The translations under genes and the position numbers were made by a program. Shown here one piece after another: positions 1 through 64,000 of a stretch of 64,000 bases of DNA; within the stretch, counting starts at the first letter, position 1; each line of letters opens with the position of its first letter. Under the pieces are notes generated by a model that was not told the DNA's origin, searched no databases, and saw only the letters and a program-made list of their open reading frames with translations. The DNA comes from a virus: positions 77,676-141,675 of IMG/VR virus record IMGVR_UViG_3300000976_000011; one strand, written 5' to 3'.

Positions 1-95
1 TTTGTTCTGAGTCAGACTTTAAAGAAGAAACCGAATACTTTAAAGATATGGGTTTTGAAAAAGAATATGAAGTAAACGCAATTTGTGTAAATTAA
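1..95 (+). CDS. 3' end of a gene truncated by the window edge (…CSESDFKEETEYFKDMGFEKEYEVNAICVN*)
   Basis: Open frame from 3 to TAA at 93-95; stop overlaps the stop of the convergent GIY-YIG gene. Confidence 0.4.
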   Translation, partial: CSESDFKEETEYFKDMGFEKEYEVNAICVN

Positions 96-703
96 ATATG
101 TTTACAATTATTGAAGTGGTATCGTTTCATAAGATTTAAACCTCCAACTTTAGAGCAGTGAGGACAAGAAACTTTTTCTTTAGGACCAAACATTTTATCT
201 TTATTTTTTCTTGGTTTTCTCATTTTAGATAAAGTTTCTTCTGATTTCTTAGTACCATACTGTGGATGTTTTGAACCTGAAAAATCTGCATGATTTTTAG
301 ACATATTTCTTTTATGGTCCTCTGATTTGGGTACTCCATATAGTGGTGAAAGTTTTCCTTTATATTTTGATGCTGCAATCGATAACTTCTTTTTAGTTTC
401 GTTAGATGTAGGTTTTCTAGTATAAGTACTGGCTCCACCTTCTTTAAGATTATAATATAAAGAACTATTAACGGCGTCAACAGACTTTATATATGATTCC
501 TCTTTATTATTTAAATCTTGTAAGTCTTCACATATTTGAAGAATTTTCCTAGAAAAATGCTCTTTACCATATTTCCTAATAGCCTTATGTAATAAAGTTC
601 CTGAACCTAAATAATTATCGTCCAAATAGCCAAAATGTTGACCTATATACTTTTTCTTATTAATTAGATTTGTTGTTTCATAAACAAAGTGTATTTTAGA
701 CAT
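92..703 (-). mobile_element. GIY-YIG homing endonuclease (Seg-like) with NUMOD3-type repeats and C-terminal Cys/His knuckle
   Basis: FVYETTNLINKKKYIGQH…YLGSG…YYNL GIY-YIG motif; NPxYG/SEET repeats; CPHC…HFNNC. Confidence 0.9.
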
Positions 704-754
704 TAGATAAATAATTTTTAATTAATAACAATAATATTTATAGAGAGGTAAAAT

Positions 755-955
755 TTGCCATTATATCAATATCACTGCGATAAATGTGACAAAACAGTCG
801 AAGAATTAAGAAAAATTTCTGAGATGAATAATATACCTAAGTGTAAAAAAGCTGATTGTGAAATGAAAAAAATTATTTTTACAACCGGTCTTAAAATTTC
901 AGGTAAAGGCGTATATTCTCCAGGATTTCATGTTAATTCGACAAGAAAAAAATAA
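755..955 (+). CDS. FmdB-family zinc-ribbon protein
   Basis: MPLYQYHCDKC…PKC…C, followed by the typical 'GxGxY' segment; TTG start after GAGG. Confidence 0.8.
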   Translation: MPLYQYHCDKCDKTVEELRKISEMNNIPKCKKADCEMKKIIFTTGLKISGKGVYSPGFHVNSTRKK

Positions 956-956
956 A

Positions 957-1118
957 ATGCTAAAGAAAACTCTTATAGGTTCCACTAAAATAGCTGTTGA
1001 AGTTATGGCTGAAAAATATTTAGATGAAGGTTGGAAAATTTCAGGTCCGCCAACATTCTTTGAAGATTATTGTGATGGTACTGAAACTTGGACCTTAGTA
1101 ATAACATATGAAAATTAA
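957..1118 (+). CDS. hypothetical protein
   Basis: ORF track 930-1118; ATG at 957 directly follows the upstream stop. Confidence 0.5.
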   Translation: MLKKTLIGSTKIAVEVMAEKYLDEGWKISGPPTFFEDYCDGTETWTLVITYEN

Positions 1119-1623
1119 ATATAAAGTTGGCTGTCTTATAGAGGCAGCAAAAGAGGGCGAAGTTGATATAATAGCTCATCAAACAAATTGTAAATGTTTA
1201 ATGGAAAATGGCATCGCGCCTTTAATTGCTGATGCATTTGATCCAGTTGTTAGAAATGCTGATTACTTGGCCGGAATTAAAAAGCAAAACATTTTAGGAA
1301 ATTATTCTAAAGCTATAGGATTTAACTATGTTGGCGGAGGAGTGACAATATTTAATCTATATGGTCAATATGATCGTGGCGAAGATATCAATAATCTGTA
1401 TACCGATTACTCAGCATTATCAACTAGTTTAGAGAAAATGGCAAATTATTTATATGCTAATTATCTACCTGAATACAGGAAACTAGGACTTCCTAAATTA
1501 GGTGCAGGAAGGGCAAATGGAGATTGGGAAATTATATATGAAATAATTAAAACCAAGCTTGAAGGTTTTGATGTAACAATTTACGTGCTGAATAAAGATG
1601 AGATACCAATCGAAGTTAACTAA
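1108..1623 (+). CDS. Macro-domain (ADP-ribose binding/hydrolase) protein, T4 Tk.4-like
   Basis: IAHQTNC…MENGIA…IFNLYGQ…LPKLGAGRANGDW macro motifs. Confidence 0.85.
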   Translation: MKIKYKVGCLIEAAKEGEVDIIAHQTNCKCLMENGIAPLIADAFDPVVRNADYLAGIKKQNILGNYSKAIGFNYVGGGVTIFNLYGQYDRGEDINNLYTDYSALSTSLEKMANYLYANYLPEYRKLGLPKLGAGRANGDWEIIYEIIKTKLEGFDVTIYVLNKDEIPIEVN

Positions 1624-1798
1624 ATATCTTTTAGATTATAAAATCAAAGGTGAACCACAGAAAGTTTTCTTATGGTTACCAAAAAGAATAGATAATAGAA
1701 TTGTATTTTTTGAGTTCGTTCATAGAACTCCAGAATGGGTGAACTGGAGTTCTATGAGAGTCGGTTGGAATTATACTCTCTTACCAGAATCTTTATAA
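1598..1798 (+). CDS. hypothetical protein
   Basis: ORF; FLWLPKRI…FFEFV segment typical of small phage ORFs. Confidence 0.5.
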   Translation: MRYQSKLTKYLLDYKIKGEPQKVFLWLPKRIDNRIVFFEFVHRTPEWVNWSSMRVGWNYTLLPESL

Positions 1799-2343
1799 AC
1801 TTGAGGTTTTGTAGCTCTCTTGAAGTTAGCTAAAGGTAATAAAACTATTTCATGCCAATCAGTCGCTGGAATTTTAATGAGCTTACTTCTAAGCTGACTA
1901 TAAAGATAGTGTTTATATGTCACTTTATAATATTTTGAAGCAGATTTAACTACGCCGTATGAAAGTTTTAATTTAGATCTTTCTGTTATTTTTCTTAAAT
2001 TAGAAACAGCAATTAATTTATCTAAAACTAAAACTCTTTTTCTCGGTGGTATATAATGAAGATTAAGACCAGCAAAGCCGCCAGCTTTAGGACCAATATG
2101 TAAAATTAGAGGAAATCTATCCCAATAAGGTAATTTATCATCATGTTTAGCAGAATATTGAAATAGATACATATTACCTATTGTTGGTCTACTAACTTGA
2201 TTCTTTTTAGTTTGTTTCGTAAAATCTTTTATTCTATTTGATAAAAAAGTTTTTGAACGACGAGTAGCTCTTTCAATGCTTGATTTTTTTCTACCAGTTA
2301 ATAGAAAATCTTTTAGGCTTGATTGTTGTTCATTTCTTTTCAT
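1771..2343 (-). CDS. 2: DNA end protector protein (T4 gp2-like)
   Basis: GNMYLFQYSAKH…LPYWDRFPLI…GLNLHYIPP…YKHYL…LPLANF; start placed at ATG 2343, 5 nt after TATAAATA. Confidence 0.9.
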   Translation of the reverse strand: MKRNEQQSSLKDFLLTGRKKSSIERATRRSKTFLSNRIKDFTKQTKKNQVSRPTIGNMYLFQYSAKHDDKLPYWDRFPLILHIGPKAGGFAGLNLHYIPPRKRVLVLDKLIAVSNLRKITERSKLKLSYGVVKSASKYYKVTYKHYLYSQLRSKLIKIPATDWHEIVLLPLANFKRATKPQVYKDSGKRV

Positions 2344-2417
2344 AAATATATTTATATACAACAAGGTTAATAAGTGTTATAATTATAAATTATGAAGAGC
2401 ACTAAAAGGGTTGACAA

Positions 2418-2615
2418 GTGGTAATAGATGAATATACAGAATATTTTCTTGATGCTTTTATATTTTGCAAAGAAGAATTAGTAACAATAGATGAAAGTGT
2501 TTATGAATTTACAGTATTTTTAGAGGGCTCTACAGAAAAATTTAATAATAAACTTCAGGCTATGGTTTTTATAAACGAGTGGTCTGATAAAATACAATTT
2601 AATGAGGTATCATGA
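2418..2615 (+). CDS. hypothetical protein
   Basis: ORF track; GTG start. Confidence 0.45.
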   Translation: MVIDEYTEYFLDAFIFCKEELVTIDESVYEFTVFLEGSTEKFNNKLQAMVFINEWSDKIQFNEVS

Positions 2616-2761
2616 AATTTAAGAATTTAAGAATAGGACAAAGATTTATGCATGATAATTTTTTGTTTATAAAATTATTCAGTTCAATAATGTTAGTTTC
2701 AACTAAAGCTACTTACGAGTCACTAAGCTGTGACACAGAGGTTATCCTTGTCAAGAACTAA
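2612..2761 (+). CDS. 49-aa hypothetical protein (MKFKNLRIGQRF…), not in ORF track
   Basis: GAGGT RBS, ATGA overlap with upstream stop, open to TAA 2759-2761. Confidence 0.55.
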   Translation: MKFKNLRIGQRFMHDNFLFIKLFSSIMLVSTKATYESLSCDTEVILVKN

Positions 2762-2948
2762 AGCAATTAACGAAAAATGTAAAGAATGTATTTATGATGA
2801 AACCCAAAAAGGAACGTGGCGGCAACAAGTCGCTGATTGTACGAGCTATACATGCGCTCTTAGGCCCTTTCGACCCTTGCCAAAAGGATATAAAGAATCT
2901 AGATTGGCCAAAAGAGACAAAGGCCGAAGAAGCATGGCGAATCGATAG
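2730..2948 (+). CDS. small Cys4 zinc-binding protein
   Basis: KAINEKCKEC…QVADC…CALRPFRP pattern. Confidence 0.65.
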   Translation: MTQRLSLSRTKAINEKCKECIYDETQKGTWRQQVADCTSYTCALRPFRPLPKGYKESRLAKRDKGRRSMANR

Positions 2949-3035
2949 TTTTTTAAGATTACAAGCTGATAGATATGCTGATCAAAGAAAGTTTCCTAGG
3001 TATGCCGATAGTTCTGGCAATTTAAGAAACACGAG

Positions 3036-3866
3036 CTACTCATGAGACTTTTCGAATGTGAAACCTAAATCTCTAAGAGATTTACCTATAATAGAGTTAT
3101 CATAAGTTTTATTTAAGTAATTAGATTTCTGATAAAATGTTTTAGTGATAACTCTATTATTTTTACAAAAATCTCTTATTTGTCTAATACTTAATAGTCC
3201 GTTTGAAACATCTATAGATTTTAATGTTTCAAACTTTCCTATAGGGGTAATCCAGTAGCCTTTCCAAGAAGGATTGTTTTTATTAAGAATAGAATTCGAT
3301 ATATTATCCTTATGTTTCTGCGATAAAGAAGAACCTAATTTTGCTAAAGATATATTTTTACTGTGTTCTTTAGATCTAATTTTACCTTTTAATTTTTCTG
3401 AGAGTAATCTTTTAGTTTGTTCTGAAACTTTAGGTTTAGAAAATGCGCTTTTAGACATTTTCGCTTTACTTTCTTTACTATGTTTTCTACCATTCATCGG
3501 GCCTTTAGTTCCAAACCAATGATTGTTAGATCCTTTCATAGAATTTGAATGCTCGAGTCTATATTTTTCAAACAATCTGGAATTAATCTTATTTTTGTAT
3601 TTAGATAAATTACACATATACCATCTTGCTCTTACCATCTTTTCATGATCAAGTCCTTTTGTAAATTTAGGTAATAGAAGGTGAGCTATAAAGTGTTCTT
3701 TTGCCGTCAGCAAGACTAAATTAGTTTTATCATTAGAGCCATTACAAGATTTAGGTATTATATGGTGAGATTCATAATAAGCATCTTTCTTAGATCTTTT
3801 TAGTTTACTTCTAGAATTAATTAGGTTATAATACCAATTATAGTATTTGTTATTTAATATATCCAT
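3036..3866 (-). mobile_element. HNH homing endonuclease (Mob-like) with NUMOD3-type repeats
   Basis: YYESHHIIPKS…NLVLLTAKEHFIAHLLL; HSKESKAKMS repeats. Confidence 0.9.
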
Positions 3867-3884
3867 ATAACTATTTATAAAATT

Positions 3885-4648
3885 ATGAATAAAAATGTAA
3901 AAAAAAAAAAGTTTGTTTAATTAGTGATATTCACGTAGAATTCTATGATAAAAATGCTTTATTAGATCTTATACCATCAGAAGGCTATGACATACTCTTG
4001 CTCCTAGGCGACATCAGTGAGAATCCTAAATTCATACAAAGAATCTGTGATAAAATTACTAATAAGCCTATAATTTATGTATTAGGAAATCATGAATATT
4101 ATGGTAATCCGCATAGCGGCATGGCGTCGACAGAATCTAATTATCATGATATTGAAAAGATATACGATAACCTTACAGTATTTTCTTCTAAATTTAATTA
4201 TATTGATATAGATGGAACAATCTTCTTAGGTTCAGTAAATTGGCCTGATATACCAGTAAATGATCAATTTAACATTTCTAGAAGTATAAATGATTTTAGA
4301 ACTGGAAATATTTCTATCGCTGAAAGCGTATATTCTAAAATACAATTTGATAAAGATATAGAAGCATATTTAGATTTAACGTATGATGAGAATAAAACTT
4401 ATATAGGTTTAACTCATTTTATTCCAGGAGAATTTGCCTGTGCACCTCAATGGAAGGGACATAGTTTAAATTGTTATTTTGTTTCTCCTATTAATTTTGA
4501 TATATTTTCTCGATGTAATTATTGGCTATTTGGCCACGGTCATGATCCTATAAATACTATTGTAGAAGGATGTAATTTTATATCAAATCCACTGGGTTAT
4601 CCACATGAAGGAAATCATGAATGGCAACCTTTAATTATAGAACTTTAG
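3885..4648 (+). CDS. calcineurin-like metallophosphoesterase; reading frame interrupted at an A12 run (3899-3910)
   Basis: SDIH (3923-3934), LGDI, GNHE, THF, GHGH, NPLGY motifs; motif I lies upstream of the track's start at 3998 and is out of frame with ATG 3885. Confidence 0.85.
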
Positions 4649-4658
4649 GTATCAAAAA

Positions 4659-5462
4659 ATGTTTAAAAAATTAATTGTAGTAGGTGCAATGGCTTTAGCT
4701 ATCACTGGCTGCGCAACTAGCACAATATCGACGTCAGATACAAGATTTGATGTAGAAACAAATAAAACTGTAACGCAAACTGAAACCAAACAAGTTTCTC
4801 AAAGAACTCTTAAATATATTTCAAGAGTTGACTTAGCGAAAACAATGTGTGAATCTTCAGGAAATGCATATAAAGAATTTTTAGTTTTATCTGATACAAA
4901 TGTTGAGTTTTTACCTATTGTGATTCAAGATGGTAAATATGTTCAATTACCGGATGAAGCAAAAATTGTTTTCAGTAATACAGTTAATCGGCCTGACGCA
5001 TCGCCGTTTAATGTCGGGAATTGCGTTGAAGATATAATGAAAACTGGAATCGAAAGAGTGTTTACTAGTTTATATAAAGATGTATTTAAATTAGGTAGAG
5101 ATTTAGTTCCTTATGGTGCAGGCTTTGCTATAGCTGATAGATTCTTTGATTTTGCTCAAGATAGTAATGATTCTATTGCTGAAAATGCTGGAGATAGATT
5201 AACAGTAACTGGTGATAATAATCGTGTAGCATCAGGTGCTGATTCTACGTTTAATGAACAGCCAGGTATTCCTGTTGAACCGGTAACTCTAGAAGACGGT
5301 GCTTTATCGGGTGACGATGACTCATGCGAAGATCAAGGTGGAACAGTTAGACCTATTATTCCAACAGAAAATAATCCATTAGAAGATATAAATGGTGCTT
5401 TCGACGCGAATGGTGATGGCCTAGTATGTTCAATTCCAGGCGGCGGTTCAATCGACAATTAA
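4659..5462 (+). CDS. lipoprotein with acidic C-terminus
   Basis: MFKKLIVVGAMALAITGC lipobox; DANGDG Ca-binding-like motif near C-terminus. Confidence 0.75.
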   Translation: MFKKLIVVGAMALAITGCATSTISTSDTRFDVETNKTVTQTETKQVSQRTLKYISRVDLAKTMCESSGNAYKEFLVLSDTNVEFLPIVIQDGKYVQLPDEAKIVFSNTVNRPDASPFNVGNCVEDIMKTGIERVFTSLYKDVFKLGRDLVPYGAGFAIADRFFDFAQDSNDSIAENAGDRLTVTGDNNRVASGADSTFNEQPGIPVEPVTLEDGALSGDDDSCEDQGGTVRPIIPTENNPLEDINGAFDANGDGLVCSIPGGGSIDN

Positions 5463-5471
5463 TTTATAATA

Positions 5472-5501
5472 GGTGGCTGTTGTAGAAATATGACAGCCAC
5501 C
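5472..5501 (+). terminator. GC-rich hairpin with GAAA tetraloop, no U-tract (terminator or processing stem)
   Basis: GGTGGCTGTTGTA-GAAA-TATGACAGCCACC. Confidence 0.5.
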
Positions 5502-5512
5502 AAGGTTTAAGT

Positions 5513-5755
5513 ATGTATAAATGTCCTCACTGTAATGGTTTAACTTACTTTCGTTTAATTAATGATAATGATGTACAATATATCGCTTGTGTCTGTTTAG
5601 GACCAGTTAATAATCAACATGAATTAAACGGGCTACAGAATAAACTAAAAAGATTTGAAAAATTAGAAAATGTTACAGCTACTGGTTTCACTGTAGAAAA
5701 TAGAGAAATTCAGTATATTGATAATGTTGAATCTAAAGATATTAAAACAACATGA
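5513..5755 (+). CDS. small zinc-finger protein
   Basis: CPHC…CVC. Confidence 0.55.
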   Translation: MYKCPHCNGLTYFRLINDNDVQYIACVCLGPVNNQHELNGLQNKLKRFEKLENVTATGFTVENREIQYIDNVESKDIKTT

Positions 5756-5976
5756 TTAATGAAGAAGATTTCGACATAGAAATAAAAAAATTATTTGATG
5801 AAATTGTTTTCTCGGATAGTTTACAAAACAAACTAAATAGTTTAAAATTCTATATCTCAATAGAGCCTGATTTTGAAATGGATTCATTAAAGGTATCATT
5901 AGACTATTGCAATAAATATAATTTCTACAGAAGGATCTGTTTCTACTTTCAAGGTAAGGTGCCTTACCTGATTTGA
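5752..5976 (+). CDS. hypothetical protein
   Basis: ATGA-coupled ORF. Confidence 0.5.
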   Translation: MINEEDFDIEIKKLFDEIVFSDSLQNKLNSLKFYISIEPDFEMDSLKVSLDYCNKYNFYRRICFYFQGKVPYLI

Positions 5977-6716
5977 GGACAATTATCGAAATGATAAGGT
6001 TTCATATTAGCTAAAGATCCAGTTTTGCCGCAATTTGGGCATAGACCTCTAGGCCTAATTTTTCCTTTAAGAGCTTTAGATACTGCATCTTTATGACTCT
6101 GAGATATTTTTTTACCCTTATTGGCTTTCGAAATTTTAGCTTTTACAACATTTGAGTGATCTTTTCCATAAAATGGATTATTTTCGCCTGAGTAATTTTG
6201 AGAATTATATGTAGCTCTCCTAATAGAAGCTTCTTTTTTTCTTTTGTCGGACCAAGAATCGGACATTTTGTCTCTAGTTTCTTGAGAATAAATATGACCG
6301 TACATAGGGTTGTTTTCTGGCTCAGCAAGACGTTTCTTGGTACTCTTTGATAATTTGTCTCTAGTTTCTTGAGAAATTATTCTATTTGACATACTCACAG
6401 AAAACTTTTTCTTTATTTTATCATAAAGAAAAGAATTGATTTTATTTTTGCTGGTTGATCCCATCATAACTATAGCAAATAACATAGATTTTTTATCCTT
6501 TCCTTTTAAAAATCTAGGTAATAATAAATGAGCTATAAAGTGTTCTCTAGCAGTAAGAAGTACTAAATTATCGGGTCGATTAGATCCACCTAAACTTCTA
6601 GGAATTATGTGATGTTGTTCGAAGTAATTTTTAGAGTTTTTAACTCTATTTAGTTTACTTCTTGATTCCATTAAGTTATAATACCACGTGGAATATTTGT
6701 TTTTAATTTCGTTCAT
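5964..6716 (-). mobile_element. HNH homing endonuclease with NUMOD3 repeats and C-terminal Cys/His knuckle
   Basis: FEQHHIIPRSLGGS…NLVLLTAREHFIAHLLL; NPMYG/NPFYGKDHS; CPNC…HFDNC. Confidence 0.9.
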
Positions 6717-6739
6717 AAATATATTTATAGGAGTTCAAT

Positions 6740-7666
6740 ATTCAATTTTTAGATTACAGAGGCTATATCATGGCCCAAATATTTGGCTATTCAAAATTTA
6801 TACAAGATGGTGTTTTTGATGATGATTTCTTCATTGAAAGATTTTTAGTTAATGTTGGAAAACTTTCTAGAAAATACAGAAAATATGGAAAATTAGTTAT
6901 CGCGGCTGACTCAAATAAGAGAAAATATTGGCGCACTTTAGAATTTGAACATTATAAAGCTGGAAGATATAAGGATGATAGTGCTAAATTATCTCCTAAA
7001 GATTTAGAAACTAGACAAAAGTTAAGAGAGATACCTAATAAATTAGAAAAGGTTCTTAAAGATAATTTTCCATTTTATTTTATTAGATCTATAAATGCCG
7101 AAGCTGATGATGTAATTGCTACAATAATCGCTCACAAATTCGATGAGAAACATTTAATATTATCTGCTGATGGTGACTTTGTACAACTTCAAAGATATAA
7201 TGTTGATCAGTGGGATACAACTAGAAATAGATGGTTGAAATCACAAACACCTGAATTAGATTTAACAGAGAAAATATTTAGAGGAGATACTGGAGACGGT
7301 ATACCAAACATTCTATCAGATGATGACACTTTAGTTATTGAAGCAAAACGCCAAGGTAGAATGACTCAGAAAAAATTAAAGTATCTATTTAACTTAGACT
7401 TTGATAAAATGAAATCAGATATCGAATACTATATGTCACTATCTGAAAACAAGGAGAAATCAATGGAAGATTTCGACAATGGAAAACTTGTAAAGCGATA
7501 TTTCCAAAATAAAAAGCTTATTGATTTATCAGAAACTCCTTTAGAAGTAAAGGAAGATATTTTAAATCAATATCGAGAATATGGAGAATTACCAAACCGA
7601 GTTATGAAATATTGTATGAAAAACAAATATGCTCATATATTCGAACACCTTAACCTTTTTAATTAA
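6740..7666 (+). CDS. rnh: RNase H / 5'-3' exonuclease (T4 rnh-like); probable ATT start at 6740
   Basis: YWR…YKAGR, EADDVIA, LILSADGDFVQL, GDTGDGIPNI motifs; first catalytic Asp (FLDY) lies upstream of ATG 6770. Confidence 0.9.
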   Translation: MQFLDYRGYIMAQIFGYSKFIQDGVFDDDFFIERFLVNVGKLSRKYRKYGKLVIAADSNKRKYWRTLEFEHYKAGRYKDDSAKLSPKDLETRQKLREIPNKLEKVLKDNFPFYFIRSINAEADDVIATIIAHKFDEKHLILSADGDFVQLQRYNVDQWDTTRNRWLKSQTPELDLTEKIFRGDTGDGIPNILSDDDTLVIEAKRQGRMTQKKLKYLFNLDFDKMKSDIEYYMSLSENKEKSMEDFDNGKLVKRYFQNKKLIDLSETPLEVKEDILNQYREYGELPNRVMKYCMKNKYAHIFEHLNLFN

Positions 7667-7675
7667 GAAAAAAAT

Positions 7676-7963
7676 ATGACTGATAGAACACCTGAAGAAT
7701 TGAATAAAGTACTTAAAGAGCGCTGCAGAGAATTAGAAAATCATCTACAAAATACTCGAACAGAGTTAGAGAATCTAAGAAATGCAAAAGCTCGAACAGG
7801 TTTTGATTTTACTCCAATCGTTAATCCAGAAAATGGCCAAGTAGAATTTTATAGCGTTGTTTATATTATCTCAGACAATAATGTAATTCCTTTGATTCGT
7901 CATGGCGTAAAAGATGAAAATAATGTGATTGTTTGGACTGAAATGCAAGATAAATTTGAATAA
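7676..7963 (+). CDS. hypothetical coiled-coil protein
   Basis: Heptad-rich N-terminus; in operon with rnh and uvsY. Confidence 0.55.
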   Translation: MTDRTPEELNKVLKERCRELENHLQNTRTELENLRNAKARTGFDFTPIVNPENGQVEFYSVVYIISDNNVIPLIRHGVKDENNVIVWTEMQDKFE

Positions 7964-8382
7964 TGAATCCAGTAGATGAACTAAATTCTGATCTTAGTTT
8001 TAATGAACATAATTTATCTGAAAAGATAATTGAAGTTCCTGTTATAGTAACTAAATGGGCTGATAGACTTATTAAAGCTAAAAGAAAATTAGTAACATTA
8101 GAGTCTGAAAAATCTAAATTAGTTAAAGGTAGAACCAATTATTATTCTGGTAGAAAGAAAAATCCTGCTACTGATAAATTTGTTCCTGCGACTTTAAGTG
8201 CTCAAGAAATTAGAGATGTCTATATACCTGGTGATGAAACCATAATTGAAGCTAGTAAGAAAGTAGCAGCTCAAAAAAGTCAAGTATTATTTTTTGAGCA
8301 CGCTATGAAGCAAGCCAATCAATTACAGTGGACAATTAAAAATTATATTGAGTGGCAAAAATACACTCAAGGAGCTATGTAA
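7963..8382 (+). CDS. uvsY: recombination mediator UvsY
   Basis: YYSGR…YIPGD…QWTIKNYIEWQKYTQG C-terminal signature; 139 aa. Confidence 0.85.
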   Translation: MNPVDELNSDLSFNEHNLSEKIIEVPVIVTKWADRLIKAKRKLVTLESEKSKLVKGRTNYYSGRKKNPATDKFVPATLSAQEIRDVYIPGDETIIEASKKVAAQKSQVLFFEHAMKQANQLQWTIKNYIEWQKYTQGAM

Positions 8383-8624
8383 TGAATATATCTAAAGAAT
8401 TAAAAGATTTAATAATGGAAAAATCAATAGAAATTTCTCGCGAATTATATGAAGAGGAAACAGATCGAGGAATTGTAGGCGCTGAGACTACTATTGATTT
8501 AATTTATGAAAAGGAAATTTATAAATTAACAATTTCGGCCTTCTGGGAAAAATGTAATTATTTTGATTATCATATAACAGATGGAAAAACCTCAAGAAGT
8601 CAGGTGGTTGCTGGCTATTTCTAA
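8382..8624 (+). CDS. hypothetical protein
   Basis: AGGAG RBS and TAATG coupling place the start at 8382. Confidence 0.55.
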   Translation: MNISKELKDLIMEKSIEISRELYEEETDRGIVGAETTIDLIYEKEIYKLTISAFWEKCNYFDYHITDGKTSRSQVVAGYF

Positions 8625-8636
8625 ATAAATAATATT

Positions 8637-9950
8637 ATGAAAAAATATACATACGTATCAGAAATTATTGAAGATGTGAAAAATGAATCTTCGACTAATA
8701 AAAAAATAGAAATTCTTAAATCGCAAGCAGATAATAAGGAATTAAAATATGCTTTATATTTAGCTTACAATGATTATATTCAATTCTATATAAGAAAAAT
8801 ACCTGGATACATTCAAAATGAATCATTCAATAATATTTCTTTATACAACGCACTAAGCGATATAGAAAATATTTTGGCTACTAGAAAGAAAACTGGTAAT
8901 GTTGGCAAAATGTTTCTAACATTTCTTTTAGAAAGTGTTGTTGCTGAAGACGCGCCTATTATAGAAAAAGTAATAGCTAGAAATTTTGATTGTGGTATTT
9001 CTATTAAAACCATAAATAAAGTTTGGCCTGATCTTATTCCAACGTTTGATGTAATGCTTTGTTCAGACTTTGAAAGAGATAGAGTAGAATATCCTTGTAT
9101 GGTTCAAGAAAAGCTTGATGGAATGAGAGCTCTCCTTTTTTCAGAAGATGGCGAAAAGTATACAATTAGATCTCGTAAAGGTTTAGTTATAGACGACTTA
9201 GATAATTTTCAAGAAGTTAGATCTGCTATGGCGACTGGTTGGGTGTTAGACGGAGAATTAGTTGTTTATGATACCAACGGAAAAATCATGTCTCGCAAAA
9301 AAGGCAATGGTATTTGTAATAAAGCTATTAAAGGAACTATTTCTGAAGATGAAGCTTCTCGTATCGCCTTTTTTGCATTTGACGTAGTTCCAATTGATAC
9401 CTTTAAAGGTAAAACCGAGTTTCTTGGCACTCAAGAAAGGTTTGAAATGTTGACCAACCTAGTCAATTCTGTTAACAGTCCTAAACTACTTATAGCCTCA
9501 AATGAAATCGTTTCAAATGAAAGACAGATACTAAAAATGTTCACTGAATTTACTGAACAAGGAATGGAAGGAGTCGTCGTTAAAAATTCAAATCAGCCAT
9601 TTGAAGCTAAAAGATCTAAAGGTTGGATGAAGATGAAAATGGAAAATGAAATGGAGCTTGCGATCGATGAGGTCGTAGAAGGCTTGGGAAAGCATCGAGG
9701 TCGTCTAGGTACTTTGAAATGCAGAGATGCAAGTGGAAGACTTACTGTAGGTATTGGAGGTGGCTATTCCGACGATCAAAGAGAAGAATTTTGGGCTATG
9801 AAAGATGAATTAATTGGACAAATTATCACAGTTAGATATAATGAATTAATTAGTGATGATTATGGAGATATTTCGCTATTTTTGCCTAGATTTATAGAAC
9901 ATCGTTTAGATAAAACTGAAGCTGATGATGTTTTCAATTTAATAAGTTAG
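8637..9950 (+). CDS. 30: ATP-dependent DNA ligase (T4 gp30-like)
   Basis: QEKLDGMR adenylation motif, LDGELV, EGVVVK, WMKMK, SLFLPRF. Confidence 0.95.
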   Translation: MKKYTYVSEIIEDVKNESSTNKKIEILKSQADNKELKYALYLAYNDYIQFYIRKIPGYIQNESFNNISLYNALSDIENILATRKKTGNVGKMFLTFLLESVVAEDAPIIEKVIARNFDCGISIKTINKVWPDLIPTFDVMLCSDFERDRVEYPCMVQEKLDGMRALLFSEDGEKYTIRSRKGLVIDDLDNFQEVRSAMATGWVLDGELVVYDTNGKIMSRKKGNGICNKAIKGTISEDEASRIAFFAFDVVPIDTFKGKTEFLGTQERFEMLTNLVNSVNSPKLLIASNEIVSNERQILKMFTEFTEQGMEGVVVKNSNQPFEAKRSKGWMKMKMENEMELAIDEVVEGLGKHRGRLGTLKCRDASGRLTVGIGGGYSDDQREEFWAMKDELIGQIITVRYNELISDDYGDISLFLPRFIEHRLDKTEADDVFNLIS

Positions 9951-9959
9951 AGGAAAATA

Positions 9960-10154
9960 ATGGATCTTAAAAGTATTAATAAATTAGTTTGGAATTGGAT
10001 AAAAGAATTTAATATAGGATTAGATTTACCTTCTCATAATGCGTTAATTTTTGGAGCAGGTGTAATTGTTGGCTTATTTGCCAAACAATTTGCTATCTTA
10101 GCAGCTATATTATATTTAGCATATTGCTTCTATAATCAAAGAAAGTCAAATTAA
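9960..10154 (+). CDS. small membrane protein
   Basis: GAGG RBS; long hydrophobic C-terminal half. Confidence 0.6.
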   Translation: MDLKSINKLVWNWIKEFNIGLDLPSHNALIFGAGVIVGLFAKQFAILAAILYLAYCFYNQRKSN

Positions 10155-10157
10155 TAA

Positions 10158-10186
10158 TGTACATAAATGCCTATTTGGTATATAAT
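10158..10186 (+). promoter_or_regulatory. sigma70-type early promoter
   Basis: TGTACA-17-TATAAT; flanked by inverted repeat CCTATTTG/CAAATAGG. Confidence 0.6.
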
Positions 10187-10213
10187 TATATAAAATCAAA
10201 TAGGTATTAAATT

Positions 10214-10396
10214 ATGAAGAAAATTTCATTAATCGTTGTCATTTGTATTATTTTAAACGGATGTGCGGTGCAAACATATAATGGTTCAAGAACTATAGGT
10301 GATGTTACTGCTTATTGTGGTCCAGAGAATTGCAGTTTTTATCATAAGAAATTTGGTTCTATTTTAACTAAACGAACAAAGATTGATAAAAAGTAG
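10214..10396 (+). CDS. small lipoprotein
   Basis: MKKISLIVVICIILNGC lipobox. Confidence 0.7.
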   Translation: MKKISLIVVICIILNGCAVQTYNGSRTIGDVTAYCGPENCSFYHKKFGSILTKRTKIDKK

Positions 10397-10424
10397 TTTA
10401 CATTTTGTCTCAATAGTATATAAT
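10396..10424 (+). promoter_or_regulatory. T4-like early promoter
   Basis: GTTTACA…TATAAT followed by conserved leader CAGTTAAACAAATA. Confidence 0.75.
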
Positions 10425-10460
10425 AGATTCATCAGTTAAACAAATAAAAACATTTATATT

Positions 10461-10613
10461 ATGAAATACGAAATTACATTTAAAAATAAATATGACGGAT
10501 TATTAGAAAATATTATCGTTCGCGATTATAATATGCCTACTAAAGTTTCAGATTTAAGTAATGGACCTTATATTATTATCAAAGTGGAAATTCATCTTCC
10601 TGAAGACGACTAA
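10461..10613 (+). CDS. 50-aa early protein (MKYEITFKNK…), not in ORF track
   Basis: Follows early promoter and the TTATATTATG start context shared with other early genes. Confidence 0.6.
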   Translation: MKYEITFKNKYDGLLENIIVRDYNMPTKVSDLSNGPYIIIKVEIHLPEDD

Positions 10614-10630
10614 ACAAAAGAAAACTGATA

Positions 10631-10697
10631 GGCCAGGCGACTCATCTGGATTCCTATTACCATTTAACTGGAGTCGCCTGGCCGCCTTAGGGTAATA
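10631..10697 (+). ncRNA. candidate cis-regulatory RNA: 13-bp GC stem whose loop can pair with the dexA RBS
   Basis: GGCCAGGCGACTC…GAGTCGCCTGGCC perfect inverted repeat; loop TATTACC complementary to GGTAATA at 10691-10697. Confidence 0.55.
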
Positions 10698-11272
10698 TGA
10701 CTAAAATTTGTAGCATGACAGATATAGAAGCTGTGGGCACCACTGGAGACACTGGTATCCTTTCAGTGTCTACCGTTATCTTTGACTTTGAAGATCCTCA
10801 AAAGAATTACATAGATGAATTTACAACTTACTTAGATGTTAAAGATCAAATTGAAAGATTAGGTCGAACGTTTAGCAAAGATACTATGGACTGGTGGAAA
10901 AAACAAGACCCTGCAGTTTTTAAGTCTCAATTTGCTGGTAAAACTAAGATTGAAGATGGTCTTACTAGCTTATTAAGCTTCTTTGATAATCATGAATGTG
11001 ATTGGCATTTTGCTAAAGGTGTGCATTTTGATATGGCTATTTTAAAAGATGCTTGTCATTCACTAAATCTTAATGATCATCCATTTATTAAAGAGTTTTG
11101 GAAGTGGCAATGTTGTGCTACTATCGGCAGACAATATGAATATGAATTAGGTGAGAAATGGTTAGTTAATAATATGACTCGTAAATATAATAAAGAATTT
11201 GGTGCATCACATGATCCGTTAGTTGATTGTAAAATTCAAATTGAAATCTTAAAAGACTTTACGGTACGATAA
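10697..11272 (+). CDS. dexA: 3'-5' exonuclease, DexA-like (DEDDh)
   Basis: TDIEAVG, TMDWWKKQ, AKGVHFDMAIL, HDPLVDC. Confidence 0.85.
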   Translation: MTKICSMTDIEAVGTTGDTGILSVSTVIFDFEDPQKNYIDEFTTYLDVKDQIERLGRTFSKDTMDWWKKQDPAVFKSQFAGKTKIEDGLTSLLSFFDNHECDWHFAKGVHFDMAILKDACHSLNLNDHPFIKEFWKWQCCATIGRQYEYELGEKWLVNNMTRKYNKEFGASHDPLVDCKIQIEILKDFTVR

Positions 11273-11273
11273 T

Positions 11274-11603
11274 ATGCCTTGTACAATATATGAAGATAGA
11301 GCAAAAACAATTGTTGAACCTAGTAGAAACTCATTAGATAAAATTAAAGTTAAAAATTTAGAAGCGTGTTTGTGCGCCGTTTTAAGAGAACTAAATAGAA
11401 GAAATCTATTAACAGATATTTTAGAATCTTCTTCTATTAAGGGTAAAGTTGATGTGCAATCATGGTGGGAAGAGCACAGAAAAGCTGATATCAATAGAAT
11501 CTCAAAAGTTATTGCTGATTTCTCTGAAGATGATAAAGAACTCACTCACATTACTGACGAAGAAGTAATAAAGCATCTTAATACTACTTCTAGATACACA
11601 TAA
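11274..11603 (+). CDS. conserved phage hypothetical protein
   Basis: MPC…LCAVL…WWEEHRKAD pattern seen in many phage ORFs. Confidence 0.6.
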   Translation: MPCTIYEDRAKTIVEPSRNSLDKIKVKNLEACLCAVLRELNRRNLLTDILESSSIKGKVDVQSWWEEHRKADINRISKVIADFSEDDKELTHITDEEVIKHLNTTSRYT

Positions 11604-11854
11604 TGGATCGTAGAGGATTTTTAAAGAATATTATGATTGCGGGAGTTGCTCCCGCTTTCATAAAAAGCGAATCTTTAATGGGTTTATATGTACCTGAACC
11701 AGAGATTATATTTTTAAATGCAAAACACGGAACAGAGCTTATATTTTTAAATGCAAATAGAGGAACAGAAATAATAGTGCATAAAGCTCGAATGGATTAT
11801 GATACAGGCATTATTCGGTGTCCATATATTCCACAAACGAAATTAATAACTTAA
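11603..11854 (+). CDS. Tat-signal protein carrying a gp23 C-terminal-like peptide
   Basis: MDRRGFLK Tat motif; KARMDYDTGIIRCPYI matches this window's gp23 KGAEKYDAGIFWCPYV. Confidence 0.7.
   Translation: MDRRGFLKNIMIAGVAPAFIKSESLMGLYVPEPEIIFLNAKHGTELIFLNANRGTEIIVHKARMDYDTGIIRCPYIPQTKLIT
11701..11766 (+). repeat. 33-bp tandem duplication (EIIFLNAKHGT / ELIFLNANRGT)
   Basis: Two near-identical 33-nt units at 11701 and 11734. Confidence 0.85.
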
Positions 11855-11866
11855 CAGGAGTAAAAT

Positions 11867-12277
11867 ATGTTTGAATCAATTGGTAATTTTTTAGATAATG
11901 TATGGGGTGGATTATTTTCATTTAATCCTTTAGATCCTTGGGCCGCAGGCTTTTATTTTTTACCATTAGTTATTTGTGCTATCTCGTATATTTTTGAAAC
12001 AATATCAGATTTAGCAATAGATGCTCGTCATTTAAAAGAATATAATAATGGTGATCATAGTTATTATGATCCGAAAACTACAGTTGGATTAATTCTAGGT
12101 AGAGCCTTTTTAACTGTACTACCAGCTGTTAATATATTTGTAGCTATCTTTTCTAGACTTGGACAAATTTTAGATTGGCTAGGAAAAACATTTAATATAG
12201 CTATTATAGGAAAGAAGCAATCCAGATCATTTGAAGAAACTCAAAAAGTAAAAGCAGCAAAAAGAAATGCATCGTAG
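11867..12277 (+). CDS. membrane protein
   Basis: AGGAG RBS; two hydrophobic segments. Confidence 0.65.
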   Translation: MFESIGNFLDNVWGGLFSFNPLDPWAAGFYFLPLVICAISYIFETISDLAIDARHLKEYNNGDHSYYDPKTTVGLILGRAFLTVLPAVNIFVAIFSRLGQILDWLGKTFNIAIIGKKQSRSFEETQKVKAAKRNAS

Positions 12278-12314
12278 AGGATTTTTAAAGAATATTATGA
12301 AAGCGAATCTTTAA
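12267..12314 (+). pseudogene. frameshifted duplicate of the Tat signal of 11603 (MHRRGFLKNIMKANL*)
   Basis: Near-identical to 11603-11697 apart from a 28-nt deletion. Confidence 0.75.
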
Positions 12315-12511
12315 TGGGTTTATTTGTACCTGAATCTAAAATACAATCCTTATATAAACCCATATTAATATCTATGCCAAGAAAAATATATCCTCTTTCA
12401 ATTATTGAAGATGTAAATGAAGTTAAACCTGTCATAAACGACAAAGAAAAACTTAAAGAAATGAATGAAAATATAAACGATAATTTAGGTATAATTATTG
12501 AATTTGTATAA
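12314..12511 (+). CDS. small protein carrying a gp23 Gol-region-like peptide
   Basis: YKPILISMPRKIYPLSIIEDVNEVKPV vs gp23 YDPVLISMTRRAMPSLIAFDMAGVQPM (12/27 identical). Confidence 0.7.
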   Translation: MGLFVPESKIQSLYKPILISMPRKIYPLSIIEDVNEVKPVINDKEKLKEMNENINDNLGIIIEFV

Positions 12512-12543
12512 GTAAATAAATATCTCTATATGAGGTATTTTAA

Positions 12544-13119
12544 ATGAAACGGATAGCAATTAGTATAGGACATTATCCAGAGAAATCTGGTGCAAGATTT
12601 GAGGATCTTATTGAACATGAAATAGCTGGCGAATGGGTCGACAAGATTTTAGACACTTTCGACGATATATATGACTTCGATTGTGAAGAACCAATATTTG
12701 AATTTATTCCTGTTCCAGTAGGCACCCTTAGAGAAAAAGTAAAGTGGATTAATAGTCATGATTTTGATTATGCTATTGAAATGCATTTTAATTCAGTTGG
12801 TGGTGCTATAGTATCAGGAGCAGAAACCCTTTATATGCCTGGTAGCTATAGAGGTAGACAATTTGCATCTATAGTTCAAGATTACACAATAGTTCCTTTA
12901 AATATTAGAGATCGCGGTATTAAAGAAGGACTTTACTGGTCTTCTAGAGAAAGAACAAATACTCCTTTATATTTTTTAAGAAGAACAAATTGTCCTGCTA
13001 TTATTATGGAACCAGAGTTTCTTCAATCATATAAAAGGACTATAAATAATCGTAAGATAGTAGATTTTTGCTACGCTTTAATCGATGCTCTAGAAACAGT
13101 TGTTCTAGATGAAATTTAA
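12544..13119 (+). CDS. N-acetylmuramoyl-L-alanine amidase (Amidase_3), probable endolysin
   Basis: IAISIGH…E…EMHFNS…SGAE…LYFLRRTNCPAIIMEPEF. Confidence 0.9.
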   Translation: MKRIAISIGHYPEKSGARFEDLIEHEIAGEWVDKILDTFDDIYDFDCEEPIFEFIPVPVGTLREKVKWINSHDFDYAIEMHFNSVGGAIVSGAETLYMPGSYRGRQFASIVQDYTIVPLNIRDRGIKEGLYWSSRERTNTPLYFLRRTNCPAIIMEPEFLQSYKRTINNRKIVDFCYALIDALETVVLDEI

Positions 13120-13138
13120 CAAAAAGAGAAAATATAAA

Positions 13139-13693
13139 ATGAGTTTAACTAAAATAAAAGGCGTCGGCGAAAAAGTAGCTAAGTCTATTACAGAATTAAC
13201 AGGTATTAGTACGCTTGAAGATTTTGCAGTGATTGATCAAGACACTATTCAAAAAATTGCTGATGAGGTTCCTGGTGGTCCAGCTAAAGTAGCTGGTTGG
13301 GTTGAGCAAGCTAAAGGATTAGTTGATGTTGTGGTTGAGGAAGAAATTGTTGATCCTGAAGCTGAAATTCAGGAAGATGAAGAAGAAACAACCGTTGAAG
13401 ATGTTGTTGAAGATTCTGAGGAAGTTGAGGAAACTATTGAAGAAAATCCTGCAGATATTGTTGTTTCTGATGTTGTCGATGATAATATTTCTGATGATGC
13501 TGTTGAAAAGTTAGATGTTTTAGATTGGTTTGAATTGAAAGGAATGAATATGCTAGAGCTTGGTTACGCTCGATCGAGCATTTTAATCGCTGCAGCTTCA
13601 TATTATGGATTAGAGAAGCGTGATGTATTAAAGAATATTAATTTAAGTATTAGCACCAAAGATAATCTATTAAAGGCTATTAAAGGCGTTTAA
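13139..13693 (+). CDS. helix-hairpin-helix domain protein with long acidic linker
   Basis: SLTKIKGVGEKVAK HhH motif, W..QAK; E/D-rich centre; start at MSLTK preferred. Confidence 0.65.
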   Translation: MSLTKIKGVGEKVAKSITELTGISTLEDFAVIDQDTIQKIADEVPGGPAKVAGWVEQAKGLVDVVVEEEIVDPEAEIQEDEEETTVEDVVEDSEEVEETIEENPADIVVSDVVDDNISDDAVEKLDVLDWFELKGMNMLELGYARSSILIAAASYYGLEKRDVLKNINLSISTKDNLLKAIKGV

Positions 13694-13719
13694 TATGATT
13701 ATAAGAGAAGAATGGTACT

Positions 13720-13750
13720 AATTAAAAGGAGCTTATTGCTCCTTTTAATT
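13720..13750. terminator. intrinsic terminator (bidirectional-type)
   Basis: AATTAAAAGGAGC-TTATT-GCTCCTTTTAATT. Confidence 0.85.
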
Positions 13751-13778
13751 TTACTATTATTAACAAGTGTTATATAAT
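13750..13778 (+). promoter_or_regulatory. early promoter
   Basis: TTTACT-17-TATAAT. Confidence 0.7.
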
Positions 13779-13816
13779 GTTTAAAATTAAAAATATATTA
13801 ATAATGGAGTTTTATC

Positions 13817-14359
13817 ATGCATCAAGAATTTCAATTTCAGAATTACATCATACGCCATACTGAAAATAAAAGTATCGCTTTCCACAAAACTTTTAAAGAT
13901 AGATTTCAAAAATTTGTTGGATTGGATGCAGTATCTCAAGCCAAAGATTGGGTAAGAAATTTCTGTGAAAAATCAAGAACTTCTTGGAAAAATGTAAATC
14001 AATGTTGTATAAGTTTTAATTCTACATTCATTTATGATATAATGGGCGAAGAAGATTTCTTTTCATTTGATATGATTAAAGAAGCCGATGACATATTTTT
14101 TAAAGTTTATTGTGATTATAACAAAGGTCAATTTAAAACATATGGAAAATCTACTAGAAAGAAGCCTTGTGTTGGAGCCGAATGGCATGGTTCACCGAAT
14201 TTAATTGAACAGAATAGATTTTTGCCAAATGCTAGATACTCTTTAGAAGAAATTGAAAATAATACTTTTAAATTAATATTTGATAGTATCATTGAAGATA
14301 AGTCCCAGAGATACTCTTTAGGTATTCCTGGAATAATGTTTTATAGTATGAGGAAATAA
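13817..14359 (+). CDS. hypothetical early protein
   Basis: GGAG RBS after early promoter; 180 aa. Confidence 0.65.
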   Translation: MHQEFQFQNYIIRHTENKSIAFHKTFKDRFQKFVGLDAVSQAKDWVRNFCEKSRTSWKNVNQCCISFNSTFIYDIMGEEDFFSFDMIKEADDIFFKVYCDYNKGQFKTYGKSTRKKPCVGAEWHGSPNLIEQNRFLPNARYSLEEIENNTFKLIFDSIIEDKSQRYSLGIPGIMFYSMRK

Positions 14360-14362
14360 ATT

Positions 14363-14623
14363 ATGAGAAATTCTGGCTTTACTTTGATAGATCTAATGAT
14401 TGTTATATCCATTATTGGAATTTTAGCTGCGGTTGATTTATACTTTCTTTATCAAGATTGGAAAAATCAAAAATTAAGCGGAGAAAATAGCCCAAATATA
14501 ATTAAAATGGATAGTATATCTGACATTACAAAAGAAGAAAGATTTGCTCAATTATTAGTTGAAAAGCATAGAATTGAAAAGGAAATAGAGAGGTTAAGTA
14601 AATTAGAGAAGCTTGTAAAGTAG
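14363..14623 (+). CDS. type IV prepilin-like protein (class III signal peptide)
   Basis: MRNSG|FTLIDLMIVISIIGILAAV. Confidence 0.8.
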   Translation: MRNSGFTLIDLMIVISIIGILAAVDLYFLYQDWKNQKLSGENSPNIIKMDSISDITKEERFAQLLVEKHRIEKEIERLSKLEKLVK

Positions 14624-14688
14624 GAACATGCATTTTATCTCTTGAAGATAATAATGTAACACCTCTTATTCAAGTCAAGCAATAATAT

Positions 14689-14717
14689 TTTACTTTTATT
14701 ATTTATTAGTATATAAT
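14689..14717 (+). promoter_or_regulatory. early promoter
   Basis: TTTACT-17-TATAAT. Confidence 0.65.
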
Positions 14718-14793
14718 TAAATTCCTTATATAGATGATTTAATATTAATTTAATTGAGGAACATATTATGAATTAGTTAATAGAAATATTAAC

Positions 14794-14823
14794 AAAAATG
14801 GGAACCTAATGGTTCCCATTTTT
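14794..14823. terminator. bidirectional intrinsic terminator
   Basis: AAAAATGGGAACC-TAAT-GGTTCCCATTTTT. Confidence 0.85.
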
Positions 14824-14954
14824 TATTCTTCGATTTTAAATAAATTTTTAATTGTATTGAATAATTCCTTTAATCCAAATTTTCTTTTATCCAAAAATAA
14901 GATTATTGATATTACTCCTACACCTAGCAAGATAATTATTAATTCTTTTTCCAT
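14823..14954 (-). CDS. 43-aa single-TM protein (MEKELIIILLGVGV…), not in ORF track
   Basis: AGGT RBS, hydrophobic N-terminus, stop immediately before terminator. Confidence 0.55.
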   Translation of the reverse strand: MEKELIIILLGVGVISIILFLDKRKFGLKELFNTIKNLFKIEE

Positions 14955-15327
14955 AACCTATCCCGGCTCCCCCAGCAAGTATAAGTTGTAACAATAAAAG
15001 ATTAACGGAGATAATCCAAGAAATCTCTGCTTCCGCAATCTCGGCTATTTTAGGTAAATCAATAATCACTCGCAGACAATATAGATATGCTATTGCATGA
15101 TTTATTTCATTACCTTTTAAATCTTTACATCCTATTAATGCTATAACAGCTCCAACTAAGAAAGAGAATGACGAGAAATCATTCAAATTAAAAGTTGGTA
15201 ATAGAAGACCTAATGTATTTGTAGTAAAAAGAGCTATAGATACTTGTTTATTGTGTTTAAAGCATATAAAGGAAGTCAAATATACTATTAAAAATATTAT
15301 GTTCTCCATCATAAAATTTGTTATCAT
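14887..15327 (-). CDS. multi-pass membrane protein
   Basis: Four to five hydrophobic segments. Confidence 0.65.
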   Translation of the reverse strand: MITNFMMENIIFLIVYLTSFICFKHNKQVSIALFTTNTLGLLLPTFNLNDFSSFSFLVGAVIALIGCKDLKGNEINHAIAYLYCLRVIIDLPKIAEIAEAEISWIISVNLLLLQLILAGGAGIGYGKRINNYLARCRSNINNLIFG

Positions 15328-15644
15328 CTTCTTGTACCACCGAATCTTCTGAAATCTTCAGTTGTTAATTTACGATAACCTAAATCTTGATAACCTTCTG
15401 ATAATGCTTTATGTGCTATTTCTACTCGTTCAACCGCAGCTAAAGCTTCATAAACGTAAGATCTAATTTCACCTAAATCTACATTCTGTACTACTTCATC
15501 ATCTAAATCTTTGTTAGTATCTTTTAAAGCTTGTTCTAAACAATCTAAAGCCTGATTAGTATACTTTAAATATTTTACTCTGGCTTTTGAAAGCATATAT
15601 CCAGTTAATATCTGACTATCTAATGGTTCTCTTTTATCAGTCAT
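15324..15644 (-). CDS. helical hypothetical protein ending …RRFGGTRR
   Basis: ORF track; start at MTDK after AGGA. Confidence 0.6.
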   Translation of the reverse strand: MTDKREPLDSQILTGYMLSKARVKYLKYTNQALDCLEQALKDTNKDLDDEVVQNVDLGEIRSYVYEALAAVERVEIAHKALSEGYQDLGYRKLTTEDFRRFGGTRR

Positions 15645-15810
15645 CTTCCTTTTCCTCAAGTTTTTCAACGTCCTTTTCTAACATCTCTAATCTATATAAG
15701 ATTAGTTCAATTTTACCATCGTGTTTTATCAGCATAGCAGCTCCAGCCAACAATGCTGTAAATATAATTGTAATAAAAGCTGAGCCAATCTTATCCTTTA
15801 ATCCATTCAT
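15637..15810 (-). CDS. 57-aa TM + coiled-coil protein (MNGLKDKIGSAFITIIFTALLAGAAML…), not in ORF track
   Basis: Open frame, one TM, overlaps next gene; AATAAATA upstream. Confidence 0.6.
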   Translation of the reverse strand: MNGLKDKIGSAFITIIFTALLAGAAMLIKHDGKIELILYRLEMLEKDVEKLEEKEDD

Positions 15811-15866
15811 ATTGATTGACTTAATGTTCTCTTTTTGATTGATTTTAAATATTTATTAAAAAATGA

Positions 15867-15934
15867 TTCACTTTTCGCTATAAATTGATTATAATATTCA
15901 TATTAGTTAAACAAAATAGGAAACTTATATTATG
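15867..15934 (+). promoter_or_regulatory. early promoter and conserved leader/RBS
   Basis: TTCACT-17-TATAAT then AGTTAAACAAAATAGGAAACTTATATTATG. Confidence 0.75.
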
Positions 15935-16348
15935 ACTATCAATAAAAATACAGTAATTGAAAATCGAGACAAAATTAATGAGTATTTAAAAGCATTAGGT
16001 GATCTTTTAGATATGGATTTCCATGCTGGAAATTGTAGCTATGACGGCGATAAAGCTACTTATAAATTAGAAATGCGAGCCCGTCGAACTGATGGCAAAT
16101 CAACTCAAGAAGTAGAATTTGAGAAAAATAAGTTGAGACATTTTGGCTTATTTAATGTTGAATTTGGTGATACTTTCAAAGATCGAAGAGGCGAAACTTT
16201 TTCTGTAGCTGGATGTGCAGCTAGAAGAAACAAATATTCTTTATATGGTAAATCTAATAATGGTAAAACTTATAAATTTGCTATTGAAGATGTAACATTT
16301 GACCGAGTTGGTTCTGATGCATATATGGATGCAGATTTAGCTCAATAA
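15932..16348 (+). CDS. conserved phage early protein
   Basis: 138 aa; FGDTF…G…R..KYS…NGKTYKF. Confidence 0.65.
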   Translation: MTINKNTVIENRDKINEYLKALGDLLDMDFHAGNCSYDGDKATYKLEMRARRTDGKSTQEVEFEKNKLRHFGLFNVEFGDTFKDRRGETFSVAGCAARRNKYSLYGKSNNGKTYKFAIEDVTFDRVGSDAYMDADLAQ

Positions 16349-16365
16349 AATAGGAAACTTATATT

Positions 16366-16794
16366 ATGAAAGTAGCATATAATGGTTGTTATGGCGGATT
16401 TAGTCTTTCGCCTTTCGCGGAAACTATTTACCAAGAACTTAAAGGTTTGACTTTAACTTGGTATGAGGGAATAGGTAGATATCCATACACTTCATATAAA
16501 AAGATAGACGATATTGAGTCTTATAAAAACTCTTCTATATTTGGTTTGTCTCCATCAAAGGTTGATTTAGGTGAAAATCCTAAAGAGATTCCAAATGAGC
16601 ACTATTATTATAATGAGTGGGCAGATGAAGATCGCTCAGATCCTGACTTAATAGCGGTGATTGAGAAGCTAGGTGAAAAGGCTAATGGTATGTGTGCAAA
16701 TTTGTGTATTGAAGAGATTCCTGATGGAGCAGAATATGAAATTGATGAGTATGACGGCTTCGAATCAGTAGTTCCGCCGCGCTGGCGGTGGTAA
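16366..16794 (+). CDS. conserved phage hypothetical protein
   Basis: KVAYNGCYGGFSLS…RSDPDLIAVIEKLG…IEEIPDG…EYDGFESV family pattern. Confidence 0.75.
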   Translation: MKVAYNGCYGGFSLSPFAETIYQELKGLTLTWYEGIGRYPYTSYKKIDDIESYKNSSIFGLSPSKVDLGENPKEIPNEHYYYNEWADEDRSDPDLIAVIEKLGEKANGMCANLCIEEIPDGAEYEIDEYDGFESVVPPRWRW

Positions 16795-16804
16795 AATAAT
16801 TGTT

Positions 16805-17425
16805 TTACTTAAATTTACAGTTAGAAAAATGATATCTTTTCATATTGCCAGTGCCGCCTTCTTTTCTACAATAAGGGCATTTAATTATTTCTTGAGGCCC
16901 TTTAGATTTTCCCTTACCACTTTTAGACATTTTCTTTCTGGTTTCCTTAGTGTGAGTTTTACCATAAAAAGGATTACCTGAACCCATTCTGTTTTTAGAT
17001 TGATTTAATTTTCTTTCTTCGGAATGTGGAATGTTTGATAAATGGTGCTCTCCTTTCTTTATTTTAAAGCTCGGATGATTCACGCCGCTTATAGACTTCA
17101 CAAATTTTAATCTTGTTTCTTCATATAAGTTAGATTTATATTTTTTATTAAAATTAGACATCATGTTCCAAGCTGCTAGCATCTTAAAAAGAGATTTACC
17201 TTTTGTAAACTTTGTTAACAAAATATGTGCTATATAATGTTCCCTAGCTGAAAGTAGTACTAGGTTCTCAGGATCATCTGAACCGTCCATAGATCTAGGT
17301 ATTATATGGTGTGATTCATAATAAATTTCTGCAGTTTTAACTCGATTAAGCTTACTTCTAGATTCCATTAAGTTATAATACCATTTGGAATATTTGTTAA
17401 TAATAAAATCTCTATGAATAAACAT
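16805..17425 (-). mobile_element. HNH homing endonuclease with NUMOD3 repeats and C-terminal Cys/His knuckle
   Basis: YYESHHIIPRS…NLVLLSAREHYIAHILL; NPFYGKTHTKETRKKMS; CPYC…HFSNC. Confidence 0.9.
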
Positions 17426-17435
17426 ATTTGCTCCT

Positions 17436-17523
17436 TATAAATAAAATTATGAGGGACAGCAATGATGCTCCGTTGTTTCCTTAAGCTACAACTTAAGGAT
17501 TACCTCAATTTTTAATATTTATA
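17436..17523 (+). ncRNA. HNH-associated structured small RNA, copy A, between convergent late promoters
   Basis: TATAAATA…GAGGGACAGC-loop-GTTGTT-[8-bp stem/6-nt loop]-TTACCTC…TATTTATA; same architecture at 47780-47871. Confidence 0.75.
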
Positions 17524-17971
17524 GAAAGTCTGTATTTACCATTCCCTTTTCAGTTAATATAGAAAACTGCCAACCTTTTTTCTTAGCATATATTTTAGCC
17601 GCTTTCCACTTAGCAACATTTATTATATATGTTGTTGCTTTATCCTCCCACTTTTTAGTTTTACGTTTCGGCTTCTTGGGTTGCTGAGTTTGGTCATATG
17701 GCTTAATTTCTACTATAGCTTCTTTAATAATTCCATTCTTATCTCTGAATTTCATATATACATCCATAAAGTACCGGTGAAATTTACCTGTTGTAGGTTT
17801 CTTATAAGGTATCACAACTTCTTCGCTGGACCAAGCAATAACGTTTGGATTTCTATCCATTTTTAAGAAATAGTTCAATTCCCAGCTGCTCCGATATACT
17901 ATTTTTGTATAATCACCTTTATATTTTTTAGGGTTTTTAGGTGTAAATTTACCCTGATGATTAAATAATAT
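17519..17971 (-). CDS. 4: head completion nuclease (T4 gp4-like); start uncertain
   Basis: QGKFTPKNPKKYKGD…IVYRSSWE…WSSEE…HRYFMD…EIKP…NVAKW…ILTE. Confidence 0.9.
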   Translation of the reverse strand: MLFNHQGKFTPKNPKKYKGDYTKIVYRSSWELNYFLKMDRNPNVIAWSSEEVVIPYKKPTTGKFHRYFMDVYMKFRDKNGIIKEAIVEIKPYDQTQQPKKPKRKTKKWEDKATTYIINVAKWKAAKIYAKKKGWQFSILTEKGMVNTDFL

Positions 17972-17972
17972 T

Positions 17973-18458
17973 ATGGATATTGAAGATATTAAAAATAGAG
18001 TCTTTGGACAAGGATTAGCCCGAAGAAATAGATTCCAAGTAGAAATTCCAGGCATTCCTGAGGATTTATTGGCTAGTGAATGTAATCTTCCTGCTTTAAA
18101 TATCAACACAACTCCTAATAGACATTATCCGCCGATGCACCACGTTGCAACTGATATAGTATTTGAAGACTTAGCTATAACTTTTTACGTTGATTCGAAT
18201 TATAACATACGTAAACAATTTCAGCTTTGGATCAATGAAATTATTAATATTCAGGATGGCTCGTGGAATTTCTTTGATGAATATGTAAGAGACATCAACA
18301 TCTCGTTTCAAGATGAAGAGAACGCTGATAAGTTGGAAGTAAAATATATAAATTGCTTTCCGAAGTCTATAGGATCAATCGATAAATCTTATGAATCACA
18401 GAACGAAATACAAACATTTCAAGTAATTTTTTCATATACTCAGTACCAAATACTTTAA
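17973..18458 (+). CDS. 54: baseplate-tail tube initiator (gp54-like)
   Basis: GLARRNRFQVEI…LPA…ITFYVD…FPKSIG gp19-family fold. Confidence 0.8.
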   Translation: MDIEDIKNRVFGQGLARRNRFQVEIPGIPEDLLASECNLPALNINTTPNRHYPPMHHVATDIVFEDLAITFYVDSNYNIRKQFQLWINEIINIQDGSWNFFDEYVRDINISFQDEENADKLEVKYINCFPKSIGSIDKSYESQNEIQTFQVIFSYTQYQIL

Positions 18459-18464
18459 AATTAT

Positions 18465-19217
18465 ATGTCATTAAAAAATATTATTAAACTGCCAACTCGC
18501 AGAGTTCAATTACCTAAAAGTAAAGATATCATTAACGTAAGACCTTTTACTGTTAAAGAGCAAAACACGATACAAATGGGAATGAATTCAGATGATTCAC
18601 ATACCATATCTTCTACATTAAAAAATGTTTTAGAGGCTTGTATATCCGAAGACATTAAAGTAAATGAAATACCTTTGATAGACGTTGAATTCATTTTTCT
18701 TCAATTGTTAAAAATATCTTCAGGTAGATATATAGAAGTTGGTTATAAATGTCTTTCAGAAATGGAAGACGGCTCAGAGTGCGGCTGGCATAATAATGTA
18801 AACTTTGATTTAAATGAAACATCATTTGTTTTCTCAGAGTCTCCCGATAGTAAGAAATTTCAAATAACTGAAGAAGTATATTTAGAGTTTGCTAAAATAA
18901 ATGCTAATGATTTATTTGACTCTTTTGGGTCTATGGCAGTTCAATCAGCTGAACCAAATGGATTAGAAGAAGCAAAAGACAAATATGTTTCATCTCTTAT
19001 TAAGATCTATGATGGCGACGAAGTACACAACACTAAAGATTTTTCTTCCGATGAAGTTTGGGAAGTTATTGAATGGATACCCACTCACGTAATTGAAGAA
19101 ATCGACGAGTTTATAACTGATGTCGATAGAATATCTTTAGTTAAAGAATTTAAATGTCAAAAATGCGGAACAGATCACAAAATAGAACATGAGGGTCTGG
19201 AAGATTTTTTAGTATAA
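18465..19217 (+). CDS. 26: baseplate hub assembly protein (gp26-like)
   Basis: LPK…VRPFTVKE…DVEFIFLQL…two CxxC-type sites…EGLEDF. Confidence 0.85.
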   Translation: MSLKNIIKLPTRRVQLPKSKDIINVRPFTVKEQNTIQMGMNSDDSHTISSTLKNVLEACISEDIKVNEIPLIDVEFIFLQLLKISSGRYIEVGYKCLSEMEDGSECGWHNNVNFDLNETSFVFSESPDSKKFQITEEVYLEFAKINANDLFDSFGSMAVQSAEPNGLEEAKDKYVSSLIKIYDGDEVHNTKDFSSDEVWEVIEWIPTHVIEEIDEFITDVDRISLVKEFKCQKCGTDHKIEHEGLEDFLV

Positions 19218-19241
19218 GCCTCGAAATAGGGGCCGAGTCGA
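19205..19241 (+). promoter_or_regulatory. candidate -1 ribosomal frameshift site with downstream stem
   Basis: T TTT TTA (19205-19211) then GCCTC-GAAATA-GGGGC 6 nt downstream. Confidence 0.7.
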
Positions 19242-19390
19242 TAGAATATTATTATAGAAATAATTGGGAATTGATAAAAGAATCTCACTTCTCATTAAGC
19301 GAATTACAGGATATGTTACCGTTCGAAAGAGAAATATATAAATCTTTATGGACAAAGGAAATGGAAAATAATGCAAGAAACAACCAATGA
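19211..19390 (+). CDS. gp51-like domain with no start codon (-1 frame of gp26)
   Basis: SIEYYYRNNWELIKESHFSLSELQDMLPFEREIY resembles the small gp51-annotated ORF of marine T4-likes. Confidence 0.75.
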   Translation, partial: SISLEIGAESIEYYYRNNWELIKESHFSLSELQDMLPFEREIYKSLWTKEMENNARNNQ

Positions 19391-21365
19391 AATAGAAATT
19401 TTAGATTTAGCTCCAACTATAACTAAAATCAAAGATGCGTTTAGTACATCTTCTGATTCTTTTGCGCGACGCCTTAAGGATTCTCTTATATCTCTAGAAG
19501 GAAAATTAACTGAAAATATTCAGGAATATAAGGGTATTAGAGAAGAAAGAGGATTAGGATCATCTCAAGCATTTGAAGAATATTCAGAAGAATTAAGAGA
19601 TATTATTAATGACTCTAAAGCTGGTAAATCAGTAGATCAAAGAGTTGATCTAGTAGAAAAACTCAAAAAGGATCAAATAGTATTAGAAGAGCTAGCATCT
19701 AATGATGATTCTTCATTTGACTTTAATGAATTAGATGTTCTTAAAGATGTAATGGGTGAATTAATAAAAGAAATCAATCCGAGAAATCTTTCAACCAGAA
19801 TAGGCCAAACTGTAGTAGAATCTGGAAAAGAGTTTGCTTCAGGTCTTGGCGGTGAAATTGTAGGTGCAGTTGGCGATTTACAATCAAATATAATAGGTTT
19901 AGCTGATGAATTTCCTCCTGTACAATTTGCTTTAGAAAAAACAAATCAGTTCCTAAATTTTATTATAGGTAAATTATTTTCATCATTAAAAGCTGGATTT
20001 ACAAGAAGAAGAGAAGCTAAAGTAGAAGCCGATGCTATAAGGCAAAAAGCTAGAGCTCAGAAAGTTACTAAAGAGGCTCCTAAGACTGAAAAAGTTAAAC
20101 CTAGTAGAGTTAAAAGAAATAAAGCTACTAAAGTTCAAGCGACTGAAATGTTAGAAAGATCTGAAATAACTGTTGTTGATATTACAAATAAATCTATCAA
20201 TAAATTATCTAAAGAAATAGCTAAAAAGTTAAATAAAAAAGATAGTGATAGTAATCCTGTTCAAAACGCCTTATTAACTGCTGGTGCTCTAAGAGCAACT
20301 AGAACAGGTAGAAGAAATAAGCCTAAAGCAGGTCCTGGATTACTTGCTAGAATATTACCTATGTTAGGTATTATTGTTACTGTCGCGGCTTCAGCTTTCG
20401 GAATAATTACAACTCTTTTAGGTTCTGCTGTTGGATTATTAACATCTTTAGTTTCTGCTTTATTAGGTGGAAGATTATTTAAAATGTTAGTAGGTTTAGG
20501 TTCTAAAATATTTAAATTAGGACCTAAAATTGTTACTGGAATAGGAGCTAAATTAGGAGCCCTTTCTGCTATATTTAAAACTGGATTATCAGCTTTAGCT
20601 ACAAAATTACCTGCTTCTATAAAAGGTTTATTTGGTAAAGGTCCTGGAGCTGCAGCAAAAGCTGCTTCGGTTGGTACTAAAGCTGCGGCCGCAGGCGGAG
20701 CAGCTGCCACTCTTGGTAAAGTTGCTAAAGGTGGAACAAAACTATTAAGTGTTGTGGGCAGAGTGGCTTCTAAAGCCTTGATTCCTCTAACGATTGCTGG
20801 ATCAATAGGTACTGCTGCTTATAGAGGATATAAGGCATACCAAGCGGGCGGCGATGCAGGTGAAGTAGCTGCTGCAGCAGGTAAAGGAGCACTTTCGTTT
20901 GCGACAGCTGGAGCCAGCGATTTAGTATTCGATGGTGACGATGTCAGTGAGGTTAATAAAAACGATAAAAAAATTAAAGATGAACGCGAAGCTAAAATAA
21001 TTCGTCTTCAAAGACAAAAAGAAGTATTTGGTGAAATCAAACCATTGAAACGTACTAAAAGGATCGAAGGAATTAATTCAGATAAAAGAGTACAAATTGA
21101 TTCTGTTGATGATTTGAGCATTAATTATAATAATTTATCACAACCTATTATGTCGTCAAATAAGATGGAAGACATAAATCGAATGGATAGTGCTATTAAT
21201 AACAGAAGAGATCAGGTTATTAAAAACGCCGGAGCTAATAACCTGTCGTCAAAAACTATGATAAATAATAATAATGTAACCAACTCAACATATATAAATA
21301 GAGTAACTCCTGAAAATCATGAAACAAGTTATATTGAAAAAACTAGAGAAGGTTTCGCTGCATAA
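19371..21365 (+). CDS. tape measure / baseplate hub protein (gp29-like)
   Basis: 664 aa; helical N-terminus, Gly/Ala-rich amphipathic centre, NNNNVTN tail; between gp26/51 and gp25. Confidence 0.7.
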   Translation: MQETTNEIEILDLAPTITKIKDAFSTSSDSFARRLKDSLISLEGKLTENIQEYKGIREERGLGSSQAFEEYSEELRDIINDSKAGKSVDQRVDLVEKLKKDQIVLEELASNDDSSFDFNELDVLKDVMGELIKEINPRNLSTRIGQTVVESGKEFASGLGGEIVGAVGDLQSNIIGLADEFPPVQFALEKTNQFLNFIIGKLFSSLKAGFTRRREAKVEADAIRQKARAQKVTKEAPKTEKVKPSRVKRNKATKVQATEMLERSEITVVDITNKSINKLSKEIAKKLNKKDSDSNPVQNALLTAGALRATRTGRRNKPKAGPGLLARILPMLGIIVTVAASAFGIITTLLGSAVGLLTSLVSALLGGRLFKMLVGLGSKIFKLGPKIVTGIGAKLGALSAIFKTGLSALATKLPASIKGLFGKGPGAAAKAASVGTKAAAAGGAAATLGKVAKGGTKLLSVVGRVASKALIPLTIAGSIGTAAYRGYKAYQAGGDAGEVAAAAGKGALSFATAGASDLVFDGDDVSEVNKNDKKIKDEREAKIIRLQRQKEVFGEIKPLKRTKRIEGINSDKRVQIDSVDDLSINYNNLSQPIMSSNKMEDINRMDSAINNRRDQVIKNAGANNLSSKTMINNNNVTNSTYINRVTPENHETSYIEKTREGFAA

Positions 21366-21739
21366 TGACAGACTTTAATATAAATTTTGATGCTCATCCA
21401 GTTACTGGAGATATTTCTATAGTCGATGATATAGAATCTATACGTCAATCGATAAGAAATTTAATTCAAACGGCTTTTTATGAAGTTCCTTTTTGGCCTA
21501 ATATAGGTTCTCAAATAGCTAATGCTTTATTTGAGAACTATTCACAAACTTTAACTGAATACACGATAACAAAATCTATTCAAAATGTTATTAGATATCA
21601 AGAACCAAGAGCTCGAGACGTCAGAATTGAAGTAGATTTTAGAGCCGGAAACAGAGAAATAGATGTTATAGTTACATTTTTCCCTGTTAATTCTTCTACT
21701 AGACAAACAGTAAGAGCACCACTACAAAGAGTAAGATAA
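21365..21739 (+). CDS. 25: baseplate wedge subunit gp25
   Basis: HPVTGDI…SIRQSIRNLIQT…EVPF.P.IGS…LFE…EPR. Confidence 0.92.
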   Translation: MTDFNINFDAHPVTGDISIVDDIESIRQSIRNLIQTAFYEVPFWPNIGSQIANALFENYSQTLTEYTITKSIQNVIRYQEPRARDVRIEVDFRAGNREIDVIVTFFPVNSSTRQTVRAPLQRVR

Positions 21740-23472
21740 TGGCAAGAGAATTTAATGTTTCTGATTTAGACTATGATCAAATCAGAAACAACCTAAAAAT
21801 ATTTTTAGAAAATCAATCAGAACTTTCTGATTATAATTTTAATGGATCAGTTTTATCTAAATTGGTTGATTTTATGGCTTATGGTGCGCACTATAATGGT
21901 GTATATGCGAATCAAGCTATTAATGAAACATTCCTAGACACAGCGTTAATTAGATCTTCGGTAGTATCTAGAGCAAAAGAATTAGGCTATATTCCTAGAC
22001 AATATACTGCAGCATTTGTTGAAGTTACTATATCAGTTATTGTACCTATAGGTGATCCTAGAACTGTATTTGAAATTCCTAAAGGTATAACATTTAATGG
22101 TGAACGAGATGGTAAAAATGTACCTTTTGTCACAACAGAACAATTTGTTTTAGATAATAAGATAGATAATACATTCTCAGGAGTTATTACACTCAGACAA
22201 GGTAATTATGTAAAAGATTCATTTGTATTTAATTCAACGGAGGTTAATCCTCTTTTTGAGGCAACGCCAGAATTAATAGATACTGAATTTACTCAAGTTG
22301 AAATATTACCTTTTGTTGGTTCCGCATCAAAGGAAATTTTTACAACATCTACTAGCATAGTTGAAATATCTTCAGATACTCCAGTATTCTTTTGGCAAGA
22401 AAGCATTAACGGCGACGTTCAGTTTTATTTTGGTGATGGCGTAATAGGTCGCTCCCTAGATAATGGTAATGAAATATGTATAACAACTTTAGCGACCACA
22501 GGTTCTGAAGGTAATAATGTAAATTCTTTTAATGTTGCTGAAAATATTAATGATATTAATAGATCAAATATTTCTATTACTCAAAGTAATGTTTCTAGAG
22601 GTGGTTCTAATAGAGAATCAATTGAAAGCATTAGAAATTTAGCACCTAGATTATTCTCAGTTCAGGATAGATTAGTCACTTTAGAAGATTATAAAGCTTA
22701 TATAACTAAAAACTTTGGCAACATACAATCTCTAGCAGTATGGTCTGGTGATGAAAATGTTCCGCCGTTTTTTGGAAGAGTTTTCATGTCAATAAAGCCT
22801 GATAATTCAGATACTCTATCGAATTTTGAAAAAGATAAAATTTTAAGAGGAATAGCCGATAAAATAGTTACAGGAATATCAGTTAGAATTGTTGATCCTG
22901 AGTTATTGTTTGTTAACGTTAATAGCACTGTTACGTATGATAGAACACAAACTAACTTTTTTGCTGAACAATTTGAAAATATCGTGACTCAATCTATAGA
23001 AGATTTTTTCGATGATAATATTAATGATTTAGGTAATGATTTAATTTATTCAAGACTAGTTTCAAATATAGATAATTCAAATGACGCTATTGTAGGAAAT
23101 CTAACTAGTATTTCATTAAGCAAAAAATTTATTCCTAATTCATTAGGAACAACATACGTTTTTGATTTTGTAAATCCATTACAACCATTATCTTTTAATA
23201 GTAATGTTTGGACTGATGGATTTAACTCTTTTCGCCTAATAGAAAATCAATCAGGTATAATAGATTTATATAGAGATAATATTTTACTTAACTCTGAAGT
23301 AGGAACAATCAATCATGATACTGGATTAATTGAATTTAGAAACTTTAATCCTAGCATAAATATAAATGAACAAATTACACTAAATGTTAATCCTTTAACA
23401 AATGATATAACATCTCTTAGAAATAATATTTTAGTAAGAGATAATATTTTAGTATCAGTGATCGAGCGATAA
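21739..23472 (+). CDS. 6: baseplate wedge subunit gp6
   Basis: LDYDQIRNNLK…DYNFNGS…ETFLDTA..RSSVVSRAKELGY…FGDG…ESIESIR…QDRLVT.EDY. Confidence 0.95.
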   Translation: MAREFNVSDLDYDQIRNNLKIFLENQSELSDYNFNGSVLSKLVDFMAYGAHYNGVYANQAINETFLDTALIRSSVVSRAKELGYIPRQYTAAFVEVTISVIVPIGDPRTVFEIPKGITFNGERDGKNVPFVTTEQFVLDNKIDNTFSGVITLRQGNYVKDSFVFNSTEVNPLFEATPELIDTEFTQVEILPFVGSASKEIFTTSTSIVEISSDTPVFFWQESINGDVQFYFGDGVIGRSLDNGNEICITTLATTGSEGNNVNSFNVAENINDINRSNISITQSNVSRGGSNRESIESIRNLAPRLFSVQDRLVTLEDYKAYITKNFGNIQSLAVWSGDENVPPFFGRVFMSIKPDNSDTLSNFEKDKILRGIADKIVTGISVRIVDPELLFVNVNSTVTYDRTQTNFFAEQFENIVTQSIEDFFDDNINDLGNDLIYSRLVSNIDNSNDAIVGNLTSISLSKKFIPNSLGTTYVFDFVNPLQPLSFNSNVWTDGFNSFRLIENQSGIIDLYRDNILLNSEVGTINHDTGLIEFRNFNPSININEQITLNVNPLTNDITSLRNNILVRDNILVSVIER

Positions 23473-25385
23473 TGTCAGATAAAAAAATAAGCTTATTTGT
23501 AAATCAATTTATTCCTAATTTTATAGTTAGGGAGCACCCTAAGCTTGTAATGTTCTTAAAGAAATTTTTAGAATATACAGAAAGATATAATGAAGTCATT
23601 ATATTTGATATTTTAAATATATATGAGGGCGATTATGATCCTGAACAAAATGGATTATTCTATCAAGGTCAATATATAAATATAGACTTTTTAGATACTG
23701 AAGTTGATAGAATATTAGATCTAAAGGGTAACTTAATCAAGGGTGAAACTAGTGGCGCTATATATTTAGTTGAAGACGTAGTATTTTCTACATTAGATGG
23801 CAAATATATTTTAAAAGCTAGAGCAAACGCTGGAACATTTTTATTAGAAGGTGAAAAAGTTGCACAGGTTGATATTGGCGAATATACCAGAATATCTAAT
23901 TTGATTTTATATAGAGATATTGATGAAACTATTGAAGAATTTATAAGTCTACATACCACAGAATATCTATTTGGTATTTCTTCTAATATTTCAACAGATA
24001 TTAAAAATCTTATTAAAAATATTAGACAATTCTATCGATCTAAAGGAACTGAACAATCATTTAAATTTTTATTTAGAGCAATATTTAATGCAGAAGTAGA
24101 ATTTTATTATCCTAGAGATGATATTCTTAGGGTTTCAGATGGCAAATGGTTTCAACCATACTTTTTACAGCTTGTTGATGATTCAAATATAAATGATTTT
24201 AGAAATTTAAGCATTAGAGGAACTACATCAAATACTAGAGCTGACGTCGAGAGAATCGTATTAGACTTTAGCAATGACTCTGTTCCAGATGTTCCTATTG
24301 ATGTTCCATTAGGAACAGGAACTCAAGTAAGTCCTACTGAAGTATCATATGCTGATATAGATGGTAATGGAACAAGTATGACTATTACTATTACTGGTAA
24401 CGGCGATACACTTCAACTTGTTGCGGATGGGGTTATAATAAATGGTTTTAGCGGATCTGATGTAGTAACAGTAACATTAAGTGCTGGTGAATTTTCAACA
24501 CTTAGTTTTACTAATGAGGGCCAAACTGTTGATGTTTTTAATTTTACTCCTGTGTTACAAAATGAACAATTTCCAAATGGTTCAGGTTTTGTCAACGGAG
24601 CTGGCGGTTTTCAATTAGCAACAAATGGATCTATAAATGCTGAATTAAGTATTCCTGGTCCTACTTTTTCTTTCGATCATTCTGGTTCTCCAGGTAGCGG
24701 ATTGAAAATAACAACAGTAAGTGCTGAAAATACTGGAGGCTCTGGAGGCGGAGCTGGTTCAGGTGGCGGCAGCTCTTCTAATGATCCGCCGATGTTAGAG
24801 GTTACTATTAAAGAGGGTGAGTTAATTGAAGGAGAAACTATTGTTGATGTTAATTCCAATAGTTCTATTTCAGGTGTAATTCAAACTATAACAGAAAAAC
24901 CTGGTAGATGGCTTAATAATGATGGAAGATTATCATCAGATAAAGTATTACAAGATAATTTTTTCTATCAAGATTTTTCATATGTCTTAAGAACTGAAGT
25001 ATCTATAGCGCTATTTGAAGATTTAGTTAAAAAATTAATACATCCTGCAGGCTTATTATTGTTTGGTGAATTTGTTGCTGCTGATGAAGTGATATTAGAA
25101 GTCAATATTACAATTTTTAATTCTACTATTGTAATAAATACAGAAACTGAAATATTAGAAGTAAATTTAACTCAAGAAAATTCAGCAAATATATTACAAG
25201 AATTAGCTTCAGAATTCTTTGATACTACATATAGAAAAATAGATGAAAATAAAGAAGATTATCCATGGGCTCAATTGTTCGATACTATTGAACAGTTTGA
25301 TAATGTTGATTTAGCACCATTTGAAGATAATCCAGATGATCCTGCGTATTTAGTTCCAGAATCTACTCTAATAATAAATAATTAA
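23472..25385 (+). CDS. 7: baseplate wedge initiator (gp7-like) with inserted Gly-rich domain
   Basis: QFIPNFI…FYRSKGTEQSFKFLFR…SDGKW…LQDNFFYQDFSYV…HPAG. Confidence 0.8.
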   Translation: MSDKKISLFVNQFIPNFIVREHPKLVMFLKKFLEYTERYNEVIIFDILNIYEGDYDPEQNGLFYQGQYINIDFLDTEVDRILDLKGNLIKGETSGAIYLVEDVVFSTLDGKYILKARANAGTFLLEGEKVAQVDIGEYTRISNLILYRDIDETIEEFISLHTTEYLFGISSNISTDIKNLIKNIRQFYRSKGTEQSFKFLFRAIFNAEVEFYYPRDDILRVSDGKWFQPYFLQLVDDSNINDFRNLSIRGTTSNTRADVERIVLDFSNDSVPDVPIDVPLGTGTQVSPTEVSYADIDGNGTSMTITITGNGDTLQLVADGVIINGFSGSDVVTVTLSAGEFSTLSFTNEGQTVDVFNFTPVLQNEQFPNGSGFVNGAGGFQLATNGSINAELSIPGPTFSFDHSGSPGSGLKITTVSAENTGGSGGGAGSGGGSSSNDPPMLEVTIKEGELIEGETIVDVNSNSSISGVIQTITEKPGRWLNNDGRLSSDKVLQDNFFYQDFSYVLRTEVSIALFEDLVKKLIHPAGLLLFGEFVAADEVILEVNITIFNSTIVINTETEILEVNLTQENSANILQELASEFFDTTYRKIDENKEDYPWAQLFDTIEQFDNVDLAPFEDNPDDPAYLVPESTLIINN

Positions 25386-25407
25386 ATAAACTCAAAAGAA
25401 TAAAATT

Positions 25408-26217
25408 ATGGCAACAGTTATACTACAAGATCATAGATCTTTATATTTAGAAAATATATTAAATACATTTATTGGTTCGACTCCTAGAAATTTATATCTG
25501 GGAATTGGTCGAGTAGCATCTTGGCCAAATGAAGCATCGCCACCTATACCTGTAAATACAATAGATGAAAAATCAGATTTCTTTAATGATATTATTGCTG
25601 CTCAATTAGTTACGCAAGCTAATATAGCGGCAGTTGTCAGAAGAATAGATTGGTCTGTAGGAGCTAGTTTTGATTTATTTGACGATGATTCTGATGCATC
25701 TTTTACTACAAATTTTTATGTTAAAAATTCAGAAAATAATGTCTATAAGGTAGAAACTAAAATTCCTGGTTCAGTCACGGTTAATGAACCATTAGGAACA
25801 GGCAACGGCGCACCTATAGATACAGCTGACGGCTATACTTGGTCATTTCTTTATAATATTGAAGGAACACTTGAAGCTCTAATAACAAATAACTGGATGC
25901 CAGTAACATATGATTCAACAGTAACTACTGAGCAAACTGCTGATGGCGACCCAATGGCTTTTAGAACACTAGGAACTAATCATATGATTATACAAAGTCA
26001 AGTATCTGATCCAGTTATATCAGAATCTATAGTTTATAGACAGTTGGCTTTGTTAGTTGATATAACAAATAATTCTGATGTTCTATTAACTGGTTCCGCA
26101 GAATTAGCTGCTAACATAAAAAATTCTGGATATATGTTACATATTGAAAATAGAAAGCCGATTGCTAGAGATGCGGGCCAAACAGAAACTTTCCAAACAA
26201 TTTTAAAGATATTTTAA
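25408..26217 (+). CDS. 8: baseplate wedge subunit gp8
   Basis: LYLGIGR…RRIDW…NVYK…DGYTWSFLY…WMPV…ENRKPIAR..QTE. Confidence 0.9.
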   Translation: MATVILQDHRSLYLENILNTFIGSTPRNLYLGIGRVASWPNEASPPIPVNTIDEKSDFFNDIIAAQLVTQANIAAVVRRIDWSVGASFDLFDDDSDASFTTNFYVKNSENNVYKVETKIPGSVTVNEPLGTGNGAPIDTADGYTWSFLYNIEGTLEALITNNWMPVTYDSTVTTEQTADGDPMAFRTLGTNHMIIQSQVSDPVISESIVYRQLALLVDITNNSDVLLTGSAELAANIKNSGYMLHIENRKPIARDAGQTETFQTILKIF

Positions 26218-26276
26218 TATCAGACTGGTGATATAAATATTAAAAAGAAATGAAATCTATATAACGCTGGTAATAA

Positions 26277-29200
26277 ATGTTAGATACTAATCAAGCTCCA
26301 TATTTTAATGACTTTGATGCATTAAAAAACTATTTTGAAATTTTATTCGTTCCAGAACGAGCTGTTCAAGCGCGCGAATTAAGCCAAATTCAATCTATTT
26401 TACAGAATCAACTTAGACAAAATGCATCTCACTTCTTTAAAGATGGCTCAAATATAACAAATGCTTCAGTTTCTGTTTCATTTAATCAAGATGTTGTGGA
26501 TTTAAATGCTACCGATGTAAACTCTAATGCAGTAAATATAGATGAATCGTGGGTTGGTCGGGTTTTCGTTGGCCAAACTTCAGGAGCAACATTTAGAGTT
26601 ACATCAGTAGACTCTACTCTTAGAAAATTATACATTCAACCATTAGCTGGTACTTTAATCAATGAAAATATTGATATTGATCCTATTCAAGATTCGGCTT
26701 CTCCTACCACTCTTTTAGGAACTATTAATAATATTGGTAAAGCTATAAAAGCTACCAATGATCCAGGTATCGTATTTGCCAATGGTTTCTTTATTCAAAC
26801 TAGTCAACAGGAAATTATAGTTCAGCAAGATGGCGTATCAGGAAGTCATGTTATTGGATTCGAATTTGAAGATTCATTTGTTACTGAAGGAGAAGATGGA
26901 AGTCTTGTTGATCCAGCAAATGGTTCACCTAATCAAAATGCTCCAGGTGCTCACAGACTTAGAGCTGAATTAGTTCTGTCGTCTTATGAAGCATCCGGCG
27001 AAATTCCAGATGAATTTTATGCATTTGTCACTATTGAAGATGGAGTTATAGTTTCAACACATAATGCAGTTCAATATGCTGATATTATAGATTTATTAGC
27101 AACTAGAACATTCGATGAGTCTGGTGATTATACTGTTAGTAATTTTCCACTTATTTTAGAAGATAATGTAAATGACGAAAGTAAATTAGATTTAGTCTTA
27201 GAACCAGGTAATGCCTACGTTCAGGGTTATAATTTTAGAACAATTTCTCCTCAAACTATTACTATAGATAAACCAAGAACTACCAATTTATCGAATGCCG
27301 CCAATATATATTCTAGCTTCGGTACATTTTTCATCGTAGATTCTATGAGTGGTGGTCTGCTGGATGTTTCTAGAAAGCAACAAGTAAGATTATTTTCTGA
27401 TATAGATGGTAATGGAACTGAAATAGCTCCTACCAACACTATAAGAGTTATGAGTTTATATGAAATTAATTCATCGCTTAGAATATATCTTTCGGGTATA
27501 GCAGACTCTCAAGCTATTTTTTCATCAGTAAGATCTATTACTTCTATTGATGGTGCTAAAATAGTTAATATTGATACTAGAGCATTAGAGCAAGATAGAT
27601 TAACAGGTACAGTTGAAGAGTCATTATATGGTATTTCACCAAATCCTGCCGCTATATTATTTCTAAATAATGATAATGTTTCTGATGTTGTTTTAAATGA
27701 TACAAATTTCAGGACTCAAAGATCATATATTGGCTATACTAATAAAGTAGGTAATGATTTTGTTATAGATTCAGGCGATCAATTCACAGATTTCGCTGCC
27801 ACTGGTGGTTCATCAGCCGTCGTTGCTGTTTTTGATTCAATTTCGGGCGCAGATTTAACATCTACAGCTTTAGCTAGTGTGAGTGGACCGGATTTTCAAA
27901 CATTAACACTATCTAATATATCACCAGCTATTACTTCTATTGATGTTATAACATCACAAATAACAAAAACTAATACTGCTGCTAATCCAAAGACAAAAAT
28001 TATTACAGAAGTACCAGCACAGTTTGTGACGGATGCTAATGGTAATACAACACTAACTAATGTTGATATCTTTGAAATAGTATCTCTTATAAGAGATCCT
28101 TCAGGGGCAGCAGAAGTTATCAATGTTAATTCAATTAATTTAAATAACGGCCAAAATGATTTCTTTTATGATTTTGGTAGTATTTCTGGATTAGCAGCAA
28201 ATGAAACATATGATATAGTATATAGATATTTCGCACACTCTGGAACTGGAGATTATTTTTCAGTAAACTCATATATCAACGCGACTAATCAAGGTTTTTA
28301 TGCTGATATCTATTCAAGGATTTATAATTATAGAAGTCAAGATGGTTTATTAGATTACCAGATAAGTGATTGCTTAGATTTCAGAAGATCAGTTAATGAT
28401 CTTGCATCTGGAACGGATATTGTTGCACCAGAAAGCGCTTTATTTTTAGATTACAATTACTATTTACCTAGAGTTGATAAAATTTATATCACAACTGAAG
28501 GAAACTTTGGAGTAACTAATGGTATTCCTAATGATTTCACAGATGAACCCAATGATCTACCAAATTCATTAACTCTTTATACTTTAAATCTTCCTGGATA
28601 TACTAGAAATTCTGAAGAAGTTCTTGTCAATTTAGAAGATACTCAAAGATATACTATGAGAGATATCGGCCGATTGGAAAAGCGTATTGAAGATTTAGAA
28701 TATTACACAGCACTATCATTAGTAGAAAATGAAACGAATTCTTTGCTTATTTTAGATGCTGATGGTAACAACAAATTCAAAAATGGTATATTAGTTGATT
28801 CTTTTCAAGACCACTCTATTGGTGATACATTATCGCCAGATTATTTAGTTGCTATTGATGAGCAAGAACAAGAAGCAAGACCTACATTTACTGTTGACTC
28901 TATTGATCTTATAACACAGCAAGAAGCATACTTAATAGGCGGTAATGATTGGCCTAATCAGATTAATAATATCTCTGTTAATGAGAATACTTTAACATTA
29001 GCTTTTACACCTACAGTAATGATTGATCAGCCTAGAGCTAGTGAAACCATTAATGTAAATCCATTTAATGTTTTCGTGTGGTATGGAGATATTAAGCTTG
29101 TTCCGCCATCAGATAATTGGATTGATACGGAATTTAAGCCTTCTGTAACAGTTTCTATTGATGGAAATGTAGATGCTTTTAGAAGAGCAGCTAATTTCAT

Positions 29201-31511
29201 GGGAACTAAATGGAACTCGTGGAATACTAATTGGTCTGGAACTACAACTAAAACTTCTACAGAACGTAGAGTTATTAGTACATCTGTTGATAGATCAAAT
29301 TGGAGACAAGGTCCTCATGGTACATGGTTATCTAATGTTTCTTTAGTTGAAAGAACAAGACAGACAGTAACAACTAGAAAGGATAGACAGAGCCGAACTG
29401 GATCAAGATTAAATGTCGGTTCTAAATGGGTAAAAAGAGATTTAGGTACCAGAGTAGTCGATACTCGTGTCGTGCCATTTATTAGAACAAGAAGTGTTAC
29501 GTTTAACGCAACCGGTTTTAAACCTAATACACAATTAGTTGCTTTATTTGATGGCGTTGATGTTACTAATAGTTGTACATCTACTAATCCAACGAATCCT
29601 ACTGGTACATTGATTACTGATGCTGCAGGAGCACTTATTGGTAATTTCGTAATACCTGCAGGCCAATTTAAAACTGGAACTAGAGATTTTGTTCTTATAG
29701 ATGATGTTAACAATCCAGGAACAGAAAGTAAAGCGACATATACTGCTTCAGGTTTATTACAAACTAAAGAAAGACAAATTTTATCTGTTGAAACTCCAGT
29801 AGTATCAACAAGCACATTTAGTGAAACTAGAACATTAACAAGCTCTAGTTCTAGATCAAGTACTCAAATTACTCAAGAAAGAAGTAGACCATATGATCCT
29901 ATTGCTGAATCATTTTTCGTAGATGAAGAAGGTGGAGTATTTATTGATTCAGTTGAAGTTTATTTTCAAACTAAAGATTCAAATATTCCTGTATCTCTAG
30001 AAATAGTAGCAAATGATAATGGTTATCCATCTACATTTACTTTACCATTTGCTAAGACTACTTTATTACCAGCAGATATTAATGTTTCTACTGACGGTTC
30101 TGTTTCTACTGAATTTAAATTCAGTGATCCTATATATTTAGAGCATTTAGCCGAATATTCATTTGTTATGAAGTCTAATAGTAATAATTATAATGTCTTT
30201 GTAGCTAAGACAGGCGGTATAGATTTATTAACAAATAAAGTTATTTCTGAGCAACCATATATTGGTTCTTTATTTAAATCTCAGAATGCTTTTACTTGGA
30301 ATGCTGATCAAGAACGCGATATTAAATTTAAAATTAATAGATGTCAATTTGATATTAATCCAACTAATATATTTTTCCAACAAGTTGCGAATCCTGTAGA
30401 TCAAAATTTTACAGCATTTATGCCTAATATAGATACTTTAGAAGTTGATGGAACTTCAACTGACGTTTTCTTTTCGGTTGCTGCTTCAGGTGCTTCTAGT
30501 TTGTCTACTGCTGGGTATTCTCAAATAACAAATAAAGAAAATATCGAATTAAGTAATCAAACTACATTTAATTCAGATACATCGCCATTAAGAATGATCG
30601 TTGGTATGATTACTGATAGAGAAAATATTTCTCCAGTTGTTCATAGATACAGAAATTCAGCGATCGTTATTAATAATTTTACTCAAGTTGATTCAGGTTC
30701 AGATTTATACGCTGGAAGTTATATTTCACAAACGCCAACTTTAGCTGATGCAGCAGATGATCTTAGATTGTTAGTTGATGTTGAAAAAGAAAACGGTTCA
30801 GATATTGAAGTGTATTATAGAATTGGAGAAGTTGTACCTAAATTTGTAGAATATGATAATGCTAAAGCTCCTATTAGAGAATTCGAAGGAAAAAGATTAT
30901 ATGTTTATCATATAGCTAGTGATCTTTCTGTGTCATTACAAGGATCTGTTATTTCTACTAATATAAATTCAACTGATTCTAGATTTTTTGTTAAACAAAT
31001 ATCTAATATATCTTCATTTATAAATCAGGCAGACTTTGTTGCAAATGGTTTAATTGCTGGTAACGGCGTGATAGTAACTGATGATACAGAATTTGATGGA
31101 CAGACTTATGAAGTATGGGATGAAAATGCTACATATGATAGAGTTGAAGATAATAATAGAACATCATTTGTTTTCTTCGATAATAAATTCTGGAAATCTA
31201 ATTTATCTAATAACACAGCTGGTGGTAATACATCTTTATCACCTGGTACAGGATTTGCTTGGAGTGAAGTACAATTTCATACGCTAACTTCCATTTTACA
31301 AGATAATGTAAAGCAAACTTGGCAGCCTATGGTATTAGAACAAGAGATTGATAGCTCGGTCGATACAACAAGATATAATGAATATTCTTATGTACCAGAA
31401 GACGATATTAGAGAAGAATTTACTCAATATGCTGTTCGAATTGATTATAGAACCAATGATGCAGCTAGAATATCTAAGTGTAAAGAACTTAGAGTTTTAG
31501 CTTTATCTTAA
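26277..31511 (+). CDS. large virion structural protein (VrlC / DUF4815-like)
   Basis: APYFNDFD…AVQARELSQIQSILQNQ…APGAHR…RTFDESGDY…RYTMRDIGRLEKRIEDLEYY…DPIAESF. Confidence 0.85.
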   Translation: MLDTNQAPYFNDFDALKNYFEILFVPERAVQARELSQIQSILQNQLRQNASHFFKDGSNITNASVSVSFNQDVVDLNATDVNSNAVNIDESWVGRVFVGQTSGATFRVTSVDSTLRKLYIQPLAGTLINENIDIDPIQDSASPTTLLGTINNIGKAIKATNDPGIVFANGFFIQTSQQEIIVQQDGVSGSHVIGFEFEDSFVTEGEDGSLVDPANGSPNQNAPGAHRLRAELVLSSYEASGEIPDEFYAFVTIEDGVIVSTHNAVQYADIIDLLATRTFDESGDYTVSNFPLILEDNVNDESKLDLVLEPGNAYVQGYNFRTISPQTITIDKPRTTNLSNAANIYSSFGTFFIVDSMSGGLLDVSRKQQVRLFSDIDGNGTEIAPTNTIRVMSLYEINSSLRIYLSGIADSQAIFSSVRSITSIDGAKIVNIDTRALEQDRLTGTVEESLYGISPNPAAILFLNNDNVSDVVLNDTNFRTQRSYIGYTNKVGNDFVIDSGDQFTDFAATGGSSAVVAVFDSISGADLTSTALASVSGPDFQTLTLSNISPAITSIDVITSQITKTNTAANPKTKIITEVPAQFVTDANGNTTLTNVDIFEIVSLIRDPSGAAEVINVNSINLNNGQNDFFYDFGSISGLAANETYDIVYRYFAHSGTGDYFSVNSYINATNQGFYADIYSRIYNYRSQDGLLDYQISDCLDFRRSVNDLASGTDIVAPESALFLDYNYYLPRVDKIYITTEGNFGVTNGIPNDFTDEPNDLPNSLTLYTLNLPGYTRNSEEVLVNLEDTQRYTMRDIGRLEKRIEDLEYYTALSLVENETNSLLILDADGNNKFKNGILVDSFQDHSIGDTLSPDYLVAIDEQEQEARPTFTVDSIDLITQQEAYLIGGNDWPNQINNISVNENTLTLAFTPTVMIDQPRASETINVNPFNVFVWYGDIKLVPPSDNWIDTEFKPSVTVSIDGNVDAFRRAANFMGTKWNSWNTNWSGTTTKTSTERRVISTSVDRSNWRQGPHGTWLSNVSLVERTRQTVTTRKDRQSRTGSRLNVGSKWVKRDLGTRVVDTRVVPFIRTRSVTFNATGFKPNTQLVALFDGVDVTNSCTSTNPTNPTGTLITDAAGALIGNFVIPAGQFKTGTRDFVLIDDVNNPGTESKATYTASGLLQTKERQILSVETPVVSTSTFSETRTLTSSSSRSSTQITQERSRPYDPIAESFFVDEEGGVFIDSVEVYFQTKDSNIPVSLEIVANDNGYPSTFTLPFAKTTLLPADINVSTDGSVSTEFKFSDPIYLEHLAEYSFVMKSNSNNYNVFVAKTGGIDLLTNKVISEQPYIGSLFKSQNAFTWNADQERDIKFKINRCQFDINPTNIFFQQVANPVDQNFTAFMPNIDTLEVDGTSTDVFFSVAASGASSLSTAGYSQITNKENIELSNQTTFNSDTSPLRMIVGMITDRENISPVVHRYRNSAIVINNFTQVDSGSDLYAGSYISQTPTLADAADDLRLLVDVEKENGSDIEVYYRIGEVVPKFVEYDNAKAPIREFEGKRLYVYHIASDLSVSLQGSVISTNINSTDSRFFVKQISNISSFINQADFVANGLIAGNGVIVTDDTEFDGQTYEVWDENATYDRVEDNNRTSFVFFDNKFWKSNLSNNTAGGNTSLSPGTGFAWSEVQFHTLTSILQDNVKQTWQPMVLEQEIDSSVDTTRYNEYSYVPEDDIREEFTQYAVRIDYRTNDAARISKCKELRVLALS

Positions 31512-31524
31512 AATAAATATAATT

Positions 31525-31740
31525 ATGGTAGACACTTTAAAAAGAAACTCAAATAACGTAGGATTAATTGCTAAAGATAGTGAAGCCTACGTTAATAGAA
31601 AATCTAAAAAACAATTCCAAAAGGATGTTATTTCTAGATTAAATAATATAGAACAAGAACAGAAAAACCAAGAAAAATTATTAATGACTATTATTAATTT
31701 AGTCTATAATATAGATCAAAATCTTAAAAAGGATAATTAG
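31525..31740 (+). CDS. small coiled-coil protein following VrlC-like gene
   Basis: Position and RLNNIE coiled coil. Confidence 0.6.
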   Translation: MVDTLKRNSNNVGLIAKDSEAYVNRKSKKQFQKDVISRLNNIEQEQKNQEKLLMTIINLVYNIDQNLKKDN

Positions 31741-33240
31741 ATGCCAACACCTTTAGTAAAAAATGATACTTTTCAAACTTTCAGAGAAGTTGTTAATGAA
31801 ATTATAGCGAATGCTGAAAATAATCCATTAATAGAGAGAAGTATCACAAGTCCTTTATCTTCAGATGTAGATTATACAATAGGAGATTTTTGGATTGAAA
31901 CTGGATCCGTTAACAGATTATATACTTTGGTTAGTCTAACAGGCGGTTCAGCACTTTGGCAAGTTGTTTATAGCTCTGACCCAGAAGAAACCCGAAACTT
32001 TCTTGACGTTTATTCTAAATCAGAAAATGATTCTATAACAGATAACATAATTGCATCTTTAAATGAAGGTGGTTCGTTCATCATTAATGATTTTAATGAT
32101 GACGCTTGGGTTGGTACTGTTATTAATGGCGGAACTCCATTACATGATTTTTTCAGTGCAAACTTTAGTCAACCGATTAATAATAATGGATATAGTGGCA
32201 ATATTGCAGTTAAAACTTCATTATCTAATCAATTTGGAGGTTCTTGTGTATATAATATTAAATCAGGATCCACTATTTTATCAACATCGTCTATAAATGC
32301 TTCGGATTTAATAGAACAACCTAACTTATCTTCTTCGCCTTTAATAGAAAATCATCAAATAATTTTATTAGAATTGAATATACCTGAAGCTAATGTTGAT
32401 GATGCATTAATTCTTGAGTGTGTTATATCAGGAACTATATTTATTGAATCGGTCGAATTATTTCCTATTGCTAACAATTTTTATCCAAGCGCTCTTGATA
32501 AAAGATTCGCTGATATCGATGCAGCTTTTTCTCCTTTAGATGAAATAGAGCTATCTTCAGCGATTGCTTTTGGTGTAGAACAGGTAAAGCCAATGGGCCT
32601 TGTCAATATTAGATGTATCGACTCTGCAAATCACGGTTTTTTAGCTATAAGTACATTTAGAAATGTTAATGTTAATATATTTTCTGACAGTATAGGAACA
32701 GTACGATCATTAGCTGCTCCTGGAACAGGAGACGGGGGCGTTGAATTTATAGATTCGATAGTAGAAATAACTGATATTCGATTCCGAGATTGCACACTCT
32801 TTACAACCACTGATTGTAAAATTACATTTAGAAATTCTTCATTGTTTCAATCAGGATTCACTAATAATGCTCAATTCCATTTTATTGGCGGAAGTTTTAT
32901 ATTAAATGGCGATCTTATAATTTCGAGAACGGCCTCGGCCACGCCGTCGGTAAGTACTGCTGGACTTATTCTTGATAATTGTCGAATATTGGAGGGCGCA
33001 TTGGGCGCCGGAACATTAACTATTACTTCTCAGCTTTTAGATGGTATATCTATGATAAATTGTTTAGGGTACTTTAATTCTGTAAGTATTAATAAAAATG
33101 CAACCAATCCAAAAATAGGAGTATTAGCTCAAAATAATACTTTAGTTTCAATAGGTACCTTTAATGTAACAGGCGGCGGTGTGACCTCCTCACCTACTGT
33201 AAACACATTCGGTAATAATGGGTCAAGAATTTCTACTTAA
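31741..33240 (+). CDS. tail/collar fibre-like protein with beta-helix C-terminus
   Basis: N-terminal DTFQTFREVVNE fibre-attachment motif; repetitive beta-strand C-terminus. Confidence 0.6.
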   Translation: MPTPLVKNDTFQTFREVVNEIIANAENNPLIERSITSPLSSDVDYTIGDFWIETGSVNRLYTLVSLTGGSALWQVVYSSDPEETRNFLDVYSKSENDSITDNIIASLNEGGSFIINDFNDDAWVGTVINGGTPLHDFFSANFSQPINNNGYSGNIAVKTSLSNQFGGSCVYNIKSGSTILSTSSINASDLIEQPNLSSSPLIENHQIILLELNIPEANVDDALILECVISGTIFIESVELFPIANNFYPSALDKRFADIDAAFSPLDEIELSSAIAFGVEQVKPMGLVNIRCIDSANHGFLAISTFRNVNVNIFSDSIGTVRSLAAPGTGDGGVEFIDSIVEITDIRFRDCTLFTTTDCKITFRNSSLFQSGFTNNAQFHFIGGSFILNGDLIISRTASATPSVSTAGLILDNCRILEGALGAGTLTITSQLLDGISMINCLGYFNSVSINKNATNPKIGVLAQNNTLVSIGTFNVTGGGVTSSPTVNTFGNNGSRIST

Positions 33241-33719
33241 TTACAAGAAGGTCCTATTATATTAACCGCAAGATCGCCATTTCTTATGACTTGGCGTCTT
33301 AATGCATTACATAACCTAGACTCTGGATCTTCAGTGAAACCACAAAACTTGTAATTCCGTATAGCTTCACATGCTCTTTCCTGATTACTAGGAAATCCTT
33401 CAGGTACAGGTCTAGTACTATTAAATAAAGCTGTGGCTCGTCTATCTAATGCCGCCGCTTTTAATCCTCTAGCTCTACACATACCTTGTTGACTAAAACC
33501 AGGCCCAGGTTCTATAAATGGAACAGTGCAATCTTCCGGATCTGAAAATTCAGGTTGAGGATCTGGAGTAGGTACTGGCTCATCTGGAACTTCAGGTTCT
33601 ATTGGCTCTGGTTCAGGCAATGGAACTGGAATAGGTTCCATTGATGTTTGAGCGTGAGCAGGCAAAACAACTGCTGCAATAACCGGAGTAGACCATTTTA
33701 ATAATTCTCTGCGTTTCAT
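33237..33719 (-). CDS. exported Pro-rich protein with RR…WxxP…LPAHAQTS signal
   Basis: MKRRELLKWSTPVIAAVVLPAHAQTS; PEPEP linker; six Cys in the C-terminal domain. Confidence 0.7.
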   Translation of the reverse strand: MKRRELLKWSTPVIAAVVLPAHAQTSMEPIPVPLPEPEPIEPEVPDEPVPTPDPQPEFSDPEDCTVPFIEPGPGFSQQGMCRARGLKAAALDRRATALFNSTRPVPEGFPSNQERACEAIRNYKFCGFTEDPESRLCNALRRQVIRNGDLAVNIIGPSCN

Positions 33720-33749
33720 AATTCATACCTTAATTATTTCTATATTGAT

Positions 33750-33779
33750 ATTATATTTTAAATTTATCCTAAAGTAAAC
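33750..33779 (-). promoter_or_regulatory. early promoter
   Basis: GTTTACT-17-TATAAT on minus strand. Confidence 0.75.
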
Positions 33780-33794
33780 TATATAAATATTAAT

Positions 33795-34193
33795 ATGACT
33801 AGAATGGATAAAATAAAAGATTTCTTTTTACATTGGGCAGAAATTATAGATGCTTGGAGAGTGGCTCCACGAGCTGTTTTAGCATTTTATGCTTATATGA
33901 TATTAAAAACTAGTTTATGGTTCATGGACTTAGAATCACCCACTCCAGAACAATCAGCATTTGTTATGGCAATTTGGGGAACAGCAGCATTAATATTTAA
34001 TTTTTATGCTAAATCAGGGAGAGCATGGGGTCCACAAATTGAATGGACTAATGTAGGAAAAAATGACTTTTTAGCTGGACAAAGAGATAGATATTATGGT
34101 GGAAACCAAAGGCGCTCAAGAAGTAGATATAGAGATAGATCTACAAAGAGAAACAGAAACGAAGAACCCGATCAGGAGGAAGAAGATGGCTAG
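33795..34193 (+). CDS. holin-like membrane protein
   Basis: Two TMs, highly charged C-terminal tail, late promoter, directly upstream of spanin-like pair. Confidence 0.6.
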   Translation: MTRMDKIKDFFLHWAEIIDAWRVAPRAVLAFYAYMILKTSLWFMDLESPTPEQSAFVMAIWGTAALIFNFYAKSGRAWGPQIEWTNVGKNDFLAGQRDRYYGGNQRRSRSRYRDRSTKRNRNEEPDQEEEDG

Positions 34194-34584
34194 TTTAATT
34201 TGGTCATTTGTCGCTAGATATGGATTATCTGTATTTTTAACTATTGCTATATATAATCAGTTGGATTCTTATCCGCCGATTTCTTGGTTTGATAAAGATC
34301 AAAGAACTATAAGTAAGCTAACAAATGACAAAAAATCATTAGAGGAAACTATAGCTGAATTAGTAGAAGAAAAATCTTTATTAACAGTTAAAATAGAAGA
34401 ACAAAATTCCGCAGTAAAAAGACTTAAGGAAGCTAACGATAAAAAGGAAGCTTCAAATAAAGCTTTATCAAGAAAATTATCTAAAGAATTAAACGATCTA
34501 GATAATGATATTCAAAATAGAGATCTAGATATAAACTCATGTCAAGATGCTATAGATTATATTATAGGAGTAAATAATGATTAA
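34186..34584 (+). CDS. i-spanin (Rz-like)
   Basis: N-terminal TM (from MASLIW) plus long coiled coil with C-terminal Cys. Confidence 0.6.
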   Translation: MASLIWSFVARYGLSVFLTIAIYNQLDSYPPISWFDKDQRTISKLTNDKKSLEETIAELVEEKSLLTVKIEEQNSAVKRLKEANDKKEASNKALSRKLSKELNDLDNDIQNRDLDINSCQDAIDYIIGVNND

Positions 34585-34846
34585 TAAGTTTTTAATTTTA
34601 GTCAGCTGCTTAATTTTAGCTGGTTGTCCAAATAATAAACAAAATGTTCGAGTTGTTAATATACCAGTACCAACAATTAGTAAAATAGAACCTTTAGAAG
34701 AGTTTGTTGGACGATGTGATAAATTTTCAGAAAAAGATAATAAAAATTATGAAGCAATCGCTAAAGCCTGTAAAAGGGATTTAGAGATATTAATAAAAAG
34801 AGATCAGATTCACCAGAGAGTAATTAAACAACACAATGGCGACTAA
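34577..34846 (+). CDS. o-spanin (Rz1-like lipoprotein)
   Basis: LILAGC lipobox, overlaps i-spanin end. Confidence 0.65.
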   Translation: MINKFLILVSCLILAGCPNNKQNVRVVNIPVPTISKIEPLEEFVGRCDKFSEKDNKNYEAIAKACKRDLEILIKRDQIHQRVIKQHNGD

Positions 34847-35219
34847 AACTATTAAAAGATTACCACCTATAAGAAGAGGTGACACCAAAACTTGGCAATT
34901 TAATTTAAGTGATAAAGATGGCGTAGCTTTAGATATTACCGGCTTTATTTTCACAGTAACAATAAAAGAAAGTTTAACTGATCCTAATTCAAGGGCTATT
35001 ATATCTAAATCTGTGGTTGCTGGGCCAACTAATAATGATTTAGACGACCCAGTTAATGGATTAGTATTTTTTACTTTATTAGCTTCTGAGACAGAAAAAT
35101 TAAGTGTTCAAACATATCAAATAGGAATATCTAAATCTGTTCCTAGCACTCCTGAAAATATAATAACTACATTTTTAGTTGATGAGTTAGTTGTACTTCC
35201 TGATGCAACTATAAACTAA
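34836..35219 (+). CDS. BppU-N-like Ig-fold adaptor
   Basis: IRRGDT…LDITG…GLVFFTL…ET pattern. Confidence 0.65.
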   Translation: MATKTIKRLPPIRRGDTKTWQFNLSDKDGVALDITGFIFTVTIKESLTDPNSRAIISKSVVAGPTNNDLDDPVNGLVFFTLLASETEKLSVQTYQIGISKSVPSTPENIITTFLVDELVVLPDATIN

Positions 35220-35656
35220 TGTCTGATAATTTAAATATAACAAATGAAAATACAACTATTTCTGTTAATGAATTAGTTGAAAACATTAATGTATCTGAAG
35301 ATAGTTTAGAATTTAAAATATTTAATAATAGCGAAACTCTTCAAATAGAAGAAAAATCTGAAATTCTAAATATTTCTGATACTCAAGATGTACTCCATTT
35401 TGGTATCAATGATATCATTATAGTAAATAATAATGGAGGAGGATCTAATCAACCTGAACCTCAAACTAGATTATTAGATTTTATATCTTTAGATGAAGTT
35501 TTGATTGGTTATAGTTTAGGTACTGATACATCTTTACCTATATGGAGAATATGTAGGATAGAAAAAAGCTTCTTACTTGAGCCAGATATGGATTTAGCTG
35601 ATGGAAGCGATCAATATAATAAAATTTGGGATGACAGACTTACATATACATACTAA
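35219..35656 (+). CDS. virion-associated hypothetical protein
   Basis: C-terminal WRICRI…ADG…IWDDRLTYTY motif. Confidence 0.6.
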   Translation: MSDNLNITNENTTISVNELVENINVSEDSLEFKIFNNSETLQIEEKSEILNISDTQDVLHFGINDIIIVNNNGGGSNQPEPQTRLLDFISLDEVLIGYSLGTDTSLPIWRICRIEKSFLLEPDMDLADGSDQYNKIWDDRLTYTY

Positions 35657-35723
35657 ATTTTTATAAATAATATTATGGATTTTATCCAAAAAGAATAATA
35701 ATATAATAAAAGGAACTTAACCA

Positions 35724-37334
35724 ATGCCAAAAATCGTAGACCCGGATTTAATCGAACAGACTACAGACGTTGTATTCGATACAACAGCTAAAACTATTCA
35801 ACTGCTTTCTACTGGTGCTATAGATAACACTGGCAGTTCAGCAACTAATGGAGTAACACTTCAGTGTTTATACTCATTCACTCTAGAAGAGTGGGGTACT
35901 GATTTAAATTTAATTAGATTCAGATTTCCATTCGAACCTATTACAGCAGAACAATTCGAATTAGTTAATGGATGGACCTTTGCTGATTCAGAAACAGAAC
36001 AATTAATTAGAGATGCTGGCTGGGCTGTTCGTAATGATTCTGGTAATATAGTTCAGATGTGGACAAATATTGGATCTCTGGGAGCCTTCGATGCTCAAAC
36101 AGATCAAGCATATTATCAACAAGAGCTTGATGGACCTGCCACTGCGTTTGATTTTTCAGGTGAAGTGAATCAAGCTGTTCAAATACTTTTTGATCCAAAT
36201 GGAGATGGAAGTTATGGAGATGGATATGACAGACGCGGTTATTTTAAAGTATTTTTACGAGAAGAAAATAAATTATTCGATTCATATGATTTAATTGAGG
36301 AACAAGGTCCTACAGATGAGGCTGGTGTTACTCGTATGACTTTCAGAAAATATTCACTACCGCTATCAAATGGTACCGATTTAAATTATATAGATTCGGA
36401 TGCCAATATTGGTACTCAAGCTCCATATACTGATGTTGATATTTCTTATATACGCGATATTAATGGCGATTTAGTTAATATTATAGGTGATTGGCAAGCT
36501 GGAAGAACAAATTTATTTGGCGATGTTGTTCGGTCTTCTGTAGATGGTCGTTGGTATATTAATAATGATGACACTAATCCAGCTTCCGGCGATGATTCAG
36601 ATTTAGCTGGCGGATCAGATATTAACACTACTTGGACTCCGTATGAAGGTGAACGTGAAATCGGCGGAGTATATTATCCTTTTACTGTAATAATTGATGC
36701 TAACGCTGATGATTTAGCATCAGGAGCAGCTAAAGAGGATGTATACGAAAAAATACAATTCAGCTTACGTCAGTCAACTGATATTGATGATGGCTCAGGA
36801 ACAGTCATAGGTGAAACAGCTGATGATCTATTGAGATTTGTTGGTGATACTCTAGTTACAGAACCGGGCGTTTATATTGATGATTTCAACTCTATCGATA
36901 CAAACAGTATTACATTCACCGATTCGACTGGCGGTGCTAGACAGTTCCCATTCGTTGCTGCGGGTAATTTACAGTTTAACGGTAACTTGCAAGCTGATGC
37001 TAATGCTAAGTACTTCCTATTCTTCACTAATGATGACGCGGGAGATAATGCAGGTAACGACTATGATACCGCAGGCGCAACACTAATACAAGATAACAGT
37101 TCTAGTGATATTACTGGTGATGTATTGGGTAACGCTACTATTGCATTCAACTACGACTATGATGGTAATGATCAGCGCGGAACAGGCTCACCTGGAACAG
37201 ATGTACCATATACAGGTATCGCATTAGGTAGAGGTACCGCTCAATATGTATTGACAACAGGCACATTGACTCGATCAACTGCAAACTCAGTTAACTTCGT
37301 AGCAGGACTAGAACGCGTATACTTAAATCCATAA
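35724..37334 (+). CDS. abundant virion structural protein, possible filament/fibre subunit
   Basis: Own late promoter, AAGGAA RBS and terminator; acidic, beta-rich; ends ERVYLNP. Confidence 0.6.
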   Translation: MPKIVDPDLIEQTTDVVFDTTAKTIQLLSTGAIDNTGSSATNGVTLQCLYSFTLEEWGTDLNLIRFRFPFEPITAEQFELVNGWTFADSETEQLIRDAGWAVRNDSGNIVQMWTNIGSLGAFDAQTDQAYYQQELDGPATAFDFSGEVNQAVQILFDPNGDGSYGDGYDRRGYFKVFLREENKLFDSYDLIEEQGPTDEAGVTRMTFRKYSLPLSNGTDLNYIDSDANIGTQAPYTDVDISYIRDINGDLVNIIGDWQAGRTNLFGDVVRSSVDGRWYINNDDTNPASGDDSDLAGGSDINTTWTPYEGEREIGGVYYPFTVIIDANADDLASGAAKEDVYEKIQFSLRQSTDIDDGSGTVIGETADDLLRFVGDTLVTEPGVYIDDFNSIDTNSITFTDSTGGARQFPFVAAGNLQFNGNLQADANAKYFLFFTNDDAGDNAGNDYDTAGATLIQDNSSSDITGDVLGNATIAFNYDYDGNDQRGTGSPGTDVPYTGIALGRGTAQYVLTTGTLTRSTANSVNFVAGLERVYLNP

Positions 37335-37353
37335 TCTAATTTTATTTTTAAAG

Positions 37354-37380
37354 AAAAGGGAGCCTCGTGCTCCCTTTTTT
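37354..37380 (+). terminator. intrinsic terminator
   Basis: AAAAGGGAGC-CTCGT-GCTCCCTTTTTT. Confidence 0.9.
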
Positions 37381-37412
37381 GATAAATATTACTAAACATA
37401 TAAGAAAATAAG

Positions 37413-40301
37413 ATGGCATTTGATAGAACCTATAATTTTGATGTTCGAACTATTGTTAATAGTGAATGGGATATTGTTGATAGGGCTGGCGCCGTTCAAG
37501 GTAACTTGTCTAACGCCAACACTAATGGTGATATATGTTTCGAGACAAATGGAACAACATCAAATGGAACTGGGCCTACAGGCCCAGACACAGGATTTGC
37601 TGGATATATTGTTACAGAAGCATCAGGTCCAGTAGCATCAAGCACATGGTCAGTATCTACTGTAGCTGCTGAATCATTACTAGCTACTGAAGAAATAAAT
37701 TTTGAATTACTCAATAGTAAAGACGCTGATGCCGGAGCTCAGTTAATTATAGAGTATTCGACAAGTGCGAATCCAACCACTACTACTAATAATGATTGGA
37801 CGGTAATTACAACAATAGCCGCAACTGATGGAAATAATGCTTGGGTACTTGATTCAGGTTCTGTTAGTAACGTCGGTAGTACTTCAAATTTAAGATTTAG
37901 AATTAGATGGGATACACCTAATAGCTTTTCTAATGACATAGGTCTACAACAGTTTAGAATATTTACTACATCCACTGTAGTAGGAAATCCTCCAACCATA
38001 AACATCCCTGGTGATAATCCTCTTAATTTAACTGAGGGTGATGTTTATGTTGCTCCTATTGTAACTGCTAGTGATGTCGAAGACGGTGATTTAACAAGTT
38101 CAATAGTGATAACAGGTGATACTGTTGACACTGCTGTCACTGGTACTTATAGCGTAACATATACTGTTACTGATATAGACAATAATACTACCCAAGAAAT
38201 ATTATTTGTTAATGTATTAGCTCCTTCTCCATATCAGTTCATTCCAGCTAGTGACGTTTTCGTTAATTTTCCTACAGGCCCAAGTAATTGGTCCTTAAGT
38301 GGCAATATTATAACTCAAAGCGGCCAAGGAACTTTAGAAGGTTTAGAGGCTATAGCTGGAGTAAATGTCTGTGAAGTTTTAGGTAAAACTGTATACGATG
38401 TTGCTTCAGGTAATAGGCAATTAAATATCACGGGAACACTTTTCATAGACCCAGAAGTAGAAATGTTATTAATGGGTTATGATGGAACTACCGAATTATT
38501 TAATGTAATTAATAACGGAATCCTTGTTCTTGGTAGATTTATAGATCAATTAGGATTCCGTAGACATTCTATTGGTACTGCTATAGATTTTGAAAATACT
38601 CAAACGGTTGGTTCATTTATTGATAGAGTAAGTTTTGAAGATAATTCCACGCTACATTGGTTTGGTGGAACTGTTGCTCTAGAAGGCGGAAAGTTCGGAT
38701 TTTATGGCGACGATGTGACTGTTAGAATTTATAGTTTAGAGGCCAAACTCCTATTTAGAACTCAAAATGAACAGAATCAAATTAGACAAGAAACCGATGA
38801 TTTCATATCAGAATCTTTTGATTTCATAAATGGTGATTTCACTGTAGTAGGTACCCAACAACAACTAAATGGGTATAGACCTACTCATTGTACTGGCTCT
38901 TTGGCTTGGTCCAGCGCGACACCAAATGAAGATGTTTTTATTAGAAACTATGGAGGAGGTGGGCGCGGTAATATTGTTGATGGAAAACATTGGCAAGGCC
39001 AACGAGGCTATTTAATTAATTCAGAAAGCGGATCTAATTTGAATTCTGGACCTCATATAGTAGGTAATAATAGTTCTTTTGGCTCATATAGAATTGATCA
39101 AGAAATTCAATTTAATATACAAGATTCAAATAATCAACCAGTTTCTAATGCTTTAATTTTCATGCGGGATACTGATAACGGCGACCGCAGAATATATAAC
39201 GAAGAAGGAAACTTATTTGATGAATCGGGTGATCGAACATATGTTGAATTAACTAATACAGGCGGTAGTTCATCTGTTTTTCCAGTTAGAATAGCTAATC
39301 AGTTTGCAGCTAGAAATTTTGGCAGTGCAAACGATTCTATTAACACTGGTAGGTACGCCTGGGACCGCCGGGGCAAATCAAATGATACAAGTGATAGATT
39401 TGATTTTCATATTTGGGCTTATGGATTCAGATATCAATTAGTTCCAGATGTGGTTTTAAAGGGAGCAGGTGGTACTCAGATTAATATAACTTTACCAGTA
39501 CAACCTGAATTTACCGAACCTAATGAATCAGTGGCATTAAATTTTACTGAGTTTAATGTAGATGATTTATATGATAGATCAAGAGCCTGGAAATCAATTC
39601 CTGGAAATGAAGAGATACCGGCGGCTGATAGACCGTTAATAGATATTTCAGGAAGTAATCTGGATCTTAAAGAATATACTTTAGATTTTGGTCCTGGTTT
39701 TGATATTAATGGAACAACAATAACATTTAATCCTAAAAATAGTCTGATAGGGAATCAATTCACTGGAATTATTGCTAATGGAAATATTTTAACATTGAGA
39801 AATCAGGCGGATTTCGATCTTATATCTAATATGTCCTTTCCAAGCGGTACTATATTAGTTGATGCTGGTTCAGCCGATGCGGATTTCACTGTTGATTCGG
39901 CTAATATTAATGATATCATTAATATAGGAACAGGTATAGTCAATATCAATACTATTGGCGCCGCGTCTGTAACAACGAGCGAGCCTGGTCAAACTGCAGG
40001 CTTAATTAATATTGTAAATACTATTCAAATAACTATTAATGAATTATTGGGTAACGGCGAAGAAATACGAATTTTTAATAATACAGGAACACTACTAGAA
40101 CCAGTCGCTGGTGTTTTGGTTGCTGGAATAGAGAATAATTTTTCATCTAGTTTTAATTTTGAAGCGTCAGCGAATCAAGGAGTTATAATAGTAATAATAG
40201 ATAATGTATTACGTCCTATATTTAGACCTTTTATTGTACCTACAACTGATAGTAGTATTCAAATACCTCTAAATAGTAATGGTGTCTATCTAAACCCATA
40301 A
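37413..40301 (+). CDS. adhesin-like virion protein (MAM-like + DUF5011-like Ig + beta-rich domains)
   Basis: TTSNGTGP…GYIVTEAS MAM-like motif; PPTINIPGDNPL…TASDVEDGDLT…GTYSVTYTVTD Ig motif; ends GVYLNP. Confidence 0.7.
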   Translation: MAFDRTYNFDVRTIVNSEWDIVDRAGAVQGNLSNANTNGDICFETNGTTSNGTGPTGPDTGFAGYIVTEASGPVASSTWSVSTVAAESLLATEEINFELLNSKDADAGAQLIIEYSTSANPTTTTNNDWTVITTIAATDGNNAWVLDSGSVSNVGSTSNLRFRIRWDTPNSFSNDIGLQQFRIFTTSTVVGNPPTINIPGDNPLNLTEGDVYVAPIVTASDVEDGDLTSSIVITGDTVDTAVTGTYSVTYTVTDIDNNTTQEILFVNVLAPSPYQFIPASDVFVNFPTGPSNWSLSGNIITQSGQGTLEGLEAIAGVNVCEVLGKTVYDVASGNRQLNITGTLFIDPEVEMLLMGYDGTTELFNVINNGILVLGRFIDQLGFRRHSIGTAIDFENTQTVGSFIDRVSFEDNSTLHWFGGTVALEGGKFGFYGDDVTVRIYSLEAKLLFRTQNEQNQIRQETDDFISESFDFINGDFTVVGTQQQLNGYRPTHCTGSLAWSSATPNEDVFIRNYGGGGRGNIVDGKHWQGQRGYLINSESGSNLNSGPHIVGNNSSFGSYRIDQEIQFNIQDSNNQPVSNALIFMRDTDNGDRRIYNEEGNLFDESGDRTYVELTNTGGSSSVFPVRIANQFAARNFGSANDSINTGRYAWDRRGKSNDTSDRFDFHIWAYGFRYQLVPDVVLKGAGGTQINITLPVQPEFTEPNESVALNFTEFNVDDLYDRSRAWKSIPGNEEIPAADRPLIDISGSNLDLKEYTLDFGPGFDINGTTITFNPKNSLIGNQFTGIIANGNILTLRNQADFDLISNMSFPSGTILVDAGSADADFTVDSANINDIINIGTGIVNINTIGAASVTTSEPGQTAGLINIVNTIQITINELLGNGEEIRIFNNTGTLLEPVAGVLVAGIENNFSSSFNFEASANQGVIIVIIDNVLRPIFRPFIVPTTDSSIQIPLNSNGVYLNP

Positions 40302-40338
40302 TAAATAATAATATAATTTTTAAAATAAGAGAAATATT

Positions 40339-40635
40339 ATGAATAATGCCGATTTAACAGTACAATCATTAAGAGATTTACAACAAATAGCTCTTGATAG
40401 AAACACTTCGCCCGATAAAATGGTAAAGAAAATAGATTTTGTTATAGAGAGAGCTAACAGTGCATCTCAACAAATTAACTCTATAGAGTTAACGATTAAT
40501 AGAATTATAAATCAATTAGATGATATGGGATTATTTCAAGGCAAAATTATATCGGCGTTCACAGGTTTATCTATTGAAGAAGCAACTAAATTAGAAGGAA
40601 ATTTAGCAAAAGCTAAAAAGGAAATTATAAAATAA
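40339..40635 (+). CDS. hypothetical helical protein
   Basis: ORF after AATAAATA. Confidence 0.55.
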   Translation: MNNADLTVQSLRDLQQIALDRNTSPDKMVKKIDFVIERANSASQQINSIELTINRIINQLDDMGLFQGKIISAFTGLSIEEATKLEGNLAKAKKEIIK

Positions 40636-41133
40636 ATGCTTACTTTTAAAGGGGATGCTCGATTAATAGAATTAGATCCTAATACAACTGAAATTAATGT
40701 TCAGGATATATATAGTAGATATAAGGATTGGGTCCTAGATGATGAGGGAGCTAAGTGGGCAAATGCTATGACACCAGTTGGTGGGCAACCCATTGGTGGT
40801 GGGAGTTTCATTGCGCCATATATAGTATTGATAAATAATTGGAAAATTAAACCTTTTGAAGGAAATCACATTTTAACAGTTGTTGGAAATATAATTAGTG
40901 ACGACGAAAGTAATCCGTTCGTCGATACCGGTGGAGATTTTAACGTAACAATTAAAAATATTGTTTCTTCAAATACTATAGCAGTTGGCGGAGACAGATA
41001 TACGCTAGAACAAATAGCTCAAGAAGTTTGGGATTATAACTTATCTAATCACGATGAACAAAATTCAGTTGGTAATTATATAAGAAATAGACTATTAACA
41101 TTTGTTGATTGGTTTTCATTAAAGGATAAATAA
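40636..41133 (+). CDS. structural protein paralogous to the N-terminus of 35724
   Basis: VQDIYSRYKDW…LINNW vs LQCLYSFTLEEW…LVNGW. Confidence 0.6.
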   Translation: MLTFKGDARLIELDPNTTEINVQDIYSRYKDWVLDDEGAKWANAMTPVGGQPIGGGSFIAPYIVLINNWKIKPFEGNHILTVVGNIISDDESNPFVDTGGDFNVTIKNIVSSNTIAVGGDRYTLEQIAQEVWDYNLSNHDEQNSVGNYIRNRLLTFVDWFSLKDK

Positions 41134-41137
41134 TATT

Positions 41138-41521
41138 ATGAAAAGGTATAGACTAGATTTAAAAAGAGGAGAGAATTTTGAGTTTGAGATTTTCTATAAG
41201 GATAGAAATGCCGATGGAAGAGAATTTGATATTAACCTCGACGGCTCTAGAGTAAACGTAAATTGGGATGTTGTTTATTATAATTCTGACACTGAACGAT
41301 TAGAAAGATATATTCCAGCAGATGCATATAGTTTTGATAATTCTATTTTAAGAAATGGTTATATCCTTATAGAAATGGACCATCTTCAAACATTTGCTTT
41401 ACCAGAAACAAATAGTAATATTTCGTGGAATTTATGGGTTGAACATTCTGAAGCAAGATTTGATGTCGCATCAGGCAGTATAAGATTAATGGATTGGGAA
41501 AGATTCGTGGATCCAAGATAA
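41138..41521 (+). CDS. BppU-N-like adaptor (second copy)
   Basis: LKRGENF…INLDG…GYILIEM…QT pattern as in 34836. Confidence 0.55.
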   Translation: MKRYRLDLKRGENFEFEIFYKDRNADGREFDINLDGSRVNVNWDVVYYNSDTERLERYIPADAYSFDNSILRNGYILIEMDHLQTFALPETNSNISWNLWVEHSEARFDVASGSIRLMDWERFVDPR

Positions 41522-41579
41522 TGAAAAATAAAATAATAGTATATAGAAAAAATAATAAACCTATCATAATATATAGAAA

Positions 41580-42332
41580 ATGTTCAAATTAAGATCTAGA
41601 CAGCAATTAAGAGACTATATTCTTCAAGAATTAGGAGCTCCAGTAATTAATGTGGAACTTGATGTTGTCCATTTAGATAACGCTATTAATAAAGCTATCA
41701 ATTATTTTATAGATAGACATGATGATGGTATAGAAGAAATTTTTATACAAATACCAGTAGACGATTTTCTTAGAGAAGATGGTTATATAGAATTAGACGA
41801 TGAAATTGTAGGTATTCATTCTATTTTAGATGCAACAAGATCAGGGACAACTACATCTACTTCAGAACAACTGGAAAATCTTCATCATTTAGTTGCTAAC
41901 TCTGATATATTTACTGGAAAATCTATTAATATGGGTAGAATGGTTAATTATGTCAGAAGTAGACAGAGTATAGAAAATATAAAATATTTCTTTACTCCGT
42001 TTTATGATTTTGAATATAACAAAGTTACTAATAGACTTCATTTTAGAAATGACTTAACAAATATAAATATGTTAGGTGTTATAGTTTATAGAGCTATAGA
42101 TCCGTCATATGATGTTGATATATTTAATGATGAATGGATTAAAAGATATGCTACGGCTTTAGCTCATAGACAGTGGGGAGTTATATTAGACAAATATGAT
42201 AATATGAATATGCCTGGAGCAGGTAATATAAATGGTGCTGCTATATTAGCTGAAGGTAAAGAATTAGTAGCAGACGCTTTAGAAGAATTTTCAGAAAGGT
42301 ACGAAGTACCGCCAATGCCAAGAGTTGAATAA
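41580..42332 (+). CDS. 13: neck protein gp13
   Basis: LRDYILQELGAPVINVE…WIKRYATALAHRQWG…PGAGNING. Confidence 0.92.
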   Translation: MFKLRSRQQLRDYILQELGAPVINVELDVVHLDNAINKAINYFIDRHDDGIEEIFIQIPVDDFLREDGYIELDDEIVGIHSILDATRSGTTTSTSEQLENLHHLVANSDIFTGKSINMGRMVNYVRSRQSIENIKYFFTPFYDFEYNKVTNRLHFRNDLTNINMLGVIVYRAIDPSYDVDIFNDEWIKRYATALAHRQWGVILDKYDNMNMPGAGNINGAAILAEGKELVADALEEFSERYEVPPMPRVE

Positions 42333-42333
42333 C

Positions 42334-42777
42334 ATGATCAAGGAATTACAAAAAATATTAGAATCTGAACAGCTGGATGAAAAGAAATTTAATTTTAAAA
42401 GTTACATTAAGGGTCTAAAATTAAAATCATCTGATGAAAAGAAATTGATTGATTTTTTAAACAAAAATAAAGATGGAGTAGAGTCTGCTGAAGATATTTT
42501 TAGAGCAGCTACAGATCTTAAAATTAAATTAGATGAAGAAAATCTTAATGAAAATAGATTAAAAGTTTTTCAGGATAACAATTCTGACCGAGCAGGAAAA
42601 TCTCTATTAAATATAAAAAATAAAGAAGTATCAGGGAGCATAGTTTTAAGTAAATATGCATATGCTCATAAAGATGGTAAGCATTATAGATTAGTTGTGT
42701 TTGATGTAATTACAGATAAGCCTCAAAACATTTCACTAACTGCTCAAGAAATGAAAAATCTAAAAAAGATTAAATAA
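42334..42777 (+). CDS. internal head protein-like
   Basis: MIKELQKILE…LDE…LNE gp21-type cleavage motifs, basic body. Confidence 0.5.
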   Translation: MIKELQKILESEQLDEKKFNFKSYIKGLKLKSSDEKKLIDFLNKNKDGVESAEDIFRAATDLKIKLDEENLNENRLKVFQDNNSDRAGKSLLNIKNKEVSGSIVLSKYAYAHKDGKHYRLVVFDVITDKPQNISLTAQEMKNLKKIK

Positions 42778-42778
42778 T

Positions 42779-43408
42779 ATGGCTCTTAATTCATACTTTA
42801 AACAATTTCAAGGTCAAACCAATGAAGCGAATTTGTTTCAGAAGTTAACGACTGAGTATATACAAATTGGAGGAGTAGACTCTTATTATATTAAGAGAGA
42901 CATGGAAGATTTTGATGCTATCTTTAATGAAGATACCACGGTTGAATTTGGCGAAGGCCAATGTATTGAAATCTTTATAGAAAATTTTGAAGGATTTGAA
43001 GGTAATGATCTTATCTCTAAATTTGGCCTTGAGCTTTTAGATGAATTAAAATTTATAGTTTCTAAAGAGAGGTTTGTAGAAGAAATAGAGATGCCTGAAC
43101 CTAGAGAAGGCGATTTAATATATTTACCGCTTGCTGATAGATTATTCGAAATTAAATTTGTTGATGATGAACATTTAATGTATTCTTTAAATGATACTCG
43201 AAGTTTTTCTGTTACAGCTCAGATATTTGATTATTCTGGCGAAGAATTTAATACTGGAATAGAGGGATTAGACGAGTTAGATGAATTAGGTGATAATTTA
43301 GATTTTCAAAATACTGAAGCTGATGATGAAAATCAAGTGTTTGATGATGAAGACGATGGAATTGTAGACTTTACTGAAGAGAGCCCGTTCGGAACATTTG
43401 GAAGCTAG
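42779..43408 (+). CDS. 14: neck protein gp14
   Basis: EYIQIGG…YIKR…FEG.DLISKFG…PREGDLIYLP…FEIKFV…ESPFG. Confidence 0.92.
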   Translation: MALNSYFKQFQGQTNEANLFQKLTTEYIQIGGVDSYYIKRDMEDFDAIFNEDTTVEFGEGQCIEIFIENFEGFEGNDLISKFGLELLDELKFIVSKERFVEEIEMPEPREGDLIYLPLADRLFEIKFVDDEHLMYSLNDTRSFSVTAQIFDYSGEEFNTGIEGLDELDELGDNLDFQNTEADDENQVFDDEDDGIVDFTEESPFGTFGS

Positions 43409-43449
43409 TTTATAAATATAATATAATAGCTATAAATTACGAGATCTAA

Positions 43450-44199
43450 GTGTTTGAGAACAAAAGATTTTATCACGCTACTACTAAAAAGGTAATCACA
43501 GCCTTTGGTACGCTGTTTAATTCAATTAAAATTTTAAGAGAGAACGGAGATGAAATTTCTGTTCCTCTTTCTTATGCGCCAACACAACACTTTATAGAAA
43601 CATTAAATAAAGAAATTGATAAGCCAGGAGAAAGAATAAATAAACTTTTGCCTAGAATGTCTTTTGCTTTTAGTTCTCCAGAATATGATCCAACCAGAGA
43701 AACAGATTCTTTAGATGTTCTCACCTGTGTAGATGATTCAGGTGAGAGATGGCAATATCAACCAGTACCATATACTTATACAGTAACTATGAATGTATGG
43801 ACAAAATTTCTTGAAGACCAATATCAAATTATAGAACAAATTTTACCATATTTTAGACCTGATTTTAATGTAACAATCAACGATTCAGATTCTAATATGG
43901 GCATAAAACAAGATATAGCTTTTGAATTAATTTCAGTAGAAGATGAAGATACTTATGAAACTGCTGTAATAGATAATAGAACAATCATAACTACTTTAAC
44001 TTTTTCTGCTAAAGTATACTTTTATCCGCCAGTTGAATCAGGTGGTGTAGTTAAACATGTTATCATTAATGTTCAACCCAGCATTAATACAGGAGAACCT
44101 GCTCTTAAAGAAAGAATAGAATTTATCGTTGATCCGTTTGAAGCAAATCCAGATGATGTGTTTAATATATTAGAAACAACTACACAGGTATTTGAATAA
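43450..44199 (+). CDS. 15: tail sheath stabilizer/terminator gp15
   Basis: FYH…AFGTLFN…VPLSYAP…LPRMSF…PVPY…QIIEQILPYF.P. Confidence 0.93.
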   Translation: MFENKRFYHATTKKVITAFGTLFNSIKILRENGDEISVPLSYAPTQHFIETLNKEIDKPGERINKLLPRMSFAFSSPEYDPTRETDSLDVLTCVDDSGERWQYQPVPYTYTVTMNVWTKFLEDQYQIIEQILPYFRPDFNVTINDSDSNMGIKQDIAFELISVEDEDTYETAVIDNRTIITTLTFSAKVYFYPPVESGGVVKHVIINVQPSINTGEPALKERIEFIVDPFEANPDDVFNILETTTQVFE

Positions 44200-44651
44200 T
44201 GCGAGACTTATTAGGAAATAACATATCAGAAAGTTTAGACGACGAGTTTGATTTAGATGATCCGAATATGGTCGGTAAAGACATGGAAATTGTTGAAAAT
44301 ACATCTATTGCTAAAATCAAACATGGAGCAGTAGAAGTTAATCCACAAGATGCAGTAGAAGATTATGCTATAACAAGAACAACTCTTCAAGAAACACTAG
44401 AACAAAGTAGAGAAATACTTAAAACTGCATCAGAACTTTTAAAGGATAATCCGAATCCACAAACTTTAAAAGTAATTCCAAATTTAATAACAGCTATAAA
44501 TCAAACTACCGAAAGTTTATTTAATGTTCATATTAAGATATCAAATCAGGTAAAGAAAGAAAAAAATACAGAAGAATCTGATGAGTCACAAGGATTAACG
44601 ACAAAGGATTTTTTAAGGAAACATAAGGGGACAAAAACTGATGACGACTAG
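44199..44651 (+). CDS. 16: terminase small subunit gp16
   Basis: DAVEDYAITRTTL…P….V…TTKDF; position after gp15. Confidence 0.75.
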   Translation: MRDLLGNNISESLDDEFDLDDPNMVGKDMEIVENTSIAKIKHGAVEVNPQDAVEDYAITRTTLQETLEQSREILKTASELLKDNPNPQTLKVIPNLITAINQTTESLFNVHIKISNQVKKEKNTEESDESQGLTTKDFLRKHKGTKTDDD

Positions 44652-45009
44652 TGCAAATTCAGAAATATTATTATCAGAACTAAAGGTAGTTTTGGGTGAT
44701 CTTTATGATCAAAATGATAATAAAAATAAAGAACTAGTAGGTCTGATAAAATCTTTAGTTAAAAGAATAGAAAGTGCTGAACACGAATTATTTAATACTG
44801 AGGGATCTATCAATGAATTACGAGATAGAATCAGATCTTTAGAATATCATGCAAAACATGTAGATAATAAGCATGAAGCTATAGATTCTAATAAGGAAAA
44901 TAGAGCAGCCTTTTGGAGAGGTGTACTTTCTAAATTCGGTGGCGGGTTGCTTATAATGATAGCAACTTATGTTTCCACTAAATTAGGTTGGTTAAATGGC
45001 GGATTATAG
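44641..45009 (+). CDS. coiled-coil protein with C-terminal TM
   Basis: Heptads then FWRGVLSKFGGGLLIMIATYV. Confidence 0.55.
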   Translation: MTTSANSEILLSELKVVLGDLYDQNDNKNKELVGLIKSLVKRIESAEHELFNTEGSINELRDRIRSLEYHAKHVDNKHEAIDSNKENRAAFWRGVLSKFGGGLLIMIATYVSTKLGWLNGGL

Positions 45010-45595
45010 ATTATATGAAAAAATACAATATTCTAATAGATTACTTATAGATAATACTGTTAGAATAATATTTAGAGAGTATGTTAACAGAAATGCTAAT
45101 TACTTTTTTAGATATAGTATTCAAAATAGTCAAAGACCTGAACATATAGCATTTGACTTCTATGGGGATGCTCGTTTACATTGGATTATATTATTAGCTA
45201 ATAATATCATAGATCCATTTCATGATTGGCCTATGGATTATTCTGTATTCTTGGCTTATTTGGAAAATAAATATTTGCCTGAAAACTTAGAGCCGCATGA
45301 TTGGAATTCTTTCATCGATGAAGATGGAAATCCTATTCCAGACCCAGGAAATGATTTAGATAGAGCTAAATATGGAATAACAAATTTAGATTTTTATTTA
45401 GCTCAAATAAGGGAATATAGAAAGGATGGTGTTCGAATAAAACAACCAGGAAATATTGTAGACCAAAATTTATTTGGCGTTACTAATTTTATGTTTGAAG
45501 AACAATTAAATGAAGACAAAAGACTAATTCAGATACCATTACCTGAATTAATCGATACAGTTGAAAGGGACTTAATTAGACTTTTAGGAAATTAA
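44996..45595 (+). CDS. 53: baseplate wedge protein gp53
   Basis: RPEHIAFDFYGDARLHWIILLANNIIDPFHDWPM…EEQLNEDKRLI. Confidence 0.92.
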   Translation: MADYRLYEKIQYSNRLLIDNTVRIIFREYVNRNANYFFRYSIQNSQRPEHIAFDFYGDARLHWIILLANNIIDPFHDWPMDYSVFLAYLENKYLPENLEPHDWNSFIDEDGNPIPDPGNDLDRAKYGITNLDFYLAQIREYRKDGVRIKQPGNIVDQNLFGVTNFMFEEQLNEDKRLIQIPLPELIDTVERDLIRLLGN

Positions 45596-45664
45596 AACCT
45601 AAATGTTTTATCTAATGGATTATTAGAATTTTCGTTTTTAATTATTCCCATATAACTATTCATA
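45592..45664 (-). pseudogene. relic of a deleted HNH endonuclease gene
   Basis: CCATATAACTATTCATAAAA matches 3863-3882 with 1 mismatch; 19-aa remnant MGIIKN…DKTFRF. Confidence 0.6.
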
Positions 45665-45676
45665 AAAGGTAAAATT

Positions 45677-46843
45677 TTGCCAGAGATAAGCACAGATGTA
45701 CAAGATAATTATGAGTTATTAACTCTAGATCTTGATGGTACAGATATTAGAAATGAATTTATAGCAATTTCAATATATGAGAATATATTTGAGAATGATA
45801 TGACTCTGTCTATTGATTTCTTAGAAACAAAAAATTACTTAGAAATAAAACAGTTTCAAGAGGGCGTTACTTTAAATATAGAATATTTTAGTAAATATCC
45901 ACCAAGAATTAAACGGATGGATTTATTTAAAGCTGAATTTCAGTGTTATTCTACAGAAAGAGTTAAATCTCAGAATCAAGGTAAAAAGATTTATCGAATG
46001 CACTTTATAACTAAAGAGCAACACAATCAATCTAAAGTGTTAGTAAGCAGACCTTATAGAGATCAACCTACAACAGATATTATAACATCTTTATTTTCTT
46101 TTAGTAACCCAACAGTTCCTTTAGATATTGAACCTAGTGAAGATTTTGTACCTTTATTTGTTGTTCCTCAATGGAATCCATGGAAAACGATAAATCATTT
46201 ATCTAAAGATGCTTTAAAAGCTGATAAAAATGACTATGTATTTTTTAGAGATAAAGAAAAATATGTTTGTAAACCAATTTCTATTTTAATGGAAGAACCA
46301 TCTATACAAGAATATAGAATGGATCAAATGAATTTAAATTGGGAATACGATAAAACTGTTGAGCATGAAACTATTAAAACTTGGAAACAAGAAAAGGCTT
46401 TATGGAATTCATTAAAAAATATCAATAGCGGATTATATGGTTCTAGATTTCACAAATATAATGGTATAACTAAAATATCAGAATTTTTAGAATCTACGGG
46501 TAAGCCATCAGAATTTTCTAGTGAAGATAACCTTCACATATTTGATCATGATAATTATTTTAATAGAGAAAACATTGCTTTATATAGACAAGATAGACTT
46601 GAAAAAATTACAGCTATAAATGAAGAAAGACTTATAGTTGAAGTTAGATCTAATACTAATTTAACAGTTGGTAAAAATTTAGATATAAGAATACCAACTA
46701 CTAAAGAGTTAAGTATTATTGACGCAAATATAGCTAAAGAAGATGATGTAAGATTAACAGGAAAGTATTTAATATCTAAATTAAGACATCAGATTTCTAG
46801 ATCTGATGCATCTATGATATATGAAGTAATAAAAATAAGATAG
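45677..46843 (+). CDS. baseplate hub protein (gp27-like)
   Basis: ISIYENIF…PQWNPWKTINHL…YVFF…LTGKYLISKLRHQI; between gp53 and gp5. Confidence 0.75.
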   Translation: MPEISTDVQDNYELLTLDLDGTDIRNEFIAISIYENIFENDMTLSIDFLETKNYLEIKQFQEGVTLNIEYFSKYPPRIKRMDLFKAEFQCYSTERVKSQNQGKKIYRMHFITKEQHNQSKVLVSRPYRDQPTTDIITSLFSFSNPTVPLDIEPSEDFVPLFVVPQWNPWKTINHLSKDALKADKNDYVFFRDKEKYVCKPISILMEEPSIQEYRMDQMNLNWEYDKTVEHETIKTWKQEKALWNSLKNINSGLYGSRFHKYNGITKISEFLESTGKPSEFSSEDNLHIFDHDNYFNRENIALYRQDRLEKITAINEERLIVEVRSNTNLTVGKNLDIRIPTTKELSIIDANIAKEDDVRLTGKYLISKLRHQISRSDASMIYEVIKIR

Positions 46844-46954
46844 TAAAGTTTCTCTAGAGAAACTGCTCTGCGCAGCAGAGTTATATTATTAAAAGATTTA
46901 ATATAAGAAGAATTTTGTTTATTATATCAGTCGGTTCAAAAATAGATATAAAGA

Positions 46955-47098
46955 TTACAAATCTTTAATATTTTTTAGATCCTTTCTTAGTTGTTGCTTT
47001 TCCTTAGACCTTTTAGAAGACTTAGATTTTGTATGAGCTCCACCCTTCTTCATCAATGGATTTATAGCATGTTTGTGTCTTGGTTTTAGAGTATTCAT
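46955..47098 (-). CDS. 47-aa basic protein (…NPLMKKGGAHTKSK…), not in ORF track
   Basis: Open frame just downstream of the HNH gene. Confidence 0.6.
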   Translation of the reverse strand: MNTLKPRHKHAINPLMKKGGAHTKSKSSKRSKEKQQLRKDLKNIKDL

Positions 47099-47106
47099 AT
47101 TTGTTT

Positions 47107-47769
47107 CTATAATTCGTTAAACCAGAAACCTAAGTCTCTGAATGTCTTACCTATTATGTCTTCCTTAGTACCTATACTTTTTAAATAATTAGAATGACCA
47201 TATGATTTTGAATTTATAACTCTATCAGCATCTTTGCACCATTTATGTATAGTGATAAATGGTAGCATCGGTATATTTTGCTCTGCTTCTAATGATGTAA
47301 TAAATGTTCCGTAGGGAGTTCGATAATTACCTTTATATTTAGGGTGCTTCTTGCCTATTTTAGCCTTAGACATTTTATCTTTAGTTTCAATTGAAATTTT
47401 CTTACCAAAATTGTAGTGATTCTTACCTTTCATTCTTAATGACATATAAATAGAGTAATCTTGGCGCAGACTTTGATATATTTTAGAATTAATTCTAACG
47501 TTTTCGTCTCTATTTGACATAAACATATAAGCACATAACATCTTATAATAATATTCATCCTTTGTAAATTTAATTAGAAGCATATGAGCAATAAAGTGTT
47601 CCCTAGCAGTAAGTAAAACTAGGTTATCGGGCTCATCTGAACCACCTAAAGACTTAGGAGTTATATGGTGAGATTCATAATAAACTTCTTTAGACTTTCT
47701 TCTGTCGAGATTTTTACGTGAGCTACATAGATTAAAATAATGAAAATAGTATTTGTTCTTAATAAACAT
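47107..47769 (-). mobile_element. HNH homing endonuclease
   Basis: YYESHHITPKSLGGS…NLVLLTAREHFIAHMLL; C-terminus shared with 3036-3866. Confidence 0.9.
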
Positions 47770-47779
47770 CTTAGCCCCT

Positions 47780-47871
47780 TATAAATATAATAGTAATGAG
47801 GGACAGCATTAGTTAGCTCCGATGTTGATAATTGTTGGCGCAGTTATCTTACCTCTTCATTATTATTTATA
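47780..47871 (+). ncRNA. HNH-associated structured small RNA, copy B
   Basis: TATAAATA…GAGGGACAGC-loop-GATGTT-GATAATTG/TTGGCG/CAGTTATC-TTACCTC…TATTTATA. Confidence 0.75.
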
Positions 47872-47886
47872 AAATCAAAAATAGAT

Positions 47887-48162
47887 ATGGAAAAATATAA
47901 AAATCTTCCAACAGTAATACAAGCAGCTCGCTGGATGGGAATGACTAATAAAGATGCAGAAAAATTCTCTGAAGATCATAAAATTCCTGTTTTTAAAGTT
48001 GGTGCTCGAAACGGCAAGTTTGGTTTAATTGTTCAAACTTTAGAAGGTGATGCCGTAGCACAAAGAGGCACTTGGATTTTGAAAGGTACTAAAGGTGAAT
48101 TTTGGCCTGTTCGAGCAGATATATTTAAACAAAAATATGAAAAAGTAGAAGATGATTCTTAA
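47887..48162 (+). CDS. conserved small phage protein (TLEG…G.WI.KG..GEFWP…DIF..Y family)
   Basis: Motif recognition. Confidence 0.7.
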   Translation: MEKYKNLPTVIQAARWMGMTNKDAEKFSEDHKIPVFKVGARNGKFGLIVQTLEGDAVAQRGTWILKGTKGEFWPVRADIFKQKYEKVEDDS

Positions 48163-49042
48163 AAACGGAAAATTAATATCAGGTATTGTTGAAGATAATG
48201 CTTCAGATCCATTGAAATTAGGTCGCTGTAAAGTAAGATTGTTTGGAATTCATAATGAGAAAAAGGAAGTTGCTGGACCTAAAGGTATTCCAACAGAAGA
48301 TTTACCATGGGCACTGCCGTTATCAAGTTTAGAATCAGGTCTTATGAGTGGATTAGGCACAGGGCCAGTCCGAATAACAAACGGTAGTGAAGTTCTTTGT
48401 TTAGTTAGAGATGATCTTTATCAAGATATAGTTATGATAGGAGTAATTCCAGGCGTTCATATAGAACCAGCGAAGCCTGAAATTGGATTTCAAGATCCAT
48501 CTGGAACTTATCCTTTAGAAGATAGATTAGAAGAGCCAGATACTAATAGACTTGCTCGAAAAGAAAAATTTGATGAAACTATATTATTAGATAAAACAGC
48601 AAGAGTACTAAAAGATATACCTATGAAAGGCGGCGGCTCATGGTCTGAACCATTACCTGTAGATTATATCAATCCTGAATATCCTAAAAATCAGGTAACT
48701 GAAACCGAATCAGGCCACGTATTTGAAATTGACGACACGCCTGGATTTGAAAGAATTTCTACTTGGCATAAATCAGGAGCTTTCGATGAGACAATTAATA
48801 CAGGCGAGCGCATAATAAAAGTTCCTAACAATATGTATATTACTATTGAAGAAGGTGAATTGGCCATCTATTCCGGCGGCGGCATATCTCTTACAGCTAA
48901 ACAAGATATATCAATTTTAACAGAAGGGGCTTTTGCTGTACAAGCAAAAAATGGAATAAAACTGGACTCAGAAACAGAAATCCAAATCCAGTCAAAATTA
49001 AGAACCAGTATAGATGGTGCAAACGTTAGTGTTAATCGCTAG
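48152..49042 (+). CDS. 5: baseplate central spike gp5 (OB fold + beta-helix, no lysozyme)
   Basis: GIVED…DPLKLGRCKVR..G.H…LPWA…YPKNQVTETESGHVFEIDDTPG.ERI..WHKSG. Confidence 0.9.
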   Translation: MILKNGKLISGIVEDNASDPLKLGRCKVRLFGIHNEKKEVAGPKGIPTEDLPWALPLSSLESGLMSGLGTGPVRITNGSEVLCLVRDDLYQDIVMIGVIPGVHIEPAKPEIGFQDPSGTYPLEDRLEEPDTNRLARKEKFDETILLDKTARVLKDIPMKGGGSWSEPLPVDYINPEYPKNQVTETESGHVFEIDDTPGFERISTWHKSGAFDETINTGERIIKVPNNMYITIEEGELAIYSGGGISLTAKQDISILTEGAFAVQAKNGIKLDSETEIQIQSKLRTSIDGANVSVNR

Positions 49043-49199
49043 AGCTTTGTTTATTTAAATAATGAATGAGATAATCTTTAAATCTCTTAGCTTCGATTTC
49101 ATTTCTAGCAGGAACATAAATTTCGCAACCTGAATCATCTTTTACCATAACAAATATTTCACTTGTGTTAAATGGTAAATTTTTAAAAAAGTTATCCAT
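49032..49199 (-). CDS. 55-aa hypothetical protein (MDNFFKNLPF…), not in ORF track
   Basis: GAGG RBS, follows upstream stop. Confidence 0.5.
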   Translation of the reverse strand: MDNFFKNLPFNTSEIFVMVKDDSGCEIYVPARNEIEAKRFKDYLIHYLNKQSSSD

Positions 49200-49200
49200 T

Positions 49201-49485
49201 TTAATCCTCTATAATATAATTATCATCGTAAATATAAGTTTTCATTAATTCTTTATGAGTTATTTCACCTAAACCGTATTTTCTGAAGTTTTCAAAAGAA
49301 ACAACATAGCCATCTAAATAAAAAGAATCAAAAAATATTTGTGAGCTTAATTCTTTACTATTGTCTAAATCATCTAAGCACTCTTTTATTAGACTTGCTA
49401 ATTCTTCTTCAATGTAATATATAAAACGTTTACATTCAACAGAATCAACTATTCTTCTATTAATAGTAATATACATTTTAGACAT
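49201..49485 (-). CDS. hypothetical protein
   Basis: ORF track; GGAG RBS favours start at MSKM. Confidence 0.55.
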   Translation of the reverse strand: MSKMYITINRRIVDSVECKRFIYYIEEELASLIKECLDDLDNSKELSSQIFFDSFYLDGYVVSFENFRKYGLGEITHKELMKTYIYDDNYIIED

Positions 49486-49864
49486 TATCATCTCCAAAAT
49501 TAATTTTATATTTCCTATTTGCCATTTTAGTTAATTTTTCTATAGCTGCGTCACGACCTCTAACTGCTTCAGTATTTATTCTCATATCAGATAACCATGT
49601 TCCCCATGTACCTCTAGGTATAGATCTTCTAAAGCCACGAAGAAATTCTACTTCGCACAGCGAACAATTCCAATAACAAAGATACTGAATTTGTTCATAC
49701 CAACCCACCGGTCTTGAAGTATTTAATAAGTATGCAAATCCTGCTTCATTAGGAATAACATCAACTTCAAATATCATATATTTGTCATCCCATGGATTTT
49801 CGACTTTAGCTCTATTATCGATTTCTTCTGATTTAGAAAAATAATTTAAAAATTTTCTTAACAT
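49478..49864 (-). CDS. hypothetical protein
   Basis: Coupled ORF in early operon. Confidence 0.6.
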   Translation of the reverse strand: MLRKFLNYFSKSEEIDNRAKVENPWDDKYMIFEVDVIPNEAGFAYLLNTSRPVGWYEQIQYLCYWNCSLCEVEFLRGFRRSIPRGTWGTWLSDMRINTEAVRGRDAAIEKLTKMANRKYKINFGDDNV

Positions 49865-50139
49865 TAGTATAAATTCTCACTATAAAGTGTTCCACCATTG
49901 GCGCAATCGCCGCCTACTCTTCTTCTAATTTGGCCTGCTGCCTTAGCAATTTTCCAAGCTTCTTCTCTTGTATGAAAATTTCTTCTATTATCAATAAAGC
50001 CTTGTTCCCAAACTTTTCTTAAACTTAATAGTTTCATAATATCAACCATAAATTTATCGAAATGTCTAGCGCCAGGAATAATTAAATCTGTTTCTTTATG
50101 TTTATTAGCGGCGCAAACTATGTATATTTCACTTCTCAT
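49864..50139 (-). CDS. conserved phage protein (IVCAA…GARH…QGF…REEA…LYSENLY)
   Basis: Motif recognition. Confidence 0.75.
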   Translation of the reverse strand: MRSEIYIVCAANKHKETDLIIPGARHFDKFMVDIMKLLSLRKVWEQGFIDNRRNFHTREEAWKIAKAAGQIRRRVGGDCANGGTLYSENLY

Positions 50140-50630
50140 TGTGGATAAAATACTAACATAATTTCATTATCTTCGCCTACAGATGTAAACATATCAAATT
50201 TATATAATTCAAGAACATCATCTAAATCAATATGTATATTTCTATTTAAACCTACATAGATAAAACCTGAATCTTCTTGTAAGGATTGTTCTAATAAAGG
50301 CTCAACCCAGCCACTGTGATTAGGTCTACAAACCATTCGCCAAACGCTAGGATTTGATGGAATTTTATGAGCAGGAATTATTTGAACATCAGAGAAATTA
50401 TTACCTTCTCTTTTTATGATATCAATACCAGCCATCTTAATATTTCTATCGATTGCCTCAGCCGGAAGATCGCCGTTACCTGTTCCACAATCAATAAACA
50501 TATCTATATCAAATTCGTTCTGAACATCTTCTAAAACGCTCCAAAATTCTTCATTTGGTTCAAAAAATCTTAATCTTGGAAGAGTCATTGAACCTCTAAC
50601 GCTTTCCATTAATTGTTGAATTGTTTCCAT
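50136..50630 (-). CDS. class I SAM-dependent methyltransferase-like protein
   Basis: FIDCGTGNG motif I followed by GID. Confidence 0.55.
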   Translation of the reverse strand: METIQQLMESVRGSMTLPRLRFFEPNEEFWSVLEDVQNEFDIDMFIDCGTGNGDLPAEAIDRNIKMAGIDIIKREGNNFSDVQIIPAHKIPSNPSVWRMVCRPNHSGWVEPLLEQSLQEDSGFIYVGLNRNIHIDLDDVLELYKFDMFTSVGEDNEIMLVFYPQ

Positions 50631-50633
50631 GAC

Positions 50634-51347
50634 TTACCTCGGTGAAAGAGTTAACTTATTTAAATTTAACCACAATTTAGAGAATGTTGGAAATCGTTCT
50701 ATAGCATTATCTACTCTAATAAGAATTTTGCCCTTTTCTCTAGATACTAAAGCTAAGTGAGCCATAGGGCCACCTTGTTCGCATACAATAATATCAGCAT
50801 TAACAGCCGCTAGATCATATTCTATGCCAGCATTTGGAATAACGATAGCTTTTTTCTCATACTTATCATCATTTTTATCTTGACAATGAATATTCATACT
50901 ACTCCAAGTAGTTCCGTCACGCATAGGCGTGTGTTCATAAACTGTAAATGAAAAATAAGGATCTTTATCTTTTCGGCCATCTGCTAATACTGTAAAATCA
51001 AAGCTAAATATTTTTTCATATTCCTTTTCAATAAGTCTTCTAGCCTCATATATACAATCATGATAAGAGTCAGTCAAGCCAGCACCCAACATCATATCAG
51101 TGTGATAAGGATTATCCATTTGCATCTTAAATCCTGAATATGTAAAAGCTTTATATTCAGGTAAAAGATCTCTTACAGCATGCATTTTGCCAAAAACATA
51201 CCAAATTAGAGCTCTTTTAGGAAAATTATAAACTTTTCCTTCATGAACTACTTTAAGCCATCCATGCTCTTTATCATTATTAGCGTAATCTTTTACTAAT
51301 TTAATATACTCTTCGTTTTCTTCTAAAAATTCATCATAAAATTCCAT
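50634..51347 (-). CDS. protein with C-terminal PEP-utiliser phospho-His swivel domain
   Basis: IIVCEQGGPMAHLALVSRE ≈ GGxTSHAAIVARE. Confidence 0.7.
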   Translation of the reverse strand: MEFYDEFLEENEEYIKLVKDYANNDKEHGWLKVVHEGKVYNFPKRALIWYVFGKMHAVRDLLPEYKAFTYSGFKMQMDNPYHTDMMLGAGLTDSYHDCIYEARRLIEKEYEKIFSFDFTVLADGRKDKDPYFSFTVYEHTPMRDGTTWSSMNIHCQDKNDDKYEKKAIVIPNAGIEYDLAAVNADIIVCEQGGPMAHLALVSREKGKILIRVDNAIERFPTFSKLWLNLNKLTLSPR

Positions 51348-51357
51348 AATAAAATAC

Positions 51358-51801
51358 CTATTTAATATTGCTTAAATCTATTATACCATAAGGTTTAAAA
51401 TTAATATACTCTTTTACAGTTAATTTTTCTTCATTATTAACCATAATATTACCGCTACCAACTGAAGATTTGATAGCAACGCCTTCAAAATTTTCAATTA
51501 AATAGTCTTGACACGCAACAAAATCTACAGAAAAAGGACATATTCCCAAAGCTTCTAAATCCGCATCATCTATATGCTTAAAACTTTGAAAACCGAGCTC
51601 CCAAGATAGAATATTAGAAGAAATTATTGCATGTTGACCTATATCTGCATAAAATATTCCATATTTCCTATAATAAACCCAGCCATATTGTCTATTTAAA
51701 TCAGCCTCTTCAATTGGCCTTGGACCTCCGATGCGAAAATCACACATGGCCCACCAAGTCTCATCAGGAATATTATCAAAATCTATATTAAGAGGTTTCA
51801 T
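51358..51801 (-). CDS. hypothetical protein
   Basis: ORF track; start at MKPL likely. Confidence 0.55.
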   Translation of the reverse strand: MKPLNIDFDNIPDETWWAMCDFRIGGPRPIEEADLNRQYGWVYYRKYGIFYADIGQHAIISSNILSWELGFQSFKHIDDADLEALGICPFSVDFVACQDYLIENFEGVAIKSSVGSGNIMVNNEEKLTVKEYINFKPYGIIDLSNIK

Positions 51802-51997
51802 TTTTAAATTTCTCAGTAAAAGCATCTATATCTTTTTCTAGCTCATCTAAATCAACATGATAAGCAGTGTAAAATCCATTAAATGTATCGCCGCGCCAAG
51901 AATCTCTACCTAACCACTTAATATTTGGATTGCTTCGCTTCCGATCTTTTAGAATTTCTTCCTTTAGTAATTCAACGAATTTATCTAAAGTGCTCAT
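51788..51997 (-). CDS. hypothetical protein
   Basis: GGAG RBS. Confidence 0.55.
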   Translation of the reverse strand: MSTLDKFVELLKEEILKDRKRSNPNIKWLGRDSWRGDTFNGFYTAYHVDLDELEKDIDAFTEKFKNETS

Positions 51998-51999
51998 AA

Positions 52000-52278
52000 T
52001 TAATATACTCCAATTTGTGCATTCAATTTATTTTTATTAATGAGATTTATAGCAGCTTGGGCCGAATTAAATAATTTTGGCGTGCCATTCTTTCGAAAGA
52101 CCAGATCTTGATTTAATACTAATCCTGAATCATTAAACACTCTAATAACTGGAGGACCCTGAATACTAAATGCTTCTTCATTTTTCCAAGCGTCTCGAGC
52201 TTTCTTAATGAAAGATATTAATTCCTTTTTAGTTTTAAAGAATCTAAAAGGATGCTTCTTCATAATAAAAATATTCAT
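52000..52278 (-). CDS. hypothetical early protein
   Basis: First ORF after early promoter. Confidence 0.55.
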   Translation of the reverse strand: MNIFIMKKHPFRFFKTKKELISFIKKARDAWKNEEAFSIQGPPVIRVFNDSGLVLNQDLVFRKNGTPKLFNSAQAAINLINKNKLNAQIGVY

Positions 52279-52298
52279 AATTAACTAACTTAATAAAT

Positions 52299-52328
52299 AT
52301 TATATAACAAATAATTAAAAATGTAAAC
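52299..52328 (-). promoter_or_regulatory. early promoter driving the 52.3-49.0 kb island
   Basis: GTTTACA-17-TATAAT on minus strand. Confidence 0.75.
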
Positions 52329-52332
52329 TTTT

Positions 52333-53919
52333 ATGGGATATGCAAGTAAAAAAGGTTATTTAGGTTCTAATAAACTTAAACGTGCCGGTATTACGCAAAA
52401 TTTAACAAAAAAGCAACAAGAAGAATTCATTAAATGTATGAATGACCCTATCTATTTTTGTGAAAATTTTGTAAAAATAAGAATGTTAGGTAAAGGTCGA
52501 AAGCTTTTTAAGATGTATGATTATCAAAAAGAAATGATAACATTAATACACGAAGATAGATTTTCTATTATTAATTGTGCGAGACAGATTGGTAAATCTA
52601 CAGTACTTTTAGCTTATGCTTGTTGGGCAATCATATTTAATGAAGATTATGAAATAGCAGTCTTAGCAAATAAAGGTAGAACATCAACTGCACTTCTGAG
52701 GAAATTCAGAGCGATGTATGAAGATCTACCAATGTGGATGCAACAGGGAGCAACTGACGCGAACAAATCTACAATGGAATTTGAAAATAGATCAATGATT
52801 TATTGTGTTGCTACATCAGCCGACTCTATTCGTGGTGATTCTGCTGATTTGGTTATGATTGATGAAGCAGCATTTATTAAAGATGAAGTATGGGATGATT
52901 TCTATAAATCAACAGTTCCAACGATTTCTTCTGGACCTACTTCTAAGCTTATTCTTATATCTACTCCTAATGGTATGAATCATTGGTATGATTTAGTGAT
53001 GAGAGCTAGAGAAGGTAAAGGCTATAAAATATTTGAAGTATATTGGCATGCTATTCCATGGAAAGATGAAAAATGGAAAGCAGAAGAAATAGCAAGAACT
53101 GATATAAATCAATTTATGCAAGAACATGAGCTTGAGTTTTTAGGTACTAGTGGCTCATTAATAGCACCAGAATATATTAAAGGAATGGATGTTAGAGAAC
53201 CAACGAGAATCATGTGGCAGGGCGATCTTAAAATTTATGAAGAACCACATGAAGAAAGAAAATATGTTGCTATTGTCGATTGTGCGCATGGAATAGGACT
53301 AGATTATTCTATTGTTTCTATTATAGACATAACTATGAACAAATTTAGGCAAGTAGCTCTTTATAGATCTAATAAAATTAGTCATACGGGATTTCCTGAT
53401 ATAATAGACAATGTTGCTTCGTTGTATAATTCAGCTACAGTAATTATAGAGAATAATGAAGTAGGAATATATGTATCAGAGCAGTTAAATAATGATTTAG
53501 ATTATCCAAATATGTATAATCCTGATTTAATAACAGAACAGGGCGGTAATTATAAGCCGGGTGTAAGAACTACAGCAGTAACAAAAAGAGTAGGCTGTAA
53601 CAATTTAAAATCATTAATAGAGAACGGTAAATTAGAAATTTTTGATTTTCAAACAGTCCGAGAATTCTCTAATTTTAATAGAAGCAAAAATAAAAAATCT
53701 TATGAAGCATCATCTGGAACTGATGATATAGTAATGACACTAGTAATTTTTGCATGGGCAACTAAACAAAATAATTTTATAGAAATGACTGGTCTTGATC
53801 TTATTGGTGAAATTGATAATACTAATTTAGGATTAAGAGAGGAAATAGATGATTTTTTCTCATCTCCTGTTATGATGACTTCGGTCGTCGTTGAAGAAGT
53901 AAGTGGTCTGGGTCTTTAA
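52333..53919 (+). CDS. 17: terminase large subunit gp17
   Basis: YLG…LKR, ARQIGKST Walker A, IDEAAF Walker B, STPNG, DCAHG.GLDYS, DDIVM. Confidence 0.97.
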   Translation: MGYASKKGYLGSNKLKRAGITQNLTKKQQEEFIKCMNDPIYFCENFVKIRMLGKGRKLFKMYDYQKEMITLIHEDRFSIINCARQIGKSTVLLAYACWAIIFNEDYEIAVLANKGRTSTALLRKFRAMYEDLPMWMQQGATDANKSTMEFENRSMIYCVATSADSIRGDSADLVMIDEAAFIKDEVWDDFYKSTVPTISSGPTSKLILISTPNGMNHWYDLVMRAREGKGYKIFEVYWHAIPWKDEKWKAEEIARTDINQFMQEHELEFLGTSGSLIAPEYIKGMDVREPTRIMWQGDLKIYEEPHEERKYVAIVDCAHGIGLDYSIVSIIDITMNKFRQVALYRSNKISHTGFPDIIDNVASLYNSATVIIENNEVGIYVSEQLNNDLDYPNMYNPDLITEQGGNYKPGVRTTAVTKRVGCNNLKSLIENGKLEIFDFQTVREFSNFNRSKNKKSYEASSGTDDIVMTLVIFAWATKQNNFIEMTGLDLIGEIDNTNLGLREEIDDFFSSPVMMTSVVVEEVSGLGL

Positions 53920-53928
53920 TTGGTATTT

Positions 53929-53936
53929 TATAAATA
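53929..53936 (+). promoter_or_regulatory. T4-type late promoter (others at 21293, 26232, 33782, 35662, 43411, 56461, 57991, 59412)
   Basis: TATAAATA upstream of structural genes. Confidence 0.8.
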
Positions 53937-53982
53937 AATAATATACCAAAAAGAATTATAAATAATAACTCAGGAGAAAAAG

Positions 53983-55659
53983 ATGACAAATCTTTCACCA
54001 GCGGTAATCGCACGCGAATTCTCTAATGCACCTGTAGTAGAAGAACAAGGATCTTCTACTGGAGCACTAGTAGGATTATTTGAATGGGGACCAGCGATGT
54101 CTCCACAGCTAGTCAACAATGCTGTTAGACTAGTAGATGTTTTCGGGCTACCGACTGATGCGAATTTTGTAGATCATATGTGTGCTACTAATTTCTTATC
54201 TTATACCAATAGACTTTTCGTTAATCGAGTAACTTTCGATAATGCGACGAATTCAGGTTTAACTGTAGAAGATGCCGGCACTGGTATAGTACCTCATTCG
54301 AGAGAAGATTATTTAACTCAAGGCACTGGACCTGAGTTAATTTTAAATGAAGATGATTTTAATGCTTCTGCTGCTACTTTGGAAACTTCTGCTCCTACCG
54401 TCTTATTTTATGGTAGATACGCCGGAGCTTATGGAAATAGAATAGAAGTTGCAATGACATCATCTGGTTCTATAATAGAAGCATCAATAAACAATTCATT
54501 TGATAGAAATATTGAAGCTAACGAATACGGTTTAGTAGTTTATTTAGATGGCGATATAGTTGAAACTCATATTGGTAATGCTAATCCTTCAGCTAAATCT
54601 TCAACTGGTGGTTCAGACTATATTGTTGAAATAGTAAATCGAACATCTAGATTTGTATATATGTCAGAATTAGATTTATTATTTGCTGATCCTGACACCT
54701 TTGTTCCAGCGGTTCTACCAAAAAGCGCCTTAGTTGGAGGCGATGATGGCGCAAATACAGCATCAGAAGAAAGCGCTCGTATTGCTGGTTGGAACATGTT
54801 TAATGATCCTGAAACTACAGAAATAGATTTACCATTTGCTGGCGGAGCATCTCAAGTTGTATCAGAGCATATGGTTGAAAATGTTTCACTAAGAAGAGCT
54901 GATTGTTTAGGATTTATTTCTCCTAGGTTTGAAGATGTAGTAAATATAACAAATCCAAGTACCGTTGTTTCTAATCTTGTTACATATAGAAACATGTTTA
55001 ATTCTAACTCATATGCATTCTTAGATGGCGGTTATAAGTATCAATATGATATTTACAATGATAAATATCGTTGGGTCCCTTATAATGGAGATATGGCTGG
55101 TTTACATGCAAGAACTGATACGACTAATGATCCTTGGTTTGCGGCTGGAGGTTTTAATAGAGGACATGTTAAAAATGTTACTCGTGTTACTTTTAATCCA
55201 GATAAAGCATTTAGAGATGAATTATACAAAAATGGAATTAATCCAATTGTAGAATTTCCTGGTGAAGGCGTAGTATTATTTGGTAATAGAACATTAGAAG
55301 CTGGTTCTGGTCCTACTTCACGAGCGAACATTCGTAGATTACTTAATGTTCTTAAAAGATCTATATCAAAAGCAGCATTAAAGAGATTATTTGAATTTAA
55401 TGATCGTAGATCAAGAAATGAATTTATTCAAACAAACGAACCATTCTTACGTTCAGTACAGGCTAGAAGAGGCGTACAAAGATATCAAATCGTATGTGAT
55501 GAAACTAACAACACAGATCAAGTTATTAATGCTAGACAATTTGTTGGTGATATTTACATTCAGCCGTCAGAAGCTGTTGAAACGATTTTCCTTAACTTTA
55601 TCTCAGGTCAGGCTGGTATTGAATTTGAAGAAATCACATTTAGCGGAGTTGATGCATAA
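53983..55659 (+). CDS. 18: tail sheath protein gp18
   Basis: LSP…FEWGP…YKYQYD.YND.YRWVP.NGD.AG…PWFAAGG.NRG…RDELYKNGINP…FEFND. Confidence 0.97.
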   Translation: MTNLSPAVIAREFSNAPVVEEQGSSTGALVGLFEWGPAMSPQLVNNAVRLVDVFGLPTDANFVDHMCATNFLSYTNRLFVNRVTFDNATNSGLTVEDAGTGIVPHSREDYLTQGTGPELILNEDDFNASAATLETSAPTVLFYGRYAGAYGNRIEVAMTSSGSIIEASINNSFDRNIEANEYGLVVYLDGDIVETHIGNANPSAKSSTGGSDYIVEIVNRTSRFVYMSELDLLFADPDTFVPAVLPKSALVGGDDGANTASEESARIAGWNMFNDPETTEIDLPFAGGASQVVSEHMVENVSLRRADCLGFISPRFEDVVNITNPSTVVSNLVTYRNMFNSNSYAFLDGGYKYQYDIYNDKYRWVPYNGDMAGLHARTDTTNDPWFAAGGFNRGHVKNVTRVTFNPDKAFRDELYKNGINPIVEFPGEGVVLFGNRTLEAGSGPTSRANIRRLLNVLKRSISKAALKRLFEFNDRRSRNEFIQTNEPFLRSVQARRGVQRYQIVCDETNNTDQVINARQFVGDIYIQPSEAVETIFLNFISGQAGIEFEEITFSGVDA

Positions 55660-56138
55660 TGAATATTGAAAATTTTAAAGGTTCTTTCGATAATGTTGCT
55701 AGACCTAATCTATTCCAAGTGAGCGGATTCGGTTTACCAGCAAATCTAGAACTAAGAGTAAAAGCAGCAAGTTTACCTAGTGAAAATATTGGAACTATTG
55801 AAGTTCCACATCAATCACGAAGAATAAAGCTTGCTGGTGACAGAACGTATGAACCTTGGACTATTACGGTTATCAATACAACAGATTTTAATGTATATGA
55901 TGCATTTGTTGAATGGAATAGATCTTTAAATGCACCTATTGCTAACGTTGGTAATTCAGGTAATTCAAATAAAAGAGATGGCCTAGTAGAGCAATTAGAT
56001 AATTTTAACTCTGTTGTTAAAGGAATTCAAATTAGAGGAGCATTCCCTGCTATTATTGGACCCGTAGAATTAGATTGGGAAAATCAAAACTCTATTGAAA
56101 CTTTTGAAGTAACTCTAGAATACGATTACCATCTATAA
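55659..56138 (+). CDS. 19: tail tube protein gp19
   Basis: ARPNLFQV…KAASLP…AGDRTYEPWTITVIN…FP…LDW…IETFEVT.EYDY. Confidence 0.95.
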   Translation: MNIENFKGSFDNVARPNLFQVSGFGLPANLELRVKAASLPSENIGTIEVPHQSRRIKLAGDRTYEPWTITVINTTDFNVYDAFVEWNRSLNAPIANVGNSGNSNKRDGLVEQLDNFNSVVKGIQIRGAFPAIIGPVELDWENQNSIETFEVTLEYDYHL

Positions 56139-56158
56139 ATTAGTAATCACAATTAAAG

Positions 56159-56183
56159 AAAAGGGAGCACAAGGCTCCCTTTT
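56159..56183. terminator. bidirectional intrinsic terminator
   Basis: AAAAGGGAGC-ACAAG-GCTCCCTTTT. Confidence 0.85.
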
Positions 56184-56189
56184 CTGACT

Positions 56190-56414
56190 CTAATACTCTT
56201 TGTGTTCGCCTCTAATCATACCATCTTGATGACCTTGCTTATAAGCCGCAACTTCATCAGGAGTCATTTTATGTTCTGGAATGCGAGGAGTTCTTTTATT
56301 TTCGTCTGCGTAAAAATGGGGATTAACGGGTCGCAAATACCAAGAATCAACACTTCCCATTCTGTAAGCTCCACCTCGGCGATTGAATTCTTTAATCTTT
56401 GAATAATCTTTCAT
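56190..56414 (-). CDS. conserved small early protein (GGAYRMGSVDSWY.R…PHFY…EVAAY..G)
   Basis: Early promoter and conserved leader upstream. Confidence 0.7.
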   Translation of the reverse strand: MKDYSKIKEFNRRGGAYRMGSVDSWYLRPVNPHFYADENKRTPRIPEHKMTPDEVAAYKQGHQDGMIRGEHKEY

Positions 56415-56449
56415 AATATAAAATTCCTATTTGTTTAACTGATATAGCT

Positions 56450-56479
56450 ATTATAAACCCTATAAATATAAAAGTAAAC
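56450..56479 (-). promoter_or_regulatory. early promoter with the gp20 late promoter nested in its spacer
   Basis: GTTTACT-17-TATAAT (minus); TATAAATA at 56461-56468 (plus). Confidence 0.75.
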
Positions 56480-56497
56480 TAATAAATAAAAAATATT

Positions 56498-58060
56498 ATG
56501 GCAGATAAAAATAGATTCTCTCTTATTAATAGAGATGACGATTCAGGAAAATTGGAATCAGGTAATGCTGTCCCAATTGGCATTCAAAATAGAAATGATT
56601 CAGCTACTACCGTCGTAACTAATAACGAATTCGGTCAAGGCTCTATTGAGAATACTGTTTTATCATTTTTTGATACCTTTAATAATGAAGAAGAATTAAT
56701 TAGAAAATATGATGAAATGAGCATAGATCCATATGTAGCTGATGCTCTTGCCGATATTTTAGATGAAATAGTTGTATATGATCGCAATAAAAACACAGTA
56801 GAATTAAATTTAGATTCTTTGGATAAAAAAGAATTACCAGAAGCAACAAAGAAAAAAATTCAAGAAGAATTTGTTTATTTACTTAACATATTAAATTTCA
56901 ACAACGATGGATATGATCTTGTTAAAGATTGGTATGTTAGAGGTAAACAATATCACTATCCCGTCGTCGATAAAACTAAAAAAACTATTATTGATGTTTA
57001 TCAATTATCTCAGGACAATGTTAAAAAAATAAACCATATTACTTATAAAAATGAAAGTAAGAGTGGAAGAATGATCAAAGTTATAGATAAACAAGAAAAA
57101 TTCTTTATCTATAAAATGAATGAGAAGCATGATGATAAGTATATGCAATCACATTGGGTACAATCTGATGAAGCATTTAAATTCCCTGAAGAAAGTATTA
57201 TTCAAGTAGATAGCGGATTATATGATAAATCTAATAATTTAATTCTTTCTAATTTACATCCAGCAATTAAATCATTTAATCAGTTGAATCAATCTGAAGA
57301 TGCGATGGTTATATATAGAATGGTAAGAGCGCCAGAAAAGCGTGCTTTCTATATTGATGTTGGTAATTTAGGTAAAACTGCTTCAGAAAAATATATGAAT
57401 GGTTTTATATCAAAATTCAAGACAATACAAAATTATAATGCAGCCACTGGTAAGTTAAACGTCGGTTCAAAGGGAATTCAATCAATCTATCAAGATTATT
57501 GGCTTCCTAGAAAAGGTAATCAAACATCAGAAATAACGACTCTTGATGCAGCACAGAATCTTGGTGAATTAACTGATGTTGAATATCTTAAAGGTAAATT
57601 ATACACAGCTTTAAAAATACCACATACGCGTTTAGACCCTGAAGCACGGTACTCTTTAGGAAGAGCTGCTGAAATCGAACGCGATGAATTTAAATTTCAT
57701 AAATTTGTTGATCGTTTAAGAAATAGATATTCTAAATTGTTTGTTGATATTTTAAGATTACAATGTCATATTAAAGGCATTATTCTTATGGAAGATTTCG
57801 ACCTTATTAAAAATAAAATCTTTATTGATTGGTCTTCTGATAATTTTTATGAAGAAATTAAAGATCAAGAAATTTTATCAGCTAGATTAGAAACAATATC
57901 AAATATTGAATCATTGCAAGGAAACTATTTCTCAGAAGAATTTATACATAAAAGTGTACTTAGACGCTCTGATGAAGAATATGAAGAATTTATAAATAAT
58001 AATAAAGAATCTGAAGATGACGATGATTCTGATAAAAAGAAAGATGAGGATCTTGAATGA
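56498..58060 (+). CDS. 20: portal protein gp20
   Basis: WYVRG…SNLHPAIK..NQL…EDAMVIYRMVRAPEKRAFYIDVGNL…DYWLPR…EITTL. Confidence 0.97.
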   Translation: MADKNRFSLINRDDDSGKLESGNAVPIGIQNRNDSATTVVTNNEFGQGSIENTVLSFFDTFNNEEELIRKYDEMSIDPYVADALADILDEIVVYDRNKNTVELNLDSLDKKELPEATKKKIQEEFVYLLNILNFNNDGYDLVKDWYVRGKQYHYPVVDKTKKTIIDVYQLSQDNVKKINHITYKNESKSGRMIKVIDKQEKFFIYKMNEKHDDKYMQSHWVQSDEAFKFPEESIIQVDSGLYDKSNNLILSNLHPAIKSFNQLNQSEDAMVIYRMVRAPEKRAFYIDVGNLGKTASEKYMNGFISKFKTIQNYNAATGKLNVGSKGIQSIYQDYWLPRKGNQTSEITTLDAAQNLGELTDVEYLKGKLYTALKIPHTRLDPEARYSLGRAAEIERDEFKFHKFVDRLRNRYSKLFVDILRLQCHIKGIILMEDFDLIKNKIFIDWSSDNFYEEIKDQEILSARLETISNIESLQGNYFSEEFIHKSVLRRSDEEYEEFINNNKESEDDDDSDKKKDEDLE

Positions 58061-58407
58061 AATCTAAAGAAGAAATTTTTGACTTACTAGAGTCTAATAA
58101 CCAACTTAATGAAATGGTAGGTGATGCGTATGCTACTCATTTCGATCTAAATATAGGAAATATTGTCTTTGGTAACCCTTGGCCTAATCCTATGTGTATC
58201 AAAGAATTAGATATTACTTCTAAGATGATTAGAAAAAAATATCCTGATTATATGGATCAAGATAAAGTTTATAAGATGCTTCATGAATGTAAAGAACAAT
58301 TACAGACAGAAGAACAAAAATTAATAGATGATTTTGAAAAAGAATTAACTAATCTTTCTAAAAAATATAAGAAAATTATCGACGCAAAAATGAAGGAAAT
58401 GAAATAA
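58057..58407 (+). CDS. prohead core / internal protein
   Basis: Between gp20 and gp21; LLE and LNE cleavage-type motifs. Confidence 0.55.
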   Translation: MKSKEEIFDLLESNNQLNEMVGDAYATHFDLNIGNIVFGNPWPNPMCIKELDITSKMIRKKYPDYMDQDKVYKMLHECKEQLQTEEQKLIDDFEKELTNLSKKYKKIIDAKMKEMK

Positions 58408-58724
58408 TGAAAGATAAAAAGGATATTATAGATCTATTCGAAAAGAAGTATGAAGAAGAAACTACTAGTGGAGATATTGCAAAAGTTGATAAGCCTTTAG
58501 GAAAACCTAAAAAGCGTACTGATGAAACTGAAAAGGATGATGAAGATTTAAACGAAGCATCTAAAGAGTTTCGTAAAGCTGAAGGCTTCATTGGGCAGGC
58601 CGTAGATCTATTTGTTGATGAAATTGATTCTATTGTTAAAAATATTGAGGATAGTGCTGAAAGAAAATCTTTCTTTAAATCGTTATTTAAGACTTTAGAT
58701 AAAAAAACCAAAGGCTATAAGTAA
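58407..58724 (+). CDS. prohead core protein (gp67/gp68 position)
   Basis: Charged protein between gp20 and gp21; LFE and LNE motifs. Confidence 0.55.
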   Translation: MKDKKDIIDLFEKKYEEETTSGDIAKVDKPLGKPKKRTDETEKDDEDLNEASKEFRKAEGFIGQAVDLFVDEIDSIVKNIEDSAERKSFFKSLFKTLDKKTKGYK

Positions 58725-58725
58725 A

Positions 58726-59382
58726 ATGAAACTAATAACAGAACTTAATTATGATGTCGGTTCAGCTATGTACGAGGACAAGAATGGTGATAAGTTCTGG
58801 TATGTTGAAGGTATTTTTGCACAAGCTGAAGTAGTTAATAATAACAATAGACGCTATCCTAAAGAAATTCTTCTTAGAGAATGTAACAAGTTTAAAAACG
58901 AACAAATTAACACCAATAGAGCTGTGGGCGAATTAAATCACCCAGAATCACCTTCTATTAATTATGAGAACGTAACTCATAAGATTGAATCTCTAGAAGA
59001 AGACGGTAATGATTTTATCGGTAAAGCTAGAATTTCTCGTAAAGGTAAAGGAGAAATAATTGGTGGTCTTTTAGAAATGGGAGTCACTGTAGCTATGTCT
59101 TCAAGAGCTCTTGGTTCAGTTAAGAAAAAAGATTCTATTTACGAAATTCAAGATAATTTAATGCTACGTACGTTTGACATTGTGTCAGATCCAGGCGCTC
59201 CAGAAGCTTTCATGAATGGTATAATGGAAGGCGTTGAATATAACTTCTTAAATGATCAAATTGTTGCTGAGAAAGTAGATAACATTGTAAAAGAAGTTCA
59301 TGAAACAAAATCAGCAGATCTTGAAGCTAAATTTTTGGCTTCGTTTGCAGAAATCAACCAACTTGTTGGTCGTATCAAATAG
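58726..59382 (+). CDS. 21: prohead protease gp21
   Basis: MKLITE…EGIFAQAE..N.N.R.YP…GELNHP…SSRALGS…DIVSDP.AP.AF. Confidence 0.97.
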   Translation: MKLITELNYDVGSAMYEDKNGDKFWYVEGIFAQAEVVNNNNRRYPKEILLRECNKFKNEQINTNRAVGELNHPESPSINYENVTHKIESLEEDGNDFIGKARISRKGKGEIIGGLLEMGVTVAMSSRALGSVKKKDSIYEIQDNLMLRTFDIVSDPGAPEAFMNGIMEGVEYNFLNDQIVAEKVDNIVKEVHETKSADLEAKFLASFAEINQLVGRIK

Positions 59383-59446
59383 TATTTTAATTTAATTGAA
59401 AATTAATGTTTTATAAATAACTTTATATAAAGAAAAAGGTAATCAA

Positions 59447-60379
59447 ATGAACCCAACTGAATTATTAATTAAAAGTATTCAAGAAAGTTCTCAAACTCTT
59501 CTTAAGATCTCTGCTCTAAAGCTTGAGTCTAAATTAGACAAAGAGAATCTTCAAGAATTACTTGGCACTATGGTCAATGAAGACTCAGAAGCCGAACTAG
59601 ACTGGGACGCTATTGTTCTAGAAATGGAAAAAGATACTGATTTTGACCAAGTATTCTCAGATATCAAAGGTATTTTAGATTCTATCGAAGGTCTAGAAGA
59701 AAGTGCTGTTACTAAATCTGTTGGTTTAGTTGCTAAAGGTATCGAACTTGCAGCTATTAATATTAGCGAAACATATGACCAAAAAGTTGATGCTAAAGTA
59801 GAAACTTTAAAAGAAGGTCTAGAAGAAACTATTGAAACTCGATATTCTGAGGCCGCTACAGATTGGGCTAAGAAAAAAGAGCAAGAATTAAAAGAAAATA
59901 ATGAAGTAGATTCTGAAGAATTAAAAACATTAAGAGAAGCAGGAAAATTTGTATTAGCTCTTAATAACTTATTTACTGAATCTGGTTTATCATTTGATAC
60001 TTCAATTACTGAAAAATTAGAAAATATACAAGCTGAAGTAGAAACTCTTAAAGAAGAAAACTCACAGCTTAAGAAAGAACAAGGACAACGTGTCAAGGAT
60101 GACATCTTTACTGATGTAACTGAAGGTCTTACAGATTTTGAAAGAGATAAACTTAAATCTCTATCAGAAGGTTTAATCTTTATCACTAATGAAGATTATA
60201 AAGAAAAACTTACAGAAATGAAAGATGCTTTCAAATCAGGTAAGAAAAAAGATGAATCTGACGAAGAAGAAAAGGATAAGAAAGATAAAAAAGATCCTGA
60301 AGATGACAAGAAAGATGAATCAATGAAGAAACTAGGCGAAGAAGTATCTCGTATGTTCGGCGCAACAGTAGCTCAATAA
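59447..60379 (+). CDS. 22: prohead scaffolding protein gp22
   Basis: Acidic coiled coil; TEGLTDFERDKLKSLSEG. Confidence 0.88.
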   Translation: MNPTELLIKSIQESSQTLLKISALKLESKLDKENLQELLGTMVNEDSEAELDWDAIVLEMEKDTDFDQVFSDIKGILDSIEGLEESAVTKSVGLVAKGIELAAINISETYDQKVDAKVETLKEGLEETIETRYSEAATDWAKKKEQELKENNEVDSEELKTLREAGKFVLALNNLFTESGLSFDTSITEKLENIQAEVETLKEENSQLKKEQGQRVKDDIFTDVTEGLTDFERDKLKSLSEGLIFITNEDYKEKLTEMKDAFKSGKKKDESDEEEKDKKDKKDPEDDKKDESMKKLGEEVSRMFGATVAQ

Positions 60380-60404
60380 CAAAAATTAATAACAAGGAAA
60401 ACAA

Positions 60405-61622
60405 ATGAAAGAAATTAGTCAACTTTTAAAAGAGTGGAAGCCTATTCTTGAAGCTGAAGGTGTTGATGCTATCGAGAACTCTGAAAAAGCTCAAGCAGTC
60501 GCTCAAATCTTAGAGAATACTCACACGTCTGCCAAAGGATATAATCCAACAGTAGCTCTTAATGAGGATGAAGGTAACGTTACAGGTAATGTAGACGGTT
60601 ATGACCCAGTTCTTATTTCTATGACAAGACGCGCTATGCCGTCACTTATCGCATTCGATATGGCTGGTGTTCAACCTATGTCTGGGCCTACTGGTAAAGT
60701 ATTCGCTATGCGTGCTTTTTACGGTAATGATCCTGATACAGGAACTGAAGCATTTTATCAAACTGCTCCTGATACTTCTCACACAGGTAAATATACAACT
60801 GCTCAAGCTGAAAATCTTGGTACAGTTCAACAAGTAGATAGTACTGTTGCTGGTGTTAATCCGGTTGCAGCTGCTCAACCATGGCCTGAAATGACTATGA
60901 AAGTTGATTCAGTTACTGTTGAAGCTCAAAGTCGTGCACTTAAAGCTGTATACACTGATGAATTAATGGAAGATCTTAAAAATCTTCACGGCTTAAATGC
61001 TGATTCAGAAATTTCAAGAATTTTAGTTGGAGAAATCCGTGCTGAAATGAATCGCGAGTTAACTGAGACTATCAACGCACAAGCTGTTGTAGGTGCTCAA
61101 GGAACAACTACTCCTGGTACATTCGATCTAAATGCTGATACTACTGGTCGTTGGTCTGTAGAGAAGCATAAAGAACTTATGACTTTCTTATATCGCGAGT
61201 CTGCAGTTGTTGCTGCACAAACTCGTCGTGGTCAAGCTAACTTTATTATCTGTTCTGCAGATATTGCTGCTACTTTAATTGAATCTTCATTACTAGATTC
61301 AAGCTTTACTTCTCAAAACCTATCATTCGATGGTATTGGAGTAACATTTGCTGGAGTATTAGCTGGTCGTTACAAACTATATATTGATGCTTATGCTTCA
61401 GAAAACTACATCACTCTAGGCTATAAAGGCGCAGAGAAATATGATGCTGGTATTTTCTGGTGCCCTTACGTTGGTATTGAAAGACGTCAAACTGTTCAAG
61501 ACACTAACTTCCAACCTCAGATTGGTTACAAAACTCGTTATGGTATTACTCATAACCCATTAACTTCTGGAGCTGCACAGTCAAATGTTTACTTCCGTCG
61601 TTTCTTAGTAACAAGTCTATAA
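60405..61622 (+). CDS. 23: major capsid protein gp23
   Basis: LISMTRRAMPSLIAFDMAGVQPMSGPTG…VEAQSRALKA…DAGIFWCPY…FQPQIGYKTRYG. Confidence 0.97.
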   Translation: MKEISQLLKEWKPILEAEGVDAIENSEKAQAVAQILENTHTSAKGYNPTVALNEDEGNVTGNVDGYDPVLISMTRRAMPSLIAFDMAGVQPMSGPTGKVFAMRAFYGNDPDTGTEAFYQTAPDTSHTGKYTTAQAENLGTVQQVDSTVAGVNPVAAAQPWPEMTMKVDSVTVEAQSRALKAVYTDELMEDLKNLHGLNADSEISRILVGEIRAEMNRELTETINAQAVVGAQGTTTPGTFDLNADTTGRWSVEKHKELMTFLYRESAVVAAQTRRGQANFIICSADIAATLIESSLLDSSFTSQNLSFDGIGVTFAGVLAGRYKLYIDAYASENYITLGYKGAEKYDAGIFWCPYVGIERRQTVQDTNFQPQIGYKTRYGITHNPLTSGAAQSNVYFRRFLVTSL

Positions 61623-61641
61623 TAGAAGTTTTATAGAACAG

Positions 61642-61671
61642 AAAAAGGAGAGCTTATTGCTCTCCTTTTTT
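61642..61671 (+). terminator. intrinsic terminator after gp23
   Basis: AAAAAGGAGAGC-TTATT-GCTCTCCTTTTTT. Confidence 0.9.
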
Positions 61672-61875
61672 ATTGCCTGATAGATCTCTAATTAAAGTTT
61701 CTTTAGAATACTTAATTCCTCTAGTACATCCAAGTTCCCAAGCCAACCGAAACACTTGAGTAAAATGTAGTTGTAATTCTTCTTTGTGTGGACCATCTTC
61801 AACACTATCAATTAATTTAACTAATATTTCTTGAGCTTGTTTATCATCACTAAATTTTGCTGTAATTTTCTTCAT
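61654..61875 (-). CDS. hypothetical protein
   Basis: ORF track. Confidence 0.5.
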   Translation of the reverse strand: MKKITAKFSDDKQAQEILVKLIDSVEDGPHKEELQLHFTQVFRLAWELGCTRGIKYSKETLIRDLSGNKKGEQ

Positions 61876-61936
61876 AATTAATTTCTCAAAGGTGCATTTT
61901 TACTTTTAGTCCATAATTGTAATTGGTTGTATCTAT

Positions 61937-62167
61937 CTAACATTTTTGATATTCTTCTTGACATTCAATGTTCCACTCATCAGTAAGAGTTATAACTGCC
62001 TCTCTAGCTGAATTCAAAGTTCCTAATAGATATAATAGATATTCGTTATGAATATGCTTATTTGTATTAGTTTCATAATCTAAAGAAGAAACTCTAACTT
62101 GAGTTAAAATTTTGTTCCAATATAATATAGCTGCTGATTCTTCTTTCATTTTAAAAATTAATAACAT
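61937..62167 (-). CDS. hypothetical protein
   Basis: ORF track. Confidence 0.45.
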   Translation of the reverse strand: MLLIFKMKEESAAILYWNKILTQVRVSSLDYETNTNKHIHNEYLLYLLGTLNSAREAVITLTDEWNIECQEEYQKC

Positions 62168-62206
62168 TAAAAAAATATTATATCATAATCTTAAATAAAT
62201 AGATAT

Positions 62207-62686
62207 ATGGCAGCTAATAAATTAAACAACGCAAAAAGTAATAAGTTTTCTGTTTTCTTAAATAGAATACCTAATTTGACTCAATTAACAAAATCTGTAA
62301 AATTTCCAGATTTATCATTAGAAAATTCGAATTATCCAGCAAAGGGTATGATGATACGAACTAGTGGTTCAGCTTTACAATTTTCTAATTTGGATATAAC
62401 ATTTAGAGTAGATGAAGAACACACAATATATAAGGAATTATTATCTTGGATGTCATCTAAACAAATAAATGATGCTCCAGGTCAAGTAACTACAAATAAA
62501 TTAGAAGAATTCAAAGAAGATTTAATTGTACAAATATTAAGTAGTTCTAATAATCCCGTTTTAGATTATATATTTGTTGGTTGTGTTCCAACAAATCTTT
62601 CTATGAATGATTTAAATAGAGGAGAAGCAGAAGAACTTGATGCTACAATAACTTTAGAATTTGATTATTTCAAGGTAAAAGATTAA
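62207..62686 (+). CDS. 3: tail tube terminator / completion protein gp3
   Basis: N…F…IPN…V.FP…L.FSNLDITFRVDE…YKELLSWM…ILSSSNNP. Confidence 0.85.
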   Translation: MAANKLNNAKSNKFSVFLNRIPNLTQLTKSVKFPDLSLENSNYPAKGMMIRTSGSALQFSNLDITFRVDEEHTIYKELLSWMSSKQINDAPGQVTTNKLEEFKEDLIVQILSSSNNPVLDYIFVGCVPTNLSMNDLNRGEAEELDATITLEFDYFKVKD

Positions 62687-63552
62687 TGACACAAGTAAGA
62701 GATGGAGATTCCAATAATATAGCTCCAGGATTTGCGCTACCAAATGGTGTAGATATAACAGATTCTTTAAACGAGAATGAGAATACTGGATTTATGATGG
62801 CTAGCGTATTTAGTCATACAAATTCTGCTATTACCTCAACTGTTGTAAATAGAGGAGAAACAATATCAAATATTGGCGATACTGCTATGAGTAGAGAAAT
62901 TGCTGCTATAGTAAGGTTTCCTACACCAGTACCTTTAACCGTATCATATCCTAAAAATTGGGGAACTCAAGATTTAGGATTAATGAAGCAATTTTTAAAT
63001 GAAGCATATTCTTTATATGTTGACGATGATAAATTCAATTCATCTGACGCAGGAAAATTATACAAAAGTGCTATTCAAACAGGTGAAGATGCAATATTAA
63101 GAAAGGTTCAAAATTTATCTGGAGCTTCAGCCTCTGGAGGATTTCTAAATGTTAATCAAACGGAATTACTTTTCCAGGGTATAGATTTTAGAGAATTAAA
63201 CATTAGTCATAGTTTCGCTCCAACAACTGAAAAAGAACTAATGGAAAATTTAAAGATAGTAAATATTTTCAAAAAATATTCTGCACCTAAAATTGCTCCT
63301 GGTCTTAAAATGATCTATCCAAAACTATTTGAATTAGATTTTGGAATAGCTAGAGCTGGAAATATTGAGAATATTTTCAAAACTAAACTATGCGCTTGTA
63401 CAAATATTCAAGTTGATTACACTCCTGATCAATTATGGAATGTTTTTAAAAACGGTCATCCAGTAAAATTCAATATGGATCTTTCTTTTAAAGAGGTTGA
63501 GCTATTAACGGAAGATGATTTTGATCCTGATTCTCCATTTACATCACACTAA
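62686..63552 (+). CDS. 48: baseplate tail tube cap gp48
   Basis: N..TELLFQGIDFRE…FAP…E…IVNIFK…P…CTNIQVDYTPD…P…LSFKE. Confidence 0.88.
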   Translation: MTQVRDGDSNNIAPGFALPNGVDITDSLNENENTGFMMASVFSHTNSAITSTVVNRGETISNIGDTAMSREIAAIVRFPTPVPLTVSYPKNWGTQDLGLMKQFLNEAYSLYVDDDKFNSSDAGKLYKSAIQTGEDAILRKVQNLSGASASGGFLNVNQTELLFQGIDFRELNISHSFAPTTEKELMENLKIVNIFKKYSAPKIAPGLKMIYPKLFELDFGIARAGNIENIFKTKLCACTNIQVDYTPDQLWNVFKNGHPVKFNMDLSFKEVELLTEDDFDPDSPFTSH

Positions 63553-63586
63553 TTTTTATGTCAGTATGATATCAAATTCAATGTTT

Positions 63587-63619
63587 AAAGACTGTCAGAT
63601 TAATTTAACGGTCTTTTTT
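63587..63619 (+). terminator. probable intrinsic terminator
   Basis: AAAGACTGT…ACGGTCTTTTTT. Confidence 0.55.
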
Positions 63620-63704
63620 GATAGACTATACAAACTATACAATTAAATCTATATTTCGTAATTAAATGATCTACGATAAATAGTAATATTACAAGGAGTA
63701 GTTA

Positions 63705-64000
63705 ATGTCAAAAAATCTTATTTTAGAGCATGAGAACTTAAACATTATGACTTATAATATTAAGTCTAATTCTGTAGATTTTAGTAAGCTTGATGCTGAA
63801 GCTGCCATCGATAGAGCTATAAATTATTGGGAAGAGAAAACTGGCATCCCATTCATTTATATTGAAACAGGAAAAACCAATTTAGCATTTGAATTTTTGT
63901 CAGATAAAAAAAGACTTATTTGTACTTTTTCTTTGGAGAAATCTTCTAACACTAAATTGGCTATAGAGGATTATGATAAAATACATGAAAACATTCTATT
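63705..64000 (+). CDS. 5' part of a gene with matrixin (M10 metallopeptidase)-like N-terminus, truncated by window edge
   Basis: AAGGAG RBS; AIDRAINYWEEKTGIPF…LAFEF; HExxH not within window. Confidence 0.45.
   Translation, partial: MSKNLILEHENLNIMTYNIKSNSVDFSKLDAEAAIDRAINYWEEKTGIPFIYIETGKTNLAFEFLSDKKRLICTFSLEKSSNTKLAIEDYDKIHENIL

Follow-up and report, generated by a model that had tools for sequence, protein, structure and literature searches.

The window analysed here, a stretch of 64,000 nt from an uncultured T4-like phage whose record measures 141.7 kb, carries on its plus strand two small paralogous genes, ORF A (P0001; positions 11603–11854, 83 aa) and ORF B (P0002; 12314–12511, 65 aa). 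ORF A, the start codon of which overlaps the stop of the gene before it as TAATG, encodes a leader and linker, an 11-residue tandem repeat stemming from a 33-nt tandem duplication (11700–11765, plus strand; units 85% identical) and a piece resembling the C-terminal part of the major capsid protein gp23. ORF B is leaderless and encodes a piece resembling the gp23 N-arm, in its Gol region. Between both copies of the leader module sits ORF136 (P0004; 11867–12277, plus strand), whose product has two hydrophobic segments. The true major capsid protein gp23 (P0003; 60405–61622, plus strand, 405 aa; Pfam Gp23 E 1e-103, PHROG major head protein) served as reference for the pieces.

Upstream of the gene row lies a sigma-70-like promoter (10397–10424, plus strand) that agrees with 11 of 12 consensus positions, and a second one at 10158–10186; both are consensus matches only. 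A terminator-like hairpin at 13720–13750 (plus strand) probably marks the end of an early gene row, and the late-promoter motif TATAAATA was absent from the plus strand between 4549 and 13041. Because the row stands behind sigma-70-like promoters, ORFs A and B are probably expressed early, before the capsid protein. They are followed by an Amidase_3 gene without a hydrophobic N-terminal segment. ORF136 matched no known family, including no holin family, in Pfam and PHROG searches, and neither homologue searches with ORF136 and the amidase nor a DNA-level search of the region retrieved anything. Judging by their arrangement and predicted products, ORF136 and the Amidase_3 gene could be a candidate holin-endolysin pair.

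Duplication and partial loss of the leader module

An initial annotation had traced both genes to one duplicated 5' module encoding a twin-arginine (Tat) signal. The duplication was borne out by DNA comparison: copy 1 (11603–11698, plus strand; ORF A residues 1–32) and copy 2 (12266–12336, plus strand) share two blocks of 27 nt and 24 nt that are 100% identical, so that, at the DNA level, the shared module of ORFs A and B is a real, recent duplication. The Tat-type leader itself is present on ORF A but not on ORF B. Copy 2 lacks 28 nt corresponding to 11636–11663 of copy 1, the deleted part being exactly the hairpin in the hydrophobic-core codons, and this loss shifts the frame and leaves ORF B, as sequenced, without a twin-arginine leader. 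Of the leader, a 15-residue remnant ORF (12267–12314, plus strand) is left; its stop codon TAA shares a base with the start ATG of ORF B, the first methionine of which corresponds to Met26 of ORF A. Any remaining translation of ORF B would depend on re-initiation where the two frames overlap as TAATG, and its product would remain cytoplasmic; with its leader lost, the gene may be decaying.

The hairpin in the core codons of copy 1 (11631–11663, plus strand) has a folding energy of -19.5 kcal/mol (z -4.0), an outer stem of 6 bp and a G+C-rich inner stem of 7 bp. A role as a selected nucleic-acid element, such as an integron-like site or an attenuator, was rejected because five of the seven inner-stem pairs are forced by the A-G-V-A-P-A codons, because the two wobble pairs are kept in just two of the four relatives sharing this core, and because the leader of a close pair of relatives shows 10 synonymous versus 2 non-synonymous changes. 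More plausibly, the hairpin brought about the 28-nt deletion.

Resemblance of the tails to gp23

The capsid resemblance noticed in the initial annotation was found where it had been placed. Residues 14–40 of ORF B match gp23 residues 66–92 without gaps at 12 of 27 positions, as annotated, and residues 60–76 of ORF A match gp23 340–356 at 8 of 17 positions, where 8 of 16 had been counted. In hhalign comparisons, ORF B residues 13–41 (12350–12436, plus strand) aligned with gp23 65–93 at 72% probability, and ORF A residues 34–79 with gp23 312–359 at 85%, a value that may be inflated since this span crosses the recent internal 33-nt duplication. The core of the ORF A piece (11780–11848, plus strand) pairs residues 60–82 with gp23 337–359 and T4 gp23 435–457.

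To the profile search that had been proposed as a check, ORFs A and B responded as capsid-derived genes. An HMM built from 140 diverse gp23 capsid proteins was run on every open frame of the 141.7-kb phage and scored ORF B at 10.8 bits, ORF A at 10.5 bits and, beyond the window, a third small gene (ORF C) at 9.7 bits, with the next match after these three at 3 bits. Within the window alone, E values were 0.007 (ORF B) and 0.009 (ORF A), and the next match reached 2.3 bits. With gp23 as query against the 739 six-frame open segments of the window, ORFs A and B were the top two after gp23 itself, and BLASTP gave alignments of 39–76 residues to several gp23 proteins. When the residues of the whole-genome frames were shuffled 40 times, the best score was 4.2 +/- 1.4 bits on average and at most 9.3, and the third-best never exceeded 4.1. 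Reversed sequences stayed at or below 2.4 bits, and in four real T4-like genomes, which hold no comparable pieces, the best non-capsid matches ranged from 4.2 to 6.6 bits. Taken singly, the capsid matches are short and weak (23–61 profile columns, ~10 bits), well below a full-length PF07068 match of more than 24.4 bits over ~376 positions, and hmmscan returned no match. By these comparisons, the pieces derive from the gp23/gp24 family (PF07068) but are not capsid proteins. ORF C, located elsewhere in the genome, is a leaderless gp23 piece from the spine-helix region and was matched independently by Pfam Gp23. It was the only piece recovered in a genome search with PF07068, which is thus too insensitive for a survey.

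The claim that these are fragments of the phage's own capsid protein holds for their gp23 origin but not in the sense of recent copies, since, when the 140 gp23 proteins are ordered by identity to each of the three pieces, the phage's own comes 76th, 14th and 70th. A recent copy of this gp23 was therefore rejected as source: the pieces are equally far from all gp23 proteins and more diverged than any true gp23. They show no preference for T4 gp24 either, and a vertex-protein origin was likewise rejected, as was a derivation of the leader from the conserved RRG segment of gp23, since hhalign detected no similarity between the 33-residue module and the gp23 alignment. Despite an identity to gp23 of 26–43%, frames of 65–87 codons have stayed open in this A+T-rich genome, and the small ORFs show gene-like codon use. 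For ORFs A, B and C, direct homologue searches turned up no orthologue; two IMG/VR matches to ORF A were discarded as chance.

Also upheld was the proposed correspondence of ORF B to the Gol region. In the gp23 family alignment, the ORF B piece maps onto T4 gp23 90–118, with 8 of 25 positions identical by eye, and thereby falls in the Gol region, which we take to be T4 gp23 93–122. According to a review (PMC3014915), Gol spans 29 residues within the first quarter of gp23, is more conserved than any other part of that protein and triggers Lit; free Gol peptide bound to EF-Tu turns Lit on, not off. It follows that a look-alike acting as a decoy must bind without activating, or remove the sensor. 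Compared with the Gol/Lit/EF-Tu exclusion system of prophage e14 (PMC3014915), ORF B is alike in that its tail aligns with the same capsid stretch, from which a short free peptide is active by itself. The two differ in that Gol lies within the complete capsid protein and ORF B is a gene of its own; any binding of ORF B to EF-Tu or a Lit-like protease would be hypothetical.

A phage family defined by its leader

Residues 2–8 of ORF A read D-R-R-G-F-L-K, a Tat-type motif. In copy 1 of the leader, the RRGFLK motif is followed by a weakly hydrophobic core, a basic residue and a conserved E-S-L-M linker; the core measures 12 residues, and no 19-residue window exceeds a Kyte-Doolittle value of 1.5. 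By inspection, the ORF A sequence I-K-S and its consensus counterpart V-R-A are compatible with a signal peptidase site. Among 60 family members, R3, R4 and F6 are invariant, and 50 match Pfam TAT_signal (PF10518), those shown at 12.5–17.4 bits against a curated cut-off of 22.7; ORF A itself matched neither PF10518 nor TIGR01409. Like the bacterial Tat signals described by these two profiles, the leader has RRxFLK at residues 3–8, a short, Ala/Gly/Pro-rich and weakly hydrophobic core and a basic residue ahead of a small-x-small site. Ordinary Tat signals are longer and much less conserved, and in the present leader the conservation runs past the likely cleavage site into the linker. From these features, the leader is classed as Tat-type, with export predicted.

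A leader-profile search revealed 59 other metagenomic small proteins of 80–164 aa, with E values down to 1e-20. An HMM built from these 59 members, with ORF A left out, gave ORF A 55.3 bits (E 4e-16, six frames of the genome) and found no second match in this genome and none in four T4-like control genomes. ORF A shares the leader and linker profile of the family, lies within its size range and ends in a virion-protein piece; as judged from its sequence, it is an intact member, and its tail is a copy of the gp23 C-terminal strand region. A tail of gp23 type occurs in no other member. Of the Tat leaders fused to gp23 fragments for which the initial annotation had suggested a survey, four T4-like genomes yielded none; the leader profile showed the leader on other virion-protein tails in metagenomic phages.

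These tails are mutually unrelated in most members and look like segments of virion proteins. One member (P0195), from a P22-like phage, has a tail that matches residues 3–56 of this phage's own P22-type coat protein (46%, E 1e-11), and nine members carry the N-terminus of a P22-type coat. PHROG matches with a functional annotation were all to head or tail proteins, and tailspike-type and LamG pieces are also present. Tandem paralogues with one leader and differing tails recur in a second locus (L074), and one relative sits two genes from Tad3-domain and DruA-domain genes; the other members examined do not adjoin lysis genes. The leader is conserved across phages of 33% to ~60% G+C. The family extends over T4-like, P22-like and other phages, and the same leader-plus-capsid-piece design recurs in unrelated phages. 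For one close pair of relatives, dN/dS was 0.04 in the leader and 0.38 in the tail, a single pair whose tail kind differs from those of ORFs A, B and C. These values point to strong purifying selection on the leader of this pair and to a looser constraint on its tail.

Queries with two members found no match in 50,697 GenBank phage records, leaving no cultured model at hand. A search of one genome per bacterial species gave two loci only, both in MAGs and one of them an ordinary Tat substrate, and ESM Atlas gave sub-threshold leads only (viral clusters and Tat proteins at 0.80–0.86). A DNA pattern joining the Tat motif to the Gol motif produced combined matches that were due to chance, yet by luck it brought the leader family to light. 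In the literature, we found no paper describing these mini-proteins.

Possible functions of the mini-proteins

Very probably, ORFs A and B are paralogous members of a widespread and so far unnamed family of phage mini-proteins, their own tails being derived from capsid protein. A member consists of a strongly conserved Tat-type leader of ~22 residues, a conserved linker of ~10 residues and a short, diverged virion-protein tail. In the mechanism that we favour, a form of mimicry, the tail would present a conserved virion contact peptide outside the virion and compete for the binders of that peptide, and the leader would direct the protein to the Tat machinery and on to the inner membrane or periplasm. 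Taken in this general form, with its more specific versions included, we infer mimicry with a likelihood that falls a little short of even. A capsid peptide in the periplasm is without an obvious partner there, a point against mimicry. In an export-coupled form, which we consider quite improbable, the tail would capture a cytoplasmic partner, and the leader would remove the complex from the cytoplasm or pin it at the membrane; a capsid-sensing defence protein, EF-Tu, a chaperone or the scaffold of a rival phage are candidate partners.

Instead of functional genes, the ORFs might be functionless open frames, relics left by ancient partial duplications or by recombination with other phages. The genome does contain 13 HNH-NUMOD3 homing-endonuclease paralogues alongside further partial copies of genes, and the lost leader of ORF B, the three ORFs without orthologues and the divergence of the pieces beyond any true gp23 are in line with such an origin. 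Debris would not be expected to keep frames of this length open in an A+T-rich genome at such low identity, nor does it fit the purifying selection on the leader and, to some extent, on the tail in the close pair. The recurrence of leader plus own-capsid piece in the P22-like phage, starting at coat residue 3, and the absence of such pieces from four other T4-like genomes also speak against it, and we regard this explanation as unlikely.

A specific version of mimicry is that of an immune decoy, in which early look-alikes occupy capsid sensors (Lit-like, CapRel-like or TIR-type) and a bound, folded sensor leaves the cytoplasm as a hitchhiker via the Tat leader. Co-export of a signal-less partner through Tat is established for some bacterial enzymes. 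The coverage of the Lit trigger region by the ORF B piece, the early placement of ORFs A and B and the family member near Tad3-domain and DruA-domain genes would suit this version. Still, a mimic risks triggering the defence in the way that free Gol peptide with EF-Tu activates Lit, the Gol-like gene is leaderless here, and tail-fibre, tailspike and lectin-like tails would each need a matching sensor. No sensor is known for the host of this phage, and the decoy version is decidedly unlikely.

Similarly unlikely, in our estimate, is a role on the envelope side, with exported virion pieces acting in the periplasm or at the inner membrane, where they could bind the ejected proteins of a superinfecting phage (exclusion) or signal superinfection to the lysis machinery like T4 RI. 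The leader points to the envelope, ORFs A and B flank the two-segment membrane protein ORF136 and precede the Amidase_3 gene, and the N-arms of capsid proteins of the gp23-type fold face the capsid interior, the store of ejected proteins. Against such a role stand the position of other members away from lysis genes, the lack of a known partner and the failure of ORF136 to fit any holin family.

Alternatively, the leader could be the active part, engaging or blocking the host Tat receptor or signal peptidase, with the tails as interchangeable, poorly folded cargo. This would account for a conservation far above that of ordinary Tat signals across such different base compositions and unrelated tails, and for the low dN/dS of the leader. 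It leaves unexplained why the tails repeatedly originate in virion proteins and have defined starts, such as coat residue 3, and given some constraint on the tails we hold it to be very unlikely. Finally, a chance resemblance to gp23 is extremely improbable, since, short as the matches are (23–37 profile columns) and below every curated threshold, there are three of ~10 bits, two of them in neighbouring paralogues, and 0 of 40 whole-genome shuffles reached 9.7 bits, with reversed sequences and four control genomes lower still.

The family can also be set beside two known groups of phage proteins. The T4 internal proteins IPI–IPIII have a common N-terminal capsid-targeting sequence, are otherwise unrelated small proteins and are encoded at a variable locus. 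Both groups thus comprise paralogous small genes with a short, conserved N-terminal targeting module on differing bodies, shuffled by recombination. The IPI–IPIII module is a ~10-residue capsid-targeting sequence with a prohead-protease site, whereas that of the present family is of Tat type, the bodies are virion-protein pieces and there is no sign of head packaging. The shared module of 32 residues ends V-P-E, and the family linker has no conserved L/I-x-E prohead-protease site. Ocr, a DNA mimic, exemplifies phage counter-defence through molecular mimicry. If the mimicry reading is right, the likeness would lie in a small early phage protein imitating a molecule that the host recognises; here the models would be the phage's own virion peptides, with an export signal attached. 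We found no described virion-peptide mimic with an export signal in the literature.

Phage capsid proteins are sensed by several bacterial defences, among them Lit, CapRel and some TIR systems, and contacts in assembly are made by capsid N-arms. The family could represent a layer of conflict between phage and host, or between phages, that has gone unrecognised, or else a new means of controlling assembly or lysis. The export-coupled form, if true, would amount to a class of early mini-proteins in several unrelated phage lineages, with no described precedent. The leader makes the family easy to recognise and offers a handle for finding binders and sensors of virion peptides, and it illustrates that short orphan ORFs of phage early regions are decodable by comparison with the structural genes of the same phage.

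Gene row and capsid-derived tails

The IMG/VR virus record has terminal repeats and a length of 141,675 bp, and the window forms its final 64 kb. The phage is a distant T4-like one, whose gp23 (405 residues, 60405-61622; Pfam Gp23 match 1e-103) is only about 45% identical to that of the closest GenBank phages, Stenotrophomonas DLP_6, Pelagibacter HTVC008M, and the Melnitz phages. ORF A (11603-11854, 83 aa), ORF136 (11867-12277), and ORF B (12314-12511, 65 aa) are tightly packed on the plus strand; the ORF136 product contains two hydrophobic segments and has a basic C-terminus. The genes on their 5' side are an ORF of 109 aa and one for an Rv2179c-like exoribonuclease, and those on the 3' side encode an Amidase_3 protein and a helix-hairpin-helix protein. 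Two sigma-70-like promoters, at 10158 and 10397, precede the row, and a terminator-like hairpin at 13720 closes it. Because these promoters are sigma-70-like and a plus-strand search revealed no TATAAATA late-promoter motif ahead of the row, early expression of ORF A and ORF B is likely. The Amidase_3 gene (12544-13119), which lacks a hydrophobic N-terminal segment, lies just 3' of ORF136, and these two, which alternate with the pair of leader genes, could represent holin and endolysin. An 86-aa ORF at 14363-14623 (plus strand) has a type IV prepilin-like N-terminus (glycine, then F-T-L-I-D, then a hydrophobic helix).

The gp23 matches quoted in the initial annotation are present, with 12/27 identities in ORF B and 8/17 in ORF A, and chance was assessed by ranking, HMM, and controls rather than by pairwise E-values. 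A gp23 query against the window's six-frame open segments (739 in all) ranked ORF B first and ORF A second after gp23 itself. A gp23 HMM (own gp23 plus 139 diverse relatives, searched with every filter off) scored ORF B at 10.8 bits and ORF A at 10.5 bits in the window (next match, 2.3 bits), and in the whole genome (2,340 segments) retrieved both together with a third small ORF located beyond the window, ORF C (P0155; minus strand, genome 4783-5046, L008:4783-5046; 87 aa, 9.7 bits), the next match being at 3 bits. When the residues of all segments were shuffled 40 times, top scores had a mean of 4.2 +/- 1.4 bits (maximum at most 9.3) and the third-best never exceeded 4.1 bits; reversed sequences reached 2.4 bits, and the top non-capsid scores in four real T4-like genomes were 6.6 (HTVC008M), 6.0 (Melnitz-3), 4.2 (T4), and 4.5 bits (DLP_6). 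The Pfam Gp23 model independently picked up ORF C (E 0.014). Comparison by hhalign with a 72-sequence gp23 alignment placed ORF A (85%; residues 34-79 on gp23 312-359), ORF B (72%; residues 13-41 on 65-93), and ORF C (31%; residues 26-86 on 167-229) on gp23, and BLASTP against individual gp23 proteins lengthened the alignments to 39-76 residues. Taken together, these results demonstrate that the gp23 similarity of all three ORFs is real.

The pieces cover three non-overlapping regions, corresponding to the N-arm (T4 gp23 90-118; ORF B), the E-loop and spine helix (254-316; ORF C), and a C-terminal strand region (410-457; ORF A). A recent origin from the phage's own gp23 was rejected, as own gp23 is not the closest and mean identity to any gp23 is 26-34% over aligned columns. 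ORF C carries no leader. Its similarity to the E-loop and spine-helix region spans residues 18-87, with alignments to individual gp23 proteins of up to 72 residues. Its neighbours are small, closely packed minus-strand genes, with an RtcB-like gene nearby.

A duplicated 5' module and other partial gene copies

ORF A and ORF B had both been proposed to encode a twin-arginine signal. By ancestry this holds: the stretches 11602-11700 and 12266-12336 are DNA-level duplicates with only two substitutions in the shared leader codons. As these codons are nearly identical while the remainder of the two genes shows no DNA similarity, the duplication is recent or the copies are kept alike by recombination. 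For present-day ORF B, however, the claim fails. The copy preceding it lacks 28 nt, which in ORF A encode the hydrophobic core, and the resulting frameshift leaves a 15-residue peptide whose stop overlaps the ORF B ATG, the counterpart of Met26 in ORF A. An assembly artefact may be the source of this loss. In ORF A, the 28-nt stretch forms a strong hairpin (-19.5 kcal/mol, z -4), which the A-G-V-A-P-A codons largely account for, since only two of four relatives retain the wobble pairs.

HNH-NUMOD3 endonuclease genes number 13 in this genome, which is unusually many for a phage of 142 kb, and further partial gene copies occur as well. Five frames of this paralogue set lie on the minus strand of the window (95-721, 3039-3920, 5967-6734, 16808-17434, 47110-47778) and eight more elsewhere; the set includes short fragments, and two scanned members are HNH-NUMOD3 homing-type endonucleases. 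Beside the gene at 5967-6734, a 25-codon frame (6675-6749, plus strand) reproduces, at 84% identity, the N-terminal 19 residues of an 846-aa protein (gene at genome 21215-23752), and looks like a target-flank duplication from endonuclease insertion. Outside the window, a 75-aa ORF (genome 52657-52881) copies 56 residues (43% identical) of a 965-aa Ig-like-domain protein (window 37404-40298), with a DNA-identical stretch close by. Here too a small gene derives from part of a large and probably structural protein.

A leader family with virion-protein tails

Direct homologue searches found no close homologues of ORF A. A first relative, a phage ORF of 82 aa whose leader is similar, surfaced by chance from a DNA pattern search, and a second such leader was found in IMG/VR. 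A profile from these retrieved 59 small metagenomic proteins (80-164 aa, E down to 1e-20), and an HMM of these members, built without ORF A, scored ORF A at 55 bits and matched no other frame in this genome or in four T4-like controls. The family start is near-invariant (Met, Asn or Asp, RRGFL, a core near AAGVAPA, a basic residue, E/S-S/N-L-M and, a few residues later, a proline), and the tails beyond it are quite different. By motif and hydropathy the leader is a Tat-type signal with predicted export. Pfam TAT_signal matched 50 of 60 family members, scoring 12.5-17.4 bits among the matches listed, under the 22.7-bit cut-off, and did not match ORF A. The leader is conserved as a peptide, because in one close pair of members it differs by 10 synonymous and 2 non-synonymous changes (dN/dS 0.04), which shows purifying selection in relatives of ORF A; the tail of the same pair gave 0.38.

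All functionally annotated PHROG matches across the family are head or tail proteins. On the P22-like phage contig L069, P0195 is a family member located between ninG and the terminase gene, and 46% identity (E 1e-11) links its residues 53-101 to residues 3-56 of the P22-type coat protein of the same phage, encoded 6 kb further 3'. Such a coat N-terminus is present in 9 of the 59 members, and further pieces matched by Pfam, mostly below threshold, are of LamG, pectate-lyase/tailspike, and endosialidase N-terminal type. A 2-kb contig encodes two adjacent, overlapping tandem members (L074:76-767) that, as in the window, combine the same kind of leader with unrelated tails; the first of these leaders is the closest relative of that of ORF A (about 68% over 37 residues). 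In the region L073:1916-3794, another member, P0160, lies two genes 3' of genes with DruA and Tad3 (Thoeris anti-defence) Pfam matches, in a row of small accessory genes including a NUMOD3 gene. Searching 50,697 GenBank phage records revealed no family member at the sensitivity applied, and in a set of one genome per bacterial species the family was almost absent, which may explain why we found no paper on it.

Possible modes of action

The most economical reading is mimicry, in which each tail would be a conserved contact peptide from a virion protein that competes for the binders of that peptide, and the leader would direct the protein to the Tat machinery. The P22 coat N-arm binds scaffolding protein. 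For T4, the Gol stretch of gp23 binds EF-Tu (PMC3014915). Alternatively, the genes could be plain debris, with some support from the 13 endonuclease genes and other partial gene copies in the genome; this reading suits ORF B and ORF C more than the family at large. Other alternatives are an envelope-side role in exclusion or lysis timing, or that the leader itself is the active part. The immune decoys envisaged in the initial annotation are possible, but free Gol switches the Lit protease on and does not block it (PMC3014915).

The initial observation is confirmed with the ORF B leader corrected, and its interpretation is supported in part. The locus represents a half intact, half broken instance of a widespread, undescribed class of phage genes.

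Follow-up and report, generated by a model that had tools for sequence, protein, structure and literature searches.

Mobile nucleases need enough expression to spread and too little to harm the phage that carries them. To our knowledge, such control has so far been described only as gene-by-gene hairpins in T-even phages. A comparable case among other selfish genes is RNA-OUT of IS10, an antisense RNA transcribed from a promoter that faces the selfish gene's own; it is structured, and its loop attacks the translation start region. The hairpins of the T-even phages sequester the ribosome-binding site (RBS) of the homing endonucleases I-TevI, I-TevII, I-TevIII, segB and Aeh1 mobE and are combined with late promoters; they are local and gene-specific, with the RBS contained in the stem and the late promoter inside the hairpin (PMC2988022). 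In phages P1 and P7, the antisense RNA c4 controls an antirepressor operon, as summarized in PMC12197685. Beside a homing endonuclease gene of the T4-like cyanophage S-PM2, the antisense RNA CfrI was detected experimentally (Millard et al. 2010, via PMC12197685); the role proposed for it concerns psbA and its intron, not RBS pairing.

The DNA analysed here (in the following called the window) makes up the last 64 kb, at the 3′ end, of an IMG/VR virus record that is 141,675 bp long and has terminal repeats. It belongs to an uncultured, distant T4-like phage, for which we found terminase, sheath, portal, scaffold, gp23-like capsid and baseplate wedge genes, and whose capsid protein shares no more than 45% identity with its counterparts in cultured phages. 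Two MobE-like HNH genes, A and B, lie in the window; their products share 46% identity with each other over 150 aa, and the HNH genes are 36–41% identical to T4-type MobE. Upstream of both, a sequence-only reading had listed the same arrangement of facing promoter motifs, stems and a variable loop. We recovered each of its features base for base, and the arrangement takes the following form, in which helices P1 to P3, joining strands J1/2 and J3/1 and loops L2 and L3 are read from the fold, and start codon and motifs from the sequence.

16805..17425, minus strand: HNH gene A, MobE-like HNH with NUMOD3, 206 aa (open reading frame; Pfam HNH and NUMOD3), the presumed target of copy A
17423-17425, minus strand: start codon of gene A
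17426..17436, minus strand: translation start region of gene A, mRNA AAGGAGCAAAU-AUG, whose GGAGCA is complementary to L2 of copy A (6-nt match)
17429-17434, letters of the plus strand: TGCTCC, reverse complement of GGAGCA in the gene A mRNA
17436-17443, plus strand: TATAAATA, T4-type late-promoter motif 7 nt 5′ of P1 in copy A, presumed start signal of the plus-strand RNA
17451-17460, plus strand: GAGGGACAGC in copy A
17451..17506, plus strand: three-way-junction RNA, copy A (folding, covariance model, covariation)
17451-54/17503-06, plus strand: P1 of copy A
17455-57, plus strand: J1/2 of copy A, GAC
17458-64/17471-77, plus strand: P2 of copy A, closed by GTTGTT
17465-70, plus strand: L2 of copy A
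17466-17471, plus strand: anti-RBS segment UGCUCC of copy A, complementary to GGAGCA of gene A
17478-85/17492-99, plus strand: P3 of copy A, TCCTTAAG/CTTAAGGA
17486-91, plus strand: L3 of copy A, 6 nt, CTACAA
17500-02, plus strand: J3/1 of copy A, UUA
17500-17506, plus strand: TTACCTC in copy A
17516-17523, minus strand: TATTTATA (which is TATAAATA on the minus strand), presumed late promoter of the HNH mRNA, facing the plus-strand promoter
17519..18109, minus strand: gp4-like head completion gene with a TnsA-like N domain (Pfam), backbone neighbour upstream of cassette A
47107..47769, minus strand: HNH gene B, MobE-like HNH with NUMOD3, 220 aa (open reading frame; Pfam)
47771-47871: whole layout of copy B, the same as in copy A (sequence)
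47771..47778, minus strand: start region of gene B, mRNA GGGGCUAA, complementary to L2 UUAGCUCC (8 bp including one G.U)
47780-47787, plus strand: TATAAATA, late-promoter motif of copy B
47798..47855, plus strand: three-way-junction RNA, copy B (fold; 38.5 bits with covariance model R2)
47813-47820, plus strand: anti-RBS segment in L2 of copy B
47864-47871, minus strand: TATAAATA, presumed late promoter of gene B
42656-42711 of the genome, upstream of the window: copy C, facing only a 14-codon open reading frame (model R2)
51611-51669 of the genome, upstream of the window: copy D, head-to-head with a third MobE-like HNH gene (model R2)

In the whole genome, model R2 thus finds four copies of the element, three of them beside MobE-like HNH genes; the HNH gene of copy D is inserted on the opposite strand between gp45-like and gp44-like genes. 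The motif GAGGGACAGC occurs in the window at two sites only, those of copies A and B. P3 of copy B (GATAATTG/CAGTTATC, including a U.G pair) is wholly unlike P3 of copy A in sequence, so that the remark that an 8-bp stem had changed nearly all of its letters between the copies with its pairing kept is borne out by this helix. A short open reading frame in copy A (AUGAUG..., 17 codons) was considered as well and rejected, as copy B and the relatives lack it.

The plus strands of both copies and of every relative fold as the same three-way junction. P1 (GAGG/CCUC) is often lengthened by covarying pairs and is followed by GAC in J1/2; P2 opens with the pairs A-U, G.U and C-G, P3 abuts P2 without a linker, and J3/1 is UUA. 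The relatives come from three pattern scans of viral (IMG/VR) and metagenome contigs, which gave 89 distinct elements among the matches listed: a strict pattern in IMG/VR (47 loci, about 17 of them real), a more specific pattern in the metagenomes (32 loci) and a pattern with the outer P1 pairs released, again in IMG/VR (at least 117 loci). On genome contigs, the strict pattern returned mostly chance matches, with at least one real member, located in a Bacilli MAG. Covariance model R1 aligned 97 members, and model R2 was built on all 97. Copy A scores 35.3 bits with R1 and 46.4 bits with R2, and copy B has an e-value of 1.9e-7 in the genome with R2.

Searching for relatives with a covariance model had been put forward as a check on the two copies, and the architecture does recur in the 97 aligned relatives with strong covariation. 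In this alignment, which is fitted to the structure, 99.2% of the helix cells pair, compared with 68.1% after shuffling, and 457 cells show double-sided changes, compared with 127. The covariation score of the 97 members is 0.79 (shuffled, 0.15; slid controls, 0.05–0.14). Once released from the pattern, the outer P1 pairs covary freely (GAGG/CCUC, GUGG/CCAC, UGGG/CCCA, CCGG/CCGG and others). The element is a member of a large phage RNA family, a three-way junction of ~55–65 nt with two variable hairpins. Its core, GG-GAC-AG...UU-[P3]-U(U/A)A-CC, is near-invariant, to a degree that is overstated because the search patterns partly fixed core nucleotides. Eight members were found by the model alone; they keep the GAC and the A-U and G.U pairs, and vary only in a change of UUA to UAA, in the third P2 pair and in the inner P1 pairs. 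The phage contigs that carry the element range in local G+C from 24% to about 60%.

Neither Rfam 15 nor the literature searched yielded a description of this family. Scanned at the gathering score, the whole window has no match in Rfam; at an e-value of up to 10, copies A and B and the relative L003 yielded chance-level matches, with no C4, c4-2, riboswitch or ribozyme among them. The junction strands presumably do not fit the cores of hammerhead, twister-sister, pistol or hatchet ribozymes, for which the Rfam scans were negative too. Neither the family model nor the core pattern has a match in T4, Aeh1, S-PM2, HTVC008M or CP220, and with S-PM2 lacking one, we rejected CfrI as the same RNA. 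BLASTN of a conserved variant against 50,697 phage records returned nothing real, and a BLASTN search with the element region gave no match among phage records either. A 2023 catalogue of >10,000 candidate viral RNA structures (PMC10690425) does not discuss the motif in its text but may list it unnamed.

The wobble pairs tell which strand is folded. The second P2 pair is G.U in 96 of the 97 members, including those found by the model alone, and the 97-member alignment holds ~34 further G.U cells against at most 11 non-pairs. Copy B folds with −22.1 kcal/mol on the plus strand and with −14.2 kcal/mol on the minus strand, where it does no better than shuffles (z = −0.07). Because the G.U pairs turn into A.C mismatches on the minus strand and copy B folds poorly there, the folded molecule is the plus strand, the one to which G-U pairs had already pointed in the two copies. 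It is antisense to the HNH leader.

Could the functional molecule nevertheless be the minus strand, that is, the leader of the nuclease mRNA? On that mRNA, the loop is an exact duplicate of the gene's own Shine-Dalgarno (SD) region and could show a second RBS copy as a standby or decoy ribosome site; the minus strand of copy A also folds well (z = −3.4). The mismatches that replace the conserved G.U and most other wobbles, and the shuffle-like z-value of copy B, speak against this. Moreover, the duplicated stretch exceeds the SD into gene-specific bases, in L024 and L201 even over the start codon, for which a standby site has no need, and in those members that lie on the same strand as their target (see below) the loop is complementary, not identical, to the SD. 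We therefore consider a standby site very improbable.

That the variable loop tracks the RBS of its own gene, as claimed from the two copies in the window, holds in all three HNH paralogs of the genome, whose sequences at this site all differ: in copy A, UGCUCC faces GGAGCA; in copy B, UUAGCUCC faces GGGGCUAA; and in copy D, GUUACUC faces GAGUAAC. It also holds across the family when own loops are compared with foreign ones. L2 matches the leader of the divergent upstream gene over at least 6 nt in 41 of 89 members, compared with 5.7% for foreign loops, and over at least 7 nt in 29 of 89, compared with 1.5%. The same is seen between L3 and the leader of the downstream gene on the same strand (at least 6 nt: 37 of 87 versus 7.4%; at least 7 nt: 25 of 87 versus 1.5%). 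The cross-combinations, L2 with the downstream leader and L3 with the divergent leader, stay at background level in the 89-member set. Under a stricter null, which excludes foreign loops shorter than the own loop and counts ties against the member, P is 2e-4 for L2 with the divergent gene and 5e-4 for L3 with the downstream gene, with 0.98 and 0.91 for the cross-controls.

Between the end of the complementary stretch and the start codon there are, in the median, 5 nt in the L2 layout and 8 nt in the L3 layout; in some members, such as L024 and L201, the stretch extends over the start codon. Close relatives covary, L026 pairing CCACUA with UAGUGG where L032 has CCGCUA and UGGCGG. The complementarity in the window is short, with 6 bp in copy A and 8 bp (one of them G.U) in copy B, it is partly generic in that it sets SD against anti-SD, and 16 of the 89 members have fewer than six Watson-Crick pairs. 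Across the family, nuclease leaders show no excess of pairing with their own start region, and in the minus-strand folds of both copies the RBS is unpaired.

The second layout, in which the element lies on the same strand as the gene and L3 pairs with the SD, had not been foreseen in the sequence-only reading. These members lie 13–23 nt 5′ of the SD, often immediately after a major structural gene. In ~40% of them a small SD hairpin carries the target in its loop (14 of 37 with at least 4 bp versus 5% shuffled), which implies a loop-loop kiss. Their L2 is frequently palindromic, over at least 4 nt in 75% versus 25% shuffled and over at least 6 nt in 34% versus 2.8% by chance.

Palindromic centres of this kind resemble the DNA sites of dimeric proteins and, together with the observation that the element travels with mobile genes, would suit a signal at the DNA level, such as a recombination, homing or protein-binding site of the mobile cassette. 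Yet the helices covary through complete changes of sequence and their G.U pairs are strand-specific, which argues for a single-stranded fold, and the adjoining nucleases belong to unrelated families with different target sites. A DNA signal in place of an RNA is extremely unlikely.

The targets of the divergent layout encode SegE/GIY-YIG (10), DUF7487 (5), HNH/NUMOD3 (3) and TnpB (2) proteins, endonuclease I and TnsA-like proteins. Same-strand targets comprise LAGLIDADG, HNH_3/NUMOD4, GIY-YIG, DUF7487, TnpB, endonuclease VII and DNA methylases, and also a group of small proteins encoded 3′ of the major tail gene. In 80 loci (420 kb) with relatives of the neighbouring gp4, the family model found no element, which indicates that the element comes with the nuclease cassette and also that the model is specific. 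The proposal of a mobile cassette made of an HNH gene and an RNA therefore stands in so far as the element travels with the nuclease gene and not with the backbone, but not in its restriction to HNH. Binding of the RNA by the nuclease itself, already ranked as the lesser alternative, is unlikely since the same core adjoins at least five unrelated nuclease families.

Divergent members, the kind present in the window, carry facing T4-type late-promoter motifs on both sides. In 25 of 36 divergent-type relatives, TATAAATA lies 4–9 nt 5′ of P1, and in 27 of the 36, TATTTAT(A/C) follows 3–13 nt 3′ of P1. The genes for sheath, portal and scaffold in this phage likewise have TATAAATA upstream; the window contains the motif 24 times versus 20.6 expected, which is no excess. 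We presume that the motifs at the element are late promoters. An interpretation of TATAAATA and TATTTATA as an extension of P1 was rejected, for it is the letters that are conserved there, with no covariation.

We found no terminator 3′ of the element or of P1, so the plus-strand RNA might not be a discrete small RNA but the leader part of a longer transcript. Copies B, C and D are each followed by a plus-strand gene, into which the RNA would read. The promoter and the structured leader could accordingly serve mainly to re-supply or stabilize transcripts of the backbone genes downstream of the cassette, with the L2 match being secondary. Consistent with this, the gene behind copy D encodes a gp44-like clamp loader, which the HNH insertion has separated from gp45, the element is followed by no terminator, and invading endonucleases can bring promoters for their neighbours (PMC2988022). 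The transcript of copy A, however, would run antisense into gp4 and has no plus-strand gene to serve. For a protective 5′ structure, neither an invariant junction nor a match between loop and start region would be required, yet that match is highly non-random, and the same fold stands in cis ahead of nuclease genes in phages that lack this layout. A main role in re-supplying backbone genes is, on this evidence, rather improbable.

The explanation we favour, and regard as fairly likely, is a programmable anti-RBS scaffold RNA with one loop tuned to the start region of a neighbouring selfish gene, acting in the manner of C4 or of IS10 RNA-OUT. Transcription of the plus-strand RNA would begin a few bases past the late-promoter motif at 17436-17443. 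The HNH mRNA would begin at the facing motif at 17516-17523; from such a start, its 5′ leader would be fully antisense to the plus-strand RNA, and both would overlap over the entire junction. The RBS, lying beyond the plus-strand promoter and hence outside this overlap, would be reached by L2 (copy A, UGCUCC to GGAGCA; copy B, UUAGCUCC to GGGGCUAA), and this pairing would block 30S binding. The sense/antisense duplex of ~70 bp may in addition invite RNase III. Either blocked 30S binding or RNase III cutting would keep the nuclease low, and keeping the translation of the mobile nuclease low is the most likely function of the RNA. We infer transcription, pairing and repression, as opposed to activation, from analogy and geometry. 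The invariant junction might, as a guess, be a rigid scaffold that presents the loop, or else the site of a bound factor.

A role as a mere scaffold gives no obvious reason for the strong conservation of the junction across phage contigs of such differing G+C. The GAC of J1/2, the A-U and G.U pairs that open P2 and the U(U/A)A occur in every member, those found by the model alone included. In the same-strand layout the element is part of the 5′ leader at 13–23 nt from the SD, a position like that of riboswitch aptamers, and the 3′ strand of P1 (ACCUC) resembles the anti-SD. The junction could then sense or bind a small ligand, a host protein or the ribosome, which would make the RNA a riboswitch-like or protein-gated device, its pairing switched by that factor and not constitutive. 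This possibility extends the scaffold explanation, with which it is compatible. Against it, only ~12 junction nucleotides are conserved and both loops are free to vary, so that little is left from which a pocket could be built; none of the riboswitch and ribozyme models in Rfam matches, the target genes have no common metabolic theme, and part of the conservation is an artefact of the search patterns. We hold a sensing junction to be unlikely.

With similar reserve, one may picture the junction as a sensor or a catalytic or binding module and the whole family as a signal-gated programmable anti-RBS RNA, which seems doubtful. Its conserved head would read a cellular or infection-stage cue, and its exchangeable loop could be retuned to the RBS of any selfish gene. 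Such an RNA would act in cis or as an antisense RNA, and the palindromic L2 of the same-strand layout would add a level of control through RNA-RNA dimerization.

The module was found beside at least five unrelated nuclease families and in addition beside TnpB and orphan methylase genes. From sequence comparison it appears to be a single, widespread and portable RNA module with its specificity in one short loop and with two layouts, of which one is a leader in cis and the other an antisense RNA divergent from its target. If this is true, it would point to a general rule for the domestication of selfish genes in phage genomes, provide a marker for mobile cassettes in metagenomes and offer a compact natural scaffold for programmable translational repression. 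The strict conservation of the junction leaves room for a sensor or binding function.

Facing TATAAATA motifs flank the element here and in most divergent-type relatives; if they are promoters, they would be opposed in the manner of IS10 RNA-OUT. The start region of IS10 lies inside the overlap of the two RNAs, whereas the RBS here (17429-17436) is outside the overlap at 17451-17506, on the far side of the antisense promoter, and it is a separate copy in L2 that matches it. The fold differs as well, with a three-way junction instead of a single stem-loop.

With the T-even hairpins, the proposed mechanism shares that translation of a homing endonuclease would be held down by RNA pairing at the SD, alongside late promoters. 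Unlike these hairpins, the loop is supplied by a conserved three-way junction common to unrelated nuclease families, and in the window the pairing partner would be on a separate antisense transcript; the nuclease leader shows no self-pairing at the RBS. Late transcripts would carry the whole element because the minus-strand TATAAATA is located upstream of it, so the internal promoter that is characteristic of the T-even hairpins has no counterpart here.

The c4 RNA of phage P1 is the closest in its way of working. C4 had been named as an established parallel, together with its tRNA-like character and its processing by RNase P, but membership is unsupported. The Rfam C4 model (RF01695, cut-off 45 bits) finds the c4 of phage P1 at 68.8 bits and is not listed for the window copies or L003, and model R2 found nothing on the whole phage P1 genome at an e-value of up to 10. 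As neither model recognizes the other family, we consider ours a c4 analogue, not a member. ARAGORN found no tRNA-like gene, which leaves the tRNA-like resemblance without support, and no feature of the element points to cleavage by RNase P. The closing stem of C4 is ~14 bp long and its J3/1 has 7 nt, whereas the family combines GAC and UUA with a P1 of 4–8 bp. The RNA of the window diverges from its target, to whose leader it is antisense, so that co-transcription upstream of the target, which in C4 goes with release by RNase P, does not apply; and C4 serves an antirepressor operon, not mobile nucleases. What both have in common is a small phage RNA with a closing stem and two hairpins, whose exposed segments are complementary to the RBS sites of neighbouring genes and covary with them. 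In phage P1, c4 spans 48343-48419; its sites a2 and b2 follow at distances of 4 nt and 33 nt, and b2, located at the RBS of icd, ends 10 nt before that gene, an arrangement that closely parallels the same-strand (L3) layout of the family described here.

Beyond copies A and B, the genome holds further members of the three-way-junction RNA family outside the window, one of them beside another homing endonuclease gene.

Genome 42656-42711 (locus L323:1501-1556), outside the window: third RNA copy, facing a 14-codon ORF as its only gene
Genome 51611-51669 (locus L324:1501-1559), outside the window: fourth RNA copy, with UAA as junction strand J3/1
L324:883-1470, outside the window: third MobE-like HNH gene, 195 aa, head-to-head with the fourth RNA copy

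The 14-codon ORF may be what is left of a nuclease gene that has been lost. Loop L2 of the third copy (UGUGCUCC) is a poorer match to the start region of this stub than to that of HNH gene A (GGAGCA). The third HNH gene separates a gp45-like clamp gene from a gp44-like clamp-loader gene, having inserted between them on the opposite strand, and the outward TAATAAATA motif of its cassette would restore transcription to gene 44. Immediately 3' of HNH gene B, a 47-aa ORF (window 46955-47098, minus strand) encodes a very basic product with many K, R and H residues, for which Pfam gave no match.

Copies A and B also carry sigma-70-like promoter matches, composed of TAAACA, 17 nt, and TAAAAT or TATAAT.

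Window 17419-17447, plus strand: sigma-70-like match, copy A
Window 47763-47791, plus strand: sigma-70-like match, copy B

Both overlap the late-promoter motif, and host RNA polymerase could use them for early synthesis of the plus-strand RNA, although by scan both are at chance level.

Among the relatives, divergent-type members have a loose C-N-N-N-A-A motif in common in L3, the loop not used for targeting, exemplified by CUACAA (window 17486-17491), CUCCAA, CGCUAA, CUGUAA and CUUCAA, among others. One contig carries two copies 2.4 kb apart.

L299:1087-1147: first RNA copy
L299:3451-3511: second RNA copy

Each adjoins a 270-aa zinc-finger protein, the two proteins being near-identical; the L2 loops and start regions of the copies are identical, and their L3 loops differ.

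In a subgroup of the same-strand members (loci L017, L108, L227, L240, L254, L271 and L312), the RNA precedes a gene for a protein of ~110 aa (MKLNIY...GTVED...). The contigs are siphovirus-like and low in G+C, and the gene comes immediately behind a major-tail-like gene. Selfish genes are therefore not the only ones that the scaffold accompanies. This protein may correspond to DUF5055, to which 2 of the 39 targets scanned gave a match. Other targets encode TnpB (OrfB_IS605/Cas12f-like).

L033:3504-4763: TnpB target gene
L270:5468-6688: TnpB target gene

TnpB targets occur in either layout, divergent or same-strand, and the scaffold is thus also found alongside IS200/IS605-type nucleases in phages.
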